From the NCBI GenBank assembly GCA_013298025.1, contig JAAFJE010000004.1, positions 178,528-242,527 of the forward strand: 64,000 bases of DNA. Reading direction: 5' to 3'. The position numbers were made by a program, and so were the translations under genes. Below, piece by piece: positions 1 through 64,000 of this stretch (positions are counted from its first letter, which is position 1; each line of letters starts with the position of its first letter). The notes beneath the pieces are model-generated. The model worked only from the letters and a program-made list of their open reading frames with translations, was not told the DNA's origin and did no database searches. This stretch comes from Cytophagales bacterium. Lineage in GTDB: Bacteria > Bacteroidota > Bacteroidia > Cytophagales > Spirosomataceae.

Positions 1-903
1 ACTTTTATTGACCAAATATACACCAACTAAAATGATTGCCATACCTAAATAATGCTCAATAAGTATAGCTTCGTGGTCGAGTATGCCCCAAGTAATCGCT
101 ACTATTGGAATAAGGTAGGTAACAGAACTTGCCAACACCGCCGAAGTAAGTTGAATGAGTTGATTAAACAGCACCATCGCAATGGCCGAACCCATTACGC
201 CGAGCAAACTGGCATAAAGTAAGGCTTGATAAGCACCTGTTTGGTTCATTTTTACCAGAAAATCGGTACTAAAAAGTACGCCTGCTGCTACTGGCCCGAT
301 GGTCATGAAAATACAACTCGTAATCACAAACGAGTCAATGCCCAAATTGGTGAGGTATTTTTTGGTAAGGTTCAGGTTGATGCCGTAAAACAAGGTGGCA
401 AGCACCACATATAGGGCATAAGCGTTGAGGCTAAAGCCTGTTTTGCCGGCTGTCACGAGCAACAACGCTCCAACAAAGCCTAATAAAATGCCAATGGTTT
501 GGCGTTTGGTAATGGTATTTTTGAAAAATAAAACGCCAATAATTAAGGTAAATAAAGGTGTAGTAGAGTTTAAAGCACCCGATACACCGCTATCTAATTT
601 TGCCCCAGCCAACGAAAATAAAAAGGCTGGAAAGAGGTTGCCCAAACAGCCCACAAGCAAGAAATGAGGCCATCTACGAAAGGGAATTTTTTTGATATGA
701 TAGATAAAAAAAGGTACAAAAAAGCAAAAGGCTGCAAAAATACGCAGCGAACCTACTTGCGAGGGCGTAAAAACAACCAAACTTTTTTTGACTAAAATAA
801 AAGAACTGCCCCAAATAAGGGCTAAAATGAGTAGTAAACTCCAAGCCAATGCGGTGTTTGAACTGCTACTGCTTGGCGTAACACCAGAAGAAGATGCTTT
901 CAT
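1..903 (-). CDS. EamA/DMT family transporter (partial, runs off left edge)
   Basis: Manual translation from ATG at 903: MKASSS...AWSLLLILALIWGSSFILVKKSL, ending ...HYLGMAIILVGVYLVNKS at the edge. The hydrophobic pattern is typical of DMT. It is missing from the ORF track because the stop is outside the window. Confidence 0.88.
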   Translation of the reverse strand, partial: MKASSSGVTPSSSSSNTALAWSLLLILALIWGSSFILVKKSLVVFTPSQVGSLRIFAAFCFFVPFFIYHIKKIPFRRWPHFLLVGCLGNLFPAFLFSLAGAKLDSGVSGALNSTTPLFTLIIGVLFFKNTITKRQTIGILLGFVGALLLVTAGKTGFSLNAYALYVVLATLFYGINLNLTKKYLTNLGIDSFVITSCIFMTIGPVAAGVLFSTDFLVKMNQTGAYQALLYASLLGVMGSAIAMVLFNQLIQLTSAVLASSVTYLIPIVAITWGILDHEAILIEHYLGMAIILVGVYLVNKS

Positions 904-982
904 GTTTGTTGAGTAAGATATAAAGTGGATTCGGAAGGCTAACATATTATTGGGCGTAAAAGTTGCCTTCCGAAGGCTGCTA

Positions 983-1972
983 TTACAGGGCAGCTAGGGC
1001 ATAATGTTGGGCTACTTCTTCCAAAATGCCTAGTATCTCGGCATAGTCGAGCGAGGTAACTAAACGTATTCTAAATTCTTTGAAATGCGAAATGCCTTTG
1101 AAATAATTGGCGTAATGTCGTCGCATTTCTACAATACCTACGTGGTTGCCTTTCCATTGAATGCTAAAATCTAAATGTTTTTTACAAACATCAATACGGT
1201 CTTGAATCGTCGGAGGAGGCAGGTGTGTGCCAGTACGGACAAAGTGTTTGATTTCGTTGAAAATCCACGGATACCCAATGCTGGCACGCCCAATCATGAT
1301 GCCATCAACGCCATAGCGATTTTTATATTCCAATGCTTTTTCAGGCGAATCAATATCGCCATTGCCAAAAATAGGAATCGTAATGCGTGGGTTTTCTTTG
1401 ATTTTGCCAATCAACGTCCAGTCGGCTTCGCCTTTATACATTTGCACACGGGTTCGCCCATGAATCGTTAAGGCTTGAATGCCAATGTCTTGTAGGCGTT
1501 CGGCTACGTCTTGGATATTTTTGGTAGATTCGTCCCAGCCCAAACGAGTTTTGACAGTTACGGGCAAGTGCGTCGATTCTACCACAGCCTTGGTCATGGC
1601 TACCATTTTAGGAATATCTTGCAAAAGAGCCGCACCAGCACCTTTACAAGCCACTTGTTTTACAGGACAACCGTAGTTGATGTCTATTAAATCGGGATTA
1701 GCCTTGGTCGCAATTTCGCCACAGGCACGCATGGTTTCGATGTCGGAGCCAAATAATTGAATACCAATAGGCCGTTCGTATTCAAAAATATCTAGTTTTT
1801 GAACAGACTTGGCCGCATCTCTGATAAGACCTTCCGAAGAAATAAATTCGGTGTACATCAAATCGGCACCATTGGCTTTGCAGACAGCCCGAAACGGCGG
1901 GTCCGACACATCTTCCATGGGTGCTAAAAGCAAAGGAAACTCGCCTAAAGCGATATTTTGAATTTTTACCAT
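983..1972 (-). CDS. dusB: tRNA-dihydrouridine synthase B
   Basis: LAPMEDVSD, IDINYGCPVK, TVKTRLGWD, IHGRT, GNGDI and GIMIGR motifs; start taken at MVKIQ (1972). Confidence 0.93.
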   Translation of the reverse strand: MVKIQNIALGEFPLLLAPMEDVSDPPFRAVCKANGADLMYTEFISSEGLIRDAAKSVQKLDIFEYERPIGIQLFGSDIETMRACGEIATKANPDLIDINYGCPVKQVACKGAGAALLQDIPKMVAMTKAVVESTHLPVTVKTRLGWDESTKNIQDVAERLQDIGIQALTIHGRTRVQMYKGEADWTLIGKIKENPRITIPIFGNGDIDSPEKALEYKNRYGVDGIMIGRASIGYPWIFNEIKHFVRTGTHLPPPTIQDRIDVCKKHLDFSIQWKGNHVGIVEMRRHYANYFKGISHFKEFRIRLVTSLDYAEILGILEEVAQHYALAAL

Positions 1973-2052
1973 ACCTTCTATCTTTCTCAAAAACAAACAA
2001 TTGCTTGTTTTCGACTAAAACTCACAAATTTTGCCGTAAATTTACAACCATT

Positions 2053-2985
2053 ATGGCAAAAATTGATAATATTCTTCGACAAACTGACAGGTCGCTTTTG
2101 GCTAAACTTTTGATATTGTTTGGTTTAAGCTTGGTTTTGCTTGCTATTGGCTCTTTTATAGGCTTCGGTATCTTCTCATTTATGACTAATATTGAGCTTG
2201 GACACTTTATTGATTTCCAGCAAAACCCAGCCGAGTACCCGCAAGCGTGGTATGCTGTGATGTTGCTCCAAGTGCTATCAACGCCACTGCCGTTTGCGTT
2301 GGCGGCTGTGCTTTATACTCGCTTGATAGAGTCATTTATGCCTTTACAAACGGTGATACCGCCGAAAAATTTGCTTATTTGGATAGTGCTGTTGGTCATC
2401 AGTTTTATGCCATTCGATAGCATTATTATTGAGTGGAACAAGCAAATTCACTTGCCAGCCAGCTTGCACAATTTGGAGGTGTCGATGCAACAAAGCGAAA
2501 AAACAGCCCAAATTTTTACGGATTATATCACCAATTTTACGTCGCCATTGCAGTTGTTGATTGCCATTGTTGTTATTGCTGGAGCGGCGGCACTTAGCGA
2601 AGAATTGCTGTTTAGAGGTGTTTTACAAAATATTTTTTATAAATCGTGGCAGAATCCACACGTAGCCATTTGGGTAGCAGCGTTTTGGTTTAGTTTTATC
2701 CATTTTCAATTTTATGGCTTTTTTCCAAGAATGCTTCTCGGAGCGATGTTTGGGTATGTATATCATTGGACGGGTAGGATAGAGCTGGCGGTATTAGCCC
2801 ATTTTGTCAATAATGGTTTTACCGTTGTGATGAAATATTGCTATAACATTGGGCTGATTAAAGCCGATATTGTCGATACCGAGAGCGTACCCTTGCCTAT
2901 GGTATTGGTGTCGTTTGTGGTATGTGTGTTTATTTTATTCAAAATTAAAAAGACGGCAGATGAAGGATTGGCAAAAGATTTATGA
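2053..2985 (+). CDS. CPBP family intramembrane metalloprotease (CAAX/Abi)
   Basis: EELLFRG, FSFIH and HFVNN motifs; multi-TM; start MAKID at 2053. Confidence 0.9.
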   Translation: MAKIDNILRQTDRSLLAKLLILFGLSLVLLAIGSFIGFGIFSFMTNIELGHFIDFQQNPAEYPQAWYAVMLLQVLSTPLPFALAAVLYTRLIESFMPLQTVIPPKNLLIWIVLLVISFMPFDSIIIEWNKQIHLPASLHNLEVSMQQSEKTAQIFTDYITNFTSPLQLLIAIVVIAGAAALSEELLFRGVLQNIFYKSWQNPHVAIWVAAFWFSFIHFQFYGFFPRMLLGAMFGYVYHWTGRIELAVLAHFVNNGFTVVMKYCYNIGLIKADIVDTESVPLPMVLVSFVVCVFILFKIKKTADEGLAKDL

Positions 2986-3172
2986 AACCCCAAGTGTAGT
3001 AAAAGCAGAGTTGGCAAAGGCGTATTTGGTTGACGAGCACCAGATAGAGGCAGTCGTACTCAACAAAAGAGATAGTATGTATTTGATTGGGCTTTGCGAG
3101 TTGTATGTGCCAAACCCACAAGCCACGTTGGCTAAATTTTTACTCGAAAACGAAGGGAAAATTATTGAGTGA
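2960..3172 (+). CDS. DUF2007-like small protein
   Basis: MKDWQKIYET...AELAKAYL...IEAVVLNKRDSMY...CELYVP; overlaps the end of the upstream gene. Confidence 0.75.
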   Translation: MKDWQKIYETPSVVKAELAKAYLVDEHQIEAVVLNKRDSMYLIGLCELYVPNPQATLAKFLLENEGKIIE

Positions 3173-3319
3173 GTTACCCGTAGAGAAGTCGCCCCGCCGC
3201 TTCTTAAATAATAATGCAGAATTGTGAATTGTGAATGATTTTTACCAATTATTAACTCACAATTAGTAGTGTACGAAGGATTTTATTTTGTTCAAAAGCG
3301 TTCTTATTATTTGCATTTT

Positions 3320-3388
3320 TTGAGGTAGCGGCAACCCTTGCGGTTGCCATTTGGAATGTGGCAACCGCAAGGGTTGCCGCTACCTCAA
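3320..3388. repeat. REPIN-like doublet: two inverted GTAG-type REP units
   Basis: Perfect 30-bp inverted repeat (3320-3349 / 3359-3388) with a 9-nt spacer; each arm contains GTAG followed by the palindrome GGCAACC-CTTGC-GGTTGCC. Confidence 0.8.
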
Positions 3389-3502
3389 TTGTATTTGAAA
3401 GATAAAACTAAACTTTCGTACAGCACTAACTCACAATTCACCCATTCACAACTTTACATCGTATATTTTAAAACAAACAATAATTTAGAACCAAAGGTAT
3501 AT

Positions 3503-4339
3503 ATGAAAGAAAAATTACAAGGTATGTCCAACTTGCAACAGCGCGTAATTGCGGCTGTAATAGCCATTCCTTTTTTGTTGTTTTGTATTATTTATAGCGA
3601 TTGGACATTCTATGGCTTATTTGCTGTGATTGCTGTATTGGCACAACTAGAGTTTTATAAATTAGTTGGTTTAGACGGCAACGAACCCCTTACATATTAC
3701 GGAACGCTTTGCGGTTTTGTACTGATAACACTTACTTTTTTGATAGAAAAAGGCATTATTCCTTACCAAAACTACTATGTATTGTCGCCATTGTTTACGT
3801 TTATCTTTTTCATTAAACTGTACAAAGCCGAAGACGAAAAGCCATTCAAAAATATTGCCTATACCTTTCTTGGCGTTATTTATGTAGCCTTGCCTTTTGC
3901 CTTATTGATTGTATTGGCTTTTCCAACGCCCGATTTTCAATTTAGCTGGCAACGTCCTTTGGGGTGTTTATTTTTGTTGTGGGCAAGCGACACAGGGGCG
4001 TATTTTGCTGGAACAAAATTTGGTAAAACAAAACTATTCGAGCGGGTTTCTCCCAAAAAATCATGGGAAGGTAGCATTGGCGGTTTTGTGGCATCTATGT
4101 TGGTGGCGGCTATTTTATCGTATTGTTTTGAAGATTTGGCAGACTGGCAATGGTATATTTGTGGGGCAATTATTGTGGTAGCTGGCACGTATGGCGACTT
4201 GGTAGAATCGTTGTTTAAAAGAAGTATCCAAATCAAAGATTCAGCCTCAACAATTCCAGGACATGGCGGTTTTCTCGACCGTTTTGATGGTTTATTATTA
4301 TCTATTCCTTTTATTCTTACATTTTTGAAACTTTTTTAG
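3503..4339 (+). CDS. cdsA: phosphatidate cytidylyltransferase
   Basis: SDTGAYF, SPKKSWEG, GDLVESLFKR...KDS...IPGHGGFLDRFD. Confidence 0.95.
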   Translation: MKEKLQGMSNLQQRVIAAVIAIPFLLFCIIYSDWTFYGLFAVIAVLAQLEFYKLVGLDGNEPLTYYGTLCGFVLITLTFLIEKGIIPYQNYYVLSPLFTFIFFIKLYKAEDEKPFKNIAYTFLGVIYVALPFALLIVLAFPTPDFQFSWQRPLGCLFLLWASDTGAYFAGTKFGKTKLFERVSPKKSWEGSIGGFVASMLVAAILSYCFEDLADWQWYICGAIIVVAGTYGDLVESLFKRSIQIKDSASTIPGHGGFLDRFDGLLLSIPFILTFLKLF

Positions 4340-4459
4340 TAAAAATTTGTATTTTTATAAAAGAAATACGTTATATGTCTAGTAAAGGAAACATGTTGTA
4401 CAAACGTTAAAAACTGTTAAACCTTGCGTGGACAACAGTGCCGAAGTAGATAAAATGTA

Positions 4460-4467
4460 TAAGTTTG
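4460..4467 (+). promoter_or_regulatory. Bacteroidota sigma70 -7 box (TAAGTTTG)
   Basis: Matches TAnnTTTG, 40 bp upstream of the ATG at 4508. Confidence 0.55.
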
Positions 4468-4507
4468 TATGTTTAGTTCGTTGAAGTAACATCATCAAAC
4501 AGGTAAA

Positions 4508-5227
4508 ATGAATTCGATAGTCCGTTATATTGCTTTATTTTTTATACTTTGCTTGACCACTGAGGCGGTGGGGCAAGGGCAAGACATGAGTGTTTTGTTT
4601 TCTGGAAGGGTTGTGTCTGAGCGTTCGTCAGAGTTTTTGGCGAGTGCATACGTTTTCAATCCCAACTCAGGTAGGGGTACACTCACCGACGATTTCGGGA
4701 ATTTTGCCATTTATGTATATCCCGGCGATAGCCTTGTTTTTTCGTATGTGGGCTACAAAAAAAGGTATTATGTCATTCCTAGAAATGTGGAGCAAACGCA
4801 CTCAGCGATTGTATATATGGCCGAAGAAAACAAGTTGCTGGCAGAGGTGAAAGTGTATCCATATAGCACCGAAGAAGATTTTAAAAAGGCATTTTTGGCC
4901 ATGAGGCTCAACAACGAGGCTGGTCGCAAGGCTTTGGAAAAGAACTTAGAGCAATCGAAACTCAATACCTTGGCTCTTCAAGCTGGATTGAGTGGGGCTG
5001 GTAACTTTAGAAATTTCTCCGACCAAATGACCTATCAAATGGCGAATAGGAATTTTTACCAAAGCCCTATCATGGCACTGACCAATCCCTTTGCTTGGGC
5101 ACAGTTTATACAATCTATCAAGCGAGGCGATTTGAAAAGAGATGATTACAAAAAAGCGTTTGAAGATAAACCCACCGAAGGCGTAAGCCGACAGCAAGTG
5201 CTGAAAGAGATAAAGGGGAATAATTAA
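4508..5227 (+). CDS. carboxypeptidase-like regulatory domain-containing exported protein
   Basis: Signal peptide, then GRVV...GTLTDDFGNF...DSLVFSYVGY (CarboxypepD_reg-like). Confidence 0.75.
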   Translation: MNSIVRYIALFFILCLTTEAVGQGQDMSVLFSGRVVSERSSEFLASAYVFNPNSGRGTLTDDFGNFAIYVYPGDSLVFSYVGYKKRYYVIPRNVEQTHSAIVYMAEENKLLAEVKVYPYSTEEDFKKAFLAMRLNNEAGRKALEKNLEQSKLNTLALQAGLSGAGNFRNFSDQMTYQMANRNFYQSPIMALTNPFAWAQFIQSIKRGDLKRDDYKKAFEDKPTEGVSRQQVLKEIKGNN

Positions 5228-5233
5228 ATTGAT

Positions 5234-5283
5234 ACCGCCCAAGTTTTATGTAAAGCAAAAACATAAAATTTGGGCGGTTTTTT
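5234..5283. terminator. intrinsic terminator between convergent genes
   Basis: ACCGCCCAAGTTTTATGT...ACATAAAATTTGGGCGGT followed by a T-run. Confidence 0.75.
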
Positions 5284-5402
5284 GTACTGAGTAAGTACGT
5301 TGTACGAATGATGAAACTGCTATTTATGCTTCAATTTGTAACAGAATATCTTTGAAATAAGTATCAATGCCGCATTGTGAATTTTATTACCTCCCTCAAG
5401 AG

Positions 5403-6098
5403 CTATATCGGAAATTCGCCTGAGAAGTAGCCTACAAAACGCCAAAGTTCATGAATATCGTCTTCAAAAACGGGATACGGAGCGTATCTTTCGTTGGTCG
5501 ATTTGAGAATTAAGACACTCTTTTCGCCGAGGTAATTAAAGACTTTTTTCAATACAACACCTTCGTCTTTTGTGACTACTACGCAAATCGTACCGTTTTT
5601 GACGGCACGCCAATTGTCGATGTACTCGGCAAAAACCAAAGAACCTTCTTTAAGCGGCAACATCGAATCGCCCTGAATAGGAAATACACGATACTTGCGG
5701 TCTTTGGGCAAAAATGGTACATTGAAAATTGGTAAGCGACTGATATAGTCTAAATCGCCATACCCATGCGAATACCCTGCTACTGCTTTTACGGGTACGT
5801 ATTCGATATTATCTTCGTTTTCGTTGTTGACTGTCGTAGCCAAAATACGTAATTGCGATTCTTGTTTGCGTTGAGGCTTGTAAGTCGCCAAATCTTTGGT
5901 GAGCAGGTCGTCAACACTCACACCAAAATAATTCGCTAATTTGACCAAATCAGCATATTTGGGTTCTGCTCTACCGCTTTCGTAAGAGCCTAGGGTAGAT
6001 TTTTTTAAATCAACTTCCTCGGCAAGTTTTTCTTGTGATACTTTACCTTCGAGTTGTTTTCTAAGATATTGTAAATTTTGGCTAAAGAAAGTGTCCAT
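5403..6098 (-). CDS. XRE/LexA-like repressor (HTH_3 + S24 peptidase)
   Basis: N-terminal HTH (SQEKLAEEV...LGSYESGRAEP), Ala-Gly cleavage site (VAGY), catalytic Ser (GDSMLP) and Lys (VLKKV). Confidence 0.9.
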   Translation of the reverse strand: MDTFFSQNLQYLRKQLEGKVSQEKLAEEVDLKKSTLGSYESGRAEPKYADLVKLANYFGVSVDDLLTKDLATYKPQRKQESQLRILATTVNNENEDNIEYVPVKAVAGYSHGYGDLDYISRLPIFNVPFLPKDRKYRVFPIQGDSMLPLKEGSLVFAEYIDNWRAVKNGTICVVVTKDEGVVLKKVFNYLGEKSVLILKSTNERYAPYPVFEDDIHELWRFVGYFSGEFPI

Positions 6099-6210
6099 TG
6101 TTTACGCTATTTAATATATATGCTTGGGTATCTGTCAAATTGCTTTATGCTTGCTTAAAAGTCTATTTTTGAACAAGCATAATTCAAGTCTTTGAGGACT
6201 TGTATTTACA

Positions 6211-6218
6211 CAAAGGTA
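6211..6218 (-). promoter_or_regulatory. -7 box (TACCTTTG) for the XRE-S24 gene
   Basis: CAAAGGTA on the + strand. Confidence 0.5.
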
Positions 6219-6344
6219 CAATTTTTAGCTAAAATTTTACATATATACTACAATTTTTATTCATTTTTTGCCGATACATTCACAATTGACAAACAAGCTC
6301 CTTGGGATATTAGGTTAACTTTCTGAAAAAGAGCTAGTTTTATT

Positions 6345-7346
6345 TTACAAACTACTTCTTTGTATCAAAACAAAAGGATTTTTTACCTGCATTGTTCGTT
6401 GTTCGAGCAGCAATTGGGCAAGCGTTTCGCCCATTTGTCTGAATTGGGTAGAAATCACTGTAATGCCCAAAATTTCGTTCAATACGGTTTCGTTGTAGGC
6501 GATAAGCCCCAAGTCTTTGCCCAGTGTCCAGTTTTTAGCCCTTGTTTTTTTGATAAATAAAGGCAAATCTGCCTCGTCGGTTACGACATAGCACACGCCT
6601 AATAGAAGTTCTTTTTGCTCGGTAATACGCTCCGAATGCACAATCGCTTTGGCATTTTCAGCCCCAAAACGCAAAGCTCCTTCGGCTATTTCAGGCGGAT
6701 GGTTCAGCAAGCGTGACATCACAATCTCGATGGTATGGTATTTGTCGAAAAGCTTTTTTACCGAAGAAAAGGCATGGTAAATATCGCCGTGAAAGTCCTG
6801 ATACACGCTCAGGGTATCGTTGAAATTTTCTACGCTTTTATCCAGCAAAACCAATTGTCGGGCAGGTATTTTGCGTAACGTTGCCTGAATACTTGCCAAA
6901 GGTGTAGCCAAATCGAAATGAGGCATTACAACGTAGTAATGGTAAGCACCCAAGTGGGTATCTATGATTTCGTTGAGTAGCTGTAGGTTGTAATGATGCA
7001 CCTGAATATCAACCTTAGCACTGCTGCTAAGAGTGCTGAGAAAGCCTTCGTAAATCAGGTTTTTGAAAGAAGAAATTTTATTGAAAATAAAGAGAATTTT
7101 GAGCCGTTGGTCTTTTCTGCCTACCACAAAATTGCCTACATTCGGTACAGCCCTGATATAGCCTTTGTCTTGTAGCTCTTTATATGCTTTTTCGATGGTA
7201 TCTCTCGAAAAATGAATGGCTTTACTCAACGACGTAATAGAAGGCAAAAGGGTATCTTTTGCTAAATTTCCATGCTCAATTTCTCTGATAATGGATTGCA
7301 CAACTTGCTCTTTTTTCGAGTTGCAGCCTTCCTGTATTTTAATCAT
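6345..7346 (-). CDS. GntR family regulator with sugar-binding C-terminal domain
   Basis: LLPSITSLSK...SRDTIEKAYKEL...G...VGNFV winged HTH; C-terminal periplasmic-binding-like domain. Confidence 0.88.
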   Translation of the reverse strand: MIKIQEGCNSKKEQVVQSIIREIEHGNLAKDTLLPSITSLSKAIHFSRDTIEKAYKELQDKGYIRAVPNVGNFVVGRKDQRLKILFIFNKISSFKNLIYEGFLSTLSSSAKVDIQVHHYNLQLLNEIIDTHLGAYHYYVVMPHFDLATPLASIQATLRKIPARQLVLLDKSVENFNDTLSVYQDFHGDIYHAFSSVKKLFDKYHTIEIVMSRLLNHPPEIAEGALRFGAENAKAIVHSERITEQKELLLGVCYVVTDEADLPLFIKKTRAKNWTLGKDLGLIAYNETVLNEILGITVISTQFRQMGETLAQLLLEQRTMQVKNPFVLIQRSSL

Positions 7347-7586
7347 ATATTATTAGGTTCTTCGATTTTGGATAATTCATTAGAGGTTATTTTCATGCAT
7401 ATAAGGCGTAATGATAAGATACGTTTTTGTTCAAAAACTACTCAATTTTTAAGCAAAAATTAGTAAGCGGTAAGCAATACGGAGATTACTAGGCGTAAAA
7501 TATATATGTAGATGAGGCTAAAAGCGTCGGTTGCCTAGTGTTGTGCCGTGTAAAGCCAACAAAAATCAGACAACCGTAGATGCCAA

Positions 7587-7928
7587 TTAGCCTATTTTTT
7601 TGGCTTTGTAGCCTTGAGTTTGTAAAAAAACAAGCACTTTCTCCCGAAAATCGCCTTGAAGCAATATTTCACCGTCTTTCGACGAGCCTCCGCAACCGCA
7701 AAGGTTTTTGAGTTTTTTACCTAATATATCCAAATCTTCGGGTTTGCCCACAAAGCCTGTCACCAAGGTCACTTGCTTGCCTGCTCTGGCTTTTTTGTCG
7801 AGGCTGATTCTTAATTGCTGTTGTTGAGGTGGAAGCGTTTCGGCTTCGGGCGTTTCGTCAAATTCAAATGCGAAATCGGGGTTGGTCGAATATACCACGC
7901 CAAGAGGGATTTTCTTTTGCTTTGCCAT
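7587..7928 (-). CDS. translation initiation factor SUI1 (YciH-like)
   Basis: VVYSTNP...RAGKQVTLVTGF...LKNLCGCGGSSKDGEILLQGD. Confidence 0.93.
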   Translation of the reverse strand: MAKQKKIPLGVVYSTNPDFAFEFDETPEAETLPPQQQQLRISLDKKARAGKQVTLVTGFVGKPEDLDILGKKLKNLCGCGGSSKDGEILLQGDFREKVLVFLQTQGYKAKKIG

Positions 7929-8247
7929 CAGATAAATTATGCGTTATGAATGTTGCGTTTCTGCTATTCGTCCATGAAAGATTTTTCTGTTGCAATTTAT
8001 GGTTTTACGCACAATTTACGACTAAAAATGGATAATAAATCCTCATAAGCTAAGTAAAGCTGTGCTTGTTGGTTGTTATGTTGTCATACTTAAAAACAGT
8101 AAGTTTGATAAGTTGACACAGGGCTTTTGTCGAAAAAAACAGCCCGATTACCGTACAATAAGATATTATTATATAAAATTTCAATAAATAATTGTATTTA
8201 TTATTTACTTTGTATCAAAATAATACAATACTGAAATATACCGTACA

Positions 8248-10584
8248 ATGAAGATGAAAACAAATATCCTACTGATGGCTGCGTTATTGACTGGCGTTGT
8301 TGCGCATGGTCAAACGCCTCGTTACCAAACAGTACAAAAAGGCGATATTATTTTGCTTAAAAATCAAGGAGGACAAACCATTGCTTATGCACAATCTTCT
8401 GGCGTAAAACCACTCATTATCAATGGTTGGGCATTCAAAGACCTCAACAAAAACGGAAAGCTCGATGCCTATGAAGATTGGCGTTTACCTTTTGAAAAAA
8501 GAGCCCAACAACTGGCTTCGCTGATGAGCGTAGAGCAAATTGCAGGGCTGATGCTGTACTCTGGACACCAATCTATCCCCGCCCGTCCGATGGGCTATTT
8601 TGCAGGAACATACAACGGAAAACCCTACAAAGAAGGCGAAACAGACCCTACTGAATTGACCGACCAACAAAAGAAGTTTTTGGAAAAAGACAACCTGCGT
8701 CACGTACTTATTACTACCGTGAAAAGTCCGTCTGTGGCGGCTCAATGGAACAATAAATTGCAGGCATTTGTAGAAGGCATTGGTTTGGGTATTCCTGCCA
8801 ACAACAGCAGTGACCCTCGTCATGGTACAGTTGCCAGTGCCGAGTACAACGCAGCGGCTGGGGGGCATATTTCTATGTGGCCCGGCTCATTGGGTTTAGC
8901 GGCTACCTTCGACCCTAAACAAGTGCTTACTTTCGGACAAATTGCTGCCAAAGAATACCGTGCCTTGGGTATTGCCACTGCATTATCGCCACAGGTTGAC
9001 ATTGCTACCGAGCCTCGTTGGAGTCGTGTAAGTGGTACTTTTGGCGAAAATCCTTATTTGTCGGCTGCCATGGCGGAGGCGTATGTCAATGGCTTTCAAA
9101 CTTCGTCGGGTAGCAAAGAACTCGCGCAAGGCTGGGGCTTTGGAAGTGTCAATGCGATGGTAAAACACTGGCCCGGCGGTGGCTCTGGTGAGGCTGGTCG
9201 TGATGCACATTATGCGATTGGTAAATTTGCGGTGTATCCGGGCAAAAACTTTAACCAACACCTCATTCCTTTCATCAATGGAGCATTTAAGTTGTCGGGC
9301 AAAACAGCAAAAGCAGCGGCGGTGATGCCTTATTATACCATTTCATGGAACCAAGATACCAAAAATAAAGAAAACGTAGGCAACAGCTACAACAAGTATC
9401 TGATTACAGATTTGCTTCGTACCAAATACCAATACGATGGGGTTGTTTGTACTGACTGGAGCATTACGCATCCGCATACCGTAATGGATAGTTTCCTTGA
9501 TGGCAAGCCTTGGGGTTTAGAAAAACTTACCGAAAGTGAGGTACATTACAAAGCCTTGATGGCTGGTGTGGACCAGTTTGGAGGCAACAACGCCGCCGAG
9601 CCTATTCTCGAAGCCTACAAAATGGGCATCAAAGAGCATGGCGAGTCGTGGATGCGTCAACGCATGGAAAAATCGGCTGTGCGTTTGCTAAGAAATATTT
9701 TCCGTGTGGGTCTTTTTGAAAACCCTTACTTAGATGTAACCGAAACCGAGGCAATTGTAGGAAATCCTAGCTTTATGAAAGCTGGCTACGAAGCCCAACT
9801 CAAGTCGATTGTTTTGTTGAAAAATAAAGCCAAGGTACTGCCAATAGCCGCACAAAAAACCGTGTATATTCCGAAACGCTACATTGCTGCGGCTCGTAAT
9901 TTTCTGGGTATCGAAACCCCTGAAAGATGGGAATACCCTGTAAACCTCGACATCGCTAAGAAATACTTTAAAGTAACCGACAACCCTGATGAAGCTGATT
10001 TTGCCTTGGTTTGCGTAAACAACCCAAGCAGTGGCATTGGCTACGACAAAGCCGATGTAGCCAAAGGGGGCAATGGCTATTTGCCCATTAGTTTGCAATA
10101 CAACGAATACAAAGCAACCGAGGCACGTGCTACGAGTATCGCAGGGGGCGACCCACTAGAAGCGTCTGCCAATCGTAGCTATAAAGACAAAAGCATCAAA
10201 GTGGCTAACGCAACAGATTTAGGGTTAATTTTAGAAACAAAACAAAAAATGAAGAGTAAACCTGTGATTGTTTCTATTACGATGGATAATCCGATGGTAT
10301 TTGCGGAATTTGAACAACAAGTAGAAGGTATTTTGGTCAATTTTGGGGTACAAAACCAAGCCATTTTTGAAATTATGGCTGGTAAAGTAGAGCCATCGGC
10401 TTTATTGCCTATGCAAATGCCTGCCAATATGAGTACGGTAGAAAAACAAGCCGAGGATGTGCCACAAGATATGCTTTGCCACAAAGATTCGGAAGGACAT
10501 ACCTACGATTTTGGCTTTGGACTCAACTGGAAAGGGGTTATCAAAGATGCCCGAACGAAAGCATTTATCAAGCCTGTCAAATAA
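8248..10584 (+). CDS. glycoside hydrolase family 3 (beta-glucosidase-like), exported
   Basis: Signal peptide; ALSPQVDIATEPRWSR, VKHWPG and VVCTDW nucleophile motif. Confidence 0.92.
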   Translation: MKMKTNILLMAALLTGVVAHGQTPRYQTVQKGDIILLKNQGGQTIAYAQSSGVKPLIINGWAFKDLNKNGKLDAYEDWRLPFEKRAQQLASLMSVEQIAGLMLYSGHQSIPARPMGYFAGTYNGKPYKEGETDPTELTDQQKKFLEKDNLRHVLITTVKSPSVAAQWNNKLQAFVEGIGLGIPANNSSDPRHGTVASAEYNAAAGGHISMWPGSLGLAATFDPKQVLTFGQIAAKEYRALGIATALSPQVDIATEPRWSRVSGTFGENPYLSAAMAEAYVNGFQTSSGSKELAQGWGFGSVNAMVKHWPGGGSGEAGRDAHYAIGKFAVYPGKNFNQHLIPFINGAFKLSGKTAKAAAVMPYYTISWNQDTKNKENVGNSYNKYLITDLLRTKYQYDGVVCTDWSITHPHTVMDSFLDGKPWGLEKLTESEVHYKALMAGVDQFGGNNAAEPILEAYKMGIKEHGESWMRQRMEKSAVRLLRNIFRVGLFENPYLDVTETEAIVGNPSFMKAGYEAQLKSIVLLKNKAKVLPIAAQKTVYIPKRYIAAARNFLGIETPERWEYPVNLDIAKKYFKVTDNPDEADFALVCVNNPSSGIGYDKADVAKGGNGYLPISLQYNEYKATEARATSIAGGDPLEASANRSYKDKSIKVANATDLGLILETKQKMKSKPVIVSITMDNPMVFAEFEQQVEGILVNFGVQNQAIFEIMAGKVEPSALLPMQMPANMSTVEKQAEDVPQDMLCHKDSEGHTYDFGFGLNWKGVIKDARTKAFIKPVK

Positions 10585-10593
10585 AATGATTAC

Positions 10594-10625
10594 AAGGGTG
10601 CGAAGCGATTTGCACCCTTATTTAT
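10594..10625 (+). terminator. intrinsic terminator after GH3
   Basis: AAGGGTGCGAA-GCGA-TTTGCACCCTT followed by ATTTATT. Confidence 0.65.
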
Positions 10626-10700
10626 TGAAAAAGCTACGGTATTGTTGCTTCTATCCAAACTTTATCTTTTAACTTCGTAGTTCATCAAAGCTAAAAACAG

Positions 10701-11693
10701 ATGTTGAAAAAAAGTTTGGCATTGCTTGCACAAGCAGGCATCGACAGTTTTATTTTGAGCCTCCTCGGTGCTATATTGGTGGCTTATGCTGTACCTAGTG
10801 TAGGAGCTGTTACCCTCGACAAGCCTTTGTATGTTATCACAACTTATGGCGTAAGTATTACTTTTTTTCTGTATGGGCTAAAGCTCGATATGGCTCAATT
10901 GAAAGCTGGCCTCAAAAATTGGCAATTGCATATACTTGTACAAGCCAGTACTTTCTTACTTTTCCCGCTTTTGGCTTTGCTTATCAAGCCCTTTTTTGTT
11001 GGCTCGGCCAATCATACCCTGTGGATTGGTATTTTTTATTTGGCGGCGCTGCCCTCTACGGTTTCATCTTCGGTGGTGATGGTTTCGTTGGCAGGAGGCA
11101 ATGTCGTAGCAGCGATTTTTAACGCTACGCTATCAAGTTTAATGGGCATTTTTATCACGCCTCTTTGGATGTCGCTGTTTTTAACTTCTAGTAATGGCGA
11201 ATACGACCTTTCGGGAATTTTATGGAAACTATGTTTGCAGGTCATTCTTCCTGTTATCGTTGGAATGCTCTGCCATCGCTTTGGAGGCGAATGGGCCAAG
11301 AAAAACAAAAATGCCCTGAAGCTCATCGACCAAAGCATTATTTTGAGTATTGTATATCAATCTTTTTCGGAGTCGTTTTACCAACAACTATTCAAGGGGC
11401 TGGCTTTTTCGACCATTGTGGCACTGGCATTGGGCATGATTATGCTGTTTCAGGCAATTTATCAACTCATCAAATGGCTTTGTCGCTTGCTTCATTTCAG
11501 CGAAGCAGACAGCAGTGCCGCTATTTTTTGTGGTTCTAAAAAATCGTTGGTACACGGCACAGTGATGTCGAAAGTATTGTTTTCTCAAGCCTCAGCCATT
11601 GGTATTTACTTGCTTCCTATTATGATTTACCACGCTGGTCAATTGATTGGAGCGAGTTATTTGGCCCGCAAAAGACGAGAAAAGCAAGGGTGA
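10701..11693 (+). CDS. bile acid:sodium symporter (BASS/SBF-like) transporter
   Basis: FFLYGLKL, ALPSTVSSSVVMVS, NATLSSLMGIFITP, FCGSKKSL. Confidence 0.9.
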   Translation: MLKKSLALLAQAGIDSFILSLLGAILVAYAVPSVGAVTLDKPLYVITTYGVSITFFLYGLKLDMAQLKAGLKNWQLHILVQASTFLLFPLLALLIKPFFVGSANHTLWIGIFYLAALPSTVSSSVVMVSLAGGNVVAAIFNATLSSLMGIFITPLWMSLFLTSSNGEYDLSGILWKLCLQVILPVIVGMLCHRFGGEWAKKNKNALKLIDQSIILSIVYQSFSESFYQQLFKGLAFSTIVALALGMIMLFQAIYQLIKWLCRLLHFSEADSSAAIFCGSKKSLVHGTVMSKVLFSQASAIGIYLLPIMIYHAGQLIGASYLARKRREKQG

Positions 11694-11699
11694 GTTAAG

Positions 11700-11820
11700 T
11701 TAATTAGTGAATTGTGATTTAGTGAATGAATGAATTAGTGTCTTGAAAATCAATCAACTAACTCGTGATTCACTAATTCACTCACTCACAATTCACTAAT
11801 TCACCCACTCACAATTTCAC
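11700..11820. repeat. degenerate heptamer repeat cluster (TGAATTG/TTAGTGA and inverse CTCACAA/AATTCAC)
   Basis: Tandem short repeats arranged as an inverted pair; related clusters at 3217-3272, 3424-3456, 22195-22330 and 44778-44882. Confidence 0.75.
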
Positions 11821-11837
11821 ATTGTTACTTAGCTCTG

Positions 11838-13684
11838 TTATAATTTAATGCTGATACGTTGCCCGATAGGTTTGCCATTGCGGTACGAAATGACTTTGAA
11901 ATAAGTGGCATTTTTGGGTACATCTAGGATTTTGCCATTGTACCGGGCCGAAAATTTATCGGGGTAGGTATTGTCGAAGGTATAGTACAAGTCTAAACCG
12001 TTGATTTCTGTTTGCAGTTCTATTTTGCTACTGTTGCCTTCTTTGCTCACTTTAATGATAGGGTCGTAAAGGCTACGGGCATAATTGATTTGTGCTTCGT
12101 CCATGCGAGCAAAGTGTGTTTCTACTTTTTGGACAAAAGTATTCCAATTTTTTGTATCTTTTTTACTCCAAAATACCTCTGCCAAAGCCCAAGTCCTAGG
12201 GTACTCATGTATTCGAGATGGCGGGTAGTTGGTACCGATTCTGTCCACAAATTGCCTTGTCCGCCTAATACCATTCCTTCGGCAACGCCTTCTGGTGTAG
12301 GGTCGAAACTATAGGCTTTTTGCAAACGCAACATATCATAAGTATCGGGTTCGATAGACGGCTCGCCTTGGTACAAATCGAGGTAGGTATGCGTATTGGG
12401 AGTCATGACCACTGGGCGGTTTTGTTTGATTGCCTCCAAGCCGCCTTTGATGCCTCTCCACGACATCACGGTAGCATCGGGGGGCAATCCTCCGTCTAAG
12501 ATTTCACCCCAGCCAATCAATTTTTTACCTTTACTCGTAACAATTTTAGCGACCCTTTTCATAAAATAGCTTTGCAATTCATCCAGATTTTTGAGTCCTT
12601 CTTTTTTCATTAAAGCTTGGCATTCGGCACTTTTTTCCCAATAACCTTTGTAGCATTCGTCGCCCCCCACATGGATGTACGGATGCGGAAACAAAGAGGC
12701 AACTTCTTCTAATACTTTATCCAAAAAATCATATACTTTTTCGTTGGCAGGGCAAAGCGAATTTTCTACTTCTCTATAAAACTTCCAACCACCATTGACC
12801 TGAAACTTATTTCCACCACCGCAAGACAATTCTGGATAAGCTGCCAGAATCGCCAAGCTGTGGCCTGGTACATCTATTTCAGGAAGAATTTTGATAAATT
12901 TCTTTTGGGCATAAGCCACAATTTCTCGAATATCGTCTTGGGTATAAAAACCGCCATACGTGGCTTGTTCGCCTGTTTGGGGCATTTCTCGTTGCCACCA
13001 ATTACCCGTGCGAGGCACACGCCAAGCCCCAACACTGGTGAGTTTAGGATACGATTTGATTTCGATACGCCAGCCTTGGTCGTCGCTCAAATGCCAATGA
13101 AAGGTATTGAACTTGTAGCGTGCCAGTTGGTCGATGAATTTTTTGATGTATTCTTTCGGAAAAAAATGCCTGCTCACATCAAGCATAATGCCTCGCCAAG
13201 CATAACGAGGATAGTCACTGATGTGCCTACAAGGGATTGTCCAAGCAATTTTTTGTTGCTGTTTGTTTTCAATTTGTTTAGGAAATAATTGTAACAAACT
13301 TTGAATGCCGTAAAAAAGCCCGTTGGCTGTATAAGCCTTGATACTGATGCGTGTAGGCGTGATGTCGAGGGTATAACTTTCGGCTTCGGCAATCACTTTG
13401 AAGGTGGTTTGCTCGATTTCGAGGTTGATGTGCTTGCCAATTTTGGGCGTAGTGGAGGGCGTAAATTTCCAGCCTGTAGGTATGGCAAGGCTTTCGGCTA
13501 AAAAATTGGCCAAATCCCAAACGGCTTGTGTATTGGTATGAATATGTATTTTGGTGTCGGGTGTGAGGACAAACGCCCCTGCACTTTTTTGCTGTATAAC
13601 AGGCTCAGGAATGATTTGTTGCCCCCAAGTTTTTCCAACTGTCAAACAAATGTAACCAACGAGCAAGAAAAAAAACCTTTTCAT
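11838..13684 (-). pseudogene. GH20 beta-N-acetylhexosaminidase split by a 1-bp frameshift (or sequencing error)
   Basis: RGIMLDVSRHF, FHWHLSDDQGWR and HVGGDE motifs in ORF 12122-13684. The C-terminal YPRTWALAEVFWS and chitobiase/FN3-like tail lie in another frame (11838-12248). The join is ATG-AG-TAC-CCT at about 12204. Confidence 0.85.
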
Positions 13685-13840
13685 AATACCGAAAGATATG
13701 CGTTTTGTTAGGTAAATATGGGCTAATAACGAGCCGAATCGACCGAATAGTGTAAGGATTTTATACTAAAAAAACTTTCTAGGGTACAATTTTTATCATA
13801 CCCTAAAAAGTCATGAAGTAAAGGATGGTTTATCGAATGG

Positions 13841-14422
13841 CTATTTCAACATTTTACGGATGTATTTTCCTACAATATCGAACTCCAAATTAACGGTATC
13901 GCCCACTTGTAGCGTATGAAAAGTTGTATGCTCGTAGGTATAAGGAATAATCGCTACGCTAAAGGTGTTTTCGCCTGAATTAAATACCGTTAGGCTCGTG
14001 CCATTGATACAAATAGAGCCTTTTTCGACGGTAATATTTTCGGTGCTGGCATCATACGTAAAATCATAGAGCCACGAACCGTCTTGAGGCGTGATAGCCG
14101 TAACAACGCCCGTTTGGTCCACATGGCCCTGCACAATATGCCCATCGAAACGCCCGTTGGCTGGCATACAGCGTTCGAGATTGACTTTAGAGCCAATGAC
14201 CCAATGCCCTACATTGGTTTTTTTGAGGGTTTCGTCAATGGCTGTTACGGCATATTGCTCATTTTCGATGGCAATGATGGTCAAACAAACGCCATTATGA
14301 GCTAAACTTTGGTCGATTTTCAATTCATTGGTAAAAGGACAAGTCAACCAAAAGGTTAAGTTTGTTCCTGCTGCTTCGATGCGTTGTACTGTTCCGATAG
14401 CCTCGATAATTCCTGTAAACAT
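13841..14422 (-). CDS. ribE: riboflavin synthase
   Basis: MFTGIIE N-terminus, VNLERCM, GHIVQGHVD, VNLEFD. Confidence 0.95.
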   Translation of the reverse strand: MFTGIIEAIGTVQRIEAAGTNLTFWLTCPFTNELKIDQSLAHNGVCLTIIAIENEQYAVTAIDETLKKTNVGHWVIGSKVNLERCMPANGRFDGHIVQGHVDQTGVVTAITPQDGSWLYDFTYDASTENITVEKGSICINGTSLTVFNSGENTFSVAIIPYTYEHTTFHTLQVGDTVNLEFDIVGKYIRKMLK

Positions 14423-14465
14423 GGTGGTGGGTTTTTAACTTTAAAAGGATTGTATGCCTACAAAG

Positions 14466-15794
14466 TTACGGCTGTTTTTCTAGTAGCAAAACGGTATCTA
14501 GCTGATTCTTTTGTGCTGGGTCGAGGTCGAACACATAGTAATTGTTGTCTAGTTTTTGGAACTTAATGGCTTTGCCATCGACAAAATACTTCGCAGATTT
14601 GATGCCTACTGGAATTTTGAGCATAAATTTGGCATCGTTGTATTTGAGCAAATGGATAAAAATTTTGTTGTCTTTTTCGGTGACAGCTCCCCACGTCTGC
14701 GGACGCACAAAGCCTCCTTTGGTGCCGTAGATGGTTTCGCCATACACTTTCATAAAATCGCCCATTTGGCTGAGGCGTTCTACAAATTCGGGTTGGATTT
14801 CTCCATTGGGCATTGGGCCTACATTCAATAAAAAGTTTGCCCCAAAGCCAGCCGCTTTTACCAAATAATGTACCAACTCTTGCGTTGATTTGTAGTTGTT
14901 GTCTTTGATATTATAACCCCAGGCGCCATTGATGGTTTCGCAGGTTTCGAGTGGCAACGCTCCAATACTCTGGCCACCAAAACCTGTGGTGTTTTCGCCC
15001 GGTAAATCTTTCTCAAACATCTGAAAATCTTCGCCGGGCAAGGGCAATAAATGGTGGTTGTTGCCAATCAAACATTGAGGCTGTAGCTTATGAATAAGGC
15101 TGTAAATTTCGTCGTATTTCCAATCTATTTTCGATTGCAAATTTTTGTCGTGGTCGTTGTCGAGTTGGTCCCAGTGGCCATCAAACCAAATAGCCGATAC
15201 TTCGCCATAATGGGTGAGTAGCTCGGTCAATTGGTTTTTCATAAATTGTAAGTAACTTGCATAATTCGACTTGCTAGTGCGACCAGTGCCTTTGCCTGTT
15301 TTACCTGTTTCGTAAGGGTAATCATCTCTGTACCAATCGAGTAAAGAATAGTAAAAGCAAATTTTCAAGCCTTGTTTATGACATTCGTCGGCTAGTTCTT
15401 TGACAATATCTCTTTTAAAAGGCGTATTAGCGATGCCCCAATCGGCGTATTTTGTATGAAAATTACTAAAGCCATCGTGGTGACGAGTGATGAGCGTAAT
15501 GTATTTCATCCCTGCATTTTTGGCGATAGAAACCCATGTTTTCGCATCAAAATCGACAGGATTAAACGCTCTTTGGAGGCGTTGATAATCGTGTTTTTTG
15601 ATATTTTTGATTTGCATAACCCATTCGCCATCGCCCAATACACTCGATGCACCCCAATGAATAAACAGCCCAAAGCGGGCTTCTTCAAAGGCTTTGCGAG
15701 CCGCCAAGTTTTCGGGGGTGGGCGTATAATTTTGTGCAATAGATTGCCCCATAAACAAGCCCAACATAATAGTTAGAAGTGTAATTTTTTTCAT
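14466..15794 (-). CDS. alpha-L-fucosidase (GH29)
   Basis: FGLFIHWG, RHHDGF, YYSLLDW, IWFDGHW, NFLLNVGP. Confidence 0.93.
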   Translation of the reverse strand: MKKITLLTIMLGLFMGQSIAQNYTPTPENLAARKAFEEARFGLFIHWGASSVLGDGEWVMQIKNIKKHDYQRLQRAFNPVDFDAKTWVSIAKNAGMKYITLITRHHDGFSNFHTKYADWGIANTPFKRDIVKELADECHKQGLKICFYYSLLDWYRDDYPYETGKTGKGTGRTSKSNYASYLQFMKNQLTELLTHYGEVSAIWFDGHWDQLDNDHDKNLQSKIDWKYDEIYSLIHKLQPQCLIGNNHHLLPLPGEDFQMFEKDLPGENTTGFGGQSIGALPLETCETINGAWGYNIKDNNYKSTQELVHYLVKAAGFGANFLLNVGPMPNGEIQPEFVERLSQMGDFMKVYGETIYGTKGGFVRPQTWGAVTEKDNKIFIHLLKYNDAKFMLKIPVGIKSAKYFVDGKAIKFQKLDNNYYVFDLDPAQKNQLDTVLLLEKQP

Positions 15795-15907
15795 AAAAAT
15801 TGTTGTTAAAATGTCTGAATTTTTAGCCTTATCATTGGCTAAAAATAGAAGAAAATAAAGATACGATTGTACTCATTTGTTGGGTAAAAATAAAAACATT
15901 CATCACC

Positions 15908-16294
15908 ATGCAAGAAAATTTGGTTGCCTCTACAGCCGAATATGCCGTGAAAGGCACTATTTGGCTAGAGCATCTGACCGATACCGAGCGTTTTCTGGGT
16001 AAAGGTCGGATACAACTCCTCACCCTCATTGCCGCTCACGGCTCTATAGCTCAGGCTGCTAAAACGATGAATATGTCGTATAAAAGAGCCTGGGATTTGG
16101 TTACTTCTATGAACAGCCAAGCCACCGAACCCTTGGTAATTACGCAAGTAGGCGGAAAACGTGGCGGTGGCACAATCGTAACGCCAGCAGGGCATCGGGC
16201 TTTGGCGTATTATACTGGCTTGCAAGAACGTTTTGAGGCTTTTTTGGCACAAGAAACACAGCATTTTCGGGCTTATCACGCTCAGTCAAAATAG
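15908..16294 (+). CDS. modE: short ModE-family winged-helix regulator (no molybdate-binding TOBE domains)
   Basis: GKGRIQLL...HGSIAQAAKTMNMSYKRAWDLV..MN...GGKRGGG..VT..G; only 128 aa. Confidence 0.85.
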   Translation: MQENLVASTAEYAVKGTIWLEHLTDTERFLGKGRIQLLTLIAAHGSIAQAAKTMNMSYKRAWDLVTSMNSQATEPLVITQVGGKRGGGTIVTPAGHRALAYYTGLQERFEAFLAQETQHFRAYHAQSK

Positions 16295-16372
16295 GTCATT
16301 GGCAGATTTTTCTAAGCCGTTGGTCTAAATTTTGAGTCTTCACTACAAGCCTTTCTTTAGTTTCTAGGTATT

Positions 16373-16398
16373 TCGTTATATTTGTTGGAAAATAACGA
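16373..16398 (+). promoter_or_regulatory. ModE-like operator overlapping a -7 promoter box
   Basis: TCGTTATATT-TGTTGG-AAAATAACGA fits CGNTATATA-N6-TATATANCG and contains TATATTTG (16377-16384). Confidence 0.7.
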
Positions 16399-16432
16399 AA
16401 TTTATTACTTCTCATACAAAACTTTCTCCTGT

Positions 16433-17164
16433 ATGTCTTTATTGGTCTTACTTTTTTTATTAGCGCTTGTGGCATTTTTGTATGCTTCCGTAGGGCATGG
16501 CGGTGCCAGTGGCTATTTGGCGGTGATGGCATTGCTCGGCGTTGCTCCAGTGTTGATGAAATCGTCGGCATTGGTGATGAATTTGGCAGTGTCGCTTTTT
16601 TCGTTTATTGGGTTTTATCGGGCTGGTTTTTTTCGGTTCAAGCTTTTTTTTCCTTTTGCCCTCAGCAGTATTCCGTGTTCGTTTATAGGAGCGATGTATG
16701 TATTGCCCGATTCTATTTATAAGAAAATATTGGCGGTTTGTATTCTTATTTCTATTGCTCGTTTGTTGTATCAATTTGACAAATCGAATAAAGAAAACAA
16801 CGCCATTCCCTGGCCCATTGGCTTGCTGGTAGGAGCGATTATTGGCATTATTTCGGGCATGATTGGCATTGGCGGAGGCATTTTACTGAGCCCATTGATG
16901 TTGCTGATGCGTTGGGGCAACCTCAAAGAAACGGCGGCGGTTTCGGCACTTTTTATTTTTGTCAATTCGGTTTCGGGTTTGCTGGGAGCTATCGCTAAAG
17001 GCACATTTGTCATGAGCCAAGATTTAGTTTGGTCGGTATTGGCAACCGTTGTAGGTGGGGCTGTAGGAGCGTATTTGGGAAGTCATAAATTCAACGTGCC
17101 AACCCTCAAATACCTGTTGGCCTTGGGCTTGACCATTGCTTGTTTGAAATTGTTTTTTACGTAA
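16433..17164 (+). CDS. TauE/SafE (TSUP) family permease
   Basis: YASVGHGGASGYL and GMIGIGGGILLSP repeats; multi-TM; start MSLLV at 16433. Confidence 0.9.
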   Translation: MSLLVLLFLLALVAFLYASVGHGGASGYLAVMALLGVAPVLMKSSALVMNLAVSLFSFIGFYRAGFFRFKLFFPFALSSIPCSFIGAMYVLPDSIYKKILAVCILISIARLLYQFDKSNKENNAIPWPIGLLVGAIIGIISGMIGIGGGILLSPLMLLMRWGNLKETAAVSALFIFVNSVSGLLGAIAKGTFVMSQDLVWSVLATVVGGAVGAYLGSHKFNVPTLKYLLALGLTIACLKLFFT

Positions 17165-17241
17165 TCATATCAAAATGATACTTGTCTTTCTATAGATGTT
17201 TGATAATGCATGGCAAGTTTTTTAAGCTTTAATTATGCCTA

Positions 17242-17267
17242 TCGTTATATTTTGTAAAACATATTGG
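17242..17267 (+). promoter_or_regulatory. second ModE-like operator
   Basis: TCGTTATATT-TTGTAA-AACATATTGG; left half is identical to the 16373 site; fits TATAT-N7-wACAT. Confidence 0.55.
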
Positions 17268-17272
17268 ATTAT

Positions 17273-19828
17273 ATGAAAAAACAAATACTTTTTAGCTATT
17301 TTAGTTGTCTTGCTCTGGGCGTTTATGCCCAAAAAACAGCCCCAAGTCAACAACCTAAAGATACCGTAACAGTACTTTCGGAAGTGGTTGTTACGGCATC
17401 TCGTTTGCCAATTGACGTAATGAAATCGCCTATTAGTATTGAACTATTAGATGCTAAAACGGCACAACAGCAAGGAGCCGCCAGCTATTTCGATGCCCTA
17501 GAACACATCAAAGGCGTACAATTATTGACTTCAAGTTTGGGGTTTAAGGTATATAATACCCGTGGGTTTGCCAATCCGACGAATGTAAGGTTTGTGCAAT
17601 TGGTTGATGGCATCGACAACCAAGCACCGCATATTGGTGCACCCATTGCGGGGGCATTAGCACCTTCTGATATTGATTTAGCAAAAGTCGAACTCATTCC
17701 TGGTACGGCATCAGCTTTGTACGGTATGAATGCCTTAAACGGCATGTTGAATATTTTAAGCAAAAGCCCGTTCACTTTTCAAGGGCTAACAGTGCAGCAA
17801 AAAACGGGCGTAAATCACCTTGGTGATGCTAATGCTTCGGCACAATTATTTGCTGAAACAGCACTGCGTTGGGCAAAAGCTTGGCAAAATCGCTGGGCTG
17901 TGAAAGTGAATTTTGCCTATACAAAAGGCTATGACTGGATTGCCGATAATACCCAAGATTTGAATCCTAATGGCAATATTTCGCTAGGCTTGACAGGCCA
18001 AGCCAATCCTGCCTATGATGCCATCAATAGTTATGGCAATGAATCGTCGAATAGAAAAACGTTGACTTTAGGAGGAAAACGCTATGCTGTTGCAAGAACA
18101 GGCTATTACGAAAAAGATATAGCAGATTTTAACATTCATAACCTTAAAGCAGACATAGGGCTGTACTACAAACCTACACCGCAAAGTGAAATCCAATACA
18201 CCTACAAAATAGGCACAATTGATAATGTGTATCAACGTACCAACCGTTTTCGCCTAGATAATTACCATATCAGTCAGCATAGTTTGGTCTTCAAAAACAA
18301 ATCGTTGGTACTGAAAGCCTACCTTACTACCGAAGATACAGGCGACTCGTACAACATTCGGTCGATGGCAGAAAATATAGACAAAGCCTACAAAACAGAT
18401 GACCAATGGTTTAAAGATTTCACAACAGCCTTCAATACCGCTAATGGTCAGGGAAAAACCACAGCAGAAGCCCTGAGCCTTGCTCGAACACAAGCCGATG
18501 CGGGTCGTCCGCAACCGCACACAGCGTCGTTTAATGAATGGATACAAAAATTGAGTAAAATCAACAATTGGGACATTGGGGCTGCACTGCAAGTAAAATC
18601 GTGGTTGTATCATGCCGAAGGGCAATGGGATATGACGGAAAGCCTGTTACAAACTTTGCACCAAAAAACAGGCATAAATATTTTGGCTGGTTTCGATTAT
18701 CGCAGCTATGAGGTGTATCCCGATGGCAATTACTTTATCAATCCTATCGAAGCAAATAAAAACCTCACGTATGTAAAATATGGGGCATTTTTACAAGTGA
18801 CGCAGGCATTTTTTAACGAAAAACTTCAACTAAATCTAAGTGCAAGAGCCGACAAGAACCAGTATTTCGACTGGCAGTTTAATCCTCGGATGGCATGGGT
18901 TTACTCGCCTACGCACGACCACCATATTCGTTTGTCGTATCAAAATGGGTATCGTTTTCCCAGTTTGTTTGAAGCATTTTCTAACGTTAACAGTGGAGGC
19001 GTGAAAAGGGTAGGTGGCTTGCCTTTGATGTCGCAAGGAATTTTTGAAAACTCGTATTTCAAAACCTCCATAGATGCTTTTCAAGCGGCTGTTACGAGCG
19101 ATGTCAATACCAAAGGTCTTAGTACCGCCGAAGCCATTCGTCAGAACAAAGGGTTATTGATAAAAAACGATTATACATACATCAAACCCGAGCAAGTGAA
19201 TAGCTTTGAAATAGGTTACAAAGGCAATTGGCTACAAAAACGGCTGTTGGTCGATATAGATTTTTATTACAATATTTACCAAAACTTTATGGCACAAGTA
19301 GAAGCTTCTGTGCCTAAAACCTCATCCTCCAATACCGATACCATTGCTACTTATCTGAACGACAGAAGTAAGCAAGACCGCTATCGTTTGTGGACTAATT
19401 CTAAAAGTAAGGTATATAATTATGGGGCAAGTATTGGGCTACGTTACCAGTATCGTAATTATATTGTAGAAAGTAATCTTTCTTATGCCAAACTCGATCG
19501 CAAAGAAAGCAATGACGGCTTAGAAGAAGCCTTCAATACGCCACAATGGATAGCAAATATTGGCATAAGTAACCGTAAAATTTGGCAAAACCTTGGGGCT
19601 GGTATCAGTTTCAAATGGCAAGATGCCTTTATTTGGCAGTCGTCATTGGCTACAGGCAATGTGGCGGCGTATCATACCATTGATGCCCAACTGACCTACA
19701 GCGTACCTAGCCAAAAACTTGTGGTAAAACTAGGCGGTAGCAATATTACCAACCAGTATTATTACAATTTTTTGGCAGGACCAAGTGTAGGAGGTTTGTA
19801 TTATATAAGTATTACGGCAAACCTTTAG
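17273..19828 (+). CDS. TonB-dependent receptor
   Basis: Signal peptide, TonB box (EVVVTASR), plug (GTASALYGMNA), C-terminal beta strand; start MKKQ at 17273. Confidence 0.92.
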   Translation: MKKQILFSYFSCLALGVYAQKTAPSQQPKDTVTVLSEVVVTASRLPIDVMKSPISIELLDAKTAQQQGAASYFDALEHIKGVQLLTSSLGFKVYNTRGFANPTNVRFVQLVDGIDNQAPHIGAPIAGALAPSDIDLAKVELIPGTASALYGMNALNGMLNILSKSPFTFQGLTVQQKTGVNHLGDANASAQLFAETALRWAKAWQNRWAVKVNFAYTKGYDWIADNTQDLNPNGNISLGLTGQANPAYDAINSYGNESSNRKTLTLGGKRYAVARTGYYEKDIADFNIHNLKADIGLYYKPTPQSEIQYTYKIGTIDNVYQRTNRFRLDNYHISQHSLVFKNKSLVLKAYLTTEDTGDSYNIRSMAENIDKAYKTDDQWFKDFTTAFNTANGQGKTTAEALSLARTQADAGRPQPHTASFNEWIQKLSKINNWDIGAALQVKSWLYHAEGQWDMTESLLQTLHQKTGINILAGFDYRSYEVYPDGNYFINPIEANKNLTYVKYGAFLQVTQAFFNEKLQLNLSARADKNQYFDWQFNPRMAWVYSPTHDHHIRLSYQNGYRFPSLFEAFSNVNSGGVKRVGGLPLMSQGIFENSYFKTSIDAFQAAVTSDVNTKGLSTAEAIRQNKGLLIKNDYTYIKPEQVNSFEIGYKGNWLQKRLLVDIDFYYNIYQNFMAQVEASVPKTSSSNTDTIATYLNDRSKQDRYRLWTNSKSKVYNYGASIGLRYQYRNYIVESNLSYAKLDRKESNDGLEEAFNTPQWIANIGISNRKIWQNLGAGISFKWQDAFIWQSSLATGNVAAYHTIDAQLTYSVPSQKLVVKLGGSNITNQYYYNFLAGPSVGGLYYISITANL

Positions 19829-19840
19829 TTGATACCAACA

Positions 19841-19872
19841 AAAAGACTACACCAACACAAGTGTAGTCTTTT
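19841..19872. terminator. bidirectional terminator
   Basis: AAAAGACTACAC-N8-GTGTAGTCTTTT between convergent genes. Confidence 0.75.
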
Positions 19873-19894
19873 GGGCAAAAAAGTAAGCCAAATG

Positions 19895-20371
19895 CTATTC
19901 GGTAGCACCTACAGGTTTGAAATTCCCGTGTTTAAGCAATTCATTTTCAGGCTCATAAGGACATACTTCGAGAATGGTTGTAATGTTTATATCCGTAATC
20001 TGATAGTCGTTGAGCGAACCCAAATTTTTCTTTAAGAGTGCATATACTTCGCCAGGGTCGTTGGCATTGATAAGCATAAAGTGAGCCGTTTTCTTTTCTT
20101 TTTGTGATTTTTCGTCGAAAGAAATATACTGTACTTTGGCTTTAAACCACGTTTCAGCCCCATTTTCTTCAAAAAATACTTCGCTTAACTTCATTTTACT
20201 GAGGTTTGTAATCTGAAAATCGGGCGTATTGCTGGCTACAATTTCAAAAACTCTTGCTTCTGCATCGGTGTAGGAAACCGCATCAATCAAATACGCTTCG
20301 TTGATGGTTTTCAATGAACCTGCCTCGTCTTCTCGTTGGTAACGAATCTTCGCCAAATACCAAGTTGCCAT
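19895..20371 (-). CDS. DUF4494 domain protein
   Basis: W...KIRY...E.YLIDAVSYTDAEAR...WFKAKV pattern of the Bacteroidota DUF4494 family. Confidence 0.85.
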   Translation of the reverse strand: MATWYLAKIRYQREDEAGSLKTINEAYLIDAVSYTDAEARVFEIVASNTPDFQITNLSKMKLSEVFFEENGAETWFKAKVQYISFDEKSQKEKKTAHFMLINANDPGEVYALLKKNLGSLNDYQITDINITTILEVCPYEPENELLKHGNFKPVGATE

Positions 20372-20742
20372 GTCGTGTTATGTTTAGGTTGATTGTTCAA
20401 GTTTGCAAAGCTATCAAGTTTTCAGAAAAAATACTTTGGCAAGAAGAGATAATTTTTAAACCAAGGCTTGTTTGAATCTGCCATTTGTATTGTATTTTTG
20501 GATAAAAGCTCATCGTTTATCAGCTTCTCGGAAGAGCATCTGAACGATTAGTTTAAAAATTAATACAAAAAAATTATAAGTAAAATTACTTATTTTTTAC
20601 AGTAAATCTTTTTCAAGTATAAAAAACTATTTAAAAAGTTGTAAAATTTTTATATTTTCAAAATAATGTTTGGTAAAACGATTTTGAAACAAAATATAAT
20701 TTTATTAAATTAGGTTTTACTTTCTGAACAAAACACTCAACA

Positions 20743-22179
20743 ATGCCTATGAATTTCAGCTTCCAAAACTACAACACAGAGGGATTTTACGACGAAATGT
20801 TCGACGCTGAGGGCAATGTACGCATGGGGTACGAGGCATTTAAAGAGCGTGTAGAACAACTAGGGGTGGACGAATTTGTGCGCCGTCATCATGCTGCCGA
20901 GCGGGCATTAATGGCTATGGGGATTACGTTCAATGTGTATTCTGAAAACGAAGGCACAGAGCGTATCATGCCAGTAGATATTATTCCAAGGGTGGTATCG
21001 GCCGACGATTGGAATAAAACAGAAAAAGGCTTGGTACAGCGTATTACGGCACTCAATTTGTTTTTAGATGACCTTTACAACGAGCAAAAAATTCTCAAAG
21101 ATGGCATCGTGCCAAGAGAATTGATTGAATCGTCTAAAAACTTTCTGAAGCCTTGTATTGGCATGAAGCCGCCCAAAGGAATATGGATTCATATTACGGG
21201 AACCGACTTGATTAGAGGCGACGATGGGCAGTTTATGGTATTAGAAGACAACCTTCGATGCCCGTCGGGGGTGAGTTATATGCTCGAAAATCGTGAGTTG
21301 CTCAAACGTACTTTTCCCGAAGTATTGGGCGAAACACGTGTACAGCCTATTTCCGATTATCCTACTCGTTTGTTGCAGATGTTGCAATACATCAGCGACC
21401 GCCCCAACCCTACGGTGTGCGTACTTACGCCAGGTATTTACAATTCTGCTTACTTCGAGCATTCGTATTTGGCCCAACAAATGGGCGTTGAATTGGTTGA
21501 CACCCGTGACTTGGTGGTGCATGATGGCTACGTAAAAATGCGTACAACCAAGGGCTTTCAGATTGTAGATGTGATTTATCGCCGCATCGACGATACATTC
21601 TTAGACCCACACACGTTTAATCCTCAGTCACTTATCGGTATTCCGGGCTTGATGGATGTGTATAAAGCTGGGCGTGTAGCCTTGGCTAATGCACCGGGTA
21701 CAGGCGTTGCCGACGACAAGGTAATTTATGCTTATGTGCCACGCATCATCAAGTATTACCTCGGCGAAGACCCTATTATTCCAAATGTGCAAACCTATAT
21801 TTGCGGTGAAGAAGACGACTGTAAATATGTACTGGAAAATATCGAAAAATTGGTGGTGAAAGAAGCCAACGAAGCAGGTGGCTACGGTATGTTGATTGGT
21901 CCAAAATCGACCAAGGCCGAGCAACAACTTTTCAGGGATAAAATCAAAGAAAATCCACGGAACTACATTGCTCAACCAACCATTTCGTTGTCACGTGTGC
22001 CTTGTTTGATAGAAGACCATCCAGAAGGTCGTCACGTGGACTTGCGTCCTTATATTTTGTATGGCAACGGCGTACAAGTAATTCCGGGCGGTCTTACCCG
22101 TGTGGCACTTCGCAAAGGGTCGTTGGTTGTAAACTCATCGCAAGGTGGTGGGTCGAAAGATACGTGGGTCTTGTACTAA
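20743..22179 (+). CDS. circularly permuted type 2 ATP-grasp protein
   Basis: GITFNVY, LEDNLRCPSGVSYMLENR, YRRIDD, NAPGTGVADDK, RHVDLRP, VVNSSQGGGSKDTWV. Confidence 0.93.
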   Translation: MPMNFSFQNYNTEGFYDEMFDAEGNVRMGYEAFKERVEQLGVDEFVRRHHAAERALMAMGITFNVYSENEGTERIMPVDIIPRVVSADDWNKTEKGLVQRITALNLFLDDLYNEQKILKDGIVPRELIESSKNFLKPCIGMKPPKGIWIHITGTDLIRGDDGQFMVLEDNLRCPSGVSYMLENRELLKRTFPEVLGETRVQPISDYPTRLLQMLQYISDRPNPTVCVLTPGIYNSAYFEHSYLAQQMGVELVDTRDLVVHDGYVKMRTTKGFQIVDVIYRRIDDTFLDPHTFNPQSLIGIPGLMDVYKAGRVALANAPGTGVADDKVIYAYVPRIIKYYLGEDPIIPNVQTYICGEEDDCKYVLENIEKLVVKEANEAGGYGMLIGPKSTKAEQQLFRDKIKENPRNYIAQPTISLSRVPCLIEDHPEGRHVDLRPYILYGNGVQVIPGGLTRVALRKGSLVVNSSQGGGSKDTWVLY

Positions 22180-22343
22180 AGATGGGTCTATCAAGTTAGT
22201 GAATGAGCGAGTTGTGAATGAAGTTTTTTGCTTTCAAATCAGTATTCGTGCAAATGTAATTTTGGTTAAAAAATCATAAATCACCGAAAATAAAAACACT
22301 AACTCACAATTGACAATTCACCATTTCACATTGACAGCTTAAT

Positions 22344-22384
22344 AAAAAACCGATGGTAAGTTGATGACTTGCCATCGGTTTTTA
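22344..22384. terminator. bidirectional terminator
   Basis: AAAAAACCGATGGTAAGT...ACTTGCCATCGGTTTTT. Confidence 0.75.
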
Positions 22385-22393
22385 TGTTATACC

Positions 22394-25300
22394 TTAAAAA
22401 CGATACGCTTTTGCTGCCACTTGGTTGATACCAAAAATAAGGCTTTGGTTCAGTTGGATAATAGAACGCACATCGCCTTTCAATTTCAATCCTGTGGTTT
22501 TTTGCGAAAGATAGGTGAAATCACCTTTGCCATTTCCCTGTAAAACCATACCATAGTTTGCATCATATTTACCCATTTTTAAACGGGTAATATTCTGGTT
22601 TCCAGCCAAAATGAGGTCTTTTGTTCCATCTTTATTCACATCTATAACTTTTATGGCATGAATAGGAGAGAATTGCACTGCTAAAGGCAAGCTTTTTTCT
22701 ATAAATTTTCCTTGACTACTCATGCTAAAATAGCTTGTTTTGAAATCATTCGCCACGAGTTTTTTAGCACCTTCCAATTCTTTTGCATCAAAAATATCGT
22801 GAAGCGTAGCATTGGCATAGCTTTCGTAGTTGGTAAATAGTTTTCTTTTGGCAGTGATTTGTTCCAACAACTCATCTCTGGTAAGATACGGGTACGATTT
22901 TCCTTGGATGTAAAAGCATAAAATAGGGTCGATTGTTCCGTTTTGGTCGAAATCGTTATAGTACAATTCGGCAGGCTCTTGCCATGAAGCTTTACATTGG
23001 CTATTCAGCCCTAGGTTTCCTATCAATATATCGGGTTTGCCGTCTTTGTTCAAATCATCGACCAGTAAGGTATTCCACCAGCCTTGGTAATTTTTATCAA
23101 AATACTGATTGGTCACATTCTCTCCATCGTTCATACTAAAAACCGAAATGGGCATCCATTCTCCCACAACAATCAATTCTACTTTTTTATCTTGATTTAA
23201 GTCCACAAATGCGGCATCACTCACCATCCCTACATATTGCAAGGCTGGAGGAGTCTGTTCTTTAAATGAACCATTTCCTTGATTGATAAGCACATAACTT
23301 CTTGGCGTTTCGGGATAACGCCCTGGCACGACTCTCCCTCCAACAAACAAATCAGGCTTGCCATCGAGGTTTACGTCGCCTACGCTTACACAACCCGTGC
23401 TGATAGGCATAGCAGGCAATGCCTTTGCACTTAGGCTTAAATTTCCTTTGCCATCGTTTAAAAACAGTTGGTCTTGCAAAATGGGGTCGTTTGGAGCGAA
23501 CTGTCGATAACCGCCGTAGCCCACATATAAATCGAGGTATCCATCAGCGTTGGCATCAAAGAAAACCGCCGCACTTACATCGGCATTGGTTGGCGTAGCT
23601 AGTTGTTGTTGCTTGAATCCTTGTGTGCTGGTTTGGATAAAATAGGCACTACTATTGCCAAAATAGCCTCCTACAAACACATCTTCCAAGCCATCTTTGT
23701 TTATATCGGCTGTACGCATGACAGGCCCAACAAACGACATAGCTTGTGGAAGCAGCGACTGGCGTTTAAAGTCGTTTTGTGCCATCGTGGTTACTTTGGT
23801 TGGTAAAGGCGAGGTGATTTCTGTAAATAACGTTGGCGATGGCGTTGCTGGTATTGCATTCAATTGGGCTTGCTGTTCGTCCAATACCAAGGTTTGGTCT
23901 AGGGTTACATTTTTTCTTATTTCTTTTTTACCACTATTCCAAACAACAACAAGCGAATCTATTTGTGTATCCTTACCCAAGCCGAAGTGCAAGTCGAAAC
24001 CAACATTTGATTGAAACCCTCTTGTTGGCATTTGTTCTTGGTACTGCATTTTACCTGCACTGTAAACACGTACTTTTGCTCCAATGCCTTGGGTATTTTG
24101 TTTTGCTCCTTTTAGCTGTACGTTCAAGAAATGGTGTTGTAGTTGTTGATTACTTTCATTTTGGTAAATAAAAGCAGGTAAATTGATATTGTTCACAACC
24201 AAATCTAAGTCGCCATCTTTGTCGAGGTCGGCATAGGCCGCTCCACTGCTATTAGACGTTTGCCCGAGTCCCCACGCCTGGGTTTGGTTGGTAAATTGTA
24301 AATTCCCTTGGTTTTGAAAAAGGTAATTTACAACATTAGACGAAGGCATTTTTTTGACCAATTCCAATACATCTTCTCGTTGAAACCCACCCTGTTTTTG
24401 TTTGATAAAATCGTCCATGTATTTCAAAAAGTCGAGGTTGGTATAATCGTGCAAATAGCCGTTGGTCACATATAAATCTTTCCAACCATCGTTGTCATAA
24501 TCAGCAAATAAAGCCGACCAACTCCAGTCGGTATTAGAAATGCCTGCCAATTGCCCAATCTCACTAAAAGTGCCATTGCCTTGATTGAGGTGCAGCATAT
24601 TACGCATAAACTGGGAATGAAAACCCGACTGTACGTTCAAATCAAACTTATAATAATTGTCGGGTGCCATCAAAAGTTTTTGTCTGCGGTTATCTTCTGG
24701 CAGCATATCGAGGGTAAAAATATCGGGCAGTAAATCGTTATTGATGTCGGCTACATCGTTGCCCATCGAAAAGTTAGAGGTATGTCCGAGTTGTTCTAAA
24801 CTTACCTCCGTAAATTTTCCGTGCTGGTTGTTGAGGTACAGGCGGTCGGGAACAGCGTAGTCGTTGCTCACATAAATATCGGGCCATCCATCTTGGTTGA
24901 CATCGGCAATACCCGCTCCAAGTCCATACGACAAAGCCGAGCTTTGAATGCCCGCCTCACGGGTTACATCTCTGAAATAGCCATTATCATTTACATAAAA
25001 CCTCGACCCACTCACGGCATCGTCTATTTGCAACATAGTTTTGGTATCGGTGAGGTTCAAGACAGGCAACGATTTGGTATTATGATTGAGCAGAAAAACG
25101 TCGAGGTCGCCATCTTTATCGGCATCAAAAAAATACGCATTGGTACTAGACGCTGGGCTATCGAGTCCATAGCGAGCGGCTTCTTCCGTAAAAGTAGGAA
25201 TCCCCTGTGCATTGTTTCCTTGGTTGATGAAAAGTTCGTTTACTTTCTTTTCTGGATGCAAGTTTCCCGAATGACACACATAAATATCTAGTTTGCCATC

Positions 25301-25684
25301 GGCGTTAATGTCAACCATTGTAGTACCTGTTTTCCATGGGCCAGGTCGGCCAGCTACGCCTGCTTGTGCCGTGATGTCGGCAAACTGCATATTTTTTTGA
25401 TTGAGGTACAAGCGATTTTCCTGCATATTACTGGTAAAATACAGGTCGTCGTAGCCATCGCCATTGACATCCCCTACGGCAACACCACCGCCATTGTAAA
25501 AATATTCGTACATCAATACATTGGTATTGAGTCCTTCTTCGATTACATTCTGAAAGTCGATATGGGTTTGTTCGGGGGAAAGCAACGTAAACAAATTGTC
25601 GGTTGAAGCCGTATGGTCTGCGGTATTACATTGGCTACATGTAATACCCAAAAGCATTGCAATACCAAGTTGTTTGATTTTCAT
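22394..25684 (-). CDS. VCBS/FG-GAP repeat lipoprotein with ASPIC/UnbV domain
   Basis: Lipoprotein signal, many DxNxDG repeats, central N..GIGAKV...HFGLG (ASPIC/UnbV). Confidence 0.9.
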   Translation of the reverse strand: MKIKQLGIAMLLGITCSQCNTADHTASTDNLFTLLSPEQTHIDFQNVIEEGLNTNVLMYEYFYNGGGVAVGDVNGDGYDDLYFTSNMQENRLYLNQKNMQFADITAQAGVAGRPGPWKTGTTMVDINADGKLDIYVCHSGNLHPEKKVNELFINQGNNAQGIPTFTEEAARYGLDSPASSTNAYFFDADKDGDLDVFLLNHNTKSLPVLNLTDTKTMLQIDDAVSGSRFYVNDNGYFRDVTREAGIQSSALSYGLGAGIADVNQDGWPDIYVSNDYAVPDRLYLNNQHGKFTEVSLEQLGHTSNFSMGNDVADINNDLLPDIFTLDMLPEDNRRQKLLMAPDNYYKFDLNVQSGFHSQFMRNMLHLNQGNGTFSEIGQLAGISNTDWSWSALFADYDNDGWKDLYVTNGYLHDYTNLDFLKYMDDFIKQKQGGFQREDVLELVKKMPSSNVVNYLFQNQGNLQFTNQTQAWGLGQTSNSSGAAYADLDKDGDLDLVVNNINLPAFIYQNESNQQLQHHFLNVQLKGAKQNTQGIGAKVRVYSAGKMQYQEQMPTRGFQSNVGFDLHFGLGKDTQIDSLVVVWNSGKKEIRKNVTLDQTLVLDEQQAQLNAIPATPSPTLFTEITSPLPTKVTTMAQNDFKRQSLLPQAMSFVGPVMRTADINKDGLEDVFVGGYFGNSSAYFIQTSTQGFKQQQLATPTNADVSAAVFFDANADGYLDLYVGYGGYRQFAPNDPILQDQLFLNDGKGNLSLSAKALPAMPISTGCVSVGDVNLDGKPDLFVGGRVVPGRYPETPRSYVLINQGNGSFKEQTPPALQYVGMVSDAAFVDLNQDKKVELIVVGEWMPISVFSMNDGENVTNQYFDKNYQGWWNTLLVDDLNKDGKPDILIGNLGLNSQCKASWQEPAELYYNDFDQNGTIDPILCFYIQGKSYPYLTRDELLEQITAKRKLFTNYESYANATLHDIFDAKELEGAKKLVANDFKTSYFSMSSQGKFIEKSLPLAVQFSPIHAIKVIDVNKDGTKDLILAGNQNITRLKMGKYDANYGMVLQGNGKGDFTYLSQKTTGLKLKGDVRSIIQLNQSLIFGINQVAAKAYRF

Positions 25685-26370
25685 ATTCGGGAATAAAAGA
25701 TAAAAACGATAAGCGTGCCTTGTCAGGGAAGTTTATTCCCTGATAGCATCATTGAAAAGAGTCACTAGAAAAAATCCACACAATAAGTTTGCTAGATAAA
25801 AAAGAATCACTGGATTATCAAAGAAAATATGCTAATTATTCTTTAGAAAATCAAAAAACATACGGCTATGCTATTTACGGGTATTTTGTACAAGTATTTT
25901 ATTTGAATACAAGACTTAATAACCGTTCTACCTACTTAATAATAGTACTTTAGTAATCTTTTTTCAACATTTATGCCATTTAAGTATAACTTTATCAAGA
26001 AATAGACACAAATGCTTGGGTAGAATATTTATATTATATATTGATTTTGTGCAAACATTTGCACTTGTGATTTTACCCTAAAATGAGGTATAAATCTATG
26101 AAAAGTTATAAACAATAACCTGTAAAGTACAAAAATGTAGAAATCCATCTTGTATTGTTTGTACAATAAATGCAATTTGCGGGTAAAACTAAAAGAAATC
26201 CAAAAACACAATTGTAATTGCTTGTTCACGATGGCAACCCTGCCATATTATTGCAGACCCAATACTATGAAAAACCATGATACCTGCCCGTTCACGACTG
26301 GATGAAGCCCATTCAGTACAATCGTCATCTCCCTCAGTTCCGATATTAAATATATAATGAAAGACAAATT

Positions 26371-29300
26371 ATGATAATGTTTTATCAATGGAAGCATCAA
26401 TGTGCAAAAGTTACTTTTTTCGCTTTGATGTTGATGATTACTCTCTCCGCTCAAACCTTTGCTCAAAAAGTAAAAGGTAAAGTGACCGACGACAAAGGGC
26501 TGGGCCTACCGGGTGCCAATATTTTGGTAAAAGGTACTAGCACAGGAACGACCTCCGATGCCAACGGTTTTTACAGTATCTCGGCCGATAAAAAAGCCAC
26601 GCTCGTGATTTCTTCCGTGGGCTTTTTAACGCAAGAAGTAGATATTAATAACCGCTCTACGGTAGATGTTACGCTGGCAACAGATGTAAAATCGCTTGAA
26701 GAAGTCGTAGTGGTAGGGTATGGTACACAAAAGAAAGTAACCGTAACAGGTGCTGTTGTGGCTGTACAAGGCGATAAAATTATCAAGTCGCCTGCGGTTG
26801 ATATTTCAAACTCCTTGGCAGGGCGTTTACCTGGTTTGGTGGTTATCCAAACTAGCGGTGAACCCGGATACGACGGTGCTACCATCTCTATTCGTGGTAC
26901 GAATACCCTAGGCAATAACAGCCCGTTGGTTGTAATCGACGGTATTCCTGACCGTGATGGCGGTTTGGGTCGTTTAAGCCCAAGAGATATTGAATCTATT
27001 TCAGTATTGAAAGATGCCTCTGCGGCAATTTATGGTGCTCGTGCAGCGAATGGGGCTATTCTTGTAACGACCAAAAGAGGTAAAACAGGTAAGCCTACCA
27101 TCACGTATGATATGAACACAGGGTGGAGCCAGCCGACTCGTTTGCCTGAAATGGCTAATGCCGTTGAGTATGCCAAAATCATGAACGAAATTGGTATTTA
27201 TAAAAATATTGCTGTAAGCGAATGGGGTGCCGCATGGAAGGGTATTCAGACCAATGGCACATACAAAGCTACCAATGGCTCTACTGTAAATGCTAATTAT
27301 AGTCCAGAAGCAGTACAAAAATATGCCGATGGCTCGGACCCTTGGCGTTACCCAAACACCGACTGGTTTAAAGATGCTTTCAAAACTTGGTCGCCTCAAA
27401 CACGCCATAACTTGCAGTTGTCGGGTGGTACTGAATCGTTGAGATATATGGCTTCGTTGGGCTATGTTTCACAAGATGCGTATTACAAAAATTCGGCAAC
27501 AAGCTATAGCCAATATAATTTCCGTACCAACCTCGATGCCAAAGTAAGTAAGTACATCAGTACCAATTTGGGTATCATGGTACGTAGAGAATTACGTAAA
27601 TTTCCAACCGAAAGTGCGGGTTCTATTTTCCGTATGTTGATGCGTGGCCGCCCGACTGAGCCAGAAGTTTGGCCAAATGGTTTGCCAGGCCCAGATATTG
27701 AAAACGGTCAAAACCCTTATGTGATTACGACCAATGCTACGGGGTATATCGAAAACCCAGTTGACTATGTGCAATCGAATGGCTCGGTAGTTATTACAAA
27801 CCCTTGGGTTGAGGGCTTAAAACTTACTCTATCAGGTGCAATTGACAAAAACTCAGGTACAAACAAAGTGTGGCAAACGCCTTGGACATTGTATTCTTGG
27901 GACAAAAAAACCTTCCAGTCGGATGGTGTAACGCCTTTGTTGGTTGGTGCGGTACGCTCTAATTTCAAAGACCCACGCCTTACACAATCGTATAGCACGA
28001 CGTTGAATACCAACCTCACGGCTATGTTGAATTATGACACCAAATTTGGGAAAGACCACAGTTTGAGCGTATTGGCAGGGGTAACACGTGAAACGTTTGC
28101 TGGTGAAGGCTTCTTTGCTTATAGACGTAACTATATTTCTTCGGCAGTTGACCAATTGTTTGCTGGAGGTTCTTTACAACAAAATACTGGCGGTAGTGCC
28201 TACAACCGTGCTCGTTTGGGCTATTATGGTCGTGTGCAATACAACTATAAAGAAAAATACTTGTTAGAGTACATTTGGCGTTACGATGGCTCGTATATAT
28301 TCCCCGAAGCACACCGCTTTGGCTTCTTCCCTGGTTTATTGTTGGGTTGGAACATCACCAACGAGGATTTCTTCAAAGTAAAAGGGATTGATAATTTGAA
28401 ATTGCGTGCTTCTTACGGACAAATGGGGAATGACCAAGTGTTCTATAATGGAGCATTACAAGAGTACGCTTATTTGTCAACATTTGGTTTCGGACAATAT
28501 CCAATCAACAACCAAGTGGTAACAACCCTGCAAGAAACGGTATTAGCAAACCCCGACTTTACTTGGGAAAAAGCCAACAACTACAACATCGGTTTGGATG
28601 GTTCATTCTTGAATAATCGTATTGATTTGACATTTGAGTACTTCTACAATAGAAGAAACCAAATTTTGATTCAAAAAACTGGTTCAACTCCTTCGTCGTC
28701 GGGTATCAACTCATTGCTTCCGCCTGTCAATGCTGGTATTGTTGATAACAAAGGTTTTGAATTTGCCTTGGGTTATAATGCCAAACCAACCAAAGATATG
28801 TCGATTAGAGCTGCCATCAATGGAGGTTATGCTAAAAACAGAGTTGTATTTATGGACGAAATCCCTGGTGCACCTAGCTACCAGTTACAAGAAGGTAAAC
28901 CTATCGGTGGCTACTTGGTGTATCAATATGATGGCGTATTCAAAGATGTAGCTGAAATTGATGCCAACAAACTTGATTACTCTTCTGTTACATCGAAGCT
29001 TATTCCTGGCGATATGAAGTTTAAAGATGTGAATGGCGATGGAAAAATTAATGCTGATGACCAGATACGTTTAGACGAAAATGCTACTCCAACTTTCAAC
29101 TTTGGTGCAACATTCGACCTACGTTACAAAGGCTTCGATTTGAATATTTTATTCCAAGGTGCTACAGGTTCTTCTATTCGTATTCAGACAGAATCGGGTG
29201 ATATTGGTAACTACTTGAAATATTTCAACGACAACAGATGGACTATCGACAACCCAAGTGGTGTGCATCCTCGCTTGGCAAGTAGAGGCGATACCTACTT

Positions 29301-29562
29301 TACAGGGGGCAACTTCGGAAACAATACTTATTACCTGTTTAGTAAAGACTATATTCGTTTGAAAAACATAGAATTAGGTTATACACTACCAAGTAACATC
29401 GTAGAAAAGCTAAAACTTGGAAGCTTGAGGGTATATGTGAATGCGTTAAACTTGTTTACAATAGACAAGAATAAGATATTCGACCCAGAAGCAACTGCAC
29501 AAAGCGGTGTATATTATCCGCAAGCACGCGTGATTAACACAGGTCTAAGTTTAACCTTTTAA
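26371..29562 (+). CDS. susC: SusC/RagA TonB-linked outer membrane protein
   Basis: EEVVVVGYGTQKK, ISVLKDASAAIYGARAANG, C-terminal YYPQARVINTGLSLTF; exact start uncertain. Confidence 0.96.
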   Translation: MIMFYQWKHQCAKVTFFALMLMITLSAQTFAQKVKGKVTDDKGLGLPGANILVKGTSTGTTSDANGFYSISADKKATLVISSVGFLTQEVDINNRSTVDVTLATDVKSLEEVVVVGYGTQKKVTVTGAVVAVQGDKIIKSPAVDISNSLAGRLPGLVVIQTSGEPGYDGATISIRGTNTLGNNSPLVVIDGIPDRDGGLGRLSPRDIESISVLKDASAAIYGARAANGAILVTTKRGKTGKPTITYDMNTGWSQPTRLPEMANAVEYAKIMNEIGIYKNIAVSEWGAAWKGIQTNGTYKATNGSTVNANYSPEAVQKYADGSDPWRYPNTDWFKDAFKTWSPQTRHNLQLSGGTESLRYMASLGYVSQDAYYKNSATSYSQYNFRTNLDAKVSKYISTNLGIMVRRELRKFPTESAGSIFRMLMRGRPTEPEVWPNGLPGPDIENGQNPYVITTNATGYIENPVDYVQSNGSVVITNPWVEGLKLTLSGAIDKNSGTNKVWQTPWTLYSWDKKTFQSDGVTPLLVGAVRSNFKDPRLTQSYSTTLNTNLTAMLNYDTKFGKDHSLSVLAGVTRETFAGEGFFAYRRNYISSAVDQLFAGGSLQQNTGGSAYNRARLGYYGRVQYNYKEKYLLEYIWRYDGSYIFPEAHRFGFFPGLLLGWNITNEDFFKVKGIDNLKLRASYGQMGNDQVFYNGALQEYAYLSTFGFGQYPINNQVVTTLQETVLANPDFTWEKANNYNIGLDGSFLNNRIDLTFEYFYNRRNQILIQKTGSTPSSSGINSLLPPVNAGIVDNKGFEFALGYNAKPTKDMSIRAAINGGYAKNRVVFMDEIPGAPSYQLQEGKPIGGYLVYQYDGVFKDVAEIDANKLDYSSVTSKLIPGDMKFKDVNGDGKINADDQIRLDENATPTFNFGATFDLRYKGFDLNILFQGATGSSIRIQTESGDIGNYLKYFNDNRWTIDNPSGVHPRLASRGDTYFTGGNFGNNTYYLFSKDYIRLKNIELGYTLPSNIVEKLKLGSLRVYVNALNLFTIDKNKIFDPEATAQSGVYYPQARVINTGLSLTF

Positions 29563-29574
29563 AATGGAATTTAT

Positions 29575-31458
29575 ATGAAGAACATTACTATAAGAGTCGG
29601 CTTATTCATAGCATTGATAGGCGGAACTTTATCTTGTGACAAAGATTTTTTAAACACGAAACCCTTAGATAAAATATCAAGTGCCGCAACGTGGTCGGAT
29701 GGGGCTTTATCTGAGGCATTTATTTTCAATGTTTATTCGTTTTTAGGGTACGGTGGTTTTGAAGAACAAGCTTTAGCTGCCTATACCGACGAAGCCATGT
29801 TTACCCACGCTGGTCGTAACATCAATACTTTCACCGAAGGCTCAGAAACCCCAAGTAACCTTGCTTGGCAAAGTGATACCTATCGTTGGGACAGAATGTA
29901 CTTAGCCATTCGTGAAGCAAACGTAGCTTTAGAAAATTTACCTAAATCAACTTTTACTGATGCTGTACTTAAAGAAAGATTGATGGGTGAAGCCTATTTC
30001 TTGCGTGCTTATTACTATCACCAATTGCTCCGTTTTTATGGCGGTGTACCTTTGATTAGCAAAGCATACGGCCTTAACGAAGATTATACGGTAGCCCGTA
30101 ATACTTTCGATGAATGTGTGAAGTTTATCATCAGCGACCTCGATAATGCAACCAAAATGTTGGATGGCAAACCCAATACACCCGGTCGTGCTACAAAGCT
30201 TGCTTCAATGGCACTAAAAGCTCGTGTATTGTTGTATGCTGCAAGCGACCTACACGATGGCCCTACAGCAAAAGCCAAATCTAGCTTGCTTGCTGGCTAT
30301 TCTAATATCGAGCTAGTGGCTTATCCTTCGGGCGACCGTGCCGCTAGATGGGCTGCGGCAAAAGCTGCTGCAAAAGCGGTACTTGATGCGTCGTCGGGTT
30401 ATAAACTTAACCTTACAGCACCAGTGTCGGCAGAAGATGGTAAAAACAATTATATTGCCATTGCGATGGGTGGCCAAAGTGCCGCAGCCGATGCCGCAGC
30501 ATCCTCAGAGTTGATTTTCCAACGTACCCATACGGCCCTCTTTACACAGGAAGATAACTGGCCTTTGGGTGGTATTCACTATGGTATCAACAATGGACCA
30601 AACGGCTATCACAACTGGGCTGGTAATACGCCAATTCAACAATTGGTTGATGACTACGAAATGATGGATGGAAGTAAGTTTGACTGGAGCAAGCCTGCTC
30701 ATAAAGCAGCACCTTACGAAAACCGTGACCCTCGTTTCTATGCTTCTATTTTGTATGATGGTGCTACTTGGAAACCTCGCCCTTCTGACGTAGCTCCACT
30801 CGACCCTGCTAACCAAATTCAGACGGGATACTACGACGATGGTAAAGGAGGAATGATTAATGGTATCGACACACGTGAATCGGCGGTTGAAAACTGGAAT
30901 GGTAGCCGTACACACTACTATACTCGTAAGTTTATCGACCCAAACCCTGCCTTGGCTGATAACCAATCGTCTGCTCAGGTGATTCCTTGGCCATTTATCC
31001 GTTATACAGAAATGGCCTTGAACTATGCGGAGGCTTGTATCGAAACTGGCGATGAAACAGAAGCAAGAAACTGGATTAACAAAATCAGGTTCCGTTCAGG
31101 AATGCCAGCAATTACCGATAATGGTGCAGCTTTAAAAGATAGACTTCGTAACGAACGCCGAATCGAATTGGCTTACGAAGAACATCGTTACCATGATGCT
31201 CGTCGTTGGATGATTCCACAAAATACGGTGGGTAGAGGTATTAAATCTATCCATATCGAGGCAAAACTCAAGTCTGGTATGTCGGCTCCTGCGATTTATA
31301 AATACGATAAGAGCAGATACGATTATTCTTATACTGTAGAAGATAATACGTCTAACGAAACACGCCAATGGAACGATAAAATGTATTATCGTGCTTTGAG
31401 CCGTGATGAAGTAAAACGAAATCCAAAACTTGTACAAAACCCAGGATTTACGCAATAA
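29575..31458 (+). CDS. susD: RagB/SusD nutrient-binding lipoprotein
   Basis: Lipobox LSC, GEAYFLRAYYY, RNERRIELAYEEHRYHDARRW, QNPG. Confidence 0.96.
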   Translation: MKNITIRVGLFIALIGGTLSCDKDFLNTKPLDKISSAATWSDGALSEAFIFNVYSFLGYGGFEEQALAAYTDEAMFTHAGRNINTFTEGSETPSNLAWQSDTYRWDRMYLAIREANVALENLPKSTFTDAVLKERLMGEAYFLRAYYYHQLLRFYGGVPLISKAYGLNEDYTVARNTFDECVKFIISDLDNATKMLDGKPNTPGRATKLASMALKARVLLYAASDLHDGPTAKAKSSLLAGYSNIELVAYPSGDRAARWAAAKAAAKAVLDASSGYKLNLTAPVSAEDGKNNYIAIAMGGQSAAADAAASSELIFQRTHTALFTQEDNWPLGGIHYGINNGPNGYHNWAGNTPIQQLVDDYEMMDGSKFDWSKPAHKAAPYENRDPRFYASILYDGATWKPRPSDVAPLDPANQIQTGYYDDGKGGMINGIDTRESAVENWNGSRTHYYTRKFIDPNPALADNQSSAQVIPWPFIRYTEMALNYAEACIETGDETEARNWINKIRFRSGMPAITDNGAALKDRLRNERRIELAYEEHRYHDARRWMIPQNTVGRGIKSIHIEAKLKSGMSAPAIYKYDKSRYDYSYTVEDNTSNETRQWNDKMYYRALSRDEVKRNPKLVQNPGFTQ

Positions 31459-31572
31459 TTGACTTGTACGAAGGATTGTCCGCATAATGATAGTGCTTTG
31501 TTTGCTATCTAAAAGGAATTTCATCTTTCGTAAAACCCTGATTCGTGTATAGGACTTTCTTTTTGTAATTTT

Positions 31573-31612
31573 CCAAGAATCTATCTTTTTTAAGGATAGA
31601 TTCTTGGTTTTG
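31573..31612 (+). terminator. terminator-like hairpin after susD
   Basis: CCAAGAATCTATC...GATAGATTCTTGG followed by TTTT. Confidence 0.6.
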
Positions 31613-31661
31613 TATTAATACGCTCAAATCTTTGCTAATGCTAACCTCTTTTTCCCTCAAT

Positions 31662-32993
31662 ATGAAACACATATACTATTATATATTTTTTACATCCCTT
31701 GTTTTTTGCTTGTCGTGTCATCATGTTCCTCAGCTATCAGAACAAGATTATGCCACTCGTTGGGCAGAAATGACGCTGTTTATTACCAAAAATACACCTG
31801 CCAATTCGCCAACTTATGCTTCAAGGTGCTTGGGCTATATTGGACTAACCATGTACGAATCGGTGGTACATAGTAATCCAAAGTATGTTTCAATGAATGG
31901 ACAATTGGATAGTTTGTCGTCATTGCCTTTACCCGAAAAAGGAGTAAAATACGATTGGATTTTATCTTTGAATGCCGCACAAGCTGAAATTTTACGTTCC
32001 ATTTACCAACAAACTTCCGACCAAAATAAAGCAAAAATTGATTCTTTGGAACAAATACTCGAAGCGTCGAGAATCGCAGAAATTCAAGACACAAGTATTA
32101 TTGAAAGGTCAAAAAAATATGGTCGTCAAGTGGCTCAACAAATTTTTGCTTGGTCGAAAACAGACGGAGGACATCGAGGCTATTTGAAAAACTTCGATAA
32201 AAAAATGGTGCATCCAAATCGACTTGGAGCTTGGAAACCACCACTTTACGGGCAATCGTTTAGCCATTTTCCATTACATCCGCATTGGGGCGAGAATAGA
32301 ACTTTTTTGCGTATCAATCATCGTGTAGAAGCACCACGCCCAATTCCTTTTGATAGTTTGCCACAATCGGCTTATTACCAACAATTTTTGGCAGTGTATC
32401 GTCAAAACAAAGCCCTTACCCAAGCGAATAAAGAAGCCGCAATATGGTGGGGCGACGACCCAGATGAAACTTTCACACCTCCTGGGCATTCGTATTATTT
32501 GGCAACGTTGGTCATTAAACAAAGAAAACCTTCGCTGATTACTTGTGCCGAAACTTATGCCAAAGTAGGCATGGGCGTAGCAGATGCCTTTACGAATTGC
32601 TGGAAATGGAAGTATCAGTTTTTTACCGAGCGTCCGAATACTTTTATCCCACAGTACATTGATAAACATTGGGAATCTTTTTGGCCAGACCCGCCTTTTC
32701 CTGCTTTTCCATCAGGTCATGCTATACAAGCGGCTACTACGGCTACTATTTTGGCAGATTTATTTGGAGAAAAATTTGAATTTACCGACGACGCTCACGT
32801 TGGACGAAAACCCGATGCACTCAGAAAAGTCGATTTTAAAGCTCGACATTTTACTTCTTTTTGGCAAGTGGCCGAAGAAACGGCAAAGTCGAGATTTTAT
32901 GGTGGAATTCATACGCCACAAGATAACGAAGCTGGACTTTCTAAAGGTAAAGAAATAGCCAAAAACATCAATCATTTGCATTGGCATCAATAA
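31662..32993 (+). CDS. vanadium-dependent haloperoxidase / PAP2 superfamily lipoprotein
   Basis: WKWKY...ERP, PPFPAFPSGH and SRFYGGIH vanadate/phosphate-binding motifs; lipobox LSC. Confidence 0.85.
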   Translation: MKHIYYYIFFTSLVFCLSCHHVPQLSEQDYATRWAEMTLFITKNTPANSPTYASRCLGYIGLTMYESVVHSNPKYVSMNGQLDSLSSLPLPEKGVKYDWILSLNAAQAEILRSIYQQTSDQNKAKIDSLEQILEASRIAEIQDTSIIERSKKYGRQVAQQIFAWSKTDGGHRGYLKNFDKKMVHPNRLGAWKPPLYGQSFSHFPLHPHWGENRTFLRINHRVEAPRPIPFDSLPQSAYYQQFLAVYRQNKALTQANKEAAIWWGDDPDETFTPPGHSYYLATLVIKQRKPSLITCAETYAKVGMGVADAFTNCWKWKYQFFTERPNTFIPQYIDKHWESFWPDPPFPAFPSGHAIQAATTATILADLFGEKFEFTDDAHVGRKPDALRKVDFKARHFTSFWQVAEETAKSRFYGGIHTPQDNEAGLSKGKEIAKNINHLHWHQ

Positions 32994-33019
32994 AATTAAC
33001 CTAACCAACCATTGATACT

Positions 33020-34753
33020 ATGATTAAAACTTTACAAAAGTATGGGCTTCTCCTTGTTTTTGGCGGACTGCCTTTGGCTACCGTTTCAGCCCAAAAACAT
33101 TTTACCGACGTTACACAACAGGCTGGTATCAAGCATCACTATGAAGTATTTGAAGGCTTTTTGGGAGGCGGTGCTTGTGTGTTGGACATCAATAATGATG
33201 GTTTCGACGACCTTTTTCTGACTGGCGGCATGACCGACGATGTACTTTATTTGAACAACCGAAACGGTACATTTACGAATATTTATGCTAAATCGGGCTT
33301 GGCACTCACCAAAAAATTCATGACCCAAGGGGCAGTGGCAGCCGACGTTAACCGAGATGGGTGGGTAGATTTGTACATCACAACCATTACTTCAAAAGGC
33401 TCAAAAAAGGTCATTCCACGAGCCATTAATCTTTTGTTTCTGAATAACAAAAACAATACTTTCAGAGATGTGACCAAAGAATATGGCTTAGGCGAATTGA
33501 ACTCTTTCAGTACAGGAGCAAATTTTGGCGACATCAATGCCGATGGTTTTCCAGATTTGTATGTGGGAAATTACTTTACTTCGTATCCGGGCGATTTGAG
33601 TAGCATCAATATCAACGATTCACAAATTGTAAGTGCAAGCCAAATTGCCGAAGGCTTTTTGTTGCTCAATCAAGGCGGAAAAGGATTCAAGAATGTTTAT
33701 AAAGATTACGGACTGTCGCACAAAGGTTTTGGTTTCGGAGGTGTTTTCACCGATTTCGACAACGATGGCTACCAAGATTTGATAGTAAACCACGATTTTG
33801 GCTATAAAAAAACGCCAAATTTACTTTTGAAGAATCAATTTCCTTTTAAATGGTTTAATGATGTTGGCCCACAAACGGGCATGGATTTGAAAATCAATTC
33901 GATGGGAACAGCCGTGGGCGACTACAACAACGACGGTCTGATGGACTATTTTTTCACCAATATTCGTTTCAATAAATTTATGGTGAACAATGGTGTCGGA
34001 AAACCTTTTTCAGAAAAGTCTTTAGAATTGGGTGTAAATACCATTACGATTACTTGGGGGGCAAATTTTGCCGATTTCGACCACGATGGCGACCTTGATT
34101 TGTTCATGGCAAATGGTGATTTAAACCCCAATTGTACGCCTATTGCTGATTTTTATTTTGAAAATACAGGTAAAAAATTTGAAGAAAAAGGCGGACTCAT
34201 TGGCTTAAACGACTACGGCATAGGTAGAGGCTCTGTCGTTTTTGATTTAGAAAATGATGGCGATTTAGACCTTTTGGTCGTCAACCAAAAACCAGTTTTA
34301 CGGGGTTATCCAACAGAATCGGAAACTCATTTGTTCAGAAATGATGGAGCAAAAGGTAATTGGCTCAAAATTGCCTTGAAAGGTACACAAGCCGAAACGC
34401 ATGGCTTGGGTTCTAAAGTTGAAATTGTGGTGAATGGACAGCATCAAATTAGAGAAATTGATGGTGGAGGCTCAAGTCATTTATCACAAAATGCCAGTCA
34501 TGCCCATTTTGGCATTGGCAATGCTACGCAAATTGATAAAGTAATTGTGCATTGGACAGGTGGCTATCGTCAAGTATTAACAAATGTTAAAGCCAATCAA
34601 CTACTTGTAGTAACGGAGGAGGAACACATCAACCGTTGGGAGTGGATACAAAAAGGACTTTGGCTGGCATTATTCTTGTTGGTTGGGGGCGTATTATGGG
34701 TAATCCGTAAAATCATTTACAGAAATAAACGCGCCTCTGCCAAAGCTCAATAA
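33020..34753 (+). CDS. CRTAC1 family protein (FG-GAP + ASPIC/UnbV) with C-terminal TM anchor
   Basis: DxNxDG repeats, GNWLKIALKG...GSKV...HFGIG, hydrophobic C-terminal helix followed by a basic tail. Confidence 0.88.
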   Translation: MIKTLQKYGLLLVFGGLPLATVSAQKHFTDVTQQAGIKHHYEVFEGFLGGGACVLDINNDGFDDLFLTGGMTDDVLYLNNRNGTFTNIYAKSGLALTKKFMTQGAVAADVNRDGWVDLYITTITSKGSKKVIPRAINLLFLNNKNNTFRDVTKEYGLGELNSFSTGANFGDINADGFPDLYVGNYFTSYPGDLSSININDSQIVSASQIAEGFLLLNQGGKGFKNVYKDYGLSHKGFGFGGVFTDFDNDGYQDLIVNHDFGYKKTPNLLLKNQFPFKWFNDVGPQTGMDLKINSMGTAVGDYNNDGLMDYFFTNIRFNKFMVNNGVGKPFSEKSLELGVNTITITWGANFADFDHDGDLDLFMANGDLNPNCTPIADFYFENTGKKFEEKGGLIGLNDYGIGRGSVVFDLENDGDLDLLVVNQKPVLRGYPTESETHLFRNDGAKGNWLKIALKGTQAETHGLGSKVEIVVNGQHQIREIDGGGSSHLSQNASHAHFGIGNATQIDKVIVHWTGGYRQVLTNVKANQLLVVTEEEHINRWEWIQKGLWLALFLLVGGVLWVIRKIIYRNKRASAKAQ

Positions 34754-34912
34754 ATACTTGCTTTTTAGTATTTTAATTGCTAATATAGCACTTATTTATT
34801 TTTTTTTATGAAAAATGCAAGCTTTGATAACTAAGCAAAATTATAAAGATTTTTATTATTGATATTTTAACAAGTGTTAGAACAAAAGGGAGTGTATATT
34901 ACGCTTCCTTTT

Positions 34913-35284
34913 TTATTGCCATAGTAACATCTTGATTTTGGGTAAGAAAATAATGACTCCTACTACAACGGCAAAAATAGCTCCCAACAATACCGCCCCT
35001 GCGGCTACGTCTTTGGCTTTGCCTGCCAACGGATGAAATTGAGGCGAAACCAAATCTACAAGGGCTTCTATAGCCGTGTTGAGGGCTTCTAAAATCCACA
35101 CCAAGGCAATGGCGGTGGCTATCCAAAGCCATTCGCTAGAGGTAAGTGAAAAGTAAAAACCAAGGGCTGTCACAAGCAAGGTTGCTATCAAATGAATGCG
35201 GGCGTTGTTTTCATTTTTTACCATTGTGGCAATTCCTTTGAGGGCAAAACGTGTACTTTTAATGAATTTTGGCAAGTCAATCAT
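34913..35284 (-). CDS. dgkA: diacylglycerol kinase family protein (DgkA/UdpK)
   Basis: ENNARIH, EALNTAIE..VD, AKDVAAGAVL. Confidence 0.9.
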   Translation of the reverse strand: MIDLPKFIKSTRFALKGIATMVKNENNARIHLIATLLVTALGFYFSLTSSEWLWIATAIALVWILEALNTAIEALVDLVSPQFHPLAGKAKDVAAGAVLLGAIFAVVVGVIIFLPKIKMLLWQ

Positions 35285-35403
35285 AAGTTGGGATATTAGC
35301 GTTGTAGGCTAGATGATATTCGTTGAGCCTGAAATTTTACGCAAGTTCAAATCACTACTACAAAGAAATAAAACTTATCCATGAATTACCTCAATGTATG
35401 GAT

Positions 35404-35448
35404 GAAAAATAGCAGCTTGCCTACTTTTATAGGCAAGCTGCTATTTTC
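35404..35448. terminator. long perfect hairpin terminator after creD
   Basis: GAAAAATAGCAGCTTGCCTA...TAGGCAAGCTGCTATTTTC. Confidence 0.8.
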
Positions 35449-35451
35449 AAA

Positions 35452-36864
35452 CTATTCTTTTTTGGCGTAAGCACTGTACCAATCTATATTTCTGGTGAGG
35501 TACATCACTACTGCCAAAATGACAAGTAAACCGATGCTGCCAAGTAGTAATGCGTAATCTTCTAATTGTAATAATGAGTAGAAAAACCCGTACAACAAGG
35601 CAAGTATGCTATTGAATATCAGTGTTGTATAGCCATTTTTGAAAATACCGAAAGTGTAAAATGTCACCAACGTAAGAATTGCAATACATCCGATAAGGTA
35701 AGCGAGGTTGAAAGAAAGATGCTCTGAAATAGCCAGTAAGAGCACATAAAATAAACAAATCGCAAAGCCTACCAAAAGGTATTGAATAGGATGTAGGCGT
35801 TTTTTATTGATGATTTCTACGAAGAAAAAGGCAATAAAAGTAATCACGATAAACATCAAATTATACTTGGTCGAACGCATCGTTTTTTGGTACTCGTCAA
35901 CGGGCAACAGTAATTTTACGCCAAAAGTGGTTTGTTCTTTACTCATACGTCTGTTGCCATCTGCATACGCTACATCTACAGCATCTTGGGCGTTGTCTTC
36001 CTGATAATCACTACTTAATCCAACAAAATTCCCAACGCCTTGCTGAGGATAATTCCTGTTGAGGTGCAATTCATGCCATACGGCTTTAAAGCCTTTTTCA
36101 CTTACTTGCCGCTCGTCGGGTAGCGACGCTCCTACAAAACTTGGCGTTCCCCAAGTCGATTCGAGGGTTACGTTGGTTGTTTTGCCAAAAGGTAAAAAGT
36201 CTATGGCTTTACTGCCATTCAAATTGATTAAGGCATCAAATTTAATGCTTGCACTCGATACATCAACAGGACAACTTACGCCTGCTTCAAACAAATCGTT
36301 TGATTCTATTCCCGAATCTACTTCCGTATCTTTTCCATTGATTTTCAAACGAATAGTCTCTTTTACGCCTTTCATATCGGTAATACCAAAAGAGATAAAT
36401 GCTTCCGACAATAAAAATCTTTCTTTCGGAATTTTCAGCAAATTAATGTCAGGTTTTTTGAAAAGCCCTTCTACGTGCAACTGGGCGTTGTAGAGCATGA
36501 CCACATAAATTCCCCTGTATCTTTTTTCAGGAATCAGTTTTCCTGTAATGTTGAGTTGTTCTGGTAAAAAGTGTGCATACGCAATCACCGTCGATTTTTT
36601 CCCTTTGTCATCTTCCTCCACAGTGGTATAAGGAATAGTAATGACCGCCCCCCCAACGGTCTGGCGATTGCCCCATTTAGAGGTGATTTCTTCAACGGCA
36701 TTATCTCTCGTAGCTTGTCGTTCACGCACCAAACTTTCTAGCATAGAAGCTGGAATCATCAACAACAGCATGAGGATAAAAATGGTAAAAAGTTTGAGCA
36801 TCACAGAGCTTTTTACCCAATTATTAAAACGTTCAAAAAGCGATACTTTTTCAGTTGTTTCCAT
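35452..36864 (-). CDS. creD: cell envelope integrity protein CreD
   Basis: WGNRQTVGG, RYRGIY, WGTPSFVG..LP, YQKTMRSTKY, HPIQYLLVG, EDYALLLGS. Confidence 0.93.
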   Translation of the reverse strand: METTEKVSLFERFNNWVKSSVMLKLFTIFILMLLLMIPASMLESLVRERQATRDNAVEEITSKWGNRQTVGGAVITIPYTTVEEDDKGKKSTVIAYAHFLPEQLNITGKLIPEKRYRGIYVVMLYNAQLHVEGLFKKPDINLLKIPKERFLLSEAFISFGITDMKGVKETIRLKINGKDTEVDSGIESNDLFEAGVSCPVDVSSASIKFDALINLNGSKAIDFLPFGKTTNVTLESTWGTPSFVGASLPDERQVSEKGFKAVWHELHLNRNYPQQGVGNFVGLSSDYQEDNAQDAVDVAYADGNRRMSKEQTTFGVKLLLPVDEYQKTMRSTKYNLMFIVITFIAFFFVEIINKKRLHPIQYLLVGFAICLFYVLLLAISEHLSFNLAYLIGCIAILTLVTFYTFGIFKNGYTTLIFNSILALLYGFFYSLLQLEDYALLLGSIGLLVILAVVMYLTRNIDWYSAYAKKE

Positions 36865-36937
36865 AATTTTTGTATTGATTGGTTATGTAATGAATTGAAC
36901 GAAATTTTTAGAAATAATATTTTTAAAAATACAAATT

Positions 36938-36954
36938 ACTTTGAATTTCAAAGT
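36938..36954. promoter_or_regulatory. palindromic operator ACTTTG-N5-CAAAGT upstream of creD
   Basis: ACTTTGAATTTCAAAGT; a second copy ACTTTGCATTACAAAGT is at 37961-37977. Confidence 0.65.
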
Positions 36955-36988
36955 TTATTTTTTCAAAAAAACGAATCCCTAAGATTCG

Positions 36989-37297
36989 TTATAATGTACC
37001 TTTTATCAGGGCTTCGAGAGCGTTGAGGTGGTCTTGAAAAGCCTGTCGCCCTTCGGGTGTTGCTTTGAAAGAGGTATTGGGTTTTTTACCGATAAACGCC
37101 TTTCGCACCTGAATGTACTTTTCTTTCTCCAAAGCGGTAATATGCGAAGCCAAATTGCCGTCGGTAACGTTGAGCGTTTCTTTTAATTCGTTGAAATCAA
37201 CCCACTCGTTTACCATCAAGACCGACATCACACCTAGCCTTACCCGATTTTCAAAAGCTTTATTTATGTTTGAAATGATTGTTTGCATCGTAGTCAA
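36989..37297 (-). CDS. winged-helix transcriptional regulator (HTH_34-like)
   Basis: AFENRVRLGVMSVL...DFNELKE...TDGNLASH...K.FIGKKPNT. Confidence 0.9.
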   Translation of the reverse strand: MTTMQTIISNINKAFENRVRLGVMSVLMVNEWVDFNELKETLNVTDGNLASHITALEKEKYIQVRKAFIGKKPNTSFKATPEGRQAFQDHLNALEALIKGTL

Positions 37298-37338
37298 TTT
37301 GATAATTTTGCGTACAAAATAATTACCAAATCTTCAAA

Positions 37339-37950
37339 TCAAGATTCATATTTACGGTACATGAGCAAGCCATAAACAATATGCACAAGCCCAAAGCCCA
37401 ATGCCCAAAAAAGTAATTCTAGCTTCCAGTTGCTAAAAAAACCACAGACCAAGCCTAGTCCAATCTCAATATATCCCACATAACGAACGTCTTCGTAGGT
37501 ATATTTCGAGGCATTGACCAGTGCCAAGCCATAAAAAACTAAGGTGGCGGCATCTATCAAATGGGGAGCGTTGTTGAGCAATATCAAGCAAAAAAGGCCT
37601 CCCGTTGCCAGTGGCACAGCCATATTAACAAAAAGCCTTTGGGAAGTATGATCCCATATTTTTGCTTTTTTCTTTTTGGCATTTCTGATGCTAAAATACA
37701 TCGCAAAACTAAGGGAAAGAATCAATACAATTAGCCCATCAATAAAAATATATTCTATCAAAGGCATATTGTGGCTCAAATCCAAGTCGTTTGTGGGGTT
37801 GTCGGCAAGGATTCGGTTATAGGCCAAAAACGCACCAATCAACGCAAAAGAGCCAGCAGAAATCCCTGCCAAACCGCTCAAAGAAATAAATTTGCTCGAA
37901 CGTTCCATCATAGAACGTATTTCCGAAATGTCTTGTAAATGCTGATTCAT
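37339..37950 (-). CDS. conserved membrane protein (co-occurs with HTH_34/creD)
   Basis: DISEIRSMMERSSKFISLSGLAG...LALVNASKYT...HIVYG; multi-TM. Confidence 0.8.
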   Translation of the reverse strand: MNQHLQDISEIRSMMERSSKFISLSGLAGISAGSFALIGAFLAYNRILADNPTNDLDLSHNMPLIEYIFIDGLIVLILSLSFAMYFSIRNAKKKKAKIWDHTSQRLFVNMAVPLATGGLFCLILLNNAPHLIDAATLVFYGLALVNASKYTYEDVRYVGYIEIGLGLVCGFFSNWKLELLFWALGFGLVHIVYGLLMYRKYES

Positions 37951-37960
37951 TTTTCAAAAT

Positions 37961-37977
37961 ACTTTGCATTACAAAGT
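37961..37977. promoter_or_regulatory. palindromic operator, second copy
   Basis: ACTTTGCATTACAAAGT, 11 bp upstream of the ATG at 37950. Confidence 0.65.
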
Positions 37978-38016
37978 AAATTTTAAAAAAATAAAATTCC
38001 AAGTATTTTTGAAATT

Positions 38017-38664
38017 TTATTCAAACGAAAGATTTCTTAACGTCATTTCGTAGGCGGTGACGTATTCTTTTACGGGTTCTGGTTCTAAACCAAAATCAAT
38101 GGCTTTGATTCGTTCTGAAATATATTGTTTACGCCAATCTTTCACATAATTTAAGCCTAAAGTATCTATCATTTCTGCAATTCTTTCGATTGAATGCTCG
38201 TCAAGATTTGGATTTGGATAAAAAATATGGGTCTCATGATTGTAAGCCAATAAGGCAAAAGGGTCATATTCTGGGTTATCTGGTTTCAGAATAGTATCTA
38301 CGGTTTTCGTACTTTTCTTTCGGTTGATTTTACTTTCAACCATCAATAAATTATCCCATAACCATGCTTTATTCTCTTTTAGGCTTTCATCAAAATGTTC
38401 TAATTCACCAAAATGAAAAGGTATTGAATTTATATACCGCCCTTCCTCAGACCAGTTTTCTGCTTCTAAACCACTGAGCAAAATAGCTTTTTCAGTATAA
38501 GCACACAAGCCATTTTGACAATAATACAGATTCATCACAATGTCTTTGTAGAATGAAAATTTGCTTGAATTGTATTTTGGATGAACTTCTTGCTTATGTT
38601 CCAAGGCTTCTTCCCATGCTTTGTAAACCTTGGAAAGGATAATAGACTTATCAATTTTTCTCAT
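38017..38664 (-). CDS. HNH-type endonuclease (PtuB-like)
   Basis: CAYTE...EHFD...WDNLL...IN followed by LKPD..YDP..LL; 1 nt from the upstream ATPase stop. Confidence 0.75.
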   Translation of the reverse strand: MRKIDKSIILSKVYKAWEEALEHKQEVHPKYNSSKFSFYKDIVMNLYYCQNGLCAYTEKAILLSGLEAENWSEEGRYINSIPFHFGELEHFDESLKENKAWLWDNLLMVESKINRKKSTKTVDTILKPDNPEYDPFALLAYNHETHIFYPNPNLDEHSIERIAEMIDTLGLNYVKDWRKQYISERIKAIDFGLEPEPVKEYVTAYEMTLRNLSFE

Positions 38665-38665
38665 G

Positions 38666-40042
38666 TTACTTCAATTCCCAATTTAAAAGTGTAGCTAATT
38701 TTTTGTATTCTTCAAACTTTTCTTTCTTATCTTCTAAACCCAACTCCTTGTTTTTCAACTGAGCTTCCAACATGGCTACACGCATCAACTGCCTGTTTCT
38801 CAGACCATTCCCTTCTTGGTCTAAATCAAATACTTTTTGTAAAATACCTGTCCAAGTCAAATATTGCGGATAAATGGTATAATTATCAACGTGTCTGCCT
38901 TTAGCTGGGTCGTAATATAATTCCTGATATACATGGCCTTCGTCGTTGAATTTCAACTCAACAATTTCCCAAGGTTCAAAAGCCGAAGCCACCAAGGGCG
39001 AGTGTGTAGCAAAGAAAAACTGTGAATCTTTTGCCATACTCGTATAAAAATTGACAATTTCAGTTTGAATATCAGGGTATAACGAACGCTCTGGCTCGTC
39101 GAAAAGAATAATAGATTTTTCGGGTTTGAGTCCGTACAAAGGCAAGGCTGTCAAAATCACTTGTTTTGTCCCTGTACTGAGTTCTTCAAAAGGAATGTCT
39201 TTGCCTTGTTGGGTTTGGATTTTGATGGTTTTAATATCTTCGGTTTTCTCAAAATCTAACTCTGTTTTTACTTTAAGGTTGAAACGGTTTAAGATTTTAT
39301 CTAAATAGTTTTCAGCCAAATCAACCAATGGATTGGGCGATGATTTACGCCATGCCAAAAACTCGCTTCTTGCTTTGAGTACTTCTTCTTGTGAAATGTT
39401 GGGATTTTGTAATATTTTTGAAATTTCCAGACTTTTTTTGATTTCTACTTCTCGGTCTTTGATGATAGCTTGATTGATGGTTGTCCAGCTACTTTGTAAG
39501 TCATAGTTACCGAAATCAAAGAATCTTTCTTTATCAATAGGTTTAAACCCTTCTGGCTCTTCTTTCAAAGATTTTTTACTTTTGGATAATTCCATTTCAC
39601 TAGGATAAAGGAACAGTTTAAATGTATTATCATCTACAGTAATTTCTTTTTCTTGTTCTATTTCTTGAAAAAAAACGTCGAATGTATCGTTAAAAGGATT
39701 GTTTGATTTATTGTCTTTGAAAAATTTAGCAGTCAAGTTGTTATTGAAAGAAACTTCTAAACCATTTAAAAATAACTCAATAAATTTATTATCATTATTA
39801 TCATTGTGAAAAGTATCCTTTGAACTGCGATGTAGATTTAAGGATTTTGCCAATACCGAAGTTACATTAGACGCTTTATATAAAATCTCAATCAAACTCG
39901 TTTTCCCCGTTCCGCTTTGTCCAATAAGACATACTTTTTCTAAGGCTTGTCCAGCTTTTGGATGTCCTTCTGGGTAGGTCAAATCCAAACGGAAGTCTTT
40001 AAATTGGTTAAATTCTTTGATGTATAATGCTGTAACTTTCAT
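38666..40042 (-). CDS. ABC-like AAA ATPase (PtuA-like)
   Basis: Walker A GQSGTGKT, signature LSTGTKQ, Walker B ILFDEPE, H-loop ATHSP; start MKVTALYI at 40042. Confidence 0.88.
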   Translation of the reverse strand: MKVTALYIKEFNQFKDFRLDLTYPEGHPKAGQALEKVCLIGQSGTGKTSLIEILYKASNVTSVLAKSLNLHRSSKDTFHNDNNDNKFIELFLNGLEVSFNNNLTAKFFKDNKSNNPFNDTFDVFFQEIEQEKEITVDDNTFKLFLYPSEMELSKSKKSLKEEPEGFKPIDKERFFDFGNYDLQSSWTTINQAIIKDREVEIKKSLEISKILQNPNISQEEVLKARSEFLAWRKSSPNPLVDLAENYLDKILNRFNLKVKTELDFEKTEDIKTIKIQTQQGKDIPFEELSTGTKQVILTALPLYGLKPEKSIILFDEPERSLYPDIQTEIVNFYTSMAKDSQFFFATHSPLVASAFEPWEIVELKFNDEGHVYQELYYDPAKGRHVDNYTIYPQYLTWTGILQKVFDLDQEGNGLRNRQLMRVAMLEAQLKNKELGLEDKKEKFEEYKKLATLLNWELK

Positions 40043-40076
40043 GGATTTTACGGAAGATTTCAGATGCAAAATAACT

Positions 40077-40104
40077 AAAAAAAGTCAGCTTTCGGGGCTG
40101 ACTT
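40077..40104 (-). terminator. intrinsic terminator
   Basis: AAGTCAGC-N7-GCTGACTT with an A-run on the + side. Confidence 0.6.
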
Positions 40105-40184
40105 CTAAAAATCTTGGTATCTTCATTGCAATTGGTAATGCCAAATTCCTTTAAATAAACACACTTTTTCAAGAAAGCCTGTTG

Positions 40185-40670
40185 CTAAAAAACAATTTTC
40201 AAGCCTACGCCATTTCCTTTTAAGGTGAGATTGATGTCTGATTTTTGCCAAAAAGAGGTACTTCTTTTGCCTTGATTATACAGTTCTACGGCTTCTTTTG
40301 CCTTTTTGTTATAAGCACCATTAATAGGCAAAGCCACCAATATCAAACCTGCCCCAATGCCAGCCATCGCCCAATTGGGTTTGCCACCGCCAATGGCTGT
40401 GCCAAGAGGCCAACCTACCATAAAGCCTCCTATACTGCCAAGAATTGTAGAAAAAGTATTATTGCTTTTGGCCGATTGAAAAATTTTGGCGGCTTGCTCG
40501 TTGCTGGCCAAAATGCCTGTGGCTTCGGCTAATGTGATAGGCTTGCCGTCTTTTAAAATGGCGTAGCTACCGCCTTTCTTTTTGAGACCTAGGGTATCTG
40601 TCGTGTTTTGGGCATGGAGTAAACTAACAAATGAAAGCAGACAAGCGATAGTTAAAAGAAGGTTTTTCAT
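40185..40670 (-). CDS. hypothetical exported/membrane protein
   Basis: Signal peptide MKNLLL..., glycine-rich hydrophobic hairpin, C-terminal beta-strand-like ...GVGLKIVF. Confidence 0.7.
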   Translation of the reverse strand: MKNLLLTIACLLSFVSLLHAQNTTDTLGLKKKGGSYAILKDGKPITLAEATGILASNEQAAKIFQSAKSNNTFSTILGSIGGFMVGWPLGTAIGGGKPNWAMAGIGAGLILVALPINGAYNKKAKEAVELYNQGKRSTSFWQKSDINLTLKGNGVGLKIVF

Positions 40671-40829
40671 GTATATAAACGGATTAAAGTTGCGAAGTAA
40701 CATTTGTATGGGTTGTATCAGCACTGGAATTTAGGTGAAATATGTTGTTTGATCAAAAATCTCTTGAAATAAGACGTTTTTCTTTTTACACAAAAGGCAT
40801 AAAGAAGGGCTGCCTTTGCAGACAGCCCA

Positions 40830-41210
40830 AAATAAGTCTATAAGCCGGATTCTGTCAATACTTCTGCGAAGTATCGTCTTATCATTTATCTCGACGCACC
40901 GTCACCGATACGCTCTATCAACCTACCCGCTGACATCGGACGAGCAGCCCTTTTTCAAAACATTGCTGTTTCTCTCGCCAGCCTATTTGGTCTTTCAACA
41001 CATGAGGTTTACCTCTGCCTCGTTTGTCACCAACCGAGCGGTAGGCTCTTACTCTACCTTTTCACCCTTACCTTTGCAGGCGGTAATTTTCTGTGGCACT
41101 GGCTGTCACAAGCTCGTCGCCAAGCTTGTGCCTTCCCGTTAGGAAGCATGTTGCTCTGTGTTGTCCAGACTTTCCTCCCTTGTTGCCAAAGGCGATAAGA
41201 CGACTTATTT
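40830..41210 (-). ncRNA. rnpB: RNase P RNA, class A
   Basis: Reverse strand contains GAGGAAAGTC near the 5' end and ACAGAATCCGGCTTAT at the 3' end; termini pair (AAATAAGTC / GACTTATTT); terminator-like hairpin follows at about 40807-40828. Confidence 0.95.
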
Positions 41211-41269
41211 CTTTGGTAAAGATAGCCGACTTTTTTGGAAAGAGCAAATCCTACTTGTTCCTTGGCTTT

Positions 41270-42670
41270 TTACAACCCATCTACCTTGATATTCAATTTG
41301 CCTTTAGCAAATACTACGGCTATGATAGACGTTGGCGTAAGGTAAACTCTGTCGGGCGTAATTTCGCTAATATTGCCGTTCATGGCAACGCCTTTGCTTA
41401 CGGTTTTGTTCAAATTGGCTTGAATCTGCTTTTTCATGTCAGATACTTGTCCGCCAATTTGAAAGGTCAACGCATCTTGCATTGTTTTGGTAAATTTTCC
41501 TTGAAAAATCCAATTAGCGGTTTTGTAAAGTAAGTTTTTGGTTTCGAGGTCGTAGTCGAAATTAGCCAAAAAAATACTCTGGGTTTGAGGGTTGTAGGTA
41601 GGTACACCTTTAAAATAGATAGTTCCATTGATACTGCCCGAAAGTCCTGCTTTGATGATGAGTTTTTCTTCGCTACCATAAACCGAAATGTCGGTTACAT
41701 TGACTACATATTTGCCATCTTTAAACGTAAACTTTTGTCCGACAAGCGTATCGGCAGTCAATTTACTAGCCTCTGTAAAAGGAATTTCGGCTACAACCCC
41801 TACTTGGAAATCGTTGGGTATTTCACTGATAATCTTCAAGTTGGGTATGTTGCTTACGGCTGGTACAACGGGCTTGTTGCCTGTGATGGTTTCGGTATAA
41901 GCTTTGATAGCGATGGTCGAACTCACTTTGTTGTTGGCAGTACTGAGCGGTGTCATCTGCAATTCGGTGGGCGTTACCTTGAGCCAAGTGCGGTATTTGT
42001 CCGACAACAAATACGGTTGTGAAGCCGTATTCCAAGCTTGAAGAATGTATTTTTTTACTTCGATATTCTTTTTTACAGCATCGTCGAGGGCTTTCAAAAA
42101 GGTACTTTGTTGCGAAACCAAGGCTTTTTCTACTAAAGGTGTTATCGGAATTTCGATACCAGCCAATTTTACAACGGGCTTTTTAATCCAATCGTAGCCT
42201 ACAGGAAAGCTTTGTACGGTGGCCTCCCAATTGGGTGAAATAGCGAATTTTGTACCAAATTTTACGTTAAAATCAAATGCCAATTCTTGTGGTGGAATTT
42301 GCATTCCCATCACTTTATAGCCTACTTTTACCCATACTTTGAGCGGTACTTTGAAGAAAAACGTTTCGTTTTGTGCGGTCACTTCAATGTTTTCACGCTT
42401 GAGGATTTTACACATGAAATTATCAGCGTTGTTGTCTTCCATGCTGTTATCTTCATAAATCGACTCTTTGATATTGCTATTGATTTGGCGTGCTACATCG
42501 CTCATCGTAATTTCAAAAGGAATACCAATCGTGGAAAGATACTTTTCGGATTGTTTGCCACTGAAAGCATACGACTCTTTGGGGGCGTTGGGGTTGGTCG
42601 CACTAGGCTTGCTACTTGCACAACCTGCCAACAAAGCTATCGAAAAAGCGGCTACAAATAAATGTTTCAT
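41270..42670 (-). CDS. DUF4403 family lipoprotein
   Basis: Lipobox LAGC; beta-rich fold with YLLSDKYRTWLKVTP and NFDYDLET motifs. Confidence 0.75.
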   Translation of the reverse strand: MKHLFVAAFSIALLAGCASSKPSATNPNAPKESYAFSGKQSEKYLSTIGIPFEITMSDVARQINSNIKESIYEDNSMEDNNADNFMCKILKRENIEVTAQNETFFFKVPLKVWVKVGYKVMGMQIPPQELAFDFNVKFGTKFAISPNWEATVQSFPVGYDWIKKPVVKLAGIEIPITPLVEKALVSQQSTFLKALDDAVKKNIEVKKYILQAWNTASQPYLLSDKYRTWLKVTPTELQMTPLSTANNKVSSTIAIKAYTETITGNKPVVPAVSNIPNLKIISEIPNDFQVGVVAEIPFTEASKLTADTLVGQKFTFKDGKYVVNVTDISVYGSEEKLIIKAGLSGSINGTIYFKGVPTYNPQTQSIFLANFDYDLETKNLLYKTANWIFQGKFTKTMQDALTFQIGGQVSDMKKQIQANLNKTVSKGVAMNGNISEITPDRVYLTPTSIIAVVFAKGKLNIKVDGL

Positions 42671-42714
42671 AGATGTTGTGATAAATGTTTAGATATGAAT
42701 GAGTTGCGTATTGC

Positions 42715-43704
42715 CTATTTGATTTTTACTTTGGTTGCACCGTACCCAAATTTCTCTTTTTGTGCATCTTCAAAAAACTTTACGTGTCGATGTCCCGAGA
42801 GTTTTTTATGAATTTCGTTGCGTAAAACGCCGTTGCCTACGCCATGAATAAACGTGATTTCGTCCATGCCATTGGCAATGGCGGCTTCAAATTGCTTCTC
42901 GAAAGTGCCCAGTTGTAGGTCGAGTATTTGCCGATTCGACATACCTGCGTGCTGTGGCGTAAGGACTTCTATGTGCAAATCAACAACACGACTGGGCTTT
43001 TGTGGCATGGCTCTTTTTTCTTCTAAAAGAGGTTTCTCAAACATTTTTTCCACAATTTTTTCTGGCTCAATTTTCACTGGAATATGTACTTCCTCGCTAT
43101 CGAGTTGGAACAAATGGGCATCTTGGTTGAGCAAGGGAGCTTTTTGTTTGTTTTTGAAAAAAGTATTAATCCTAAAACGCACGTGCTTGACCAAGGGAGC
43201 TTTGAGTTGCATAAATGCCAAACGATAAAAAAAGGCTTGAAACACAAACGTGCCCCAGTTTTCAAAGTCTTTGACAAATACCTCTTGCACTTTGACAAAC
43301 GTTTTGGCTTTGAGCATTCCCGATGCCAGTCCTTTGTGGTGTGGGTCGTTGCCTGCCGAAAGCATAAACGGTAAATCCCAGTCGGTATTGTTGATGAGGT
43401 ACTGAGAAAGTTCTCGGTCGTTTACGGGCACAAATGCCATATAAATGCCTTTGCTGGCAAGTACTTCTGTCGATGAGCCATGAAATTTATCATAGCTTTT
43501 TTGTGGCTCAAAACTGTTGCGTATATTCGGCTGTGGGCGAAACACCTTGTCTTCGATGTCGCTGATAACCACCGCTTCGGAGGTTTTTACGGGTATTCTA
43601 AAGCCGTCTTCTATTTCTACTTCAATGATATTGTTGGGCAAAATTTTGGTAACAATTCCTGCTTCACGGCCATGTACTAGCCTTACTCTATCGCCAATAT
43701 TCAT
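42715..43704 (-). CDS. DUF2027 + Smr domain protein
   Basis: N-terminal IGDRVRLV..., C-terminal VDLHIE...FIHGVGNGVLR...YGATKV. Confidence 0.88.
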   Translation of the reverse strand: MNIGDRVRLVHGREAGIVTKILPNNIIEVEIEDGFRIPVKTSEAVVISDIEDKVFRPQPNIRNSFEPQKSYDKFHGSSTEVLASKGIYMAFVPVNDRELSQYLINNTDWDLPFMLSAGNDPHHKGLASGMLKAKTFVKVQEVFVKDFENWGTFVFQAFFYRLAFMQLKAPLVKHVRFRINTFFKNKQKAPLLNQDAHLFQLDSEEVHIPVKIEPEKIVEKMFEKPLLEEKRAMPQKPSRVVDLHIEVLTPQHAGMSNRQILDLQLGTFEKQFEAAIANGMDEITFIHGVGNGVLRNEIHKKLSGHRHVKFFEDAQKEKFGYGATKVKIK

Positions 43705-43800
43705 ATACTTACAGTTGTTTTTATCTGATAAAGATACAAAGGTAAAAAGGTAATACGAATAGGCAACCATGCCAAAGATAATACTTAATTGACGAAGGTG

Positions 43801-44673
43801 TTAAAAAAACATAAGATAGCCCGACACGCCTTGATGAGGCGTAAAAGCAAGTGTTGGGGCAGGAATTTTTATCATATCGAAAACCTGAAAGACCGTTTGG
43901 AGCAAACGAGAACGAGTAGGAATTTTGGATAAATGTATGTCAAGCGAAAGGTAATAAATAGGATAAGGCTCGTAGCCCACTTGTAGGTTTTGGGCGTATT
44001 GCCCGTGTAGCATATTGTAGCCGCCGTAGCCTATTGCTATGCCCAAAAATGGCGGTAAATTACTCTTGGGCAACAGTTTACTAAGGTTGAGCGAAAGCCA
44101 ATAGGTTTGTCCGTTGTAGTCTTTCAACCATTGTTGACTTAGGTTTTTTCCTAAAAGAGTAGGGTTTTGTTGGGCAAGTGCCGTTGGATGAAACGACCAT
44201 TTGAGTTTTATTCGTTGCTGTTGGTCGAGGAGGCACAAGGCTATGCCTAGTGTATTAGCACCCATATCGCCCCACGAAAAGCCGTATTCGGGCTGTGTGC
44301 CGTCGAGTATTTCTAAGGTAGTCATACTCGCCAAACTGGTGAGCGTAGCATACAAACGGGCTTTTTTGGAGGGAATGCCCGTGGCAAGTAAAGCGTTATT
44401 TTGCATTTTACAAAGCTGATAAGCACTCAGCAGATGCCCCAATTTATCAAGTCCTTGCCAAGCGTTGTTGTCGTTATGAAACCGAAATCCCGTGCTTTTT
44501 TCGCCGTACCAAGTAGCAGAAAGATAGGCGAATCCTCCGACCAAGGCTGTTGTTTCGCACAAAAGTAAGCGTTGTAGGCGTTTGCTTGCAAGGCTATCTT
44601 GCGAAGCAGGTGTTTGTCCCCAGTTTTGAAAAGAGAGTAGCAAAAAACAAGAATAGTGTAGTAATTTGACCAT
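43801..44673 (-). CDS. DUF2279 (YfiM-like) protein
   Basis: DKLGH, EILDG...GFSWGDMGAN, KDYNGQTYWLS. Confidence 0.85.
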   Translation of the reverse strand: MVKLLHYSCFLLLSFQNWGQTPASQDSLASKRLQRLLLCETTALVGGFAYLSATWYGEKSTGFRFHNDNNAWQGLDKLGHLLSAYQLCKMQNNALLATGIPSKKARLYATLTSLASMTTLEILDGTQPEYGFSWGDMGANTLGIALCLLDQQQRIKLKWSFHPTALAQQNPTLLGKNLSQQWLKDYNGQTYWLSLNLSKLLPKSNLPPFLGIAIGYGGYNMLHGQYAQNLQVGYEPYPIYYLSLDIHLSKIPTRSRLLQTVFQVFDMIKIPAPTLAFTPHQGVSGYLMFF

Positions 44674-44883
44674 CGTTGAGAATATGTTAAAAGAACAAAA
44701 AAATAGCCTTTCCGCCACACAAGCGAGAAAGGCTATTGTTAGACGAATCTTTTAGCGATAAGTCACATGGGTATAATGGTGAATTAATGAGTTGGTTAAT
44801 TGTGAATTGAATTTTTATATTAATTTAATAAAAGGTATAAATAATTGAAAATCAATTCACTAATTCGCAACTCACCATTGAAC

Positions 44884-46164
44884 TTACAAGTGAACTTTTT
44901 CCATTTTCGGAGCAAACAAGTGCATCATGAGCCAAGCCAATAAATATGCCACTGAGCAAATAATAAAAATGACATTGTAACCAATGTTTATATTGCCTTG
45001 GTGCTTGTAGGTGTCTAGCAAATAGCCCACCAATAGCGGAAACAAAATGCCTCCTACCGAGCCAGCCATACTGCCGATGCCTACCACCGAACTGATGGCT
45101 TTGCGTGGAAACATATCGGATGCCGTCGTGAAAATATTGGCACTCCAAGCTTGGTGTGCTGCCATAGCAAGAGCAATGAGTCCTACGGCTTGCCAAATAT
45201 TGGTGCAATATTGAGCAAAAAATACAGGCACAACCGCCAAGGCAAAGCTAAACATGGCTGTTTTGCGTGCTTTAAAAACCGTCCATCCTTTGTTGATAAG
45301 AAAGCCCGATAAATACCCTCCGCCAATGCTACCGATGGTGGTAGCAGTATAAACAACCATGAGTTCGATACTGGGCTTTTTTAAATCTAAATGAAAACGT
45401 TCGCTGAAATACGAAGGCAACCAGTATAAGAAAAACCACCAGATTGGGTCGGTAAACATTTTACCAAAAACAAAAGCCCATGTTTGTCTAATTCTGAATA
45501 ATTTAAACCAATTCACGGGTTTTTGGGTATCATCCACAGGTTCTTCGGCATCGCTGTTGATAAATTCTAATTCGGCTTCGCTTACTTTGGGGTGCTTTTG
45601 AGGTTTTTCGTAATACAATTTCCAAAAAATCAACCAAATAAAGCCTACACCGCCCGTAATGATAAAGGCTTCTCGCCAGCCATACGCTCCCAAAATCCAA
45701 GGTACCATAATCGGAGCAACCACCGCACCGATATTTGCCCCAGAATTGAAAATGCCCGTAGCAAAGGCTCTTTCTTTTTTAGGAAACCATTCGGCTACGG
45801 TTTTAATGGCTGCCGGAAAGTTGCCCGATTCGCCTAAGCCTAGCAACATACGCATACTAGCCAAGCCGAATGTACTACTCACGGCGGCGTGTAGCACCGC
45901 CGCAATACTCCACCAAACCACCGAAATGGTATAGCCCAGCTTTGTGCCGATGCGGTCGATGATGCCCCCAAAAAACAAAAATCCTGTGGCGTAAGCGGCT
46001 GTAAATGCCATAATTACAGCACTGTAGTCTGATTCTGTCCAGTTAAATTCTTTTTCTAATGTAGGTTTGAGCAAGCCAATGACTTGTCGGTCGAGGTAAT
46101 TGATGGTCGTGGCAAAAAAGAGTAATACTACAATGCGCCAACGATAATTGGGAGTTTTTGACAT
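44884..46164 (-). CDS. MFS transporter, ACS/hexuronate (ExuT-like)
   Basis: INYLDRQ, LGESGNFPAAIK..AEWFPKKER..ATGIFNSGAN. Confidence 0.9.
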   Translation of the reverse strand: MSKTPNYRWRIVVLLFFATTINYLDRQVIGLLKPTLEKEFNWTESDYSAVIMAFTAAYATGFLFFGGIIDRIGTKLGYTISVVWWSIAAVLHAAVSSTFGLASMRMLLGLGESGNFPAAIKTVAEWFPKKERAFATGIFNSGANIGAVVAPIMVPWILGAYGWREAFIITGGVGFIWLIFWKLYYEKPQKHPKVSEAELEFINSDAEEPVDDTQKPVNWFKLFRIRQTWAFVFGKMFTDPIWWFFLYWLPSYFSERFHLDLKKPSIELMVVYTATTIGSIGGGYLSGFLINKGWTVFKARKTAMFSFALAVVPVFFAQYCTNIWQAVGLIALAMAAHQAWSANIFTTASDMFPRKAISSVVGIGSMAGSVGGILFPLLVGYLLDTYKHQGNINIGYNVIFIICSVAYLLAWLMMHLFAPKMEKVHL

Positions 46165-46355
46165 AACTTACGAATGGTCGTTTGTAAACAATACATATAT
46201 ATGAGTAGCAAGCAAAGACAAGAGTGCTGTGTTTTTACTCTTTTCGTCCTAAAAAATATTGACTCACTACTTGGGAAAAAAAGCAATAGACAGAATTTTG
46301 GGGTATCGTCCAAGAAAAACTCTTCTCCAAACCTCTGTGCTATGATTGAAATGTG

Positions 46356-46363
46356 TAATTTTG
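46356..46363 (+). promoter_or_regulatory. -7 box (TAATTTTG) for pheS
   Basis: TAnnTTTG match 63 bp upstream of the ATG. Confidence 0.5.
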
Positions 46364-46425
46364 TGGTTTATTGCGGATATACCATCTGCAATGTACAGAC
46401 TCGCAACGTGGAAATCTAGAAATAC

Positions 46426-47463
46426 ATGCAAGAGAAGATTCAAGAATTACAACAGCAAGTAAGCGATTACTTGATTGAAAACAAAGAACAACTAGAAGCA
46501 TTCCGAGTAGGATATGTAGGACGCAAAAGCGTAATTGGAGCTTTGTTTGATGGTTTAAAAGATGTACCTGCCGAACAACGCCGTGAAGTAGGACAGCAAT
46601 TGAATGCCCTGAAAGATTTTGCTCAAAATAAATTTAATGAATATCAGGCTTTGATGGAAGCCGCCAAAGACAGTGCTGTAAGTATTGAATTTGATTTGAC
46701 ATTGCCTGTTATTCCTCAAGAAAATGGCACGTTACATCCACTTAGTTTAGTAAGAGCCAGAATCATTGAGATTTTTGAAAAAATGGGCTTTAATGTCTCG
46801 GATGGCCCAGAAATTGAATCAGATTTTTACAATTTTACTGCCTTAAATTTTGCCGAAAATCACCCTGCACGTGAAATGCAAGATACGTTTTTTGTGGAGA
46901 AAAAAGGCGGAAACGTTGCCGACGATATGCTATTAAGAACGCATACGTCTAACGTTCAGATTCGACTTATGCAAAACAAAAAGCCCCCTTTGCGTTCGAT
47001 TATGCCCGGTCGAGTATATCGCAACGAGGCTATTTCGGCAAGGGCTCACTGCTTGTTTCACCAAGTAGAAGGTTTGTATGTAGATAAAAACGTAGGTTTC
47101 AAAGACTTGAAAGATACCTTGTATCATTTTGCCAAAGAAATGTTTGGAAAAGATACCAAGGTGCGTTACCGTCCGTCGTATTTTCCTTTTACTGAGCCAT
47201 CGGCCGAGATAGATATTTCTTGTTTGATTTGTAAAGGCAAAGGTTGTAATGTATGTAAATATACGGGTTGGGTAGAAATTGCTGGTTCGGGCATGGTGGA
47301 CCCCAATGTACTGGAAAACTGTGGCATCGATTCAAACGAATACACAGGTTTTGCCTTCGGTATGGGTATCGAGCGTATTACGATGTTGAAATATGGCATC
47401 AAAGATTTACGCCTATTTACCGAAAACGACGTGCGTTTCTTGCGTCAGTTTGAAGGCTTGTAA
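46426..47463 (+). CDS. pheS: phenylalanine--tRNA ligase alpha subunit
   Basis: HPAREMQDTF, RTHTSNVQIR, FHQVEG, YFPFTEPSAE, GFAFGMGIER. Confidence 0.98.
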   Translation: MQEKIQELQQQVSDYLIENKEQLEAFRVGYVGRKSVIGALFDGLKDVPAEQRREVGQQLNALKDFAQNKFNEYQALMEAAKDSAVSIEFDLTLPVIPQENGTLHPLSLVRARIIEIFEKMGFNVSDGPEIESDFYNFTALNFAENHPAREMQDTFFVEKKGGNVADDMLLRTHTSNVQIRLMQNKKPPLRSIMPGRVYRNEAISARAHCLFHQVEGLYVDKNVGFKDLKDTLYHFAKEMFGKDTKVRYRPSYFPFTEPSAEIDISCLICKGKGCNVCKYTGWVEIAGSGMVDPNVLENCGIDSNEYTGFAFGMGIERITMLKYGIKDLRLFTENDVRFLRQFEGL

Positions 47464-47530
47464 GGTTATTCCTGAATGTTGATGCTTTGCTCGTACAAGT
47501 ATCAATCATACTGCAATGCTATATAGCTCC

Positions 47531-47580
47531 AAGCCATTAGCTATTTTGGTGCAAGACTAAAATAGCCGATGGCTTTTATT
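47531..47580 (+). terminator. intrinsic terminator after pheS
   Basis: AAGCCATTAGCTATTTTGG...CTAAAATAGCCGATGGCTT followed by TTATT. Confidence 0.65.
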
Positions 47581-47759
47581 GTAGTATAAGGCGTTTTTAA
47601 CACATTTTAACGTAGTAAAAGACAATATACCAAGCCTATTTTACTATTTTTGGTTTCGCTATTACGGCCATACCTCGGCTATAGCACATTGAGTTCCGTT
47701 TGTATAAAAGTAACATTCAAACACATTATAGACTTTATAACAGAATAACGTATTCCTAG

Positions 47760-50729
47760 ATGAACAATTTTAAAAAAATCAATAACCTTACCGGTTGGGC
47801 TGTATTTTTGATTTCTTTCGTCGTTTTTGCTGCCACAGTAGAGCGAACAGCCTCTTTTTGGGATTGCGGTGAATTTATAGCCTGTGCTTACAAGCTGCAA
47901 GTTCCTCACCCTCCTGGTGCACCACTATTTTTATTATTGGGAAGAATGTTCTCGTTGTTGGCGGGTGCCGATAAAACACAAGTGGCTTATTGGGTAAATA
48001 TGCTATCGGTGGTTTCGAGTGCTTTTACCATTCTATTTATGCACTGGACAATCGTATTGATTGGTCGTAAAATTTTAAATAAAAGCTTTGAATCTTTGAG
48101 CCTTGCCGAAGCTATCAGCTTGTTGGGGGCTGGGGTTGTTGGGTCCTTGGCTTATGCTTTTACAGATACGTTTTGGTTCTCGGCTGTAGAGGCCGAAGTG
48201 TATGCCATGTCGTCGTTCTTTACGGCATTGGTTGTATGGGCAGCTTTCAAATGGGAGCTTATCGAAGACGAAGCCGCAGCTAACCGTTGGTTGGTTTTTA
48301 TCGCTTATATCGTGGGCTTGTCTATTGGTGTCCACTTGCTAAACTTGGTAACTGTACCTGCGTTGGCGTTATTATATTATTTCAAAAAATACCCTAAACC
48401 AACTTATCTGGGCGGTTTTATTGCTTTAACGGTAGGTTTATTCATCTTGGGTATCATCAACTCTGGTATTATTCCGGGTATTCCATCGATGGCATTTAGC
48501 TTTGAACTAGCCTTTGTCAATGAGCTTGGTATGCCTTATGGTTCGGGAGTTATCGTATTTTTGGTCTTGTTTATTGGACTCTTGGTAGGGGGCGTAGCTT
48601 ATTCTCAAGCTAAAAATAAGGTAGGCTTAAACATATCGCTGTTGGCTTTGTCTTTTGTCTTGATTGGCTATTTGTCTTACAATTTGGCCTTGGTTCGTTC
48701 TACTTACAACACCCCAATCAACGAAAATGACCCGAGCAATATCCTCAACTTTTTAAAGTATTTGCGTCGTGAGCAATACGGCGAACGCTCGTTGTTGTAT
48801 GGCCCTATTTTTACGGCAGAAGTAGAAAGCGTTGACGCTGGCGCCCCTGTCTATAAAATGAAAGATGGCAAATACGTGGTATATGACCACAAGCAAAAAG
48901 TAACCTACAGCAAAAATGGTCAAATGTTGTTGCCTCGTATCTACTCGAATGCACCACAACACGTGGCTCTTTACCGTGAAATGCTAGGCTTGGCAGAAGG
49001 TGAAACGCCTACATTTGGCGACAACCTCCGCTTTATGTTTACGCACCAAATGGGTCACATGTATATGCGTTATTTGCTTTGGAACTTCGTCGGACGAGAA
49101 AGCGATATTCAAGATGCAGGCGTGATAGATTATACACGGAAAGGTGCTTTACCCGAATTGCTCGCCAACAATAAAGCACACAATAATTACTTCTATTTGC
49201 CACTTATCTTGGGTTTACTAGGCTTTTTCTTATTGTATCGTAAAAATGAAAAAGACTTTTTAATTACGATTTTGATGTTTTTGATGACGGGCTTGGCACT
49301 GGTTATTTTCCTTAACTCGCCTCCAACAGAGCCTCGTGAGCGTGATTATATTTATGTGGGTTCGTTCTATTTCTTTGCTATTTGGATTGGCCTAGGCGTA
49401 ATGCAATTGGCCGAATGGTTGTTGAAACTCATCAAAAATCCTGTGTCAACGAGCTATGCCGCCACTGCGGTTTCGTTGGTGATTCCTGTGATTTTGATTC
49501 AACAAAACTGGGACGACCACGACCGCAATCACCGTTATCATCAGGTTGATTTTGCTAAAAATATGCTCAATTCTTGTGCCCCCAACGCTATTTTGTTTAC
49601 GGGTGGCGACAACGATACTTTCCCCTTGTGGTATGTGCAAGAAGTAGAAGGATTCCGTACCGATGTGCGTGTATGTAACCTTTCGTTGTTGGGTACAGAC
49701 TGGTACATCGAGCAAATGAAACGCAAAACGTATGAGTCGGAAGCTTTGCCTATTTCTTTAGATAAAGACCGTTTCTTGGAAGGTATCAACGACCAAATTT
49801 TATTCTACGAAAACCCTAATGTCAAAAATGGCATTAACCTCGAAGAATACATCAAATTGGTGAAAGATGATAACCCTGCTATCAAAGTGCCATTACAAGA
49901 TGGTACAATGATTAATACCTTGCCTTCTGAGAATGTTTTTGTGCCTGTGAATGTAGAAGAAATGAAAAAAGCTACTTTCATACCCGATGCCCTCAAACCA
50001 TATTTGATGGACCAAGTAAGTTGGTCGTTGGGCAAAGGTGGCTTGATGAAACCCGAATTGATTCAGTTGGATATTATTGCCCAAAATGCCAAAAATGGCT
50101 GGAAGCGTCCTATTTATTTCGCTACAACTTTGGCAAGCAGCAGCTACCTCAACATGAAAGAAATGATGCAGCTAGAAGGTTATGCGTATCGTTTGTTGCC
50201 AGTGAAACTGCCAGAAGCCAAAGAAGGTATTGTCAATACCGACATCATGTTTGATAACGTAACGAAGAAAATGTTCTGGAGAGATTTAGACAATCCAAAC
50301 ACGTACTATCATTCTGATTTTTACTTAGAAGTACCAGTGATTACGGCACGTTTGAGCTTCTTGCGTTTGGTGGACCAGTTGGTAAAAGAAGGTAAATTGG
50401 CGAAAGCAAAAGAAGCATTAGATTTTGAAATGAAGGTGATGCCCGACAAAACTATCCCTTACGACCAGCTTAGTGCCAATTTTGTATCGCTTTATTTAGC
50501 GGTAGGCGATAAGAAAAAGGCCTTGGAAATTGCTGATACCATGATGAACCGCAACGATAAAGCATTAACGTACTACCTGCAAGAACGCAGAGGAAGCGAT
50601 TCTCGTGAAATTCAAACGGCCTTGTATGAAATGCAAATCATTGTCAATGGGCTGAAAGAAGCAAAACTTCCCGAAGCAGCCAAGTACGAAGAGATGTTTA
50701 ATCGTCAGTACAATAAAGCTAGTTCATAA
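47760..50729 (+). CDS. DUF2723 (TMEM260-like) membrane glycosyltransferase
   Basis: WDCGEFIA, HPPGAPLF, FWFSAVEAEVY, GDNDTFPLWY. Confidence 0.9.
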   Translation: MNNFKKINNLTGWAVFLISFVVFAATVERTASFWDCGEFIACAYKLQVPHPPGAPLFLLLGRMFSLLAGADKTQVAYWVNMLSVVSSAFTILFMHWTIVLIGRKILNKSFESLSLAEAISLLGAGVVGSLAYAFTDTFWFSAVEAEVYAMSSFFTALVVWAAFKWELIEDEAAANRWLVFIAYIVGLSIGVHLLNLVTVPALALLYYFKKYPKPTYLGGFIALTVGLFILGIINSGIIPGIPSMAFSFELAFVNELGMPYGSGVIVFLVLFIGLLVGGVAYSQAKNKVGLNISLLALSFVLIGYLSYNLALVRSTYNTPINENDPSNILNFLKYLRREQYGERSLLYGPIFTAEVESVDAGAPVYKMKDGKYVVYDHKQKVTYSKNGQMLLPRIYSNAPQHVALYREMLGLAEGETPTFGDNLRFMFTHQMGHMYMRYLLWNFVGRESDIQDAGVIDYTRKGALPELLANNKAHNNYFYLPLILGLLGFFLLYRKNEKDFLITILMFLMTGLALVIFLNSPPTEPRERDYIYVGSFYFFAIWIGLGVMQLAEWLLKLIKNPVSTSYAATAVSLVIPVILIQQNWDDHDRNHRYHQVDFAKNMLNSCAPNAILFTGGDNDTFPLWYVQEVEGFRTDVRVCNLSLLGTDWYIEQMKRKTYESEALPISLDKDRFLEGINDQILFYENPNVKNGINLEEYIKLVKDDNPAIKVPLQDGTMINTLPSENVFVPVNVEEMKKATFIPDALKPYLMDQVSWSLGKGGLMKPELIQLDIIAQNAKNGWKRPIYFATTLASSSYLNMKEMMQLEGYAYRLLPVKLPEAKEGIVNTDIMFDNVTKKMFWRDLDNPNTYYHSDFYLEVPVITARLSFLRLVDQLVKEGKLAKAKEALDFEMKVMPDKTIPYDQLSANFVSLYLAVGDKKKALEIADTMMNRNDKALTYYLQERRGSDSREIQTALYEMQIIVNGLKEAKLPEAAKYEEMFNRQYNKASS

Positions 50730-50748
50730 TTTTACAGTTAATAAATGG

Positions 50749-50778
50749 AAAGGGGATGCAGCGATGCGTCCCTTTTTT
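50749..50778. terminator. bidirectional terminator
   Basis: AAAGGGGATGCA-GCGA-TGCGTCCCTTTTTT. Confidence 0.75.
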
Positions 50779-50779
50779 G

Positions 50780-50986
50780 TTAGCAGTCTAATACACTTTC
50801 GTCGGTAAGAATATGGTTTTGTAAAACCCATTCTTTCAATGCCTTCCGATGCTCATGCCGTACAATTACTTGTACTTTGGTTTGCCCTTCTTTTAAAATC
50901 AAAAAAGCCGTACTCAAAAACTTAGAATAGGTAATATAATAAACGTATTCTGCTCGATAAGGCATATTAAATGCTGTATGATTCAT
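50780..50986 (-). CDS. hypothetical 68-aa protein
   Basis: ATG after an AT-rich leader; ends right at the shared terminator; no recognisable motif. Confidence 0.4.
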   Translation of the reverse strand: MNHTAFNMPYRAEYVYYITYSKFLSTAFLILKEGQTKVQVIVRHEHRKALKEWVLQNHILTDESVLDC

Positions 50987-51384
50987 AAAAACAATAGCGT
51001 ATTTTTTAAAAAAAGGGATGATTGACGAATTTAGCTATTAATTGTTTTTGCTACAATAGTAATAGGTAAAAATACCAGAGATATTTCCTTGAATAGTATC
51101 AAACAAAAACATCCTCAGAAAGGTTATAAAAACGTTTCTGTACAAAAAACTACCGTTTACTTTTTTATCGGCTTCTTTTTTCTAAATTCTGGCGTACTTT
51201 ATACAATTTGGCATGAATATTGACCATTATTAGAAGTAACATATTTTTGTGTCCAAACAAGATACATCAGTATTTATTCTTTTTGTTTGTTTTTTTTGCA
51301 ATTCGTTAGTTTTTTTTGGAAAAAAGCTCAAAAAAAATAATAAAAAACTTGTTTGGCATATTTATTGTAAATAATTTTACAAGC

Positions 51385-51745
51385 AAGAACATATTCCGCC
51401 AAGCGTAGTTCAAACAGATACAACATAGATTCAATTACTATACTATCTTTCACTACTGCTTACAGCGAATACCTTCTTAAAGCTTTATATTACCGAGCAT
51501 CATCAGTTTCTGTCCGCCAAACAGAAATTCAAAATATAAAGGTTGGATTACAAAACTTACTTAGTTGTCAAATAATTTCGATAATAAAACCGCCATTTTA
51601 TTATCTATTTTATCAATAAGTAAACTACAGAGTTCAACAGTAAAGACATTCAAGTTACAACTTGTGGGTTAGGATTACCCAAAAGATAACTACTTAGGCG
51701 GATTGCGTAAAGGCTCGGAGCGTTGCTTCGGGTCTTTATTTATTG
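51385..51745 (+). ncRNA. candidate sRNA A (three CCGCCA motifs at or near hairpin loops)
   Basis: Promoter-like TAATTTTA at 51372-51379, no ATG seen on the + strand, terminator hairpin at 51709-51737 whose three G-U pairs favour the + strand. Confidence 0.5.
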
Positions 51746-51872
51746 ATATACCCAAAAAATTGTCCTCTTTTTTTTTCCTCTATTGCGTCAAAACCTTCCT
51801 TCGTGTAATTCTCAGAAAATTCCGATTCTTGTCTTTGTGTTGTTCTGTATAAAATACGTATGTTTGTACTAT

Positions 51873-52090
51873 CAATTACATCATATTTGTGGCGGCAAAG
51901 AAATGTAAAAGACCACACAATGGTATATATGGCTACCTTGTAGTGCTGTGGCGGCAGCTATGAAGTAACCCTATACGACCAGCCTAAGTAAAACTGAAAA
52001 CAATTAGCCTAAGTAAATTTGTAATCCTACAAACCAAGTAACTTAAACATTACTGCAAACCCTTGGAGTGGCGGCTTCGAGGGTTTTTGC
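51873..52090 (+). ncRNA. candidate sRNA B (three TGGCGG-loop hairpins)
   Basis: Consensus -7 box TATGTTTG at 51859-51866; three hairpins with the identical loop; the last is a terminator (52055-52090); only tiny ORFs (7 aa or less). Confidence 0.6.
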
Positions 52091-52301
52091 TTTATATGCC
52101 CGTCTGATTTTCTTCTTTTTCTCCCCCCCAATAGAAATTTCATTGTATTATTTCAAGATTGTTCAGAATTAACAGGATGGTGCATGATAGACATTTTTAG
52201 AGAATAAAGTTATTTTACAATAAATAGTACATATAATACAAGCATTGTCGTGTATTGCGACAATACGCCACTTTCCTCAAAGCATAATTTACTAGACGTT
52301 C

Positions 52302-53648
52302 ATGGAACACACAATACTCAACAGAAGAGATTTTTTACAACAAGCTACGCTTGCCGCTGCTGGTGTAGCCCTCAGTACCATTCCCGACGTACTAGGAGCA
52401 ACCGCTACCAAACGTAAAGTGGCTATGGTTGGTACAGGTCACAGAGGCACAGGTATGTGGGGTACGCCTGTTGTACACGAGTTTAGTGACGTAATCGAAT
52501 TTGTGGGTTTGTGTGATGCGAACATTGGTAGAGCCGAAACTGCCAAAAAAATGCTGGGCGTTACTTGTGCTGTATATACCGATTTTGAAAAAATGATGCG
52601 TGAAACCAAACCCGATTTACTCATTGTAACAACGGTAGATGCTACGCACGATAAATTTATCATCAAAGGAATGGAAATGGGTGCAGATATTATCACTGAG
52701 AAACCCATGACTACCGATGAAGGCAAATGTCAAGCCATTTTAGATGCTGAAAAAAGAACAGGCAAGAAAGTAACCGTTACGTTCAATTACCGCTATTCGC
52801 CGCATCGTCAAAAAATATACGAATTGTTGCGTGCAGGAGCTATTGGCAAGGTTACGTCGGTCGATTTTCACTGGTATTTAGATACACGCCACGGAGCAGA
52901 TTATTTCCGCCGTTGGCATCGACTCAAAGAAAACTCTGGGTCGCTTTGGGTGCACAAGGCTAGTCACCATTTTGATTTATTGAACTGGTGGCTCGAATCG
53001 GAACCAGCTTCGGTATATGCCCAAGCTGCCCTAGAGCATTATGGTAAAAACGGGACTGTACGAGGCAAAAACTGTCGTACCTGCGACCACAAAGCGACGT
53101 GTCCGTTTTATTGGGACATCACCAAAGACAATCGTTTGGTAAACCTTTACGTCAATAACGAACAACACGACGGCTATTTGAGAGATGGCTGCGTATTTAA
53201 AGAAGACATCAATATTTACGATAAAATGGCGGCAACCATTCAGTATGCCAATGGCGTAAATGTGAGTTATTCGCTTACAACCTATTCACCTTATGAAGGG
53301 TATCGCATTGCCTTCAATGGTACACAAGGAAGACTAGAGGCTTGGATAAAAGAAACAGGTCAAATGACTATTGAGCCTTATGACGAACTGATGCTTGCGA
53401 AAAACTTTGGTGCAGTAGAGTATATTAAAATCCCACAGGCCGAAGGGCATGGCGGCGGCGACGCTCGATTGAGAGATAAAATTTTTAGAAACCCCAATAG
53501 TGCCGATACTTTCCGTCAATCGGCTGGCAGTAGAGATGGTGCTATGGCCATTTTGGTTGGCATTGCAGCCCGTAAAAGTGCCGAAACAGGACAGTCCATT
53601 AAGATTGCCGACCTTACCGATTTGAAGCCTAGAGCTATTAAGGCATAA
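52302..53648 (+). CDS. Gfo/Idh/MocA oxidoreductase with Tat-like signal
   Basis: LNRRDFLQ, MVGTGHRG, TEKPM, HKASHHFD, GHGGGD. Confidence 0.9.
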   Translation: MEHTILNRRDFLQQATLAAAGVALSTIPDVLGATATKRKVAMVGTGHRGTGMWGTPVVHEFSDVIEFVGLCDANIGRAETAKKMLGVTCAVYTDFEKMMRETKPDLLIVTTVDATHDKFIIKGMEMGADIITEKPMTTDEGKCQAILDAEKRTGKKVTVTFNYRYSPHRQKIYELLRAGAIGKVTSVDFHWYLDTRHGADYFRRWHRLKENSGSLWVHKASHHFDLLNWWLESEPASVYAQAALEHYGKNGTVRGKNCRTCDHKATCPFYWDITKDNRLVNLYVNNEQHDGYLRDGCVFKEDINIYDKMAATIQYANGVNVSYSLTTYSPYEGYRIAFNGTQGRLEAWIKETGQMTIEPYDELMLAKNFGAVEYIKIPQAEGHGGGDARLRDKIFRNPNSADTFRQSAGSRDGAMAILVGIAARKSAETGQSIKIADLTDLKPRAIKA

Positions 53649-53684
53649 TAATTTAGCTATTTTCCTTCGACCTCTCATACTCAC

Positions 53685-53716
53685 TATCAATCGGTAGCAT
53701 CAACTGCCGATTGATA
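53685..53716 (+). terminator. hairpin between oxidoreductase and susC
   Basis: TATCAATCGGTAG-N6-CTGCCGATTGATA; no clear U-tract. Confidence 0.45.
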
Positions 53717-53846
53717 CCTCCACGTATAAGCTTTATAATAACACTATGAAAATAAACTTCTTGCAATAGGATTATTGCAGGCTAAAAGTTTTGTGATGTG
53801 TTCAATAATTTTTTTATAATAAATACAACAATTCAATAACTGATTT

Positions 53847-56800
53847 ATGTTTAAATTTCGACAATTGGTGATGCTGTTTTTAAGTATGTTAACTTATTCG
53901 GCATTAGCACAAGATTTCGCCGTAACAGGCAAAGTAACAGATGTTACTTCGGGCGGAATACCAGGTGTGACCGTTCTTTTAAAAGGAACGCAAAAAGGTG
54001 TAACAACCGACGTAAATGGTAATTATAAAATTACCGTTGGAGCGGGGGCAGTGTTGGTGTTTTCTTCGGTTGGTTATGAAAAACAAGAAATTGCAGTAGA
54101 AAACCGTAGTAAAATTGATGTTGTGTTGAGAAATGATGTAAAATCGCTCGACGAAGTGGTAGTGGTTGGTTATGGTACACAGAAAAAAGCCAATGTAACA
54201 GGAGCAATGGCTTCGTTTAACGCCAAAGACCTTGACCAACGCCCTATAGCAAGGGTTGACCAAGCACTTGTAGGACAATTAGCAGGGGTTTCGGTGAAGC
54301 AAACGAGTGGTACACCGGGTAAAGGCTTTAGCGTACAAGTACGTGGCTCGGGGTCGATTTCTGCCAGTAACGAACCCTTGTATGTAATTGATGGTTTTCC
54401 TCTCGAAACATCAGGACAAAATGCCTCGGGTGGGTTTAGTACAGGCAATCCATTAGACAACCTCAATCCCAATGACATCGAAAACATTCAAGTGCTCAAA
54501 GATGCTTCTTCGGCGGCTATCTATGGGTCAAGAGCAGCGAACGGCGTTGTGCTTATCACCACGAAAAAAGGACAAGAAGGCAAAGCAAAAATTAGCTTGA
54601 ATGCCTATACGGGTATCACAAAAGCGACTCGTATGCTCGATATGCTCAGTGCCGAAGAATGGACTGAAAGAGCTAAGGAAATGATTGATGCCCAATGGGT
54701 AGCATCAGGAGCCGGACGTACTGCCGCTCAAACAAACGACCAACGAAGACAAATCTTGGGGCTTTCGGGTACAGCCGTAAATACCTCGTATATGTACGAC
54801 GACCGTTGGTTTCAGGCGGGGCATCCAGGTTTGACTTATATCGACTGGCAAAAAGAAGCTTTTAGAACAGGTGTTGTAAAAAATTATCAGCTTTCTGCTA
54901 GTGGCGGCAATAATTATGTAAAATACTATGTGTCAGGCAATGTACTAGACCAAGACGGTACGGTTTGGAACATGAATTACAAAAATTATACAGCCCGTGC
55001 CAATGTAGAGGTAAAAGCCAACGAAAAGCTCCGTTTTGGCGTAAACCTTGCTCCGTCTTATTCAGAGGCCAACGACCCTGGTGTAGAAGGCAAAGATGCC
55101 ATCATTCACATTGTGGCGAGTATGACACCCGTGCAAGAAGAAGCCGCTGGCGTGTATGCCAATACAGGAGCGTATGGCGTTTATCCTTGGAGTGGTACAC
55201 GTAATAGCCCCATTGCTCAGTTAAAAAATAATATCGGTTTAACCAAAACATTCAGGACGCTATTCTCTACTTTCCTCGATTATTCTATTCTAAAAAATCT
55301 TACGTTTAGAACTTCTTTCAACTTTGATAATGCCGATGCCAGTACACAAAAATATAGTCCAGATTGGGTAAACGGTAGCCAAACGGCTCGCTTAAACTCG
55401 CCAGGAACTTCTACTTCGGGTAGTTATTCAACCTTGAAAAGACAGACTTTGGTTAATGAAAATACGTTATCTTACAATACGACTATCAACAACGACCATG
55501 ATATTTCGGCAGTAGCAGGTTATGCTTATAATTTTACTAAAATCGGAACGTCGTCGTTGGCATCGTCTGGAGGTTATAGTAGCAGTACCATTACCACATT
55601 GAATGCAGCCGTGTTGGCAACAGGTAATACCAACGAAACGCAAAACGTATTATTGTCGTATTTTGGTCGTGTACAGTATGGCTACAAAGGCAAATATTTG
55701 TTATCGGCAAGTGTACGTAGGGATGGTTCTTCTCGTTTTGGTGATAATCAAAAATGGGGACTTTTTCCATCGGCTTCATTGGGCTGGCGTTTGAGCGAAG
55801 AGCCTTTCATGAAAAATATTTCGGCCATCAACGAACTAAAATTGCGTGCAAGCTGGGGTAAAGCTGGTAACTATAACATTGGCGACTACAGCAGTATTTC
55901 TACCTTGGGTTTTGCCAATTATACCTTCGGAGGGGCACAAGCAAGCGGACAAACACCCAACCGCATTGCCAATCCAGACCTTACTTGGGAAAAATCAGAA
56001 ACCATCGACGTAGGTTTCGATATTGGTTTCTTGAAAAATAGATTTACTGCCGCATTTGATTATTACAGAAAAACCAACAAAGATTTGTTGTTGAACGTAC
56101 CTGTACCTTTAGCCACAGGTTTTGCAACGTCTTTAACAAACATTGGCGAAGTACTTAACCAAGGTTGGGAATTTGAGTTGACTTCTCGTAATATCAATAA
56201 CGCCAATGGTTTTCAATGGACAACCTCTGTGAACCTAAGCCACAACGAAAACCAAGTAGTGCATTTGGCTCCTGGAGATGCCTCTATTTACATTCCTTCG
56301 AGTTTCGATATTCCTCATAGTATCTTACAAGTTGGCGAGCCAATGTACGCCTACCACGTAGTAAAAATGATTGGGATTCTTACACAAGCCGATATTGATA
56401 ATAAAGTGGCGATGTATGGCACTCAAACCGTTGGCGACCCTAAGTATTTTGATGCCAACAGCGATGGCAAAATCGATGCCAACGACAGGGTGTATGCAGG
56501 AAAACCTAATCCCGATTTGATTTATGGCGTAACAAATACCTTCAAATATAAGGGCTTCGACCTTACGGTATTGGTACAAGGACAAACCGGTGGCTCGGTT
56601 TATTCGTTGTTCGGTCGTGCTGTTGACCGTACTGGTCAAGGGGTGGCAGATAACGCCTTGGGTATTTATCGTGACCGTTGGCGTTCGGTTGATAATCCGG
56701 GCGATGGTCTTCGTGGAAAAGCGTATTCAACTTTTGGTCGTATCAAAAATACCGATTGGCTTTGGTCGTCTGATTACTGGCGTGTAAGAAATATTACTTT

Positions 56801-57023
56801 GGGGTATAATTTAGGACAAAATATCAACCAAAAATACCTCAAAGGAGCTAGAATTTATGTAACGGCCGAAAACTGGTTTGGAGGTGATAAATACAAAGGT
56901 GGTTGGAATCCAGACGCTATCAATACCAACTTGAGCGGCGATACCTCGTTCCCGCAAGGGGGTGATTATGGTGGTTTGCCTTTGTCTCGTTCAATTATTT
57001 TTGGGGTAAACCTCACTTTCTAG
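53847..57023 (+). CDS. susC: SusC/RagA TonB-linked outer membrane protein
   Basis: DEVVVVGYGTQKK, IQVLKDASSAAIYGSRAANGV, terminal FGVNLTF. Confidence 0.96.
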   Translation: MFKFRQLVMLFLSMLTYSALAQDFAVTGKVTDVTSGGIPGVTVLLKGTQKGVTTDVNGNYKITVGAGAVLVFSSVGYEKQEIAVENRSKIDVVLRNDVKSLDEVVVVGYGTQKKANVTGAMASFNAKDLDQRPIARVDQALVGQLAGVSVKQTSGTPGKGFSVQVRGSGSISASNEPLYVIDGFPLETSGQNASGGFSTGNPLDNLNPNDIENIQVLKDASSAAIYGSRAANGVVLITTKKGQEGKAKISLNAYTGITKATRMLDMLSAEEWTERAKEMIDAQWVASGAGRTAAQTNDQRRQILGLSGTAVNTSYMYDDRWFQAGHPGLTYIDWQKEAFRTGVVKNYQLSASGGNNYVKYYVSGNVLDQDGTVWNMNYKNYTARANVEVKANEKLRFGVNLAPSYSEANDPGVEGKDAIIHIVASMTPVQEEAAGVYANTGAYGVYPWSGTRNSPIAQLKNNIGLTKTFRTLFSTFLDYSILKNLTFRTSFNFDNADASTQKYSPDWVNGSQTARLNSPGTSTSGSYSTLKRQTLVNENTLSYNTTINNDHDISAVAGYAYNFTKIGTSSLASSGGYSSSTITTLNAAVLATGNTNETQNVLLSYFGRVQYGYKGKYLLSASVRRDGSSRFGDNQKWGLFPSASLGWRLSEEPFMKNISAINELKLRASWGKAGNYNIGDYSSISTLGFANYTFGGAQASGQTPNRIANPDLTWEKSETIDVGFDIGFLKNRFTAAFDYYRKTNKDLLLNVPVPLATGFATSLTNIGEVLNQGWEFELTSRNINNANGFQWTTSVNLSHNENQVVHLAPGDASIYIPSSFDIPHSILQVGEPMYAYHVVKMIGILTQADIDNKVAMYGTQTVGDPKYFDANSDGKIDANDRVYAGKPNPDLIYGVTNTFKYKGFDLTVLVQGQTGGSVYSLFGRAVDRTGQGVADNALGIYRDRWRSVDNPGDGLRGKAYSTFGRIKNTDWLWSSDYWRVRNITLGYNLGQNINQKYLKGARIYVTAENWFGGDKYKGGWNPDAINTNLSGDTSFPQGGDYGGLPLSRSIIFGVNLTF

Positions 57024-57054
57024 TATCAATCATTTTATTATTAAGAATAAAGAC

Positions 57055-58551
57055 ATGAAAAAAATATATGTAGTAGCTGCTTTGGCGATGACTGGCTTGT
57101 TGACAAGCTGTGAAAGTCAACTCGACCAAAAGCCTATTTCTAGCTCAACAACGCTTACTTTTTACCAAAGTAACAACGACTTTTTGCAAGGAGTAAATGC
57201 CATTTATGCTTCGTTGGTGACATTTCCCGAACGTCAACTTAATTTATCAGAAACCCGTTCCGATAACTTGTATGCAGTGTCAGACGGTGGCGTGCGTGAC
57301 TGGGAGGGCATCAATAGTTTTCATCAAACTTTGGCATCAAACCCTTATTTATCAGAAGCATGGGCAACCAACTATCAAGGTATTTTCAAAGCCAATACTT
57401 TGTTAGAACAATTGGCAGTAAATGGTTCGGTGATTACAGATGCGGCATTGAAAACACGCTTTGAAGCCGAAGCCAAATTTTTACGTGCTTTGTATTATTT
57501 TGATTTGGTACGTTGGTTTGGTAAAGTGCCATTGATTACAAAAGTAGTTTCTCAAAACGAAGCTACGACGATTCCCCGTAGCTCGGTTGCTGATGTATAT
57601 CAGCAAATTATTGCCGATTTTCAATTTGCCGCTCAAAACCTGCCCGTTTCTTATACTTCTACCAATATTGGTAGAGCTACCAGTTATGCCGCTAAGGCTT
57701 ATTTGGCGTTGGTCTATATGACTCGTTCGGGAGCTACGTATGGCATTGAAGGCCCAGGTTTAGGTGTAAACGAATGGTCGCAGGCACTTACGTTGCTCAA
57801 CGAAATTATCAGTAGTGGTAAATATAGCCTCCAAAATACCTATGCAGGTGTGTTTTCATACAGCAACGAAAACAACGCAGAGGTTCTATTCGATGTGCAG
57901 TATATCAGTGGAGGCTTGGGCTTAGGGGCTTCATTCCCTTGGGTGTTAGCACCTGACACCTATTTTACGGCTAATGGCTTGGCGGCTCAAGGTGGACTTA
58001 CCATTCGCCCTGTTTCCAATGATTTGTTGAATGCTTACGAAACAGGCGATGTGCGTAAAAGCTTCTCTGTTTTATCGGGTTATACAGCCAATGGTGTGCA
58101 AGAAACACGCTCGTTCTTCAAAAAGTATATCGACCTTTCTAAGTATGGTAAAAGCCGTACCGATTGGCCTATCAACTTTATTGCTATGCGTTATGCCGAT
58201 ATTCTTTTGTTGAAAGCCGAATGTATCTTGCGAACCAATAACGGAACATCAACTACAGAAGCACTCGCTTTGGTTAACCAAATTCGTAAAAGGGCTGGAT
58301 TGGCAGATGCTACCACGCTCACTTACGCAAGCCTATTGAACGAAAGACGTAAAGAGTTTGCCGCAGAAGGTTCTCGTTGGCACGATTTGGTACGTTTTGG
58401 GGTAGTGGACCAAGTGATTCCTGCATGGATTGCCCAAGAGGATGTCCAAAAACAAATGAAAGCATTTACGCCCAATTATGTGATTTATCCTATTCCTCAG
58501 TCTGAATTAGATGTGAAAAAAGGATTGTATCAGCAAAATACTGGATACTAG
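57055..58551 (+). CDS. susD: RagB/SusD lipoprotein
   Basis: Lipobox LTSC, EAKFLRALYYFDLVR, ERRKEFAAEGSRWHDLVR. Confidence 0.95.
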   Translation: MKKIYVVAALAMTGLLTSCESQLDQKPISSSTTLTFYQSNNDFLQGVNAIYASLVTFPERQLNLSETRSDNLYAVSDGGVRDWEGINSFHQTLASNPYLSEAWATNYQGIFKANTLLEQLAVNGSVITDAALKTRFEAEAKFLRALYYFDLVRWFGKVPLITKVVSQNEATTIPRSSVADVYQQIIADFQFAAQNLPVSYTSTNIGRATSYAAKAYLALVYMTRSGATYGIEGPGLGVNEWSQALTLLNEIISSGKYSLQNTYAGVFSYSNENNAEVLFDVQYISGGLGLGASFPWVLAPDTYFTANGLAAQGGLTIRPVSNDLLNAYETGDVRKSFSVLSGYTANGVQETRSFFKKYIDLSKYGKSRTDWPINFIAMRYADILLLKAECILRTNNGTSTTEALALVNQIRKRAGLADATTLTYASLLNERRKEFAAEGSRWHDLVRFGVVDQVIPAWIAQEDVQKQMKAFTPNYVIYPIPQSELDVKKGLYQQNTGY

Positions 58552-58585
58552 AAAGGTCTCTTGGGTGAGATAAGTTTACAAAGTT

Positions 58586-58615
58586 TGGCGTGCTACACAA
58601 GCACGCCATTTTTTT
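58586..58615 (+). terminator. intrinsic terminator
   Basis: TGGCGTGCT-ACACA-AGCACGCCA followed by a T-run. Confidence 0.8.
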
Positions 58616-58723
58616 ATGGGGGAATAGCCAAGAATGACGCTACAATCATTTTTTATTGTATATTTGAGTACAAATAATTGTTATGACAAATAGATACATT
58701 AGCACGTTGTAATACTATACTCC

Positions 58724-59170
58724 ATGACCACCAACCCTAACGACACAAGAGCGTATTTTTTTAAAATAGATACAACCATTAAAAAAATACGGCAAATCCT
58801 ACAAAAAAAATTAGATGCCGCCGGACTCGACATTACCGTTGACCAATGGGTGCTACTCGACCATGTGTTTAGGTTTCAAGAAACAGGTATTAGCCAAAAT
58901 GAATTGGCTGAAATGACCGTTAAAGACGCTCCAACGGTTACTCGAATTATCGACTTGCTTGTAAAAAAAGGACTTGCCCTAAGAACAATGGCAGAAAACG
59001 ACCGTCGCCGTTTTATTATTCATCTGACCGACATGGGTATTGAAAAATACCAAGAGGCGTATCCGATTGTAGTTGAAGTAAGAAGAAAAGGCTGGGGGAA
59101 TTTATCGGAAGAAGATTACAAAGTTTTCGTTAGAATTTTGGATTCGATTTACGTCAATATCAATACATAA
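58724..59170 (+). CDS. MarR family transcriptional regulator
   Basis: ITVDQWVLL, SQNELAE...KDAPTVTRIIDLL..KG, DRRRF; TATATTTG promoter box at 58659-58666. Confidence 0.92.
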   Translation: MTTNPNDTRAYFFKIDTTIKKIRQILQKKLDAAGLDITVDQWVLLDHVFRFQETGISQNELAEMTVKDAPTVTRIIDLLVKKGLALRTMAENDRRRFIIHLTDMGIEKYQEAYPIVVEVRRKGWGNLSEEDYKVFVRILDSIYVNINT

Positions 59171-59188
59171 GCTTATCGACTATTCATT

Positions 59189-59219
59189 AAAAAAGGTTGC
59201 TCACCGAGCAACCTTTTTT
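59189..59219. terminator. bidirectional terminator
   Basis: AAAAAAGGTTGCTC-ACC-GAGCAACCTTTTTT. Confidence 0.8.
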
Positions 59220-59266
59220 GTTATATCAAAACAAATGACTAAACATCAATTACTTACAAAAGTGTA

Positions 59267-59797
59267 TTAGTCTTTTTTATCTTTAGAAGATTCGTGCGTA
59301 GAGAAAACTCTCTTGATGCTTACGAAACGTTTTTTATAATAATCAGATTCTAAATAATCATAGCGAATACCTCCATTCCAAGCTGAGTGAATAAACTTGA
59401 CATACTTGTCGGTCACTTCTGTCACAATGCCAACGTGTCCTACTCTGCTTTGTTTAGAATTATGTCCTTTGAAAAAAATCAAATCTCCGGGCAAGGCTTC
59501 TGTACGTGCTACGGTGTTGCCTAACAAGCTTTGGGCTGCACTGCCATGCGGAAGTACCATGCCAAAGTTTTTGAAACAATATCGCACAAAGCCCGAACAA
59601 TCGAACCCCTTGGTGCTTGTACCGCCCGAACGATACCTAAAATGCAAATGCTCGTCGGCAAAATCGAGGAGGCCATTGACAAAGCTAAAAGAAGTAGCCG
59701 AAGATTTGTGCGTCGTAGAATCAGTCTGTATCGACTGTCCTTTGAGCATGGCACTTATACTTGCAAAAAATACGGTAAATAGGATTTTTTTCAGCAT
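59267..59797 (-). CDS. NlpC/P60 (C40) cell-wall peptidase
   Basis: YRSGG...GFDCSGF, PGDLIFF, GHVGI, FIHS; start MLKK at 59797. Confidence 0.92.
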   Translation of the reverse strand: MLKKILFTVFFASISAMLKGQSIQTDSTTHKSSATSFSFVNGLLDFADEHLHFRYRSGGTSTKGFDCSGFVRYCFKNFGMVLPHGSAAQSLLGNTVARTEALPGDLIFFKGHNSKQSRVGHVGIVTEVTDKYVKFIHSAWNGGIRYDYLESDYYKKRFVSIKRVFSTHESSKDKKD

Positions 59798-60016
59798 AAT
59801 ATTCGTCAAAGTATCTGATTAGTGTAAGCAAATTAGGTAAAAAATTTCACTTTTAAAAGATTTTTTGCCTAAAAACAAGCTTTTTTCTAATATCTCCCTG
59901 ATTATCAAAATAGTATTTTTTGAATATTACTTTAAAATAAAACCATGAAGTTGGTCAATAGCTATCGTTTTTTATAATTCTACTTTAAATTTATTTGGTT
60001 GAACTATGGCATTTTT

Positions 60017-61402
60017 CTACCAAACATACGTAGCTACTGCTTTGGCTGGAAGGTTTTGTAAGAGTTGTTTGCCCCTATAACTAATCACAAAATCGGTTGT
60101 TTTGTCCGATTCATTGTGTATCAATAGCACAATTTTCCCTGTAGGTGTTTGATAAGCTATATTAGGCAAAGACATCGTCGTATTGGAGGCAATCCGAACC
60201 GAGCTAGGGCGGACAAATTTGGCGGTATGAGCCACAATATAATAGGCTGGATTGCGTACTACTTGGTCGCCTTCGATGGTTACAGCACCCAAGCATTGCG
60301 TACAGCCGCCTTCGGTATGTGGGTTTTGCTGGGCATCGGCCGCCAAATTCCATTCCAATACCGTTTTACACCAGTTACGCACGGCATCAATCATGAGGGT
60401 TTTGGTATGCCAAGCAAAATCGCCAGCAAAATTGCCCGGTGCACCAATCCATTGCTCGGTAAAATATAAATGTTTGTCGGGATGGGCTTCATGCACTTGT
60501 CGAATGCTTTCTACCGAACCACCATACAAATGAAATGCCGTACCCGCAATAAATTTACGTGCTTCGGGGTCGTTTAATATTTGTATGGGATAATCGGGGC
60601 GGTCGGCGTTGTGGTCGTAAATCAAGATTTTGGTTTTGATTTGGGCTTTTACAAAAGCTTTGCCTAGGCTTTTTTTGATAAAATCGGCTTGTTCTTGTGG
60701 GTACATCAGCAAACTGGGATTGTTGCCCGGATGCAAGGGCTCGTTTTGTACCGTAATGGCATCGAGGCGAATCCCTTCTTGTTGCATGGCTTTGATGTAT
60801 TTGACCAGATACAAGGCATAAGCATCGTACCATTCGGGTTTAAGGCTACCTCCTTTCGAGGCGGCGTTGGTTTTCATCCATAGGGGAGGAGTCCACGGAG
60901 AACCGAGGAATTTGATATGCGGATTGACGGCTAAGATTTCTTTCAATACAGGAATCAAATCTTTTTTTTCCTCCGATAAATCAAAATGCTGCATTTGGGG
61001 GTCGGTTTTTCCTGTGGGCAAATCGTTGTAAGTAAATACATGGTCGCTCAAATCGGAAGCCCCAATGCTTAGGCGTAAATAACTTATGCCAATTTGCTTG
61101 CCGTTTACGCCGAAAAGTTCTTGCAAAAGGGCTTTTCGAGCGGGCAAACTCATGCGATGCAACAAGGTAGCACTACCACCTGTGAGCGTAAAGCCGAAGC
61201 CATCCATCGCCTGAAAGCGTTGTTTTTCGTTGATAAAAATGATTGGCAAATGGCTATTTTGGGATTGAAAAACGAGCTTGTCGCTTTGTTTTTCAAATAG
61301 TTTGGACTGGTCGCTGTGAGTTAGCCAACGTTCGGCTTGTTGTGCATACAACGTTAGGCTACTAGCCAAAGCCAGTAGCAAAAGAGGAAGTTTTTTTTTC
61401 AT
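60017..61402 (-). CDS. GH30 glycoside hydrolase (glucosylceramidase / endo-beta-1,6-glucanase-like)
   Basis: SYLRLSIGASD, GSPWTPP, TVQNEP acid/base, YFTEQW nucleophile. Confidence 0.92.
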   Translation of the reverse strand: MKKKLPLLLLALASSLTLYAQQAERWLTHSDQSKLFEKQSDKLVFQSQNSHLPIIFINEKQRFQAMDGFGFTLTGGSATLLHRMSLPARKALLQELFGVNGKQIGISYLRLSIGASDLSDHVFTYNDLPTGKTDPQMQHFDLSEEKKDLIPVLKEILAVNPHIKFLGSPWTPPLWMKTNAASKGGSLKPEWYDAYALYLVKYIKAMQQEGIRLDAITVQNEPLHPGNNPSLLMYPQEQADFIKKSLGKAFVKAQIKTKILIYDHNADRPDYPIQILNDPEARKFIAGTAFHLYGGSVESIRQVHEAHPDKHLYFTEQWIGAPGNFAGDFAWHTKTLMIDAVRNWCKTVLEWNLAADAQQNPHTEGGCTQCLGAVTIEGDQVVRNPAYYIVAHTAKFVRPSSVRIASNTTMSLPNIAYQTPTGKIVLLIHNESDKTTDFVISYRGKQLLQNLPAKAVATYVW

Positions 61403-61716
61403 AGTTATTGGGTCTTATATGTGCTTTGTAGCATTTATTTACCAGCAAATTTGAGCATTTTACTGGTATTTTCAAGCTTTTGGAAAAGGAGAAATTAATG
61501 TAGTCTTGTTACAAAGCATCACAGACAACATATTTTTTCGGATGAGATAAATTATCGGGCGGAGTCAGCATCTTTAGTGCGTCCATTAAACAGAATGGCA
61601 ATTTTCTGAGCTACCCTGTAGTGTCGAATGTAAAAGTATTCACTTATAACTGAATTATACAAATAGTCATTTCACCTTTAAGCTAATGAGAAGTAGGAAA
61701 AGTATTCTTCACACTT

Positions 61717-61835
61717 AGATAGTCGTGAGTATAAGCAGTGGCAGGCTTCGTTGCTACTTCGGTATCCAATGTGATTTAACTTGCGAGACGTGCCGCTTGA
61801 TGTGCTACAGCTACTGCTTATGCTCTTTGTTGGCA
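61717..61835 (-). mobile_element. attC-like cassette recombination site (R' box degenerate)
   Basis: Minus strand reads TGCCAAC-N5-GCATAAGC(AGT)...(ACT)GCTTATAC-N5-ACTATCT; the complementary GTTGGCA lies upstream of the cassette (62924-62930). Confidence 0.45.
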
Positions 61836-62375
61836 ACTAGCAATTTTTTCTTCAATCTCATCAATAAATATTTTAAAATCAAGATTGTTTTCTATTATTG
61901 AATTAAAGTTTAATTTTAAATTAGCAAATCCAATAGGTGTCTTTGTAAAACCTAGTTCCTTTAACTTATTCTTTTGAGATTTTAAATCCATTTTTTTTAT
62001 TGAGTTCAAATCTCCTATGCTACTTGACAATATCCAAGTTTCAAGCATTGGGTCAATCGGAACGATTGTAACACTGTCTATTAATCCAGAATCTTGAATA
62101 GGTGTGATTAAATAGTTTTTCTGATTCTCTATGTCTTGATTGTCAGTGTCAAAAAGTATGAAAACATGTTCAACACCAATTTGCAAAAACGAAGAAATTA
62201 CAATTTTAGCAGAAGATGCAAGCGATGCTTTCCCAGACATAATAACAATCTCTGCAACAAATCTATCTTGAAAGTACTCACTTACTAATTGTTTTATAAA
62301 TAAAGCATCTGTTGGACCTTCTACTATAAATCCAAGTATTATTTTACTTTCTCTATTTTCTATATTCTTTCTCAT
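61818..62375 (-). CDS. TOPRIM-like protein (DUF4276/RloB-like)
   Basis: FIVEGPTD, ILFDTD and LETWIL motifs; AT-rich; ATGA overlap with the upstream gene. Confidence 0.65.
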   Translation of the reverse strand: MRKNIENRESKIILGFIVEGPTDALFIKQLVSEYFQDRFVAEIVIMSGKASLASSAKIVISSFLQIGVEHVFILFDTDNQDIENQKNYLITPIQDSGLIDSVTIVPIDPMLETWILSSSIGDLNSIKKMDLKSQKNKLKELGFTKTPIGFANLKLNFNSIIENNLDFKIFIDEIEEKIASCQQRA

Positions 62376-62893
62376 TTGACCTTATTCAATTTTAGTAGTT
62401 GCAAATGTGTTGAGTGTTCATACAAGACGCTACCATAAAGTGCCGCATTTCTTAGTTTTATTTCTAATATTTCGGAAAAGGAATAAGCAGGTGAAAAGCA
62501 GTCTTTAATGTCTCCACTCGTAAACAATAGTGTATCAATTGTTTTGCCTTTTTCTAAGGCAGAAGGAGCGTCTAAGGAGAAATCACTCATAGAAATAAAG
62601 ATTCCAAGCGAACCTATTAATTTTCCTCTCATCTTTCCTTGTAACGAATAAAAGTTTGAAGCACACATTGGTTTAGATTCCCATTTACACTCAATATGAA
62701 AAAATCTATGCTTGAACTCAAACATACCATCAATTTGCTCTCCTGTCGATTTGTAAGAAAATGAGGGATTAAGGTTTTCTAATTCAAGCAATTCATTAAT
62801 TAATTTTTCAAAAGCAAACCCCCTCTTTTTACCTGTTTTACTATTGCTTTTCAGGTCATTAAACTCTTTGATTAAATCTGCTTTAGTTTTCAT
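62372..62893 (-). CDS. Mrr-like PD-(D/E)xK restriction endonuclease
   Basis: RG.AFE (KRGFAFEKLI), EQIDG...IECKW, GIFISMSDFS. Confidence 0.8.
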   Translation of the reverse strand: MKTKADLIKEFNDLKSNSKTGKKRGFAFEKLINELLELENLNPSFSYKSTGEQIDGMFEFKHRFFHIECKWESKPMCASNFYSLQGKMRGKLIGSLGIFISMSDFSLDAPSALEKGKTIDTLLFTSGDIKDCFSPAYSFSEILEIKLRNAALYGSVLYEHSTHLQLLKLNKVK

Positions 62894-63113
62894 CTATTTG
62901 GTGGTGTCTATTCTTTTACTTGTTGCCAACTTGTTGTATAAGTCTTTATTTTTTAAGATGTATTACATAGCTAAAATACTGATAATAAATTAGATAAAAA
63001 AGTATAGCAGCAAAATTCTTTTGTCTTATTTTCGGTTCAAGATGGTTGAGATGAAAAGACTAAACAAAGTAAATACAGCAATATTTTTTGTCAAAAGCCC
63101 AATCATAAACCTG

Positions 63114-63284
63114 TTATGCTCCAAATCCTTTGAGCATTTTTACAAAATCGTCTTCGTATTTTTTAAGGGCTTTCAATAGCTCTTGCAGCTCTTTATGCTC
63201 TGGTGTACCGGGTTTTGCGTTGAAAATTTCGTCGGCTCTTGCCGAAGCTTTTTCGTAGTCGCTTTCGTTTTTGATTTCTTTCAT
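63114..63284 (-). CDS. small protein resembling the HigA antitoxin N-terminal domain
   Basis: IKNESDYEKA..RADEIFNAKPGTPEHKELQEL...YE; 56 aa, no HTH. Confidence 0.7.
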   Translation of the reverse strand: MKEIKNESDYEKASARADEIFNAKPGTPEHKELQELLKALKKYEDDFVKMLKGFGA

Positions 63285-63345
63285 GGCGATAAATAAAGCT
63301 TGAAACCCTTGGCAAAAGCTAACTGTTGCCAAGGGTAATGTATTG

Positions 63346-64000
63346 TTACAATTGTTCAAATACTCTTTCCATCGAAACGGCAAAACCGATTTTCTCACGG
63401 AGGTCGGCAATGGCTACACGTTCTTGCTCCATGCTATCACGGTGACGAATCGTTACGGTATTGTCTTCCATCGTTTGGTAATCTACGGCAATACAGAATG
63501 GCGTTCCTACCAAATCTTGGCGGGTATAACGTTTTCCGATCGCTCCGCCTTCATCGTAAGTTACGTTGAACGAGCGTTTGAGCGAATGATAAATCTCTTG
63601 TGCTTTTTCGGACAAACCATCCTTTTTTACCAATGGCAATACCGCAGCCTTGATTGGAGCAACCGATGGATGGAATTTCAAATACGTTCTTTCTTTGGCA
63701 GCTTCGCCTTCGCCTACGACTTCGTTGGTATAGGCATTGCAAAGTACAGCCAAGAAAAGGCGGTCTGCACCCACAGACGTTTCTACCACATAAGGAATAT
63801 AATTGCCATAAGGTTTACCGTTGTCGTCTAAGTCGGCATCGAAATATTGTTGTTTTTTCTTCGACAACTCTTGGTGCGATTTTAGGTCGAAATCGGTACG
63901 TGAGTGAATCCCTTCCATTTCTTTGAAACCAAACGGAAACTGATACTCGATGTCCACGGCGGCGTTGGCGTAGTGAGCCAATTTCTCGTGGTCGTGGTAA
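63346..64000 (-). CDS. glyS: glycine--tRNA ligase, eukaryote-like class (3' part; runs off right edge)
   Basis: LAHYANAAVDIEY.FPFG..E.EGIHSRTDFDL, PYVVETSVGADR, IGKRYTRQD..GTPFC. Confidence 0.97.
   Translation of the reverse strand, partial: YHDHEKLAHYANAAVDIEYQFPFGFKEMEGIHSRTDFDLKSHQELSKKKQQYFDADLDDNGKPYGNYIPYVVETSVGADRLFLAVLCNAYTNEVVGEGEAAKERTYLKFHPSVAPIKAAVLPLVKKDGLSEKAQEIYHSLKRSFNVTYDEGGAIGKRYTRQDLVGTPFCIAVDYQTMEDNTVTIRHRDSMEQERVAIADLREKIGFAVSMERVFEQL

Follow-up and report, generated by a model that had tools for sequence, protein, structure and literature searches.

How does a bacterium that makes molybdenum enzymes obtain molybdate if it has no known molybdate transporter? This question was raised by a 64,000-nucleotide stretch of DNA (the window) from a freshwater Flectobacillus of the Cytophagales (GCA_013298025.1, contig JAAFJE010000004.1), in which a short ModE-like gene is followed by genes for a TauE-type permease and a TonB-dependent receptor (TBDR). 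An earlier note, made from the sequence alone, had proposed that these genes form a ModE-controlled oxyanion uptake route without ModABC. We compared the locus with about 240 related genomes, and our results are consistent with a ModE-repressed, two-membrane molybdate route that replaces ModABC, which we consider about 60% probable in the absence of expression, binding or transport data.

A mini-ModE, a TauE permease and a TonB-dependent receptor are associated with two ModE-type palindromes

All three genes and both boxes were found where the earlier note had placed them. The features are as follows (positions within the window):

15908..16294 (+), mini-modE, encoding a 128-aa winged-helix ModE N-terminal domain with no Mop/TOBE domain
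16374..16397, ModE-type box 1 (core), a perfect CGTTAT-N12-ATAACG palindrome 36 nt upstream of the tauE start codon
16377..16384 (+), candidate Bacteroidota -7 promoter element TATATTTG, inside box 1
16433..17164 (+), tauE-clade TSUP permease, 243 aa, the proposed inner-membrane molybdate importer
17243..17266, ModE-type box 2 (core), CGTTAT-N12-ATATTG, with one mismatch in its right arm, ending 7 nt upstream of the receptor start codon
17273..19828 (+), TonB-dependent receptor, 851 aa, the proposed outer-membrane step

The mini-ModE matched only ModE_repress TIGR00637 (E 2.6e-23 over 84 of 100 positions), although its 82 bits fall below the curated 98.5. Its best solved relative is the 135-aa 2IJL 'molybdenum-binding transcriptional repressor' (E 4e-19), followed by the N-domain of E. 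coli ModE (1B9M/1O7L). The TauE/SafE gene scored 107.5 bits against PF01925 (cut-off 32.6), and the glycine motifs GHGGASGY and GIGGGIxLSP are conserved across its clade. The listed open reading frame starts at TTG 16382, inside box 1, but orthologue lengths point to ATG 16433. The receptor starts at ATG 17273 with a signal peptide and a TonB-box-like LSEVVVTA, followed by plug (PF07715, residues 52-160) and barrel (PF00593, residues 359-828) domains.

The sequence TCGTTATATT occurs at both 16373-16382 and 17242-17251. To determine whether the boxes exceed chance, we built a 32-nt matrix from 14 sites downstream of modE in this and related genomes, including box 1 but not box 2. Across all 5.44 million positions of the genome, box 1 ranked first (33.2 bits) and box 2 second (21.4 bits); only these two positions reached 20 bits, and the third hit (19.4 bits) lies inside an ORF. 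The consensus CGTTATAT-N8-ATATAACG has the same half-site and spacing as the EMSA-verified Methanosarcina ModE motif RTTATGT-N8-RCATAAY (PMC12327845) and also matches the E. coli-type box. As the earlier note had stated, a candidate promoter element overlaps box 1: TATATTTG fits the likely Bacteroidota -7 consensus TAnnTTTG, but this overlap is not conserved in all orthologous sites. No box was found near Moco or molybdoenzyme genes (best score 11.8 bits or less), so the predicted regulon is transport-only in this genome.

The association of ModE with tauE and the receptor is conserved

Next, we examined whether the arrangement recurs in relatives. Linkage of modE to tauE or to the TBDR was seen in most of 98 loci from many genera. 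Among 18 loci from relatives, modE was adjacent to tauE in 9, to the TBDR orthologue in 7 and to a small SUOX-fold protein in 4, and among 80 named loci, at least 41 had modE followed by the TBDR and at least 20 had modE followed by tauE. A site equivalent to box 1 lay just downstream of modE in 13 of the 18 loci by an exact pattern search, and in 16 of 18 by the matrix at 13 bits or more. Orthologous receptors carried one to three boxes upstream. TBDR orthologues unlinked to modE in seven genomes each carried two matrix hits (18.5-32 bits) within about 300 bp upstream, and these sites were not used for the matrix. In one Hymenobacter genome, the only perfect box found lies about 195 bp upstream of the unlinked TBDR. 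In contrast, the orthologue in a genome with no ModE had no box. Conservation was not universal, as the TauE orthologues in two genomes (G017 and G006; G numbers are our labels for individual genomes) lack a box although those genomes have a ModE.

The same mini-ModE sits directly beside modA in six other Cytophagales genomes and next to modCBA in Nibrella; the six modA-linked cases indicate that it is the ordinary molybdate-transport regulator of this lineage. All 38 ModE matches in the 37 sampled Cytophagales genomes that have one are HTH-only, in open frames of 112-168 aa, including those beside modA, and no TOBE/Mop protein was found anywhere in the Flectobacillus genome. Mop-less sensing is therefore the norm in this order, and the proposal in the earlier note that this ModE needs a separate sensor is untested. 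The note had also considered a TonB receptor under ModE control to be unusual; however, this predicted arrangement is common in the order (24 of 37 ModE-bearing genomes sampled), although we found no paper describing a molybdate-regulated TBDR in Bacteroidota in the literature searched.

The tauE clade and the receptor follow molybdenum use

The genome is 99.97% complete and has MoaA, MoeA, one 1208-aa molybdopterin oxidoreductase and three SUOX-type genes, but no ModA, ModB, TOBE domain, WtpA or TupB was found. We analysed 201 Cytophagales genomes. This TauE clade occurred only in MoeA-positive genomes (46 of 46) and almost never with ModA: among the 119 MoeA-positive genomes, 53 had ModA only, 44 had TauE only, 2 had both and 20 had neither (Fisher p 1.3e-14, which overstates independence because related genomes share history). 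Switches occurred within genera (Spirosoma G010 against G086/G204/G216, and G017 against G149). Furthermore, the gene lay inside Moco operons (moaA-moeA-tauE-moaD-moeB-moaE-moaC/mog) in at least 11 genomes, being found there in G006, G027 and all 10 further loci retrieved. All of these form one clade (97/89 support), far from the three other TauE paralogues of the Flectobacillus genome. Eight of the 20 genomes with neither system are Hymenobacter with modE followed by the TBDR, so other importers must exist.

TBDR orthologues were also confined to MoeA-positive genomes (34 of 34), and co-occurred with either inner-membrane system (ModA in 12 genomes, TauE in 8). In Nibrella, the orthologue is divergent from modA-modB-modC across an intergenic region with three boxes. 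In one genome that has ModA 8 kb away, both modE and the TBDR are pseudogenes.

A proposed molybdenum acquisition regulon

Every comparative test that we could run supported the core reading of the earlier note, an inner-membrane TauE permease and an outer-membrane TBDR under ModE acting in place of ModABC. Of the four cargoes it had suggested (molybdate, tungstate, a sulfur oxyanion or a metal chelate), the evidence narrows the choice to molybdate, with tungstate not excluded, and argues against a sulfur oxyanion. We propose that the HTH-only ModE binds as a dimer to the 24-bp palindromes, one overlapping the likely tauE promoter and the other abutting the receptor start codon, and represses both genes when molybdenum is sufficient. 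When molybdenum is scarce, the TBDR would use TonB/proton-motive energy to bring molybdate, or a molybdenum-bearing complex that yields molybdate in the periplasm, across the outer membrane, and the 8-TM TauE/TSUP permease would carry molybdate across the inner membrane to MoeA. ModE binding, repression rather than activation, the direction of transport and both cargoes are inferred, and molybdenum may be sensed directly or through Moco status, as may be the case in Agrobacterium. We consider the ModE operator and regulon very likely and the role of TauE as a molybdate importer likely, although its family is annotated as a sulfite/sulfonate exporter and direction cannot be read from sequence. 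A cargo containing Mo (or W) for the TBDR is only slightly more likely than not; free molybdate is small and probably crosses outer membranes through porins, and the receptor has no specific family assignment.

Alternative explanations

The alternative that survives best, although unlikely, is that TauE imports molybdate whereas the receptor carries something without Mo or W as part of a molybdenum-starvation response, for example a nutrient that compensates for idle molybdoenzymes, or a siderophore, cobalamin or heme. In agreement, the only family similarities of the receptor are weak plug matches to CirA and to the B12 and heme receptor models, and ModE regulons elsewhere appear to include molybdenum-using and other non-transport genes, so a box does not prove a transport role. 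However, against this stand the confinement of orthologues to MoeA-positive genomes, the control region shared with modABC in Nibrella, the joint decay of receptor and modE in the ModA-bearing genome, the exported SUOX-fold protein that often joins it in the same operon, and a predicted regulon here of only the two transport genes.

It is more doubtful that the route serves mainly tungstate or vanadate. ModE-type regulators and Mod/Wtp/Tup systems often handle both Mo and W, MoeA and the Moco genes also serve the tungsten cofactor, and a vanadium-haloperoxidase-like lipoprotein has been noted 3-15 kb downstream. In contrast, the cofactor enzymes of this genome are SUOX-type proteins and a large DMSO-reductase-family oxidoreductase beside a likely nitrate-type ABC permease, which are typically molybdenum enzymes; the phyletic pattern follows MoeA and is complementary to ModA, the molybdate binding protein; and no tungsten-specific gene (WtpA, TupB) was found.

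Similarly improbable is that TauE exports sulfite or a sulfonate, or handles sulfur for molybdopterin synthesis, with the ModE-like protein regulating sulfur metabolism. This would fit the family name and source annotations, and the position in Moco operons next to moaD and a moeB with a rhodanese domain, the sulfur-transfer steps. However, it does not explain the rarity of co-occurrence with ModA (2 of 99 genomes that have either), the within-genus switches, a ModE-type palindrome of the same kind as those beside modABC, or the pairing with an outer-membrane importer, and the three other TauE paralogues, one near a SUOX gene, could serve sulfite export. Finally, although the half-site resembles the -7 element and the genome is 60% A+T, fortuitous palindromes beside chance neighbours are contradicted by the genome-wide ranking of the boxes, their conservation upstream of linked and unlinked orthologues in many genera, and their absence from the orthologue in the genome without ModE.

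Comparison with known systems

Current accounts list only ModABC, WtpABC and TupABC as prokaryotic Mo/W importers (for example PMC13144720), yet 64 of the 119 molybdenum-using Cytophagales genomes sampled have no ModA. A TSUP permease would fill most of that gap, would give a function to a large group of genes annotated as 'sulfite exporter' and would change how molybdenum use is inferred from genomes and metagenomes, for example for nitrate assimilation in fresh waters where Mo is nanomolar. Taken furthest, this TSUP/TauE clade would be a third, non-ABC class of prokaryotic molybdate importer that replaces ModABC in over a third of the molybdenum-using Cytophagales sampled (44 of 119), molybdenum would cross the outer membrane by a dedicated TonB-energised receptor rather than by porins, and both would be switched by a ModE that senses molybdenum without any Mop domain. 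That all three hold together is tentative, and slightly less likely than not.

The locus would work like the ModABC, WtpABC and TupABC importers but is not a member of them. As in the E. coli ModE-modABC regulon, a ModE-family winged-helix protein is encoded next to transport genes, and a 24-bp palindrome of the CGnTATAT-N8-ATATAnCG type is placed over the likely promoter; here, however, the regulator lacks the di-Mop molybdate-binding domain, the transporters are a TSUP permease and a TBDR rather than an ABC system, and no Moco or molybdoenzyme gene carries a box. The closest solved relative, 2IJL, is probably the HTH-only ModE of Agrobacterium tumefaciens (Hoffmann et al. 2016, Mol Microbiol 101:809, PMID 27196733), which has the same size and lack of a Mop domain and appears to repress molybdate uptake genes in step with the Moco status of the cell, but which probably controls modABC rather than non-ABC transporters. 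Within PF01925, Pseudomonas fluorescens TK06_RS10770 takes up sulfate (PMC11535334) and rice OsDISMO1 transports Mo (PMC12227400); each moves a tetrahedral oxyanion, but neither is a bacterial molybdate importer, and the clade described here is defined by ModE-type boxes, Moco-operon embedding and exclusion of ModA. Lastly, TBDRs for non-iron metals, such as ZnuD for zinc and OprC/NosA for copper, appear to be energised receptors for a trace metal controlled by that metal's own repressor, as is proposed here, although there is no sequence-level family link and the cargo here would be an oxyanion or an Mo complex, adding an oxyanion metal to the cargoes known for such receptors.

Organisation of the locus

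Three co-directional genes lie at 15908-19828, flanked by unrelated genes, a fucosidase upstream on the other strand and a DUF4494 gene downstream. The features are as follows:
15908-19828, three co-directional genes, encoding in order a 128-aa mini-ModE, a TauE/SafE (TSUP) permease and a TonB-dependent receptor (TBDR)
16374-16397, core of ModE box 1
16377-16384, candidate Bacteroidota -7 element, inside box 1
16433, ATG start codon of tauE
17243-17266, core of ModE box 2
17273, ATG start codon of the receptor

The 128-aa protein matches only the ModE N-terminal repressor domain (TIGR00637, E 2.6e-23). Its best solved relative is 2IJL, a 135-aa 'molybdenum-binding transcriptional repressor', followed by the DNA-binding domain of E. 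coli ModE. The second gene encodes a TauE/SafE permease (PF01925, 107.5 bits). Although the mechanically called ORF starts at TTG 16382, inside the first box, ATG 16433 gives a protein of 243 aa, in line with orthologues of 241-259 aa. A PDB sequence search with TauE returned no relative. The third gene encodes a receptor with plug and barrel domains which, from ATG 17273, has a signal peptide and a TonB-box-like LSEVVVTA.

Two ModE boxes are the best matches in the genome

In agreement with the earlier note, TCGTTATATT occurs at 16373-16382 and at 17242-17251. The core of box 1 is a perfect CGTTAT-N12-ATAACG palindrome, and that of box 2 has one mismatch. An exact pattern search found the same 24-bp palindrome just downstream of modE in 13 of 18 loci from relatives. 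We built a 32-nt palindromic matrix from those sites and scanned the 5.44 Mb of this genome, in which box 1 ranked first (33.2 bits) and box 2, which was not used for the matrix, ranked second (21.4 bits). Only two positions reached 20 bits. The third-ranked hit (contig C27, position 8627; 19.4 bits) lies inside a 760-aa ORF and was treated as chance, and lower hits at C1:211114 and C5:139461 are intergenic. The consensus CGTTATAT-N8-ATATAACG has the half-site and spacing of the EMSA-verified Methanosarcina ModE motif RTTATGT-N8-RCATAAY (PMC12327845), and also matches the E. coli-type box.

Within box 1, TATATTTG (16377-16384) appears to fit the Bacteroidota -7 element, while box 2 ends 7 nt before the ATG of the receptor. 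Both positions suit repression; there are no transcript data. A scan for sigma-70 promoters and terminators gave counts no higher than in shuffled sequence, and the model does not suit Bacteroidota. An Rfam search of 15000-20500 at E up to 1 found nothing, so there is no Moco riboswitch here.

The regulon is conserved whether or not the genes are linked

We next examined the association of these genes in relatives of this Flectobacillus genome (family Spirosomataceae). In ORF-based clusters of 18 loci from 41 related genomes, modE is next to tauE in 9, next to the receptor orthologue in 7, and next to a roughly 166-aa exported SUOX-fold protein in 4. In 80 named loci (Arcicella, Emticicia, Spirosoma, Hymenobacter, Nibrella, Arsenicibacter and others), at least 41 have modE followed by the receptor and at least 20 have modE followed by tauE, with TauE adjacency being undercounted in this set; nearly all of these have boxes in between. 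Four other Flectobacillus species keep modE-tauE, but their receptor orthologue lies elsewhere, and the orthologue is also unlinked to modE in three further genera. Each of these seven unlinked orthologues has two matrix hits (18.5-32 bits) within about 300 bp upstream. In contrast, G008, a genome with the receptor but no ModE, has an orthologue with no box. In the Hymenobacter genome G071, modE and the receptor are 3.2 Mb apart, and the only perfect palindrome found in the genome lies about 195 bp upstream of the receptor. This was the single site returned by a strict pattern search in four Hymenobacter genomes and one other (G024), a search too strict to find the missing inner-membrane transporter of Hymenobacter.

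Other genes accompany modE in some relatives. A protein of about 160-178 aa with a weak Oxidored_molyb (SUOX-fold) match recurs in their modE/TBDR operons (numbered loci L032:6535-7035 (-), L045:8520-9026 (+), L044:4274-4783 (-), L097:7633-8133 (+) and L118:8420-8956 (+)). Most copies read have a signal peptide, and the copy in genome G002 has no cysteine in the mature part that could bind Mo; the protein may be a periplasmic Mo or pterin handler. In genome G006 (L044:4274-8507), modE is followed by a different, 662-aa TonB-dependent receptor, a di-haem cytochrome c peroxidase/MauG-like protein and the small SUOX-fold protein, and the TauE orthologue sits in the Moco operon instead. In some Spirosoma, a roughly 170-aa protein with no Pfam or NCBIfam match lies between modE and the receptor (L088:8430-8945 (-), L098:8372-8896 (-) and L037:7450-7959 (+)) and is transcribed divergently from the receptor across the ModE boxes. 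This is an uncharacterised candidate regulon member, possibly a cytoplasmic partner of ModE. Homologues of the small exported SUOX-fold protein and of the Spirosoma 171-aa protein are absent from the Flectobacillus genome studied here.

Mini-ModE as the probable normal molybdate-transport regulator of this lineage

A profile of 15 mini-ModEs found matches in 37 of 201 Cytophagales genomes. All matches lie in open frames of 112-168 aa, so no full-length ModE was seen and the Mop-less form is the only form seen in this order. MoeA is present in 36 of the 37 genomes, the exception being G173, which has mini-ModE without a detectable MoeA. In six genomes the mini-ModE lies directly beside modA. 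In Nibrella viscosa, the order is modE, then modC-modB-modA on the other strand, then three boxes, then the receptor orthologue (60.7% identity). Therefore, the receptor there shares its control region with canonical modABC.

The earlier note had proposed that this ModE needs a separate sensor. No Mop/TOBE protein exists in the genome, and Mop-less ModEs are universal in the order sample. The Mop-less Agrobacterium ModE may repress modABC in step with Moco status (Hoffmann 2016, PMID 27196733), and both direct binding of molybdate and sensing of Moco are possible.

The genome needs molybdenum but no known importer was found

The assembly is 99.97% complete and encodes MoaA, MoeA, a 1208-aa molybdopterin oxidoreductase and three SUOX-type genes. 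ModA, any ModB/CysTW-type permease above noise, TOBE/Mop, WtpA and TupB were not found. The only weak ModB-like hit (21.6 bits; G000:C13:12200-15060, where G000 is this genome) lies beside the 1208-aa molybdopterin oxidoreductase, which suggests a nitrate-assimilation cluster with a nitrate-type ABC permease, and hence a main use for molybdenum in this organism. No box lies near any Moco or molybdoenzyme gene, and in this genome ModE appears to control only the two transport genes.

TauE as the proposed inner-membrane importer

To assess TauE as the inner-membrane importer, we surveyed 201 Cytophagales genomes at least 90% complete.

Table. Census of MoeA, ModA and the TauE clade in 201 Cytophagales genomes
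Feature: Count
MoeA-positive genomes: 119
Genomes with ModA: 56 (55 of them MoeA-positive)
Genomes with this TauE clade (E ≤ 1e-30): 46 (all MoeA-positive)
MoeA-positive with ModA only: 53
MoeA-positive with TauE only: 44
MoeA-positive with both: 2
MoeA-positive with neither: 20

ModA and TauE rarely occurred together (Fisher's test; P = 1.3e-14), although related genomes are not independent and this value overstates the evidence. The pattern spans 11 families and includes switches within genera (Spirosoma G010 against G086/G204/G216; G017 against G149). In G006, G027 and all ten further loci that we retrieved, the clade gene lies inside the Moco operon, with the typical order moaA-moeA-tauE-moaD-moeB-moaE-moaC/mog. 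A maximum-likelihood tree placed the ModE-linked, Moco-linked and stand-alone members in one clade (97/89 support), with the three other TauE paralogues of the genome lying far from it. One of these paralogues lies about 3.5 kb from a SUOX-type molybdoenzyme gene (G000:C6:27858-28556 (-) and C6:23819-24340 (-)) and is a better candidate for the sulfite-handling role for which the family is named. All database relatives carry only generic names. Precedents exist in the family, namely sulfate uptake by a Pseudomonas homologue (PMC11535334) and Mo transport by rice OsDISMO1 (PMC12227400).

The receptor as a possible outer-membrane step

Receptor orthologues (E ≤ 1e-200) occur in 34 genomes, all MoeA-positive. 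Of the 28 closest orthologues, 24 are in genomes with a mini-ModE. The closest orthologues accompany either inner-membrane system, with ModA in 12 genomes, TauE in 8 and neither in 8 Hymenobacter (G036, G055, G071, G087, G119, G180, G193 and G217), which have MoeA, mini-ModE and the boxed receptor. In G013 (L046; G013:C27:61047-77347), which has ModA about 8 kb away and no TauE-clade gene, modE and the receptor orthologue are both pseudogenes, broken by stop codons or frameshifts. This looks like decay of the system where ModABC is present, although that genome is only 85% complete.

The evidence for the receptor is weaker than that for TauE, since there is no complementary pattern, no specific family assignment (a PDB sequence search gave only a weak plug match to CirA) and no reason from sequence why porins would not suffice. 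Nevertheless, given the restriction to MoeA-positive genomes, the Nibrella arrangement and the transport-only regulon, we consider a role in molybdenum uptake slightly more likely than not. Because the periplasmic partner is either ModA, which binds free molybdate, or a small anion permease, the periplasmic species is most likely free molybdate. The ligand of the receptor itself could be molybdate or a complex that releases it.

Comparison with known molybdate uptake systems

Together, these results confirm the genes and boxes of the earlier note and support its interpretation as an oxyanion uptake route without ModABC, with all functional steps inferred from comparative genomics. The note had left the cargo as molybdate, tungstate, a sulfur oxyanion or a metal chelate; our analysis narrows it to molybdate, with tungstate not excluded. 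We found no paper describing a bacterial TSUP (or DUF81) molybdate importer or a ModE-controlled TonB receptor in Bacteroidota, and a 2026 survey lists only ModABC, WtpABC and TupABC (PMC13144720). The logic of the locus matches the E. coli ModE-modABC circuit, but the parts differ.

What the first reader, a model, noticed from the sequence alone, without database searches (positions are those of the whole stretch)
51372..51745. Candidate sRNA A displaying CCGCCA three times
Seen: CCGCCA at 51396-51401 (imperfect stem with U-G pairs), 51514-51519 (TTTCTGT/ACAGAAA stem) and 51590-51595 (perfect 10-bp stem GATAATAAAA/TTTTATTATC). The unit is bounded by a promoter-like TAATTTTA (51372-51379) and a terminator (51709-51745) whose three G-U pairs only work on the + strand. 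The upstream gene already has its own terminator, so this one needs its own transcript. No + strand ATG was seen. An internal GGCGGA (51697-51702) could pair with TCCGCC.
Basis: partly seen in the sequence, partly recalled or inferred. Interest (0 to 1): 0.62.

Follow-up and report, generated by a model that had tools for sequence, protein, structure and literature searches.

The report
Small RNA with docking loops for neighbour
This is very probably a real, roughly 365-base non-coding RNA of a freshwater Flectobacillus; it belongs to no described RNA family, and its repeated CCGCCA hairpin tips and its invariant 3' "seed" are both complementary to the small RNA encoded next to it, so the two look like a co-evolving regulator and anti-regulator pair.

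Summary
CCGCCA occurs three times on the + strand (51396, 51514, 51590). Copies 2 and 3 sit in clean hairpin loops. A + strand terminator follows at 51707-51739, and there is no + strand ATG.

Comparison with about 85 species shows a conserved family absent from Rfam. Its 3' module is a hairpin, the invariant UACUUAGGCGGAUUG, and a terminator. This module is single-copy in 8 genera of freshwater Spirosomataceae.

Aquirufa-like genomes carry only a ~95-nt short form. Flectobacillus, Arcicella, Pseudarcicella and others carry a long form. The long form starts at a conserved sigma-54-type -24/-12 element and adds 1-5 hairpins with the hexaloop CCGCCA, whose stems covary.

G-U pairs fix the strand as +. 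sRNA B lies on the same strand beside or near every long form whose downstream flank could be read. B carries UGGCGG loops and a conserved GCCUAAG(UA) that is complementary to A's seed.

In one genus, in both its species, A's loop is CUGCCA and B's loop is UGGCAG, a compensatory change. This supports direct loop-loop pairing.

The parts
51209..51223 (+). Distal -24/-12-like element 'P2' (TGGCATGAATATTGA), 145 nt upstream of P1. It may be a second sigma-54-type promoter or an upstream activator site.
   Evidence: A like element, TTGGCAyGAAAnTTGA, lies 109-173 nt upstream of P1 in most long-form loci (328 nt in one). In Arcicella-type loci it is partly palindromic and sits just after a terminator-like hairpin. 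It is conserved in the near-identical relative L119.
51354..51368 (+). Proximal promoter element 'P1', TGGCATATTTATTGT, with sigma-54-type -24 GG / -12 G geometry. The predicted start site is about 51380.
   Evidence: TGGCA[CT]-N5-TTG[CTA] lies 316-571 nt upstream of the seed in all 22 long-form loci with enough upstream sequence. The first CCGCC follows 39-43 nt after it, and sequence conservation of the RNA begins 11-12 nt after TTG. The element is invariant within the genus. The genome encodes 2 RpoN and 6 enhancer-binding proteins.
51372..51379 (+).
   Evidence: It is read directly in the sequence. Other Flectobacillus have TACATTTG or TATTTTTG here, with TTG 20 nt upstream. Arcicella, Pseudarcicella and genus g17 have no such box.
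51380..51747 (+). Predicted sRNA A transcript, about 365 nt.
   Evidence: It is bounded by P1 and the terminator. The fold gives z = -5.1 on the + strand. It is 95.6% identical in the close relative L119, against 86% for the P2-P1 spacer. It contains no ATG.
51396..51401 (+). CCGCCA copy 1, near the 5' end (about +17). It is predicted to pair with the 3' GGCGGA.
   Evidence: P(unpaired) is 0.07, and its partner is 51697-51702. A homologous UUCCGCCA lies at the same distance from P1 in 17 long-form loci, where it forms a hexaloop on a 4-6 bp stem.
51505..51529 (+). Hairpin 2: 9-bp stem with loop CCGCCAA.
   Evidence: P(unpaired) of the motif is 0.97.
51580..51605 (+). Hairpin 3: 10-bp stem with hexaloop CCGCCA, followed by UAUUUUAUC. 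It could act as a weak internal terminator.
   Evidence: P(unpaired) is 1.00. In L119 the closing G-C pair has become G-U, which is tolerated only on the + strand.
51651..51681 (+). Two small hairpins (CAAGUUACAACUUG and GGGUUAGGAUUACCC) that precede the seed.
   Evidence: Hairpin b covaries across genera (GGGU/ACCC, CGGG/CCCG, GAGU/ACUC, GAGC/GCUC). In the whole 3'-module alignment, 6 of 23 predicted pairs show changes on both sides.
51691..51705 (+). Invariant single-stranded seed UACUUAGGCGGAUUG.
   Evidence: It is identical in all relatives first found by BLAST and in the 85 species genomes then collected with a pattern built on it; a model search gives single-copy hits of >79 bits in 8 genera. 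It is unpaired in the consensus structure. UACUUAGGC is complementary to GCCUAAGUA in sRNA B.
51707..51747 (+). Intrinsic terminator (15-bp stem, loop GUU) with a U-rich tail.
   Evidence: It is found by the scan. Two G-U pairs are kept in 15-16 of 16 sequences, so it works only on the + strand.
51867..52095 (+). Partner sRNA B. It has UGGCGG loops at 51890, 51949 and 52069, and GCCUAAGUA at 51982-51990 and 52007-52015.
   Evidence: It is 98.7% identical in L119. Homologues lie downstream of A on the same strand in every long-form locus whose downstream flank could be read (the L081 copy comes).

Best explanation
sRNA A is a genuine + strand regulatory RNA of about 365 nt in a Flectobacillus species. 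It is built from two modules.

The 3' module (about 51640-51747) consists of two small hairpins, the invariant single-stranded seed UACUUAGGCGGAUUG and a terminator. It is the ancestral unit: it exists alone as a ~95-nt sRNA in Aquirufa-like genomes.

The 5' module (about 51380-51610) is a lineage-specific extension. It is transcribed from a sigma-54-type -24/-12 element and displays CCGCCA on hairpin loops.

Both modules are complementary to the neighbouring sRNA B. The CCGCCA loops match B's three UGGCGG loops, which would allow loop-loop kissing. The seed's UACUUAGGC matches B's conserved GCCUAAGUA.

I infer that A and B form a dedicated RNA-RNA duplex, an sRNA and anti-sRNA (sponge) pair. 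The loop array would give fast, multivalent docking. Duplex formation would mask the seed, which otherwise most likely pairs with mRNAs carrying GCCUAAGU near their start codons. In free A, the 5'-proximal CCGCC can also fold back onto the seed's GGCGG.

Shown by sequence and comparison: the family, the strand, the boundaries, the loop display, the double complementarity, the co-occurrence with B, and one compensatory loop change.

Inferred: sigma-54 dependence, which RNA controls which, and mRNA targeting.
For: Family and seed: the 3' module is found in 85 species genomes. It is single-copy at >79 bits in 8 genera out of the 51 genera represented among the 401 family genomes sampled. Its hairpin covaries and the seed is invariant and unpaired.

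Strand: terminator G-U pairs are kept in 16/16 sequences. Over 50 distinct CCGCCA hairpins the stems sum to 406 bp on + (78 of them G-U) against 176 bp on -, and + is the longer in 44 against 2.

Array: long forms carry 3-5 exact CCGCCA hexaloops on different stems. 10 of 31 stem pairs show compensatory changes while the loops stay invariant. The motif is unpaired at p = 0.97-1.0 in the window's RNA.

Promoter: a conserved TGGCAy-N5-TTGn sits at a fixed distance from the 5' hairpin. RpoN and enhancer-binding proteins are encoded.

Partner: B, with UGGCGG loops, lies on the same strand downstream of every CCGCCA-array locus whose downstream flank is available. The B-type terminator is present in 4 of 4 array genomes and absent in 15 of 15 short-form genomes. 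GCCUAAG occupies a fixed place in 17 of 18 B homologues.

Compensation: in both species of genus g17, A's only such loop is CUGCCA and B's is UGGCAG, on differing stems. The numbers of loops also match, 1:1 there against 3:3 here.

Locus specificity: these hexaloops are not enriched genome-wide.

Targets: 8 of 25 GCCUAAGUA sites outside the locus lie within -170..+40 of ORF starts on the sense strand, against 6.7% for 300 permuted controls.
Against: The transcript, its ends and any processing are therefore predictions.

The compensatory loop change is a single evolutionary event, seen in two species.

In other Flectobacillus species A's loops are CCGCUA and CCGCACA while B keeps UGGCGG. Pairing there is weakened (one G-U pair, or only 4 bp) and not compensated. 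In L064, loops of both RNAs have decayed without matching each other.

The -12 element reads TTGT or TTGA in most loci rather than the canonical TTGC. Canonical TGGCAC-N5-TTGC never occurs in the intergenic DNA of this genome. In Flectobacillus a sigma-A-type box overlaps the element.

The candidate mRNA targets show no functional theme, and the one I tested has no orthologues.

A hairpin followed by a U-run in the middle of the RNA could split it into two transcripts.
Confidence: 0.6

Rival explanations
1. There are two separate RNAs rather than one. A 5' 'array' RNA would run from P1 to the third hairpin plus U-run (about 51380-51612). An independent or processed ~100-nt seed sRNA would be homologous to the Aquirufa short form.
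For: The short form exists alone, with its own sigma-A-type promoter, in 62 loci. Hairpin 3 is followed by UAUUUUAUC. Arcicella-type loci have a terminator-like hairpin (GGACAC...GUGUUGUCUUUUU) between the array and the 3' module. The last 145 nt are 100% identical to L119, while the 5' part is about 93-95% identical.
Against: No conserved TAnnTTTG-type promoter lies in front of the 3' module in any long-form genus. Hairpin 3 has an all-A-U stem, which makes a poor terminator. The global fold joins the 5' CCGCC to the 3' GGCGG.
Confidence: 0.2
2. A is a protein sponge. The repeated CCGCCA hexaloops would titrate an RNA-binding protein, as CsrB and RsmZ do for CsrA or CrcZ does for Hfq/Crc. The complementarity to B would then be secondary.
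For: The architecture resembles known protein sponges: 3-5 identical loops on variable stems, a length of 350-600 nt and a sigma-54-like promoter, as in CrcZ (the comparison rests on my own knowledge).
Against: The matched change from CCGCCA/UGGCGG to CUGCCA/UGGCAG in two RNAs is what RNA-RNA pairing predicts, not what a shared protein site predicts. B also carries a second, unrelated complement to A's seed. No candidate protein is linked to the locus, and the flanking genes differ between genera.
Confidence: 0.1
3. The element is a cis-acting leader or regulator of the downstream Gfo/Idh/MocA-SusC/D genes rather than a free-standing sRNA.
For: It lies upstream of, and on the same strand as, a SusC/D-type locus. 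Some Bacteroides sRNAs are associated with polysaccharide utilization loci (PMC11697453).
Against: It has its own conserved terminator, and a second terminated RNA plus about 200 nt separate it from the gene. The neighbours differ in other Flectobacillus, Arcicella and Aquirufa.
Confidence: 0.03
4. The element is a tRNA 3'-end mimic. UUCCGCCA equals the 3' end of tRNAs with discriminator G (for example Asp and Ser in E. coli, from my own knowledge). A's loops would imitate uncharged tRNA ends, and B's UGGCGG loops would read them, as a T-box does.
For: Only the sequence resemblance of CCGCCA to N-CCA ends, and of UGGC to the T-box UGGN bulge.
Against: The g17 variant CUGCCA/UGGCAG keeps mutual complementarity. 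No tRNA comparison was done. The first two C bases would be base-paired in a real tRNA acceptor stem.
Confidence: 0.03
5. The RNA is made from the - strand, which would make it a UGGCGG-loop paralogue of B, or the region is not functional at all.
For: The hairpins are inverted repeats, so in principle they can form on both strands. The - strand fold gives z = -2.1.
Against: G-U pairs would become A-C mismatches on the - strand: 406 bp against 176 bp of stem. The terminator and its U-tail exist only on the + strand. The conserved promoter is upstream on the + strand. Strong conservation in 85 species excludes a non-functional region.
Confidence: 0.02

Closest known systems
RoxS/FsrA with the sponge RosA (B. 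subtilis), and RsaE/RsaG/RsaD with RsaI (S. aureus) (PMC8216469)
   Same: These are stand-alone, trans-encoded sRNA pairs. One RNA shows several C-rich regions in accessible loops. The other carries matching G-rich regions and neutralises it. The two genes have separate promoters, which link the pair to different signals.
   Different: The phylum differs (Bacteroidota, not Firmicutes). There is no sequence or Rfam relationship. The motif is the exact hexaloop CCGCCA against the hexaloop UGGCGG (loop-loop), not CCCC against single-stranded G-tracts. The partners are genetically linked in tandem. A second complementary site exists (seed against GCCUAAGUA). The C-rich loops here show no sign of targeting ribosome-binding sites.
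ColE1 RNA I / RNA II and R1 CopA / CopT kissing complexes (own knowledge)
   Same: Recognition would start from several complementary hairpin loops that kiss, followed by pairing through a single-stranded stretch.
   Different: Those are cis-antisense RNAs from opposite strands of one plasmid locus, complementary along their whole length. A and B lie in tandem on the same chromosomal strand and are complementary only in the loops and one 7-9 nt site.
Sigma-54-dependent sRNAs: Qrr1-5 (LuxO), CrcZ/CrcY (CbrB), GlmY (GlrR), NrsZ (NtrC) (own knowledge)
   Same: There is a -24/-12-type promoter in front of a non-coding RNA. As in CrcZ, the RNA is long (350-600 nt) and carries a repeated short motif. 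As in GlmY/GlmZ, two RNAs are involved and one may act as a decoy.
   Different: All of those are proteobacterial. CrcZ and GlmY titrate proteins. Sigma-54 dependence is only inferred here, and the -12 box is non-canonical (TTGT).
Bacteroides thetaiotaomicron sRNAs (GibS, MasB, FopS family, BTnc231) (PMC7366714, PMC10994844, PMC11697453)
   Same: They are Hfq-independent Bacteroidota sRNAs with intrinsic terminators and short single-stranded seeds.
   Different: No covariance-model match falls inside A. The best scores, 20-21 bits against thresholds of 56-80, fall on the upstream gene's terminator. The taxonomic range differs, and none has an array of identical loops.

Membership tests
Any Rfam 15 family | Covariance-model score at or above the family's gathering threshold | tested here: not met
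   The only hit in the window is RNase P, at 40825-41211. A permissive scan of 50700-52350 gives nothing above 23 bits and no E-value below 0.16. There are no hits in five homologous loci from other genera.
FopS / BTnc231 (Bacteroides sRNAs, RF04319 / RF04180) | Model score of at least 56 or 80.4 bits over the candidate | tested here: not met
   The scores are 20.6 and 21 bits, and the matches lie at 50715-50836, on the upstream gene's terminator and outside sRNA A.
Sigma-54-dependent sRNA | -24 GG / -12 GC promoter at the correct spacing upstream of the start site | tested here: inconclusive
   TGGCAT-N5-TTGT lies at 51354-51368. GG and the -13 G are invariant in 22 of 22 long-form loci, but the -12 base is C in only 7. 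An overlapping sigma-A-like box exists in Flectobacillus.
Sigma-54-dependent sRNA | The organism encodes RpoN and enhancer-binding proteins | tested here: met
   There are 2 PF04552 genes and 6 strong PF00158 genes. None is on the window's contig.
Sigma-54-dependent sRNA | Transcription is lost in an rpoN or activator mutant | not testable with these tools
   This needs genetics.
sRNA / sponge-RNA pair (RoxS-RosA type) | Complementary motifs in accessible regions of two separate trans-encoded RNAs | tested here: met
   CCGCCA loops (p unpaired 0.97-1.0) face UGGCGG loops, and UACUUAGGC faces GCCUAAGUA (p unpaired about 0.55). Each RNA has its own terminator.
sRNA / sponge-RNA pair (RoxS-RosA type) | The interaction sites co-evolve or co-occur | tested here: met
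   Genus g17 has CUGCCA with UGGCAG in both species. The B-type terminator is found only in genomes with the array. This is one evolutionary event, and some lineages show uncompensated decay.
sRNA / sponge-RNA pair (RoxS-RosA type) | One RNA alters the level or activity of the other in vivo | not testable with these tools
Cis-antisense kissing-loop control RNAs (RNA I / RNA II type) | The partners are transcribed from opposite strands of the same DNA and are fully complementary | tested here: not met
   A and B lie in tandem on the same strand, with a ~120-nt gap here and about 2.2 kb in other Flectobacillus. Complementarity is confined to the loops and one 7-9 nt site.
CsrB/RsmZ-type protein sponge | Multiple GGA / ANGGA motifs in hairpin loops | tested here: not met
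   The repeated loop is CCGCCA. Presence of CsrA was not tested.

The most novel reading that the evidence does not exclude
Freshwater Spirosomataceae carry a self-contained, RNA-only regulatory module of two or three tandem sRNAs: an upstream GGCGG-loop RNA in Arcicella-type loci, then A, then B. These RNAs would recognise each other through arrays of co-evolving complementary hexaloops (multivalent kissing) plus a seed/anti-seed site. One partner would be under sigma-54 and enhancer-binding-protein control. An environmental signal would then be converted into release or sequestration of an ancient, invariant 15-nt seed. That would be a trans-encoded, chromosomal counterpart of plasmid kissing-loop control, and it has not been described in any phylum.
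Probability: 0.35. Interest if true: 0.8.

Novelty: new variant of a known kind. Interest (0 to 1): 0.66.

Why it matters
Almost nothing is known about RNA-based regulation in Bacteroidota outside gut Bacteroides, and nothing in Cytophagales. Most of these organisms lack Hfq and ProQ, and their mRNAs lack Shine-Dalgarno sequences.

A conserved sRNA family with an invariant 15-nt seed offers a tractable entry point. It has an apparently sigma-54-controlled long isoform and a linked partner RNA that matches it at up to four or five sites. Flectobacillus, Arcicella and Aquirufa strains are cultivable.

The system would also be a natural example of multivalent loop-loop recognition between trans-encoded RNAs. 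That bears on how sponge RNAs achieve speed and specificity without a chaperone, and it is relevant to RNA design. The predictions (loop and seed mutations with compensatory changes, and rpoN dependence) are simple to test.

Tried and rejected
- **Rfam.** Searches at gathering and at permissive thresholds, in the window and in five related loci, found nothing.
- **Genome-wide display of the motif.** CCGCCA and UGGCGG hexaloop hairpins are at background frequency in the genome (11 and 13 of 2919 occurrences). This is not a dispersed repeat or a general structural motif.
- **mRNA targets anchored on CCGCC.** 99 sites give at least 10 bp of pairing to the seed region, but none cluster at start codons. 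CCGCC, GGCGG, UGGCGG and CCGCCA show no start-codon enrichment.
- **Target conservation.** The best 5'-UTR candidate (C52, -28) has no orthologues in 20 relatives. The candidate proteins have no common theme.
- **rRNA spacer as target or origin of B.** One Aquirufa genome has GCCUAAGUA in the tRNA-Ile/tRNA-Ala spacer of all three rRNA operons. The pattern is absent from the other 400 family genomes, so I rejected this idea.
- **Whole-molecule duplex energy of A and B.** The value is not different from shuffled controls (-76 against -69 +/- 7 kcal/mol) and is uninformative for short loop contacts.
- **BLAST for B outside the genus.** This fails even though B-like RNAs are plainly there. Absence by BLAST is therefore not evidence.
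- **Sigma-A reading of the promoter.** It fits Flectobacillus (TTG-N20-TAnnTTTG) but not Arcicella, Pseudarcicella or g17.
- **Coding potential.** There is no + strand ATG, and a 5-nt indel separates the window from its close relative.
- **More genomes for the compensatory change.** Genus g17 holds only two genomes, and the metagenome scan added only two loci.
Full report
**1. What is in the window**

The finding lies in a 1.57-kb gene-free stretch (50730-52301). A TMEM260-like glycosyltransferase gene lies upstream and a Tat-signal Gfo/Idh/MocA oxidoreductase with SusC downstream.
- CCGCCA occurs at 51396, 51514 and 51590 on the + strand. Its complement TGGCGG occurs at 51890, 51949 and 52069, in "sRNA B".
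- Base composition predicts 0.026 CCGCCA copies in the 366-nt unit, so P(>=3) = 2.8e-6.
- Copies 2 and 3 sit in the loops of a 9-bp and a perfect 10-bp hairpin. They are unpaired with probability 0.97 and 1.00 in the ensemble.
- Copy 1 forms no stable local hairpin (-3.3 kcal/mol). It is predicted to pair with GGCGGA at 51697-51702.
- A terminator-like hairpin at 51707-51739 is found on the + strand.
- The + strand contains no ATG.
- The + strand folds far better than shuffled controls (z = -5.1). The - strand gives z = -2.1.

**2. It belongs to a conserved, undescribed RNA family**

Rfam has nothing here, neither in the window nor in related loci.

BLAST against relatives showed that only the last ~90 nt are conserved beyond the genus. 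An exact-pattern scan of one genome per species found the core TACTTAGGCGGATTGnnTAAAGG in 85 genomes. All are freshwater Cytophagales of the Spirosomataceae type: Flectobacillus, Arcicella, Pseudarcicella, Aquirufa, Sandaracinomonas and MAGs.

The window's organism is therefore a Flectobacillus.

A covariance model of the 3' module gives one strong hit per genome (>79 bits). These strong hits fall in 8 of the 51 genera represented among 401 family genomes. The only other matches are much weaker (<=57 bits). Most are terminator-like; a few are divergent extra copies in array-bearing genera (section 8).

In the alignment:
- the small hairpin before the seed covaries (six pairs of the alignment change on both sides);
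- the 15-nt UACUUAGGCGGAUUG is invariant and unpaired;
- the terminator keeps two G-U pairs in 15-16 of 16 sequences.

**3. Two forms**

Sixty-two loci (Aquirufa and allies, with small genomes) carry a ~95-nt short form. It has a Bacteroidota sigma-A-type box (TAtTTTTGTGTACAA), one variable hairpin, the seed and the terminator.

Twenty-four loci, the window among them, carry a long form with 320-570 nt of extra 5' sequence.

In all 22 long-form loci with enough upstream sequence, TGGCA[CT]-N5-TTG[CTA] lies at the 5' border. In 17 of them the first CCGCC follows 39-43 nt later. Conservation of the RNA sequence begins 11-12 nt after the TTG, which is where a sigma-54 start site is expected.

In the window this element is TGGCATATTTATTGT (51354-51368). 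That places the start near 51380.
- The genome encodes two RpoN and six enhancer-binding proteins.
- A second, similar element (51209-51223) lies 145 nt upstream. In Arcicella-type loci it is partly palindromic. A/T tracts lie between the two elements in the window, its close relative L119 and Flectobacillus. This is the classical layout of an activator site, a bend and a -24/-12 promoter.

There are caveats.
- The -12 base is C in only 7 loci.
- Canonical TGGCAC-N5-TTGC never occurs in this genome's intergenic DNA.

I rate sigma-54 dependence at about 55%.

**4. The CCGCCA display is the conserved feature of the long form**

Across genera the long forms carry 3-5 hairpins whose loop is exactly CCGCCA, on stems that differ between hairpins and between species. 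In an alignment of 12 Arcicella-type arrays the three hexaloops are almost invariant (one species has changed two of them), while 10 of 31 stem pairs show compensatory double changes.

The stems are rich in G-U pairs. Over 50 distinct hairpins they sum to 406 bp when read on the + strand (78 of them G-U) and to 176 bp on the - strand. The + strand is the longer in 44 cases and the - strand in 2.

In the near-identical metagenomic relative L119, the closing G-C pair of hairpin 3 has become G-U.

Genome-wide, these hexaloops are no more common than chance. The display is specific to this locus.

**5. The partner**

Every long-form locus with a CCGCCA array, and with downstream sequence available, has sRNA B 400-680 nt further on the same strand. 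B has three UGGCGG loops.

In other Flectobacillus species a protein-coding gene separates the two RNAs, and B lies about 2.2 kb away.

B's characteristic terminator (CCCT..UGGCGG..AGGG) is present in 4 of 4 array genomes tested. It is absent from 15 of 15 short-form genomes.

The decisive observation concerns genus g17, which holds two species.
- A has no CCGCC in its 5' part. It has one hairpin with hexaloop CUGCCA.
- B has one hairpin with loop UGGCAG, and its terminator loop lacks GGCGG.
- CCGCCA/UGGCGG has thus become CUGCCA/UGGCAG. Position 2 of one loop and position 5 of the other changed together, turning a C-G pair into a U-A pair.
- Both species keep this on stems that differ between them. 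The loop numbers also match: 1:1 in g17 against 3:3 here.

A second, independent complementarity exists. A's invariant UACUUAGGC is the exact complement of GCCUAAGUA, which occurs twice in the window's B (51982, 52007). As GCCUAAG it occupies a fixed position in 17 of 18 B homologues. The exception carries CCUAAGU in its terminator arm.

Not everything fits.
- Other Flectobacillus species have CCGCUA loops, which still pair through one G-U, and CCGCACA loops, which give only 4 bp. Their B is unchanged.
- One Arcicella MAG has decayed loops in both RNAs that do not match each other.

**6. Mechanism proposed**

Shown:
- A is a modular + strand RNA.
- Its 5' loops and its 3' seed are each complementary to accessible, conserved elements of B.
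- The two genes are linked, and they co-occur with the array.
- One compensatory change links their loops.

Inferred:
- A and B form a specific RNA-RNA complex that is nucleated by multivalent loop-loop kissing and completed at the seed.
- One RNA thereby neutralises the other, as in an sRNA/sponge pair.
- The pair has separate promoters (sigma-54-like for A; a TAtgTTTG sigma-A box in front of B). These would tie the balance between the two RNAs to an enhancer-binding-protein signal.

The seed module exists without B or the array in Aquirufa. Its primary function must therefore be something else, most likely pairing with mRNAs.

In this genome GCCUAAGUA sites outside the locus are enriched near start codons on the sense strand. 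Eight of 25 lie within -170..+40, against 6.7% for 300 composition-matched permutations, none of which reaches that fraction. Four of 25 lie within -60..+30, against 2.8%. The GC-rich hexamers show no such bias.

This suggests a division of labour. UACUUAGGC would be the mRNA seed, and the GGCGG/CCGCC contacts would be reserved for RNA-RNA docking and for self-masking of free A.

The target evidence is weak. The candidates share no theme, and the one I examined is strain-specific.

**7. Comparison with known systems**

The closest functional analogues are the Firmicute C-rich sRNAs RoxS, FsrA and RsaE with their G-rich sponges RosA and RsaI (PMC8216469).

The recognition geometry recalls plasmid RNA I/RNA II kissing complexes. 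The promoter and the repeated motif recall CrcZ and GlmY (own knowledge).

A is a member of none of these.
- There is no homology and the phylum differs.
- Pairing is hexaloop against hexaloop.
- The genes are linked in tandem on the same strand.
- There is a dual interaction site.

It does not match the Bacteroides sRNA families in Rfam.

I classify it as a new variant of a known kind: an sRNA/anti-sRNA pair in a new family.

**8. Limits and side observations**

I could not see or check its basis.

One transcript or two, the direction of control, sigma-54 dependence and the mRNA targets all remain open.

Side observations:
- Arcicella-type loci carry a third RNA upstream with 1-3 GGCGG loops.
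- Divergent copies of the seed-plus-terminator module sit just after the stop codons of signalling-type genes (my reading of the sequences, not checked) in some Arcicella and g17 genomes.
- The window's own genome has another sigma-54-like element followed by a CCGCCA hexaloop hairpin and a terminator on contig C1.

Noticed in passing
G000 contig C1:239480-239898, - strand (outside the window): A second candidate sigma-54-type non-coding RNA in the same genome. TGGCACGGATATTGT is followed about 90 nt later by a 10-bp-stem hairpin with hexaloop CCGCCA. About 300 nt further on there is a clear terminator, all within a 520-nt gene-free stretch. It could be another member of the same RNA network.
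   Followed up: partly
L070, L025, L094, L044 and other Arcicella-type loci, 750-1100 nt upstream of the sRNA A seed on the same strand: A third RNA-like unit with 1-3 hairpins whose loops carry (U)GGCGG(AA). It ends in a CCCCA...UGGGGUUUU terminator just before the distal -24/-12-like element. These loci thus hold a GGCGG-loop RNA, then the CCGCCA-array RNA A, then the GGCGG-loop RNA B. The window has no such upstream unit.
   Followed up: partly
L152:1085-1156 (G168:C25:66784-66855); also L156 and L151: Divergent extra copies of the seed-plus-terminator module (for example AAAAAUUACUUAGGCGGAUUAUAUAAAGGCUU...) lie immediately after the stop codon of what look like a sensor-kinase and a response-regulator gene (read by eye, not checked against Pfam) in some Arcicella and g17 genomes. 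They may be 3'-UTR-derived paralogues or the evolutionary source of the module.
   Followed up: partly
L166, L171, L176 (Aquirufa genome G271, three rRNA operons): GCCUAAGUA, the complement of the seed, lies in the tRNA-Ile/tRNA-Ala spacer of all three rRNA operons, next to a stretch resembling the core of sRNA B. It is not found in the other 400 family genomes, so it is probably coincidental.
   Followed up: yes
window 51286-51349: The stretch between the two -24/-12-like elements consists of long T- and A-tracts and a CAATTCGTTAG box. It is almost invariant in the close relative L119 and is shared with another Flectobacillus species, while the preceding 60 nt are variable. It may be a bend or protein-binding region of the promoter.
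   Followed up: partly
window 50780-50986, - strand: A 68-aa ORF with no Pfam match lies between the upstream gene's terminator and the RNA locus. The upstream region is not conserved in the near-identical relative L119.
   Followed up: partly
window 40825-41211, - strand: A bacterial RNase P class A RNA (251.7 bits). It is the only Rfam hit in the window.
   Followed up: no
L002-L006 (other Flectobacillus species), between the sRNA A and sRNA B homologues: A protein-coding gene of about 2 kb sits between A and B in the other Flectobacillus species. In the window and in L119 the two RNAs are only about 120 nt apart, which indicates an insertion or deletion within the RNA pair.
   Followed up: no

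What the first reader, a model, noticed from the sequence alone, without database searches (positions are those of the whole stretch)
51385..52090. Tandem, mutually complementary RNA pair: possible undescribed RNA-RNA sponge or switch system
Seen: unit A has 3 CCGCCA motifs and unit B has 3 complementary TGGCGG loops. They also share longer complementary modules. A 51545-51564 (GGATTACAAAACTTACTTAG) pairs with B 52009-52027 (CTAAGTAAATTTGTAATCC) at 18 positions. A second copy in A (AAGTTAC 51652-51658, TAGGATTAC 51670-51678, TACTTAGGC 51691-51699) pairs collinearly with B (GTAACTT 52038-52044, GTAATCCTA 52021-52029, GCCTAAGTA 52007-52015 and 51982-51990). The units do not overlap, and each appears to have its own promoter and terminator on the same strand. 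Inference: A titrates B through multi-loop kissing followed by duplex formation, or both compete for a shared target. Alternatives: two inverted paralogs of one motif-repeat RNA, or inverted DNA protein-binding sites. No toxin ORF is evident, so it is not a standard type I TA.
Basis: partly seen in the sequence, partly recalled or inferred. Interest (0 to 1): 0.82.

Follow-up and report, generated by a model that had tools for sequence, protein, structure and literature searches.

The report
Two complementary small RNAs beside PUL
Two neighbouring, separately transcribed and strongly conserved non-coding RNAs of a freshwater Flectobacillus-like bacterium carry matching sequence motifs, so they could bind and control each other, but that pairing has not been shown and the pair is known from one species-level lineage only.

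Summary
Every motif is at the stated coordinates, and the complementarity exceeds chance: strongly for the three CCGCCA / three UGGCGG hexamers, about 1% for the longer modules.

Both units are real + strand RNAs. Each has a strand-specific intrinsic terminator and a Bacteroidetes-type -7 box. Both assemble as separate contigs in ten metatranscriptomes. Adapter orientation, calibrated on RNase P RNA, puts B on the + strand.

Against the only homologue available (L082), A is 97.2% and B 98.6% identical. Third codon positions of the adjacent genes are 69-88% identical and flanking non-coding DNA 72-92%. Both RNAs are therefore under strong purifying selection.

A and B form the left end of an 8-kb block (A, B, Gfo/Idh/MocA, SusC, SusD, MarR). 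This block lies in different genomic contexts in two strains. Sister species have the same PUL but lack A and B.

There is no Rfam match, no conserved toxin ORF and no global inverted paralogy.

The sponge/switch reading is plausible. Two nested duplexes are predicted, two substitutions keep pairing as G-U, and A-only and B-only samples exist. It remains unproven, because no diverged homologues could be fetched and covariation is untested.

The parts
51156..59176 (+). 8.0-kb conserved block: sRNA A, sRNA B, Gfo/Idh/MocA oxidoreductase, SusC-like, SusD-like, MarR. It lies in different left and right contexts in the window and in L082.
   Evidence: blastn of L082 against the window gives one HSP, L082 4861-12877 = window 51156-59176, with both flanks unrelated. 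The MarR ORF is at 58724-59170.
51242..51249 (+). Distal -7 box TATTTTTG, a candidate promoter for a 5'-extended form of A (TSS about 51255-51262).
   Evidence: Motif scan. RNA contigs of two strains start at 51262 and at the equivalent of 51260. The box is not conserved in L082. Region 51255-51384 is only 90.7% identical to L082.
51352..51379 (+). Proximal promoter-like elements: TTTG at 51352-51355 and the 7-of-8 box TAATTTTA at 51372-51379.
   Evidence: Relaxed motif scan. The elements are conserved in L082. Inference only; no RNA 5' end maps here.
51385..51745 (+). sRNA A core, about 360 nt and highly structured.
   Evidence: MFE -84.7 kcal/mol, z = -5.6. z is -5.1 on the + strand and -1.9 on the - strand. 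RNA contigs cover 51262-51721, 51280-51893, 51404-51753, 51413-51645 and 51548-51753. Identity to L082 is 97.2%. Only 4 of 16 substitutions fall in predicted helices (P = 0.012), and 3 of those 4 are G-U compatible.
51395..51400 (+). 5' strand of A's closing helix (UCCGCC), which contains CCGCCA number 1. It pairs with GGCGGA at 51697-51702.
   Evidence: Centroid structure. P(unpaired) = 0.00.
51505..51529 (+). Hairpin of 9 bp that presents CCGCCA number 2 (51514-51519) in a 7-nt loop.
   Evidence: P(all six nucleotides unpaired) = 0.91-0.98.
51541..51563 (+). A module GUUGGAUUACAAAACUUACUUAG, complementary to B 52010-52035.
   Evidence: Cofold gives 21 intermolecular pairs. Local alignment. 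The L082 change 51553 A>G keeps the pair with U52019 as G-U.
51557..51623 (+). Long hairpin that presents CCGCCA number 3 (51590-51595) in a 6-nt loop.
   Evidence: (I3, I8). P(unpaired) = 1.00. Strain substitutions 51572 A>G, 51584 A>G and 51605 C>T each turn a Watson-Crick pair into G-U on the + strand.
51665..51681 (+). Hairpin UGGGU/ACCCA with loop UAGGAUU. The loop is complementary to the loop region of the B hairpin at 52018-52033.
51691..51705 (+). A module UACUUAGGCGGAUUG, complementary to B 51976-51990. It overlaps the 3' strand of A's closing helix.
   Evidence: Cofold gives 14 pairs. Inverted repeat I14. The L082 change 51976 C>T keeps the pair with G51705 as G-U.
51707..51739 (+). 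Intrinsic terminator of A: a 15-bp stem with four G-U pairs, followed by a U-tract.
   Evidence: Folds to -19.6 kcal/mol on the + strand and -4.4 on the - strand. RNA contigs end at 51721-51753.
51834..51866 (+). Canonical Bacteroidetes-type promoter of B: TTTG, 21 nt, then TATGTTTG.
   Evidence: Identical in L082.
51872..52090 (+). sRNA B, about 200-220 nt and weakly structured apart from three short hairpins.
   Evidence: RNA contigs start at 51882-51898 in seven runs and run to 52004-52073. Adapter orientation in X8, X12, X28 and X29 is opposite to that on RNase P RNA, which lies on the - strand. Identity to L082 is 98.6%. Fold z = -1.0.
51886..51899 (+). B hairpin 1 with UGGCGG (51890-51895) at its tip. 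Abundant RNA fragment 5' ends map inside it at 51889-51898.
   Evidence: Adapter junctions.
51945..51955 (+). B hairpin 2, GCUG-UGGCGG-CAGC.
   Evidence: (family D5).
51976..51990 (+). B module containing the first GCCUAAGUA. It pairs with A 51691-51705.
52007..52044 (+). B module GCCUAAGUAAAUUUGUAAUCCUA...GUAACUU. It pairs with A 51541-51563 and matches A 51652-51699 in collinear antiparallel order. Recurrent RNA 3' ends at 52004 and 52031 bracket it.
   Evidence: Adapter junctions at 52004 (X12, X29) and 52031 (X28).
52057..52086 (+). Intrinsic terminator of B, whose loop is UGGCGG number 3 (52069-52074).
   Evidence: Folds to -18.4 kcal/mol on the + strand and -8.7 on the - strand.

Best explanation
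A (about 51385-51745, with a possible 5' extension to about 51256) and B (about 51872-52090) are two independently transcribed, Rho-independently terminated, non-coding + strand RNAs. They form the left end of a PUL island.

Shown:
- Both are expressed in nature.
- Both are under strong purifying selection.
- They carry above-chance, multi-site complementarity.

Inferred:
- The two RNAs pair with each other. Contact would start between the exposed CCGCCA loops of A (51514, 51590) and the UGGCGG hairpin tips of B, or its UGGCGG-containing 5' end.
- B's poorly structured centre (51976-52035) would then invade two helices of A: the base of the long hairpin at 51541-51563, and the closing helix at 51691-705.
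- The result would be that one RNA titrates or refolds the other, as an sRNA / anti-sRNA (sponge or switch) pair. This may be coupled to cleavage.
- Which of the two is the regulator, and what the final target is, remain unknown. The adjacent PUL is a candidate by linkage only.
For: Strand and transcription units:
- Both terminators are strand-specific.
- The only canonical -7 boxes lie on the + strand, in front of each unit.
- The Read-2 adapter abuts B's left end in X8, X12 and X29. The Read-1-side adapter follows B's right end in X12, X28 and X29. In X8 and X13 the Read-1 adapter abuts the left end of the - strand RNase P RNA.

Expression:
- A and B form discrete contigs in 10 RNA runs. The PUL genes are near zero and neighbouring mRNAs reach depth 2-8.
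- B reaches depth 204 with no A in X28. A reaches 22.7 with no B in X13. This fits separate regulation.

Selection:
- A is 97.2% and B 98.6% identical to L082. Third codon positions are 69-88% identical and flanking non-coding DNA 72-92%. Fisher P is about 1e-11 against Gfo third positions.

Complementarity:
- The two long duplexes are nested and collinear.
- The two substitutions that fall inside them (51553 A>G, 51976 C>T) both keep pairing as G-U.
- A's loops 2 and 3 are fully exposed.

Other points:
- Recurrent natural ends of B at 52004 and 52031 bracket the A-complementary module.
- A and B stay together, and stay with the PUL, in two different genomic contexts.
- No ORF is conserved and no Rfam family matches.
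Against: - No direct evidence of an A-B complex exists.
- No covariation test was possible. All relatives are 94% or more identical over the locus, and only 13 substitutions separate the window from L082 in A and B.
- The whole length of both RNAs is conserved, not the complementary modules in particular.
- A's long modules are fully paired in A alone, and CCGCCA number 1 is buried.
- The thermodynamic model closes B's loops as GGCG tetraloops with a U-G pair.
- The best single 30-nt duplex is only at the edge of background, and one of 60 shuffles came close to the cofold gain.
- A contig in X5 and X7 that matches only A's 3' end has a different hairpin in place of the UAGGAUU loop. At least that module is therefore not universal.
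- A-only and B-only samples could also mean that the two RNAs rarely meet.
Confidence: 0.45

Rival explanations
1. A and B are two ordinary, independent trans-acting sRNAs. Each acts on mRNAs elsewhere in the genome, for example SusC-like transporters, as FopS and GibS do in Bacteroides. Their mutual complementarity would then be incidental, or would exist only because one resembles the other's mRNA targets.
For: - Each has its own promoter and terminator and is expressed independently.
- B has a long unstructured A-rich centre with repeated AAGUAA / GCCUAAGUA, which looks like a seed region.
- PUL-linked sRNAs that repress SusC translation are established in the phylum (PMC11697453).
- The best A:B duplex is only marginally better than background.
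Against: - Three identical hexamers at hairpin tips in B face three exact complements in the adjacent RNA, which is very unlikely by chance.
- The two extended duplexes are nested.
- No convincing target was found in the PUL leaders or in any of 38 start regions of the window. A 64-kb search has little power, however.
Confidence: 0.25
2. A, the spacer and B belong to one read-through transcript of about 700-840 nt, a long structured non-coding RNA or an extended leader of the PUL. The complementary modules would then be long-range intramolecular helices, and the separate species would be processing products.
For: - The same 41 A-B pairs form in the MFE of a single 51385-52095 transcript, at -167.8 against -144.8 kcal/mol for the separate parts.
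- One RNA contig (X13) runs from A through its terminator to 51893.
- The spacer is 96.0% conserved.
- No canonical -7 box lies between B and the Gfo start codon.
Against: - A is followed by a strong terminator (-19.6 kcal/mol plus a U-tract).
- B has a perfect, conserved TTTG-N21-TAnnTTTG promoter.
- B-only contigs appear in five runs and A-only contigs in three.
- PUL genes are not covered where B is abundant.
- The PUL keeps its own conserved leader (52128-52226) in sister species that lack A and B.
Confidence: 0.1
3. One or both RNAs are protein sponges or protein-bound scaffolds. The repeated identical loop motifs would be binding sites for an RNA-binding protein rather than RNA-RNA contact points.
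For: Several hairpins present the same motif, which is the architecture of CsrB/RsmZ-type sponges (my own knowledge). Uniform conservation along the full length fits a structured RNP.
Against: - One protein would not be expected to recognise both a motif and its exact complement.
- The motif is not the A(N)GGA of the Csr/Rsm system.
- No candidate protein gene lies in the block.
- This idea does not explain the extended modules.
Confidence: 0.1
4. The repeats act at the DNA level. They would be protein-binding sites, or remnants of a mobile element's inverted repeats, that happen to lie in a transcribed spacer. A variant of this idea is that A is read from the - strand, so that the two units are inverted paralogs.
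For: - The hexamers are arranged roughly symmetrically: spacings are 118 and 76 in A, and 120 and 59 in B.
- The block has moved between genomic contexts.
Against: - Terminators fold only on the + strand and there is no - strand promoter box.
- Stem substitutions give G-U on the + strand only.
- rc(A) and B align only over one 23-nt module.
- There are no further copies in the window, in 95 loci, or in plasmid and phage collections.
- There are no terminal repeats at the block ends.
- Conservation covers the full RNAs, not just the repeats.
Confidence: 0.05

Closest known systems
sRNA / sponge (anti-sRNA) pairs such as GcvB-SroC, ChiX-chb spacer, RybB/RyhB-3'ETS(leuZ), RoxS-RosA and SprX-SprY (from my own knowledge)
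   Same: Two separately made RNAs have extended, imperfect complementarity. One can titrate or destabilise the other. Expression is independent, so the ratio can vary.
   Different: - Here the partners are adjacent, on the same strand, and both are stand-alone genes.
- Contact could use three repeated GC-rich hexamers as well as two long duplexes.
- The phylum lacks Hfq and ProQ.
- No interaction has been shown.
- There is no sequence homology to any of these RNAs.
Kissing-loop antisense control RNAs of plasmids: ColE1 RNA I/RNA II, R1 CopA/CopT, and IncB/IncI RNAI with a G-rich loop hexamer (from my own knowledge; a paper search for the hexamer found nothing)
   Same: Several stem-loops have loops complementary to loops of the partner. 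Loop-loop nucleation is followed by formation of a longer duplex.
   Different: - Those pairs are cis-encoded on opposite strands of the same DNA and are fully complementary.
- A and B do not overlap, are on the same strand, and match only in modules.
- They are chromosomal and unrelated to replication control.
- No plasmid match was found.
Bacteroides PUL-linked sRNAs GibS and the FopS family (PMC11697453, read; Rfam RF04319)
   Same: They occur in the same phylum. They use sigma-A type TAnnTTTG promoters and intrinsic terminators, have a single-stranded seed region, and are functionally linked to PULs and SusC-like genes.
   Different: - FopS RNAs are short (a 5' seed plus a terminator), multicopy, and act on susC start regions.
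- A and B have no Rfam similarity. The only FopS hit is E = 3.1, outside A and B.
- A is a 360-nt multi-helix RNA.
- No susC pairing was found here.
- No sponge is described for FopS.
Staphylococcus aureus RNAIII and Rsa RNAs with repeated C-rich loops (from my own knowledge)
   Same: The same short C-rich motif is displayed in several hairpin loops of one RNA and kisses G-rich partners.
   Different: The partners there are Shine-Dalgarno regions of mRNAs. Here the G-rich complement is repeated in a neighbouring non-coding RNA, and Bacteroidota make little use of Shine-Dalgarno pairing.

Membership tests
sRNA / sponge (anti-sRNA) pair | Both partners are transcribed as separate RNAs. | tested here: met
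   Separate RNA contigs appear in 10 metatranscriptomes, with A-only and B-only samples. Each unit has its own -7 box and terminator.
sRNA / sponge (anti-sRNA) pair | Complementarity between the partners is beyond chance. | tested here: met
   The hexamer result is strong and the long modules stand at about the 1% level. The single best duplex is marginal.
sRNA / sponge (anti-sRNA) pair | The pairing sites are co-conserved or co-vary across genomes. | tested here: inconclusive
   All motifs are intact in every strain. Two substitutions inside the duplexes remain G-U compatible. Divergence is too low for a real test, and no distant homologue was obtained.
sRNA / sponge (anti-sRNA) pair | There is a physical interaction, and one RNA affects the other's level or activity. 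| not testable with these tools
   This needs EMSA, proximity ligation and deletion mutants.
Type I toxin-antitoxin | A small conserved toxin ORF, usually hydrophobic, is controlled by an antisense RNA. | tested here: not met
   The only hydrophobic ORF (51249-51374, 41 aa) arises from T and A runs and is not kept in L082. No other ORF shows coding-type conservation.
cis-antisense kissing-loop control RNAs (RNA I/II, CopA/CopT) | The partners are transcribed from opposite strands of the same DNA and are fully complementary. | tested here: not met
   Both units are on the + strand and do not overlap. rc(A) aligns to B only over 23 nt.
Any Rfam 15 family, including 6S, tmRNA, SRP and Bacteroides BTnc/FopS models | A covariance-model score at the family's gathering threshold. 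| tested here: not met
   The only window hit is RNase P at 40825-41211. Within 50700-52350 the best E-values are 0.16-10 and none overlaps A or B convincingly. ARAGORN finds no tRNA or tmRNA.
Csr/Rsm-type protein sponge | Many A(N)GGA motifs in hairpin loops, and a CsrA/RsmA partner. | tested here: not met
   The repeated loop motifs are UGGCGG and CCGCCA. No CsrA-like gene is in the block.

The most novel reading that the evidence does not exclude
A and B would be the first sRNA / anti-sRNA system described in Bacteroidota. It would be a self-contained two-RNA toggle that recognises itself through three identical GC-rich loop hexamers. It would then zip up through two nested duplexes, which refolds a 360-nt structured RNA. 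It would travel as a cassette with a polysaccharide-utilisation island whose expression it gates.
Probability: 0.3. Interest if true: 0.72.

Novelty: new variant of a known kind. Interest (0 to 1): 0.55.

Why it matters
Post-transcriptional control in Bacteroidota is poorly understood. The phylum has no Hfq or ProQ, few sRNAs are characterised, and no RNA sponge is described.

A conserved, expressed pair of neighbouring RNAs built to pair with each other would be a compact natural model for three things: RNA-RNA recognition by repeated kissing loops in trans, sRNA titration in this phylum, and regulatory RNAs that move together with a glycan-utilisation island.

The organism is common in freshwater and biofilm metagenomes, and both RNAs are readily seen in metatranscriptomes. 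The hypothesis can therefore be tested directly once an isolate is in hand.

If the pairing is not real, the finding reduces to two new lineage-restricted sRNAs of unknown function. That would be useful but ordinary.

Tried and rejected
**Synteny search**
- The upstream TMEM260-like gene was used to fetch 80 loci from genome contigs. None contains A or B.

**Pattern and similarity searches**
- One metagenome scan used A's conserved 3' core in the variant seen in X5 and X7.
- A viral contigs pattern scan, and plasmid and phage blastn searches, found nothing.

**Protein-guided retrieval**
- Gfo homologues gave L082 (98% aa) and then nothing closer than 85%. Sister-species loci L083-L085, L091, L094 and L095 have no A or B.
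- For the TMEM260-like protein there is nothing between its own cluster and 86% identity.

**Readings rejected**
- Spirosoma CCGCCA 'hairpins' (L051, L053) lie inside a coding gene.
- Global inverted paralogy of A and B.
- Type I toxin-antitoxin.
- 6S, tmRNA or any other known RNA family.
- B as merely the leader of the PUL. The PUL's own leader is conserved in species without B, and the PUL is silent where B is abundant.

**Target search**
- Searches in the PUL leaders and in all start regions of the window gave nothing convincing.
- An 8-bp match of B to the Gfo 5' UTR, seen by eye, is not conserved in L082.

**Other**
- An unrestricted RNAduplex run was uninformative, because it allows very long loops.
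- Paper searches for the loop motifs and for Bacteroidetes sponges found nothing.
Full report
**Where the finding lies**

The window comes from a Flectobacillus-like member of the Spirosomataceae (Bacteroidota). Its TMEM260-like glycosyltransferase is 84-86% identical to those of Flectobacillus species.

The finding sits in a 1572-nt spacer. On the left is that gene (47760-50729). On the right is a polysaccharide-utilisation locus made of a Gfo/Idh/MocA oxidoreductase, a SusC-like and a SusD-like gene.

**Checking the observation**

CCGCCA lies at 51396, 51514 and 51590. TGGCGG lies at 51890, 51949 and 52069. The longer modules are also present with the stated complements.

The hexamer pattern is far beyond chance. 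From their frequency in the window, three or more copies are expected with P = 2.8e-4 in B and 9.5e-5 in A.

The longer modules are unusual at about the 1% level:
- A and B share 11 complementary 8-mers, against 2.2 +/- 1.9 in shuffles.
- Only 15 of 3116 real windows of the same size reach 11.
- The best rc(A)/B local alignment is reached by 1 of 300 shuffles.
- Cofolding gains -18.6 kcal/mol, against -7.0 +/- 3.3 for shuffled B. None of 60 shuffles reaches it, though one comes to -17.6.

A stricter test with 30-nt windows shows that the single best duplex (-21.5) only just beats the best of 35 background regions (-21.1).

- The first CCGCCA is not a loop. It pairs with GGCGG at 51697-51701 to close the A structure.
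- RNA contigs of A begin at 51260-51262 in two strains, upstream of 51385.

**Are they RNAs, and on which strand?**

Both terminators fold well only on the + strand. They give -19.6 and -18.4 kcal/mol there, against -4.4 and -8.7 on the - strand.

The spacer holds three TAnnTTTG boxes, all on the + strand. One lies in front of A (51242-49). One lies in front of B (51859-66, with TTTG 21 nt upstream). The third is inside B. The - strand has none.

In public metatranscriptomes, A and B assemble as discrete contigs:
- A: 51262-51721, 51280-51893, 51404-51753, 51413-51645 and 51548-51753.
- B: starts at 51882-51898 and ends at 52004-52073.

The PUL genes are not covered, and neighbouring mRNAs reach depth 2-8 where A and B reach about 20.

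Adapter remnants give a strand call for B. The Read-2 adapter abuts B's left end in X8, X12 and X29. The Read-1-side adapter follows B's right end in X12, X28 and X29. In X8 and X13 the Read-1 adapter abuts the left end of RNase P RNA, whose gene lies on the - strand. B is therefore on the + strand.

For A there is no adapter evidence. However, three strain substitutions in its long hairpin (51572 A>G, 51584 A>G, 51605 C>T) each turn a Watson-Crick pair into G-U. That conversion works only on the + strand.

A folds much better than shuffles (z = -5.6). Only 4 of 16 strain substitutions fall in its predicted helices (P = 0.012), and 3 of those 4 are pairing-compatible. B is largely unstructured apart from three short hairpins.

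**Conservation and context**

Only one homologue could be fetched as sequence: L082, from an NCBI metagenome assembly. It shares one 8.0-kb block with the window, from 51156 to 59176. The block contains A, B, Gfo, SusC, SusD and a MarR gene. Both flanks are unrelated, so the block lies in different genomic places in the two strains. No terminal repeats mark its ends.

Identity between the window and L082 within the block:

| Segment | Identity |
|---|---|
| A core | 97.2% |
| B | 98.6% |
| Spacer between A and B | 96.0% |
| Third codon positions, four genes | 69-88% |
| PUL leader | 91.9% |
| Left flank | 85.9% |
| Spacer after SusD | 72.0% |

The difference from Gfo third positions has P of about 1e-11 for each RNA. 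Both RNAs are therefore under purifying selection as strong as that on first and second codon positions.

The stretch 51255-51384 is only 90.7% identical.

Flectobacillus rivi and F. roseus carry the homologous PUL. Their upstream leader of about 100 nt is 79-80% identical to 52128-52226. They have no A or B. The cassette is an insertion specific to this lineage. In both contexts seen, it stays joined to the PUL.

**What it is not**

- No Rfam family reaches threshold, and there is no tRNA or tmRNA.
- No ORF is conserved. The one hydrophobic 41-codon ORF comes from T and A runs and is lost in L082.
- rc(A) and B align only over one 23-nt module, so they are not inverted paralogs.
- There are no further copies in the window, in 95 fetched loci, in plasmids or in phages.

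**How it may work**

The predicted A-B complex has two nested duplexes:
- A 51541-51563 pairs with B 52010-52035, giving 21 pairs.
- A 51691-51705 pairs with B 51976-51990, giving 14 pairs.

In A alone, both sites are inside helices: the base of the long hairpin and the closing helix. Pairing would therefore unfold A.

Possible entry points are A's two fully exposed CCGCCA loops (P unpaired 0.91-1.00). They could meet B's three UGGCGG hairpin tips, or B's 5' end. Abundant B fragments begin at 51889-51898, inside the first UGGCGG hairpin.

The two substitutions that fall inside the duplexes (51553 A>G, 51976 C>T) both keep pairing as G-U.

Recurrent natural 3' ends of B at 52004 (two runs) and 52031 bracket the A-complementary module. 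This would fit duplex-dependent cleavage, but that link is speculation.

Expression is uncoupled across samples:
- B has depth 204 with no A in X28.
- A has depth 22.7 with no B in X13.
- Three runs are A-only, five are B-only, and two have both.

This pattern fits separate promoters and is compatible with mutual titration. However, contig absence is weak evidence.

**Limits**

- No covariation test was possible. The only relatives are 94% or more identical over the locus, and intermediate relatives do not exist in the protein collection.
- Contigs in two metagenomes match only A's 3' end (51686-51721). Their terminator stem differs in a compensatory way, and a different hairpin replaces the UAGGAUU loop. 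They may be paralogs or distant homologues, but they could not be fetched.
- No target in the PUL or elsewhere in the window was convincing.
- The same helices would also form within a read-through transcript. B's own conserved promoter, A's strong terminator and the single-RNA samples argue against that as the main form.

**Verdict**

- It is well supported that these are two real, conserved + strand non-coding RNAs not found in Rfam.
- It remains plausible but unproven that they regulate each other by pairing. I put this at about 0.45.
- The nearest known kinds are sRNA-sponge pairs and kissing-loop antisense systems. In the same phylum, the nearest are the PUL-linked FopS and GibS sRNAs (PMC11697453).
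- This case differs by being a same-strand tandem pair with repeated complementary loop hexamers, linked to a mobile PUL block.

Noticed in passing
window 40825-41211 (-): A bacterial RNase P RNA class A gene (Rfam 251.7 bits). It is very abundant in the same metatranscriptomes, and I used it to calibrate library strandedness.
   Followed up: partly
window 51156-59176; L082 4861-12877: The 8-kb block (A, B, Gfo, SusC, SusD, MarR) lies in different left and right contexts in two strains of about 90% block identity. No terminal repeats or integrase were seen. SusC and SusD third codon positions (69-73% identical) are far more diverged than those of Gfo and MarR (83-88%), which suggests mosaic recombination within the block.
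   Followed up: partly
window 52242-52266: A perfect palindrome ATTGTCG-N7-CGACAAT lies 36 nt upstream of the Gfo start codon and is conserved in L082. It is a candidate operator, perhaps for the MarR at the end of the block, or a 5' UTR hairpin. It is absent from the sister-species leaders.
   Followed up: no
window 52128-52226; L091 4810-4897, L094 3802-3899, L095 3810-3897: A leader element of about 100 nt upstream of the PUL is 79-80% identical between this lineage and Flectobacillus rivi and F. roseus. It includes CAGGATGGNGCATGAT and GTTATTTTACAATAAATA. It has no canonical -7 box and its function is unknown.
   Followed up: no
window 51686-51721 (also 51680-51749), matched by other contigs in metagenomes X5 and X7: Separate contigs, at depth similar to the main strain, match only A's 3' end. 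Their terminator stem has changed in a compensatory way, and a GGATAT..ATATCC hairpin replaces the UAGGAUU hairpin. They may be a paralogous or distantly related A-like RNA. The sequence could not be fetched.
   Followed up: partly
window 51889-51898, 52004, 52031: Adapter-joined contig ends recur at these positions of B in independent RNA runs (X8, X12, X28, X29). This implies discrete B sub-species of about 105-140 nt, with ends inside the first UGGCGG hairpin and on both sides of the A-complementary module.
   Followed up: partly
window 50780-50986 (-); L092 9019-9225, L093 5042-5248: An orphan 68-codon ORF lies directly downstream of the TMEM260-like gene and is called as a gene in related contigs. 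It has no Pfam match. The strain junction lies at 51059-51156, just beyond it.
   Followed up: no
L082 2733-4395: In the related strain, the genes upstream of A are an AAA_15/AAA_21 ATPase (399 aa) overlapping a 160-aa protein with no Pfam hit. This arrangement is reminiscent of two-gene defence modules. It is absent from the window.
   Followed up: no
L091 6354-6876; L094 5357-5795; L095 5354-5852: In the sister species, the Gfo-SusC spacer is 440-520 nt, against 198 nt in the window. It is full of GCCTAA / TTAGGC / GCCTAG repeats and hairpins. This may be another non-coding element, and the repeat resembles the GCCUAAGUA module of B.
   Followed up: no
window 51280-51347: A long U-run and A-run inverted repeat (19 nt, 84% complementary) lies in the 5' extension of A. 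In addition, 51298-51307 (GCAAUUCGUU) can pair with 51697-51706 as an alternative to A's closing helix.
   Followed up: partly
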